Source: Candidatus Heimdallarchaeota archaeon
GTDB lineage: Archaea; Asgardarchaeota; Heimdallarchaeia; JABLTI01
DNA: 11,940 nt
Assembly: GCA_030614005.1 (NCBI GenBank)
Contig: JAUWKS010000088.1
Coordinates: forward strand, 1 to 11,940
Direction of reading: 5' to 3'
Shown here: in pieces, positions 1 to 11,940 of the stretch
Position numbering within the stretch: position 1 is the stretch's first letter
Layout of the letters: the number at the start of each line of letters is the position of its first letter
Program-made: the position numbers and the translations under genes
The notes under the pieces: model-generated
Databases searched by the model: none
The model's input: the letters and a program-made list of their open reading frames with translations, nothing else
Told to the model about the DNA's origin: nothing

Positions 1-282
1 CGTCTATATGGTTGTATGCTAAACAGCACCTATTTTATTTTTTCTGTTAAAGTGATTTATTCCTTTCCTTAAGGTTTTAGAAGGTTTTCTAATAGTTTCA
101 ATTTATTTTAATCCATAACTAATTTGTCATCCATCAATAATCATTTAGTAGTATAAATAAAATTCATACAAGAGAAACAATAGTTGTTCTAAGAGATAAT
201 GAATCACCCTATATAGAAAGACTAAATAAATGATTTTGGGTGATTAAAATGCTGTTTTGATTAAAAATCGGAAATACAAACA

Positions 283-1035
283 ATGACAGAAGAAAATCAG
301 TCCTCTAATATAGGTATCTCAGTTATAATGATGAGTGAAATAGGTCCACTAACTCATATTAACAATTCAGATTTAGATGATGTTGCTCAAATGTATTTAG
401 CCGTTAAAGGCTTTACTGCTTTTCTGACAGGTTTTGAGCGTGAAGAACAAGGGCCAGGACAAATTAGAGGTATTTTACAAATTCCTACTACAGAAAAATA
501 TGCTATTGCTTTTGATCACAATATGAAAGGATTAGGAACTGAGGAAGACCTTCGAATGAGGGTTAATAGAATGGGAATTATCTGCCTAATTACAACTGCT
601 GAAGAATTAGAAATTGTTCGCAGATTCTATTCAGAAACAGAACATTTTCTTGCAGAACAATTACAAGTTATTATCTCAATAGTTGATTTAACTGAGGAAT
701 TCATCAATACTTTAACAAAGAAATACAATACATTCATTCAATCTCTAGTTGATTCAGAGAGAAGAAAAGAACAACCTTTAACAGAACCACAAAGTTTGTT
801 TGACATTACAATACTACTCTCGCTTCCAAAAGATGAAAATCAAACGGCTAGAGTAATAATGGATATAATGACTAATGCCGAAAAACAAGGAGCAACATTA
901 AAAGATATTTGTGCAATCACAAAACGTGGCAAACGTAAACAAGTGGTTGTTCTTGATAAACTAATAACTAAAGGATTAGTTATTGTTATTCCTCATGAAG
1001 ATGATAGTAAAGAAATATTGTATAAAGCAAAATAG
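283..1035 (+). CDS. Hypothetical protein: putative longin/uDENN-like N-terminal domain + C-terminal winged helix-turn-helix
   Basis: 250-aa ORF. The N-terminal pattern is strand-GP (ISVIMMSEIGP), helix, strands (IRGILQIP, YAIAFD), D-x-R, strand (GIICLI), helix, which resembles Asgard longin/uDENN-like domains. The C-terminal ~65 aa (TARVIMDIM..GATLKDIC..LDKLITKGLVIVI..EILYKAK) read as a wHTH. The CDS is solid; domain calls are by eye. Confidence 0.6.
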   Translation: MTEENQSSNIGISVIMMSEIGPLTHINNSDLDDVAQMYLAVKGFTAFLTGFEREEQGPGQIRGILQIPTTEKYAIAFDHNMKGLGTEEDLRMRVNRMGIICLITTAEELEIVRRFYSETEHFLAEQLQVIISIVDLTEEFINTLTKKYNTFIQSLVDSERRKEQPLTEPQSLFDITILLSLPKDENQTARVIMDIMTNAEKQGATLKDICAITKRGKRKQVVVLDKLITKGLVIVIPHEDDSKEILYKAK

Positions 1036-1059
1036 AAGCATTTGGAGAAAAGAACAAAG

Positions 1060-1854
1060 ATGAAGGTTATAGTATTTCATTCATATAAAGGCGGCACTGG
1101 TAAAACAACTTTAGCATTAAATACAGCAATAAATTTAGCTCGCAGGGGTTTTAAAACTCTAGTAATAGATGCAGATCTAAATGCTCCAACCTTTGATAGC
1201 ATTTTTCCAGATGTAAAACCAAAATTCCGTTTTCATGACTTATTTGTAAAACAAAATAGCACAGGAAATGCCCCCAAATCTAAAGAGTTACCAATAAATT
1301 CAGGTATGGATCCAAAATTGGATATTATTTTTGCCGATCCAAAACCAAAATTTGGTCAAGGGCTTCTAAGTATGGATAAAGTCTTTCATGCAGCAGTACT
1401 GAAAAAATTATTGGAAACAAAGAAAGAATACGAAAAACTTGGATATGAATATCTTATAATGGATACTTCTCCATCCATGAGTTTAGCTTCTATCAATGCA
1501 ATTATTATTGCTGATGCAACAATAATGGTTTTGAGACCAAATCAATATGGTATTTCTGGAACAACTTTTCTATTCAAAGAAATCTATTCTTTGCTTGGAG
1601 CGTTAAAGAGAAAAGATTTCATGATATTCAATCAAGTAGTACAGGGTACGCCCAAGAAGTTTATTACGGATTGGGAGAAGCACTTTAAGAAAAAACTCGA
1701 TGTGAAAACCATTGGTATTATTTTGTGTGATTGCGGAATTGCTTTAAATCTATTGCATGGTAAACTAATACCTGATGAGTCAAAAAATGTTAAATTTATT
1801 CAAACAATGAACAGTATCGTTGACAATTTATTAGAAGAACTATCAAAAGAATAA
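1060..1854 (+). CDS. MinD/ParA-family (SIMIBI) P-loop ATPase
   Basis: Deviant Walker A with signature lysine (SYKGGTGKT), A' motif LVIDADLNAP and B motif YLIMDTSP. ATG at 1060 (MKVIVFHS) with GGAG at 1044-1047 is preferred over the ORF-track TTG at 1042. Confidence 0.9.
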   Translation: MKVIVFHSYKGGTGKTTLALNTAINLARRGFKTLVIDADLNAPTFDSIFPDVKPKFRFHDLFVKQNSTGNAPKSKELPINSGMDPKLDIIFADPKPKFGQGLLSMDKVFHAAVLKKLLETKKEYEKLGYEYLIMDTSPSMSLASINAIIIADATIMVLRPNQYGISGTTFLFKEIYSLLGALKRKDFMIFNQVVQGTPKKFITDWEKHFKKKLDVKTIGIILCDCGIALNLLHGKLIPDESKNVKFIQTMNSIVDNLLEELSKE

Positions 1855-1932
1855 AGTTTAGTAAGATTTTTCTTTGAGTATTAACGAAAAATTTTTCCTT
1901 TTACTGGACAACTAATTATTGATTATTGTGGA

Positions 1933-4104
1933 GTGCTAATACATTTGCCTAAAGTGATTGGTATTGATATTTTAGCAGGTGCATCTTCTCAAAAACGCCC
2001 ATCTAATCGTGCAAATAAATTTGCAGCCGTTGTTATGGAAAATGAGCAAATAATTGAAAGTCATAATTCACTTTCCACGAAAAATCTTGTAAAATTATGT
2101 AAAGTTCATGAACCAATATTTTTGGGTGTAGATAACATCTTTGAAATTGAAGCAAATTCTGCAAGAATAATCCAATTTTGCAGTCTTCTTCCTCTCGAGA
2201 CAAAGATACTTCAAGTGACGGGTGCACCGCCAGATGGTTTTGAATCATTAAATAGGTTAGCTAGAAGACATGGAATCCCATATCCTTCTCAGCATGCAAA
2301 TCCTGTGCAAACAGCGGAAATAATTTGTCAGTTAGCAGAGAAAAAAGTGGGCTACATATTAATGCCTTTTGAAGAGGAATCTGAAATAAAAATATCTCGA
2401 GCAAGATCCATAGGCCCGGGTGGTTGGTCACAACAAAGATATGCACGAAAGATGCGAGGAGAGATATTGACTCTTTCTCGAGAGATAGAAAAACAGCTAC
2501 TGGATCATACCATAGATTTTGATTTGGAAGTGCGAAAGACAGAATATGGTTATGACAACGCAGTATTTAGAGTCTATACATCATTAGCAGCACTAAGGAA
2601 AGTAGTAAAACCATACAAAGGAGAGCTCTCGAGAGTAAGTGTTACACCAATTAGAAAAAAGCGTTTGGAATTTTATCCAGCAACAGGAGGAAGAAATAGT
2701 GGTTCCTTAGGAATAAAAAGAAAATCAAATCGTGGTTTAATTGTTGGTGTTGATCCAGGTCCAAATACCGGTATTGCAATACTAAATTTCGCGGGTAATA
2801 TATTACTAGTTGATTCGATGCGAAGCGCAGCGAGGGGAGATATTATTCGATTGATAACAACATATGGAGATCCAACGTTAATCGCTGCTGATGTAACACC
2901 CCCTCCAAATTTCGTTGTTAAAATTTCAAAGATGCTTAATACAGGACTCTATTTTCCTGAAAGGCTGCTTAGTGCTGATGAAAAAAGTCAAATTGTAGAT
3001 GATTTTTCAAGCAATATAGGAACTAGAATCAAAGGCTCTCATAAAAGAGATGCTCTCAGTGCTGCAATCAAAGCATATCAAAAATTCAGTGAAGTATTTG
3101 ATCGAATCAACAGAGCGCTTTCAAGCCCAGAAGAGATGCCATTACGAAATATGGTAAAACAAATCGTCATTAAAGAGCAAATGATTATCCATGATGCCAT
3201 TGAAGAGGTAAAAAAACGCACTCAAAAAGTGAAACGACCCGAAATAAAAGTAGAAGAAGAAATAAAATTAACAGAAAATGAGGTAACATTAACAGAAAAA
3301 ATAGCTGCTTTGAATGAACTTATCATCAGGCAAACAACACAAATTGAAAATCTCGAAGATATGAATGAAGGATTATTTGATGGTTTGGCTAAAGCAAGAT
3401 ATGAGAGTAAAGAACTCAACAGAAAATTAAGTAAATTAACGAATCAAAAAAGTCAAGAATTGAAACGTGAGAGAGCAATCAAAACACGTGATGATGAATT
3501 ACGACTCTTGAGAAGACAAGTAAAATCTTTGGATAGAGAGCTTGGAAAAGTGAAAGGAATAATATCTGATCTCAAACGAATGATTGTAATGAATTCCAAT
3601 CGCGTTGTTGTTCCTATGAAAGTAATTTATGAATTCTCTCGAGAAGGAATTGAAAAAACAATTGAAAGGGTAAATGTAGAACCATTCGATGTTGTATTAT
3701 TACTCAACCCCTCAGGAGGAGGACAAAAAACAGCTGAAATGCTCATTGAGAGAGAAGTGAGAGCAGTTGTTTGTTCGCAAAATATTATCTCGAACAAAGC
3801 AATGGAAGCGTTCATTCAAGCAAATGTACCAGTACTCTTTGAGATATCAATTAGGCAAATAGATGATATTGCAGTAACCTTCTATGAAGAATTAGAGCAA
3901 GCGATTGCAGATTGGGAAGAGCAAAGGCAAAGATTACAAAGTGAGAAAACAGAGAAGAAATTAGGAGTGCTCATTGCTGAATATCAAAGTGAACGGAGAG
4001 AAGAATTAAGACAAATATACCAAAAAAAGCGAAGCAAAAAGAATCAAGCATCTCCTAGGCACCCAATAAAAACAATTGAGAAAAAAGAGATAGATAAAGA
4101 GTAA
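1933..4104 (+). CDS. DUF460 / COG2433-type protein (RNase H/RuvC-YqgF-like fold plus long coiled coil)
   Basis: 723 aa, GTG start. N-terminal VIGIDI strand, central LIVGVDPGPNTGIAIL and HKRDALSAAIKAY motifs, heptad-rich coiled coil at about aa 440-545, charged C-terminus. This matches the conserved archaeal family. Confidence 0.85.
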   Translation: MLIHLPKVIGIDILAGASSQKRPSNRANKFAAVVMENEQIIESHNSLSTKNLVKLCKVHEPIFLGVDNIFEIEANSARIIQFCSLLPLETKILQVTGAPPDGFESLNRLARRHGIPYPSQHANPVQTAEIICQLAEKKVGYILMPFEEESEIKISRARSIGPGGWSQQRYARKMRGEILTLSREIEKQLLDHTIDFDLEVRKTEYGYDNAVFRVYTSLAALRKVVKPYKGELSRVSVTPIRKKRLEFYPATGGRNSGSLGIKRKSNRGLIVGVDPGPNTGIAILNFAGNILLVDSMRSAARGDIIRLITTYGDPTLIAADVTPPPNFVVKISKMLNTGLYFPERLLSADEKSQIVDDFSSNIGTRIKGSHKRDALSAAIKAYQKFSEVFDRINRALSSPEEMPLRNMVKQIVIKEQMIIHDAIEEVKKRTQKVKRPEIKVEEEIKLTENEVTLTEKIAALNELIIRQTTQIENLEDMNEGLFDGLAKARYESKELNRKLSKLTNQKSQELKRERAIKTRDDELRLLRRQVKSLDRELGKVKGIISDLKRMIVMNSNRVVVPMKVIYEFSREGIEKTIERVNVEPFDVVLLLNPSGGGQKTAEMLIEREVRAVVCSQNIISNKAMEAFIQANVPVLFEISIRQIDDIAVTFYEELEQAIADWEEQRQRLQSEKTEKKLGVLIAEYQSERREELRQIYQKKRSKKNQASPRHPIKTIEKKEIDKE

Positions 4105-4214
4105 AAAAAATAACTGCTACATCTTCATTATCTTCTAACCGCTAGAGGAACAAAAAATGGAGAAGAAATTTTTTGAGCAATTAATAATTCCAGAATGGAA
4201 AATGAGTTAAAATA

Positions 4215-4469
4215 TTATTCTGCAGGAATATCAATTTGAATCCAGAGAATATTATTACCTCGAATGAATATTTTACCGAATGCGGCAACCTTGTCTCCTT
4301 TGTAGTATTCAACGGCACTTGTCAAAACCATGTTCATATGTTGATCTTGAGCGTCTAATAAGCCTCTAAATTCGCGGCCATCTTTTAATCGAATACAAAT
4401 CATATTGCCGTATGCTTTTCGAAGTCGGTTAATCGGATGTGAATTGAATGTTGACATAGATGTAATCAT
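4215..4469 (-). CDS. Sm/Lsm-family RNA-binding protein (SmAP2-like)
   Basis: Sm1 motif (IRLKDGREFRGLLDAQDQHMNMVL) and Sm2 motif (FGKIFIRGNNILWI). The alternative start is the second Met (MSTF). Confidence 0.93.
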   Translation of the reverse strand: MITSMSTFNSHPINRLRKAYGNMICIRLKDGREFRGLLDAQDQHMNMVLTSAVEYYKGDKVAAFGKIFIRGNNILWIQIDIPAE

Positions 4470-4683
4470 CTTCCTATTTAGGATATGCTTAAGTTATTAT
4501 GAGCTACCCCATACTTAAAATCTTACTGACTGAGTGTTATTAAGATTTCGTCATTTAAAAAGAAAAAAAGAAGAATAAAAGCTTTTCCAAATAGTTGAAA
4601 GATTCTTAAAGAAAAAATAATGAAAATAATAACCCGTAGCTAACAAATTTCTTCGTCATCCGAATTCTAAGGTATAGAAAGAT

Positions 4684-4690
4684 TTTATAA
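4684..4690 (+). promoter_or_regulatory. Candidate TATA box for the tRNA-Phe precursor
   Basis: TTTATAA preceded by purine-rich AGAAAG, about 60 nt upstream of the tRNA. An alternative, weaker TAATATA lies at 4724-4730. Confidence 0.35.
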
Positions 4691-4768
4691 GGAAAAAATA
4701 ATTGAAAAACAACAATGGTGTCGTAATATACTCTAATAAGCAAGGGTTGTCGAAGTAGCTTAGCCCGG

Positions 4769-4793
4769 AAGGCATCATACGATGTCTGGGTAA
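4769..4793 (+). other. tRNA intron 1 (25 nt, D-loop, position 19/20), BHB-type
   Basis: Central helix GCCC (4763-4766)/GGGT (4788-4791), bulges GG^A and AA^G, and a 7-bp intron helix AGGCATC/GATGTCT. Splicing restores the D-loop AGCCCGGGA. An alternative 23-nt register (4770-4792) is less canonical. Confidence 0.75.
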
Positions 4794-4827
4794 GAGAGCG
4801 CAGGACTGAAGATCCTGTTGCCGGGTG

Positions 4828-4858
4828 ACAATCTAGGATGTACTCCTGATTGCCCGAA
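4828..4858 (+). other. tRNA intron 2 (31 nt, T-arm, position 53/54), BHB-type
   Basis: Central helix CGGG (4822-4825)/CCCG (4853-4856), bulges TG^A and AA^T, and intron helix CAATC/GATTG extended by AGGA/TCCT. Splicing restores GGGTG-TTCAAAT-CACCC exactly. Confidence 0.85.
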
Positions 4859-4910
4859 TTCAAATCACCCCTTCGACACCATTAATTTCTTTTCTTGAAA
4901 AAGAACAAAC

Positions 4911-5735
4911 CTATACTATGTAAATATTTACATTATCAACCCACGAATTATTTTCATATAATTGGTTTAGATCTTCTTTTAGTTTAAAATTAGTTTTAAC
5001 ATATAATCTTGCAGAATTAGCTTCAAGCAAAATCCTCCTATGTTCTATTTTATTTGCTCTTTTATTGATGATTTTCTTCAAGCTAACTTTATCAGAGATA
5101 TCTTTTGCATCTCTACAACTAACAATTATATTCTCATCATCTTTTCTTGCGATTAAATCAATCTCTATTTTTTGTTTATTTAGATAAAAAACAGCATTTG
5201 ATACAACACTATAGCCATCATTTACCAACAATTTCTTAATTTCTTTTTCAAAATTGCTTCCTGCATTTTCATTGTTTTCAAATCCATAAAATCGCAAGTT
5301 CTGAGGATATTGATTACTTTTTATGTTGGATTCAAATAACTCCACATAGGTTTTAAGATTTAATTTATCATTCTTAATTTCGGTGTATGCACTCTTATCA
5401 ATTAAAATAACACCATTCTGTTTAGCAAAGTTATAAATTCTATTAGAGTTAAAATTCTTGTAAGCAATAACTAGAGAGGTTATGTTATTTTCAAATTTTC
5501 TCTCAAAGTGTAAGCACTCGTAAATTGTATCTCGAATTATTGATGTTGATGGTCGGCCTACTGATGATTTTATTTCAATTGCCTTAATAGAAATAATATT
5601 TTTTCGCTTATCAAATTCAATTACCATTACATCGAAAATATGTTTGTTGCCAATTTTATTAAAACGATTATCAAATGTTATTTCAACTTCATTTAAAATT
5701 TCTATTTTGTAACCTTTAAAAGGAAGAGCAGTCAA
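4911..5735 (-). CDS. Tandem PD-(D/E)xK restriction-endonuclease-like protein (Mrr/type IV-like), possibly 5'-truncated
   Basis: Domain 1: FDVM..AIEIK (D35, E54, K56) ending in AKQNGVILID. Domain 2: GSNFEKEIKKLL..GY.V..EIDLIA..IIVSCR. TTG start. The frame is closed upstream by a stop at 5763-5765. Confidence 0.7.
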   Translation of the reverse strand: MTALPFKGYKIEILNEVEITFDNRFNKIGNKHIFDVMVIEFDKRKNIISIKAIEIKSSVGRPSTSIIRDTIYECLHFERKFENNITSLVIAYKNFNSNRIYNFAKQNGVILIDKSAYTEIKNDKLNLKTYVELFESNIKSNQYPQNLRFYGFENNENAGSNFEKEIKKLLVNDGYSVVSNAVFYLNKQKIEIDLIARKDDENIIVSCRDAKDISDKVSLKKIINKRANKIEHRRILLEANSARLYVKTNFKLKEDLNQLYENNSWVDNVNIYIV

Positions 5736-5758
5736 TACATAATTACTTGGAGAATAGA

Positions 5759-6523
5759 TTGACTAAAAAGAGTAAGATTAATTTTTGCAAATTCTGTGGA
5801 AGTAAAGTTGACTTTATGGATGAAATGAGTGATTACTATTGTCCTAAATGTTCGATGTTTCAATCTACTATTGCAACATCTAAGAAAGGATCAGAAACAT
5901 CACAAATACGATATGATATTGAATCACAATTGCTGACTGAATTTCAGCGTCTCCAGAGTGATGTAATAAGCCCATGGCAAAGTACTCCTTTTACGTCAAA
6001 TAGACCATTAAAAGTTCGAAAACTCAAAATGAAGAGTGGACGATTTGGAATATTTGATCTTGAGAATAAATCCTTAGGTAGTATTAAAATGGTTCCAGCT
6101 ATTGCTGATCGTGATTTTACTTTTTTAGATGCTCAAAATAATCAGATAGCCTATGTTGATGCTCATATAGGCCTCTTTGAAATTCAAGAAAGAAAATATG
6201 ACATTTTTGATAATGATAACAATTTACGCGGAAGAATCATTCGAAAAACAGATAAGAACAGTCCTCTCCTCCTACTTGGCATCTGGAAAAATATCTATGA
6301 AATATATGATGGTAATGAGAGATTAATCTATCGAGGAATAAATTCAAAAATTCTTGGCGGTCAATACAGATTAGTTTCTAATAATAGAGGCGGGTTACTA
6401 CTCATGTATGATATAAAGTTACGTCTAATATTTGATGAATCAATAGTAATGATTAATCCTCTCTATGATCCAATACTAATGTTAGCTTATTATTTGATCA
6501 TTAGATATCCTAAAGGCAAATAA
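5759..6523 (+). CDS. Zinc-ribbon protein with a LURP-one/scramblase/tubby C-terminal-like domain
   Basis: N-terminal CKFC..CPKC. Then repeated strand units ([FY]xI[FY]DxxxxxxG/A/Y) ending in a hydrophobic helix, DPILMLAYYLII. TTG at 5759 follows GGAG at 5749-5752; the ORF-track start is 5747. Confidence 0.55.
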   Translation: MTKKSKINFCKFCGSKVDFMDEMSDYYCPKCSMFQSTIATSKKGSETSQIRYDIESQLLTEFQRLQSDVISPWQSTPFTSNRPLKVRKLKMKSGRFGIFDLENKSLGSIKMVPAIADRDFTFLDAQNNQIAYVDAHIGLFEIQERKYDIFDNDNNLRGRIIRKTDKNSPLLLLGIWKNIYEIYDGNERLIYRGINSKILGGQYRLVSNNRGGLLLMYDIKLRLIFDESIVMINPLYDPILMLAYYLIIRYPKGK

Positions 6524-6572
6524 TCTAATGTAAAAAGAACCAGAATAATTCCAAAAAACTTTTTAATTTTCA

Positions 6573-6589
6573 AGCAGTCTTTGACTGCT
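6573..6589 (-). terminator. Hairpin at the msrB stop, followed by a U-tract on the minus strand
   Basis: AGCAGTC-TTT-GACTGCT, a 7-bp stem overlapping the TAG at 6588-6590. The A6 run at 6553-6558 on the plus strand is U6 on the minus strand. Confidence 0.35.
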
Positions 6590-6989
6590 AATCTGTTTTT
6601 TCGAATGCTAAAGATACTGAATTAATACAGTAGCGTAACCCAGTTTTATCCTTTGGACCATCATTAAAGATATGTCCTAAATGTCCACCACAGTTTTTAC
6701 AGAGAACTTCAACCGTTCGCATACCATGTGTAATATCTATTTTCTCAATTATCTTACTCTTGTCTATTGCATCATAGTAGCTTGGCCAACCACATCCAGA
6801 AGCAAATTTTGTTTCGGATGAAAAGAGTTCTGTACCACAGCCTGCACACTTATAGATGCCTTTTTCTTTATGATCCCAATATTCACCTGTAAATGGTCTT
6901 TCTGTACCCTTTTCTCTTAACACTGAATATTCTACTTTTGATAATGATTTCTTCCATTCCTCATCAGTTTTATCTTTTGCAGAATTCAT
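6588..6989 (-). CDS. msrB: Peptide-methionine (R)-S-oxide reductase MsrB (zinc-binding, Cys form)
   Basis: [12 protein letters not shown], two CxxC motifs, [17 protein letters not shown] and catalytic RYCINS (Cys codon TGT). Confidence 0.97.
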
Positions 6990-7209
6990 CTTTTATTGTT
7001 ACTCCTCAGGTTGAATGTTATTAAATCCACTTCAAACAAATTTATTCTTATTTGTTTATTTTCTGTATTATTGAAGCAAATTATTGTTATATTTGGAACC
7101 TTTCTTTGTTATTCTAATTGAATTTGATGAGAAACAAAATAATAAAATACTCTAATTATTGGATATCTTACAAGTAGTTTCTGAATGAAAAATTAGAGGA
7201 AAAAATAAA

Positions 7210-7713
7210 ATGATCGATTCAGCAGCATTTATCTCGTTTTTAGAGAAGAATTTTCAATTTATCTGTGGAGTACCTTGTACGTATTTTAAGAAAATGTTAA
7301 TTTTTCTCGCAGAACACAAGTCAGAATTACAACTTCAGCATATTTTAGCTACTCGAGAGGATGAAGCGATGGGAATAGCTTCTGGAGTAGTTTTTTCAGG
7401 AAAACAAGCAATTGTTTACATGCAGAATAGCGGATTAGGAAATGTTGGTGATGCATTAACATCTCTTGCTCAATTGTACAAATTGCCAATGGTACTACTG
7501 ATTAGCTATCGTGGTTTAGAATCAGACCGATCTTTTCCAGAGCACGATATTATGGGTGAAGTAAATGAAGCTGTTCTAAAAGCTTTCAATGTCCCATATT
7601 GGATTCTATCTGAAAGTGGTTGGGAATCCGAAATGAATCTTGCTTTGAAAGAGATGAAGAATAGCTCTTCTCCTGTAGCATTACTAGTAAAAGATGGAGT
7701 GTTAAGTGAATGA
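7210..7713 (+). CDS. comD: TPP-dependent sulfopyruvate/phosphonopyruvate decarboxylase, alpha subunit
   Basis: GVPC, TREDEAMGIASG, YMQNSGLGN and LLISYRG motifs of the ComD/Ppd N-terminal domain. Substrate specificity is not resolved. Confidence 0.8.
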   Translation: MIDSAAFISFLEKNFQFICGVPCTYFKKMLIFLAEHKSELQLQHILATREDEAMGIASGVVFSGKQAIVYMQNSGLGNVGDALTSLAQLYKLPMVLLISYRGLESDRSFPEHDIMGEVNEAVLKAFNVPYWILSESGWESEMNLALKEMKNSSSPVALLVKDGVLSE

Positions 7714-8276
7714 AAGGATTTGAAGTAATAACAGCAATGAAAGATTATATTTCAGAGAAAGATATCATTATTAGTTCAAACGGCAATATTAGCAGAGAAG
7801 TCTATCACCATTTACCTCAACCTCAAGTTTATCTTCGAGGTTCTATGGGTTTACCAGTTGCAGTAGGTCTTGGACTGGCTTTAGCAAATCCTAATAATAG
7901 AGTGATTGTAGTTACTGGAGATGGTAATTTCTTAATGGGGATGGGTTCATCTGTAACAGCATCTTTTTACAAACCAAAAAATCTTAAAATATTGATACTT
8001 GATAATAAGAGCTATTTCACTACGGGAGGACAGCAAACAGTATCTCCAGCATTAAATTATTCGAAATTTATCGATTCACTAAATGCTGAATATAAAAATT
8101 CTAAAGAAGCATCAAAAGATCAAATAAAAGAAGATTTATCACGATTTCTAAATTCAAACACTTTTGCTATGCTACATTTGATTATTGAGGCTTCCAAGGA
8201 AAATCTTGAAAATATTCCCTGGCATCCAGAAAATATAACTAAAGAATTTACCGGAAAAATTTCTAAATTGAGCTGA
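7710..8276 (+). CDS. comE: TPP-dependent sulfopyruvate/phosphonopyruvate decarboxylase, beta subunit
   Basis: NGNISRE, GSMG, TPP-binding GDG...DN and TTGGQQT motifs. ATGA overlap with the alpha subunit suggests translational coupling. Confidence 0.8.
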   Translation: MKGFEVITAMKDYISEKDIIISSNGNISREVYHHLPQPQVYLRGSMGLPVAVGLGLALANPNNRVIVVTGDGNFLMGMGSSVTASFYKPKNLKILILDNKSYFTTGGQQTVSPALNYSKFIDSLNAEYKNSKEASKDQIKEDLSRFLNSNTFAMLHLIIEASKENLENIPWHPENITKEFTGKISKLS

Positions 8277-8360
8277 GTTTTTTAGAAATAAAATATCTAA
8301 AAGGGATAATATGTTTTCATAACAAACATCCTTATTAAGATAAATTTCATATCAATTAAT

Positions 8361-8987
8361 ATGAAACGCAAAACACGAATTATCTTGCTAGTACTTATTG
8401 CCATAACTTTAGTAGGCAGCGGAATAGGTGGTTTTGCTTTGTGGAATTTTTGGCCCGCTACATGGTCCTCCGAACCACCCGTTTTAGACTTTCCAGTTGA
8501 AAACACAGATGTAATACATATTATGGCGGGATATGGAAATATTGGACTAGGATTTTTTCACAATGGTATTGATTTTGGTTGTAATGATTCTGTAAATATT
8601 ATAGCCCCTTGTGATTTACGTGTTATAGGCATCAAAACTTGGCTCTATGCTACAGACCCAGACAGGTGGCAAACAAGTGTTCGAATGAGAACCAACATAG
8701 GTTATTTGTTAGAAATTGCTTTTGAGTCATGGGCATTAAATGAATCATTTGCTGATCTACAAAGGAATGCTCTTAATATCAAAGTTGGCCAAAAAGTAGA
8801 TCAAGGTGAAGTTCTTGGTCAGCTACTTTATCATGGAGATGGCACGCATATTCATTTCATGATAAAAGTGAATGGAGAAGACGCCTGCCCGTATCAATTT
8901 TTCAGCGCATCTGCAAAAGGTATTTTTGATCCACTGTGGATTTTATATGGAACAACAAGTATCATTTGTAATGATACCTCAACCTAA
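8361..8987 (+). CDS. Membrane-anchored M23-family (lysostaphin/LytM-type) zinc metallopeptidase
   Basis: N-terminal basic then hydrophobic segment (aa 1-28). H67-N-G-I-D71, APCDLRV, IKVGQKVDQGEVLG and H163-I-H165-F motifs, and a C-terminal CPY (DP-like). Confidence 0.8.
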   Translation: MKRKTRIILLVLIAITLVGSGIGGFALWNFWPATWSSEPPVLDFPVENTDVIHIMAGYGNIGLGFFHNGIDFGCNDSVNIIAPCDLRVIGIKTWLYATDPDRWQTSVRMRTNIGYLLEIAFESWALNESFADLQRNALNIKVGQKVDQGEVLGQLLYHGDGTHIHFMIKVNGEDACPYQFFSASAKGIFDPLWILYGTTSIICNDTST

Positions 8988-9125
8988 AGAAATATCTAGC
9001 TTGGAGAACTTTTGTAAGAGCAATGCTATATATTTACTCTGATTCTTTACCGTAAAAAGAATAAGAAAATAAAAGTAGATTGAACTGATACGCGAACGTT
9101 AAATTAAATTTGTAAATAACATTGA

Positions 9126-9410
9126 GTGATAAAATTGAGTAACTCTGATATAACAGGTATTGTTTCCAAAAAATTGAACCGCTATTTATTAACTGCTGCT
9201 GATGGCTCAGAATATCAACTTTTAGCTATTAATAAATGGGAAACACTTCCAAAAGAGTTGTACACTGAAAAGTTTGGCAAATTTGTAGGCGAAAAAGTAA
9301 AAGTATCTGGAAGGATTATCGAGAATATTATCTGGAATGCTTTAATCCGTTATTCCAATGAGAATGACAACAGTCCACCAAAAATAGATGATTTGAAGAT
9401 TACTGAATAA
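9126..9410 (+). CDS. Small hypothetical protein, possibly OB-fold-like
   Basis: 94-aa ORF with GTG start filling the intergenic space. It is beta-rich (ITGIV, YLLT..G..YQL, FVGEKVKVSG). The function call is weak. Confidence 0.55.
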   Translation: MIKLSNSDITGIVSKKLNRYLLTAADGSEYQLLAINKWETLPKELYTEKFGKFVGEKVKVSGRIIENIIWNALIRYSNENDNSPPKIDDLKITE

Positions 9411-9527
9411 TTTCAAATCTATTTGAGACTTGAAAAAAAAATTATTTTGATTGATAATAAATTTGAAATTAATATCAATTTTAAATAGTCAAAGATGGGT
9501 TTTTTCTTTTTAATAATTTCTTGTCAT

Positions 9528-10715
9528 TTAGGCAAGATCGATGATAGTTGCAAGAGTTGCTTGAACGACTTTAGTCATAAATTCAAAATCTAAATAATCG
9601 CTAATATCCGCACTTGTATGATAATATGGATAGCGGAATTCGAAAGTATCTGTAATTGAAATTGCAGGAATGTTTTCTTTCCAGAAAGGAGAATGGTCAG
9701 ATCGCAATAGATCAATTATTTGTTGAGATATTTCCTCATAATTTAACGGAACTTCCAAACTATGAAAAGGCAAGTCGATAGCTTTTGTTTTACATTGTGC
9801 ACAAAAAGCCTGAGCAATTGATTTGGAATGCTTGTCAGCAAAAACACCTATGAAGTTGCCCACCCTGTTTTCTATATCTACTTTGTATGCCGGATATCTT
9901 TCCGGATCTATCCCTGCAGGATATTGTTGAGAATGCTTCTTTTCAGAAGAATAACCAATCTCTTCTAAATTAAATACACCCAAAATATTCTGCTTATTGT
10001 GTTTATTCTTTTTCAACCACATAGAACTTCCAATGCATATTGATTCTCCAACCCAATTTGTTCTTGTCACATTCTCATAGAGTTTTTGTAAAGAATCAAT
10101 ATACTGCCTCTCTTTCTCTGTTAGCTGTTTGGCGATGTTCCCTATAGCTAATTGCCATGATTCTTTTACCGTTTTTCCTTGAACTAAATATTCTTCTCTT
10201 AAAACATCTAATATTTCAAGTAGTTTTATTGAATGATAAGTTGAAAAACGAAGCTCATCATCTACTAGACCAGATTCTTCCATTAACTCTCGTATTTTCC
10301 TCTCCTGTTGAGGATGGCCCTCTTCTAAAGTAAAACCTATGAAACGAACATTTGTTTCGATGTCTGCGTTTGCTAACACTCGAGCGATTTCCAACATGCC
10401 AGCAATGCCTGAACCATTATCGTTTGCTCCTGGCGAAACACTAACTGTATCATAATGAGCCGTCACAAGTATCTCCTTGTCTGATCCTTTATCCACTAAC
10501 CCCTCGATATTTCTAAATTTCTGATCAAAACCTTCTATCTCAAATATATGCTCAGTAACTTTTAACCCATACGCTTCAAATTCATATATCAGATAATCTG
10601 CTACTGCATCCAACAAATCAGGATTATCAATTGGGTGTCTAACTCCCTCAATATTGAGTATATGTTGATATAATCTTTCAACATCAATCTGTTCGATTAA
10701 TTTTGTTTTATTCAA
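9528..10715 (-). CDS. M28-family zinc metallopeptidase (YfbL-like) with a large helical insertion
   Basis: TAHYD (H87), GANDNGSG (D99), FTLEE (E131-E132), NLEEIGY (E251), RSDHSPFW, ITDT and YYHTSAD. TTG start with GAGG upstream. No signal peptide. Confidence 0.9.
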   Translation of the reverse strand: MNKTKLIEQIDVERLYQHILNIEGVRHPIDNPDLLDAVADYLIYEFEAYGLKVTEHIFEIEGFDQKFRNIEGLVDKGSDKEILVTAHYDTVSVSPGANDNGSGIAGMLEIARVLANADIETNVRFIGFTLEEGHPQQERKIRELMEESGLVDDELRFSTYHSIKLLEILDVLREEYLVQGKTVKESWQLAIGNIAKQLTEKERQYIDSLQKLYENVTRTNWVGESICIGSSMWLKKNKHNKQNILGVFNLEEIGYSSEKKHSQQYPAGIDPERYPAYKVDIENRVGNFIGVFADKHSKSIAQAFCAQCKTKAIDLPFHSLEVPLNYEEISQQIIDLLRSDHSPFWKENIPAISITDTFEFRYPYYHTSADISDYLDFEFMTKVVQATLATIIDLA

Positions 10716-10725
10716 ATTAACTTGT

Positions 10726-10869
10726 CCTCAATGAGGTATTTAGTGCTTTTTTTTATAACTGTAAGTATATCATTGAGGTATTAGTGTCGTATATTTTTAC
10801 ACAAACTTTAAATAGAATCCGAATATCCTCTCATTGGAGATTTTTCTCCATTCAGATTCCTGAAACAGG
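10726..10869. promoter_or_regulatory. Divergent promoter region with candidate operator repeats
   Basis: TATA-like TTATAAAA on the minus strand (10751-10758) and TTTAAATA on the plus strand (10807-10814). Direct repeat TGAGGTATT(T)AGTG at 10732-10745 and 10774-10786. Palindromes CCTCA-A-TGAGG (10726-10736) and TGGAGA-N4-TCTCCA (10835-10850). Confidence 0.4.
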
Positions 10870-10878
10870 TGATTAAAT

Positions 10879-11940
10879 TTGAAATCAACCAAATTCATGA
10901 AAAGTTTATTTTTTATTGCGATATTTGTAATGGGATTAGCAATCACTGCTACATCTATTAATGCTAATGTTGCAATTGAGGAAAAAGCAGTACCAATATT
11001 AACTCGAACACCATTAGAATTTACAGGTTCAGTTAACCAAGGTTCTGACAGCACTCAACACTCATTTACAGTTGCATCAACTGCAACAAAAATCGAAGTT
11101 GAGTTATCATTCAGCAGCTCATATGATTTTGACTTGAGTTTATGGGATAATACCAATCGAAGAACTGGTGGGTGGACCGATGCAGATCATTCTCTAAAGA
11201 GTGATATACCAAATGACTCCTATTCTGGTTATTCTGCAAATCCGGAAACTATTACTATTGACCCCCCCGCAACCTCTGGCACATGGAAAGTGGGATGTTA
11301 TGCTTATCGTGGAACAGGAAGCTATACAATTACTGTAACAATAACTGATACTGTTCCTGACACAACTAATCCTACCGTAAGTGTAACTGCTCCCGCAAAC
11401 GGTGCAACTGTTAGCGGAACAGTAACTATTTCTGCTACTGCTTCTGATAATATAGGTGTAACCAAAGTTTCCTGTAATATAAATGGTGGAACTTGGACAG
11501 ATGATTCGTCTTCACCTTACTCTTGGACGTGGGATACCACTAGCTATACCGATGGAAGCACTCATACCATCACTTGCCGTGCTTATGATGCTGCAGGCAA
11601 TTATGCAGACGATTCAGTCAGTGTAACCGTCGACAATAGTGGTCCTGGAGATAATGAATTAACTTCCGGTATTGCAGTCACCGGCACTTTAAGTAGTGTT
11701 GGTCAAACGGAAATGTGGTACATTGACGTCGCAGCAAACGCAGAAAAAATGGAATCAATATTAACTTGCGGAAGTTCTGATTTCGATCTCTATGGCAGAT
11801 TAAATACTGAACCAACCACCAGTACGTACGATTGGAGAGGATACACCTATGGTGGTGAAGAAGTTACTCACAATACTCCTGGCGCAGGTCGCTGGTATAT
11901 TATGGTCCGAGATTACAGCGGAAGTGGTAATTATGAATTA
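10879..11940 (+). CDS. Secreted multidomain protein (partial): signal peptide + PPC domain + bacterial Ig-like domain + PPC domain; continues beyond the window
   Basis: Hand translation gives 354 open codons from TTG 10879 (Shine-Dalgarno AGGTGA at 10867-10872; alternative ATG 10897). Signal peptide MKSTKFMKSLFFIAIFVMGLAITATSINA. PPC-like YDFDLSLW..GTWKVGCYAYRGTGSYTITV. Ig-like DTTNPTVSVTAPANGATVSG..WDTT..AYDAAGN. A second PPC-like unit SDFDLYGR..GRWYIMVRDYSGSGNYEL. Confidence 0.9.
   Translation, partial: MKSTKFMKSLFFIAIFVMGLAITATSINANVAIEEKAVPILTRTPLEFTGSVNQGSDSTQHSFTVASTATKIEVELSFSSSYDFDLSLWDNTNRRTGGWTDADHSLKSDIPNDSYSGYSANPETITIDPPATSGTWKVGCYAYRGTGSYTITVTITDTVPDTTNPTVSVTAPANGATVSGTVTISATASDNIGVTKVSCNINGGTWTDDSSSPYSWTWDTTSYTDGSTHTITCRAYDAAGNYADDSVSVTVDNSGPGDNELTSGIAVTGTLSSVGQTEMWYIDVAANAEKMESILTCGSSDFDLYGRLNTEPTTSTYDWRGYTYGGEEVTHNTPGAGRWYIMVRDYSGSGNYEL

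Follow-up and report, generated by a model that had tools for sequence, protein, structure and literature searches.

The stretch of DNA analysed here (the window, 11,940 nt) carries, at positions 4749-4881, what is very probably a functional tRNA-Phe(GAA) gene, likely the only one of its genome, whose precursor would contain two protein-spliced introns, cut by EndA and with the exons joined by RtcB. The window is contig C2 of G000, a metagenome-assembled draft of a Heimdall-labelled Asgard archaeon, 3.62 Mb in 126 contigs with 33.5% G+C and an estimated completeness of 90.4%, and the metagenomes found to contain DNA of the locus are from cold seeps and marine sediments. A preliminary description had proposed a 133-nt gene that yields a 77-nt tRNA-Phe upon two excisions, with introns of 25 nt and 31 nt at tRNA positions 19/20 and 53/54 and nothing at 37/38. 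The parse obtained by script agreed with this, no insert being found at the 37/38 site, and the parts of the gene were identified as follows.

4749-4881, plus strand: tRNA-Phe(GAA) gene, 133 nt in the genome and 77 nt spliced
4749-4768, plus strand: exon 1 (tRNA positions 1-19), comprising the 5' strand of the acceptor stem, U8, the 5' strand of the D-stem and the D-loop up to G18 G19
4769-4793, plus strand: intron 1, 25 nt, between G19 and G20 (19/20), from the script parse and BHB test
4794-4827, plus strand: exon 2 (positions 20-53), with the anticodon GAA at 4808-4810
4828-4858, plus strand: intron 2, 31 nt, between G53 and T54 (53/54), from the script parse and BHB test
4859-4881, plus strand: exon 3 (positions 54-76), comprising the T-loop, the 3' strands of the T-stem and acceptor stem, A73 and CCA

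With both introns removed, the sequence was called by ARAGORN as a tRNA-Phe(GAA) of 77 bases, and removal of a single intron resulted in no call, so that only the doubly spliced form was recognized. This product retains U8, A14, G15/C48, G18G19, G20, U33, G53-C61, TTCAAAT, A73 and CCA, and the features of tRNA-Phe identity, namely the anticodon GAA, discriminator A73 and G20, were all found to be present. G20 is an identity element for archaeal PheRS. Its restoration by the 19/20 register, as earlier argued, was borne out, with G20 read from the sequence at 4794 (A73 at 4878, and the encoded CCA at 4879-4881); compact relatives were all found to read GGGA-GAGC. An encoded CCA is also present in most tRNA genes of the genome. 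The expectation that default annotation would miss the gene proved true for the ARAGORN and Infernal runs: in the unspliced window no tRNA was detected by ARAGORN and none by Rfam at gathering score, and Infernal with Rfam on positions 4650-4950 gave no tRNA match even at E<=10. Were it overlooked, tRNA-Phe would be recorded as missing from the genome.

Both introns were found to possess a BHB motif with the archaeal EndA layout, in which each intron pairs four of its bases with four of the 5' exon, two bases being left between each of these quartets and the 3' end of the exon or intron to which it belongs. The 4-bp central helix of intron 1 is formed by GCCC (4763-4766) and GGGT (4788-4791), with 3-nt bulges GG↓A and AA↓G (arrows mark cuts or joints; GG being G18 G19 and G being G20) and a 7-bp internal helix (AGGCATC/GATGTCT). 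That of intron 2 is formed by CGGG (4822-4825) and CCCG (4853-4856), also 4 bp, with 3-nt bulges TG↓A and AA↓T (TG being T52 G53 and T being T54) and internal helices of 5 and 4 bp (CAATC/GATTG and AGGA/TCCT). Both introns combine a central helix of 4 bp with a 3-nt bulge on each of the two opposing strands and a flanking h', and removal of the two restores the cloverleaf. The geometry matches that first proposed, including the cut past the second bulge base, with one refinement, namely that the exon-side outer helix begins past a 1x1 mismatch in both cases. This outer helix is 4 bp for intron 1, where it is the D-stem, and 3 bp for intron 2, where bases 44-46 pair with 56-58. Both can be categorized as motifs of the relaxed HBh' type and not the strict hBHBh' type, because the exon-side helix starts only past one mismatched pair.

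The likelihood of such motifs arising by chance was examined by shuffling the inserts at fixed boundaries and scoring a 4/4 central helix together with an equally long intron helix. None of 100,000 shuffled inserts matched intron 1, and a fraction of 1.1e-4 matched intron 2; a 4/4 central helix alone was obtained in 0.7% (intron 1) and 2.6% (intron 2) of shuffled inserts. Plain RNAfold MFE predictions of the gene and its sub-fragments did not choose the BHB conformers, the MFE fold pairing UAAG with CUUA at intron 1 and retaining the T-stem at intron 2. MFE folds were left out as support because the BHB conformers were not returned by folding alone. A C/D-box reading of intron 2 was considered and rejected, as CUGA is present without a proper C box and, by eye, is absent from the Lys relatives of the intron described below.

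The gene was compared by BLAST against 40 relatives (NCBI 'Candidatus Heimdallarchaeota' MAGs), and the loci were then inspected. Intron 1 was found in every same-genus gene recovered and in a neighbouring genus, being 25-29 nt in length with widely different sequences; it was present in 9/9 resolved genes of the window's family (f1) and absent from the other families searched. In an alignment of seven sequences (six orthologues and the window), scored over the D-stem, central helix and first four intron-helix pairs, all 84 of 84 cells were paired. Double-sided changes were seen in four pairs, including a central-helix pair (C-G to U-A), and shifting the partners by 1-3 columns as a control left just 8-46% of cells paired. 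Compensatory change was therefore demonstrated for intron 1, intron 2 being known from one genome, and the junction GCCCGG↓GAGAGC and its cut register, as originally given, hold, with the BHB of intron 1 backed by this covariation. By its distribution among these sequences, intron 1 is old and common to the family-level group.

Exactly the 31 nt of intron 2 were found to be missing in genomes G001, G005, G006, G002/3/8 and G011. In G001 and G005, BLAST segments 1-79 and 111-133 of the gene abut to give GGGTG↓TTCAAAT, and the exons are identical between the window gene and the intron-2-free gene of G001. A contig from run X8 (a close relative, from a marine-sediment metagenome of another study) joins 4827 to 4859 with an unambiguous 31-nt skip (AC..AA). 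The junction expected of the spliced product consequently exists as natural DNA, both in intron-2-free relatives and in an independent metagenome contig, and this exact intron-free allele sets the 53/54 boundary independently of the splicing motif. Further to this, a motif-free global alignment with four compact Phe genes of the same class placed one gap exactly at 4828-4858 and the other within the D-loop. The spliced product was identical to these compact relatives at 58-62 of 77 positions, and one compact Phe orthologue scored 66 bits with the Rfam tRNA model.

As the source genome is a metagenome-assembled draft of many contigs, an assembly artefact or chimera could be suggested as the origin of the interrupted structure, but this is extremely improbable. 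A contig from run X1 spans 4500-5053 with zero differences, intron 1 was found in nine independent assemblies, and a contig from run X4 (a further study) starts inside intron 2 (4841), crosses exon 3 and enters the flank. Because the X4 contig, from a third study, leads from intron 2 into exon 3, the allele with the interruption is not a single-assembly artefact.

The preliminary description had left room for an intact tRNA-Phe(GAA) elsewhere in the genome. A genome-wide search of the G000 assembly (about 90% complete) for tRNA-like GAA anticodon arms returned only that of the window; an ARAGORN 'Phe(aaa)' call on contig C9 was rejected as a misplaced intron, the loop of that gene reading TTCGGGT. 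A second Phe gene could sit in the remaining 10% of the genome, in which case the locus might be a decaying relic with two insertions, and the working gene would be the unassembled one. This is very unlikely, as all cloverleaf invariants are intact in the excised product, intron 1 has been kept with compensatory changes in the genus and the neighbouring genus, the exons do not differ from those of G001, no second GAA arm occurs in 3.6 Mb, and the same design recurs in this genome in its genes for Lys, Cys, Met and Pro. Regarding these other genes, 17 intron-free tRNAs were called on G000 by ARAGORN and 27 tRNA matches in all were obtained with Infernal. A SPLITS-like census recovered 36 loci, of which 14 were intron-free. 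Its criteria were an acceptor stem of 7 bp, U8, CCA encoded in the DNA and a central helix of the strict kind, each spliced candidate being passed to ARAGORN; the count is a lower bound, as it covers only genes with these features. The following hidden, interrupted genes were identified on contigs of G000.

C7, 5326-5465, plus strand: hidden tRNA-Lys(UUU) gene, 140 nt, with introns in the D-arm and at 53/54 (the latter 31 nt), from the census (L041/L043)
C4, 62280-62414, minus strand: tRNA-Cys(GCA) gene with introns at 37/38 (29 nt) and 53/54 (31 nt, ACATGTG...GCACGAA), by eye (L042)
C36, 13355-13534, plus strand: Met-CAU gene with three introns (D-loop, 37/38 and T-loop), from the census
C63, 19590-19728, minus strand: Pro-GGG gene with a T-loop 58/59 intron, from the census
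C16, 14793-14901, plus strand: Gly-UCC gene with a D-arm intron, from the census
C64, 3331-3436, minus strand: His-GUG gene with a D-arm intron, from the census

The D-arm boundary given by the script for the Lys gene is probably a few bases off, with a better D-loop obtained if the intron begins past GCTCAA. A separate 93-nt 'tRNA-Pyl(cta)' was called by ARAGORN at C71, 90626-90718, and was not among the Infernal tRNA matches; either a false call or a suppressor-like gene could account for it.

The survey of orthologous genes revealed a presence/absence series, with intron 1 shared and the second interruption variable. Within the genus of the window, most Phe genes have no second interruption, that of the window genome has one at 53/54, and that of G010 has one in the 37/38 region. 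In the G010 gene (L003, about 544-680), intron 1 is accompanied by an insert of 31 nt that lies at 37/38 or directly beside it and forms no more than three of four central pairs, and the G007 gene (L010/L084) was found to contain a 64-nt D-loop insert for which no parse into BHB introns was obtained. Relaxed enumeration allowing 3/4 central pairs on the 64-nt insert of G007 and the anticodon-arm insert of G010 gave hundreds of ARAGORN-valid solutions and did not discriminate among them. The locus can be viewed as a clean natural experiment, with one genus carrying intron 1 alone, intron 1 with a 53/54 intron, or intron 1 with an anticodon-arm insertion.

Most simply, by parsimony, intron 2 would be a recent gain on the branch of the window genome itself. 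The converse, that it is a polymorphism of greater age, since lost from G001, from G010 and from the population sampled by run X8, or that it was recombined in from an unsampled strain, appears rather unlikely. All 8/8 other f1 Phe genes with a readable T-arm are without intron 2, including two that share the GTCGAAG acceptor, and an old polymorphism needs at least two losses, each of them precise. What speaks for it is that no near-identical donor was found in the window genome and that the nearest intron, the 53/54 intron of the Lys gene, is just 52-67% identical in its interior, being too diverged for a very recent copy of the resident Lys intron.

With recent gain retained as the simplest reading, the source of intron 2 was sought among other introns. 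Besides Phe, only Lys-UUU and Cys-GCA of the window genome possess 53/54 introns, and both of these are also 31 nt in length. The Lys intron was found to have one sequence throughout G000, G010 and G001 and a diverged one in G006, and on this distribution it is old. Comparison was made over the 24 interior bases, these being the positions of intron 2 free of motif constraint. Phe intron 2 shares 14 of 24 with the Lys intron of its own genome (shuffle P 8e-4) and 16 of 24 with that of G006 (shuffle P 2.5e-5), and no similarity to the Cys 53/54 intron was found. The Phe and Lys introns have the same length and position, with an identity that lies below the 80% family threshold used in a preprint by Goswami et al. 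(2026; 10.64898/2026.10.13.758758). A donor search of the window genome returned only chance-level 10-13-mers, and two core patterns of intron 2 had no match among JGI metagenome contigs. Across 82 genomes of the class, a pattern built from Phe intron 2 and the G006 Lys intron matched only these two, a result that is circular.

Related T-arm introns ending in CCGCGAA↓TTCRAAT were identified in several other tRNA types of the genus, which suggests that a family of 53/54 introns is distributed across tRNA types, being present in some genomes but absent in others. Loci carrying these CCGCGAA-ending introns are L048, L051 (G005, G004), L052 (G010), L053 and L054 (G005), and their hosts include genes with the anticodon loops CTGATAA (Ile-GAU) and CTCATAA. 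Copying of a Lys-type intron into the Phe gene is offered as a lead and not as a result. Were it the case, the copy would have had three of four central pairs on arrival, and its fit to the new host would have been restored by one G-to-C change, CGCG becoming CCCG. The likeness to the Lys intron is a testable lead on how such introns arrive, and such copying, if true, would be a concrete instance of intron movement between Asgard tRNA genes by an arrival route absent from the 2026 census.

Survey of the Phe gene across the 82 genomes of the class showed that it varies from compact to differently interrupted. The 19/20 intron was confined to the family of the window, and the gene was compact in three families. 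In genus g7 of family f2 (L061-L076), a 32-33-nt intron at 59/60 was found in 13 of the 16 genes recovered, the other 3 being compact; its central helix, determined by hand from the L066/L072 sequence only, is TTCA/TGAA. Two further families were found to have other D-arm and T-loop introns in this gene. Separately, two Hermodarchaeota MAGs (L033, L034) carry a 33-nt D-arm intron in the Phe gene at 22/23, with the central helix CGGG/CCCG, and this intron is independent of the 19/20 intron because it lies at a different position.

The preliminary description had supposed that this lineage possesses a splicing endonuclease of relaxed specificity, and genes consistent with one were identified. 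The EndA alpha subunit (contig C82) carries the catalytic Tyr/His/Lys motif (FAVYHKGPGLDH...SVRKK) and is closest to the alpha subunits of Sulfolobus, Aeropyrum and Pyrobaculum (E about 1e-36). Its specificity loop aligns without gaps (GKPVGIRKPQGDEF versus GQPLDVEKPRGADF), placing K94 opposite K44 of A. pernix EndA, for which a role in the crenarchaea-specific loop has been described (PMC5829648). A beta-like paralogue (contig C9) is without the catalytic His (GKTPSK, as against DKEHSV in M. jannaschii), and RtcB and RNase P RNA are also encoded in G000. Typing of the subunits thus gave an alpha/beta pair, one paralogue catalytic and one structural, with the specificity-loop lysine, and G000 has a predicted (alpha-beta)2 EndA with an L1 loop, as reported for Asgard archaea (PMC5829648). 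Relaxed HBh' motifs need a broad-specificity endonuclease (PMC5829648), and from the mismatch before the exon-side helices of both introns it is predicted that efficient cleavage depends on such an enzyme.

Transcription, cleavage and ligation of this tRNA in the cell are proposed to proceed as follows. The gene would be transcribed as a precursor with introns at 19/20 (in the D-loop) and 53/54 (at the border of T-stem and T-loop), the 3' end of each intron pairing with four exon bases ahead of the 5' cut to form a 4-bp helix with two 3-nt bulges. The heteromeric alpha/beta EndA, with its lysine-bearing specificity loop, would then cut past the second base of each bulge. Joining of the exons by RtcB would restore G18-G19-G20 and the T-loop, with the result that the elbow and L-shape can form.

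Putative signals were also identified on either side of the gene.

4683-4692, plus strand: TATA-like box TTTTATAAGG, a likely promoter, from direct reading and conservation
4714-4723, plus strand: leader element AATGGTGTCG, the exact reverse complement of 4874-4883
4724-4748, plus strand: remaining putative 5' leader TAATATACTCTAATAAGCAAGGGTT, conserved within the genus
4882-4896, plus strand: T-rich trailer TTAATTTCTTTTCTT, a likely archaeal oligo-T terminator, from direct reading

The TATA-like box is kept as TTTATAAGG or TTTATAATG in same-genus orthologues and lies approximately 57-66 nt 5' of tRNA position 1, an A/T box being found approximately 30 nt upstream in the other tRNA genes of the genome. 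The leader element follows approximately 25 nt 3' of the box, so the usual promoter spacing fits this element and not tRNA position 1. Its complement, 4874-4883, consists of the tRNA 3' end and two trailer bases. This match of 10 nt compares with 7 nt or fewer in 26 other tRNA genes of the genome and 9 nt or fewer in controls with mismatched leaders and tails (n=702). The element was found in most same-genus orthologues and in G011, and it was absent in G007. Orthologues with a GTCGCGG acceptor have GGTGTCGCG as leader element; these changes do not represent true covariation because the core is invariant. The element could be left over from a duplication, could form a helix used in processing, or could belong to a third interruption as its 5' exon.

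If the last were the case, the true 5' end of the tRNA would be GTCG at 4720-4723, and the acceptor stem would lose the 29 nt extending to 4752. Promoter spacing suits this upstream GTCG copy (GTCGCG in other species) and not 4749, the GGT before it can pair with A73-C74-C75, and when the acceptor stem is forced, the AAUGGU/ACCAUU pairing persists as one long helix with a 29-nt bulge. A third intervening sequence is nevertheless improbable. No register with the mature 5' end and a 4/4 central helix was found, so a third BHB intron in the leader was rejected, and no conserved BHB motif was found across orthologues in the leader at 4724-4748. Furthermore, G007 belongs to the same genus and is without the leader element, and the data are fitted equally well by a leader of 35 nt that RNase P removes at G1 in the ordinary way, RNase P RNA being present. 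A CTCT/AGGG motif ending at G1 was also discounted, as it is shared by most genes of the genus, is missing from G011 and is almost without flanking helices. So too was a splicing-dependent folding switch, the conformer pairing leader and 3' end being 2-5 kcal/mol more stable than the acceptor conformer with or without introns. A combined reading in which intron 2 would be a recent copy of a Lys-type 53/54 intron into Phe, and the leader segment may be a gene-specific processing element, is put forward tentatively and is somewhat doubtful.

Comparable Asgard genes have been reported before, and the gene of the window is a well-documented example and not a discovery. Disrupted tRNA genes and the EndA type were predicted in Asgard by Kaneta et al. 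(2018; PMC5829648), and Valentin-Alvarado et al. (2024; PMC11291895) reported 92-95% of tRNA genes to be interrupted in three complete Asgard genomes, with extra introns identified by eye. Goswami et al. (10.64898/2026.10.13.758758) found that tRNAscan-SE misses approximately 30% of intervening sequences, mostly in the D-arm, that intron gains are repeated and often on terminal branches, and, as an example, that a 21-nt D-arm insertion had been missed in an Asgard tRNA-Phe(GAA). Almost no cross-type intron families at >=80% identity were found in the focal lineages of that preprint. The present gene resembles those of these three reports in its phylum-level group, its multiple non-canonical introns at D- and T-arm sites, the failure of annotators to find D-arm introns, an (alpha-beta)2 EndA with L1 loop, and repeated, often terminal, gains; its invisibility to ARAGORN and to the Infernal tRNA model fits the published warning on missed Asgard D-arm introns. 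It differs from the preprint in that the host is a Heimdall-labelled genus of cold seeps and marine sediment and not one of the focal Freyr/Jord/Atabey families, that the whole gene and not one intron is invisible to ARAGORN and Infernal, and that intron 2 is similar to a 53/54 intron found in a different tRNA type, under the 80% threshold. The known picture of archaeal tRNA splicing is unchanged by it. Modestly new are intron 2, which looks like a recent gain related to the Lys 53/54 intron of the genus, and the unexplained leader segment complementary to the tRNA 3' end.

Similar designs are known from more distant systems. In Thermoproteales, up to three BHB introns per gene at the D-arm, anticodon and T-arm are described (Sugahara 2008, Fujishima 2010, as cited by Goswami et al.), with related introns at one position in different tRNAs and a heteromeric EndA with the crenarchaea-specific loop, as here. 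These belong to another phylum, the setting of the window is not thermophile-specific, and the likeness of introns between host genes is weaker here (16/24 at best). Relaxed HBh' D-loop introns of Aeropyrum pernix and Methanopyrus kandleri pre-tRNAs are cleaved in vitro by A. pernix EndA (PMC3241643, PMC5829648). They share with the window gene a good central and intron helix with an imperfect exon-side helix, and biochemically this class needs the loop-bearing alpha subunit; unlike those introns, which were tested biochemically, the window gene is known from its sequence, and there is no relation between them in position or sequence. The red alga Cyanidioschyzon merolae (PMC3728597) likewise has ectopic and multiple tRNA introns that lie away from the anticodon loop, with D- and T-arm sites among them, and that hide genes from standard finders; these are eukaryotic nuclear elements subject to another mode of endonuclease recognition, with no relation by descent implied.

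An 85-codon ORF on the strand opposite the tRNA gene is most likely spurious. The neighbours to which a Pfam assignment could be made (window 283-11940) have no evident link with the tRNA; they and this ORF are located as follows.

1042-1854: ParA/MinD-like ATPase, from Pfam
1933-4104: DUF460 protein, from Pfam
4215-4469, minus strand: Sm/LSM protein, from Pfam
4606-4863, minus strand: 85-codon ORF with a TTG start, lying over the tRNA gene
4911-5735, minus strand: Mrr-like nuclease domain, from Pfam
6588-6989, minus strand: MsrB, from Pfam
7210-8276: split TPP enzyme, from Pfam
9528-10715, minus strand: M28 peptidase, from Pfam
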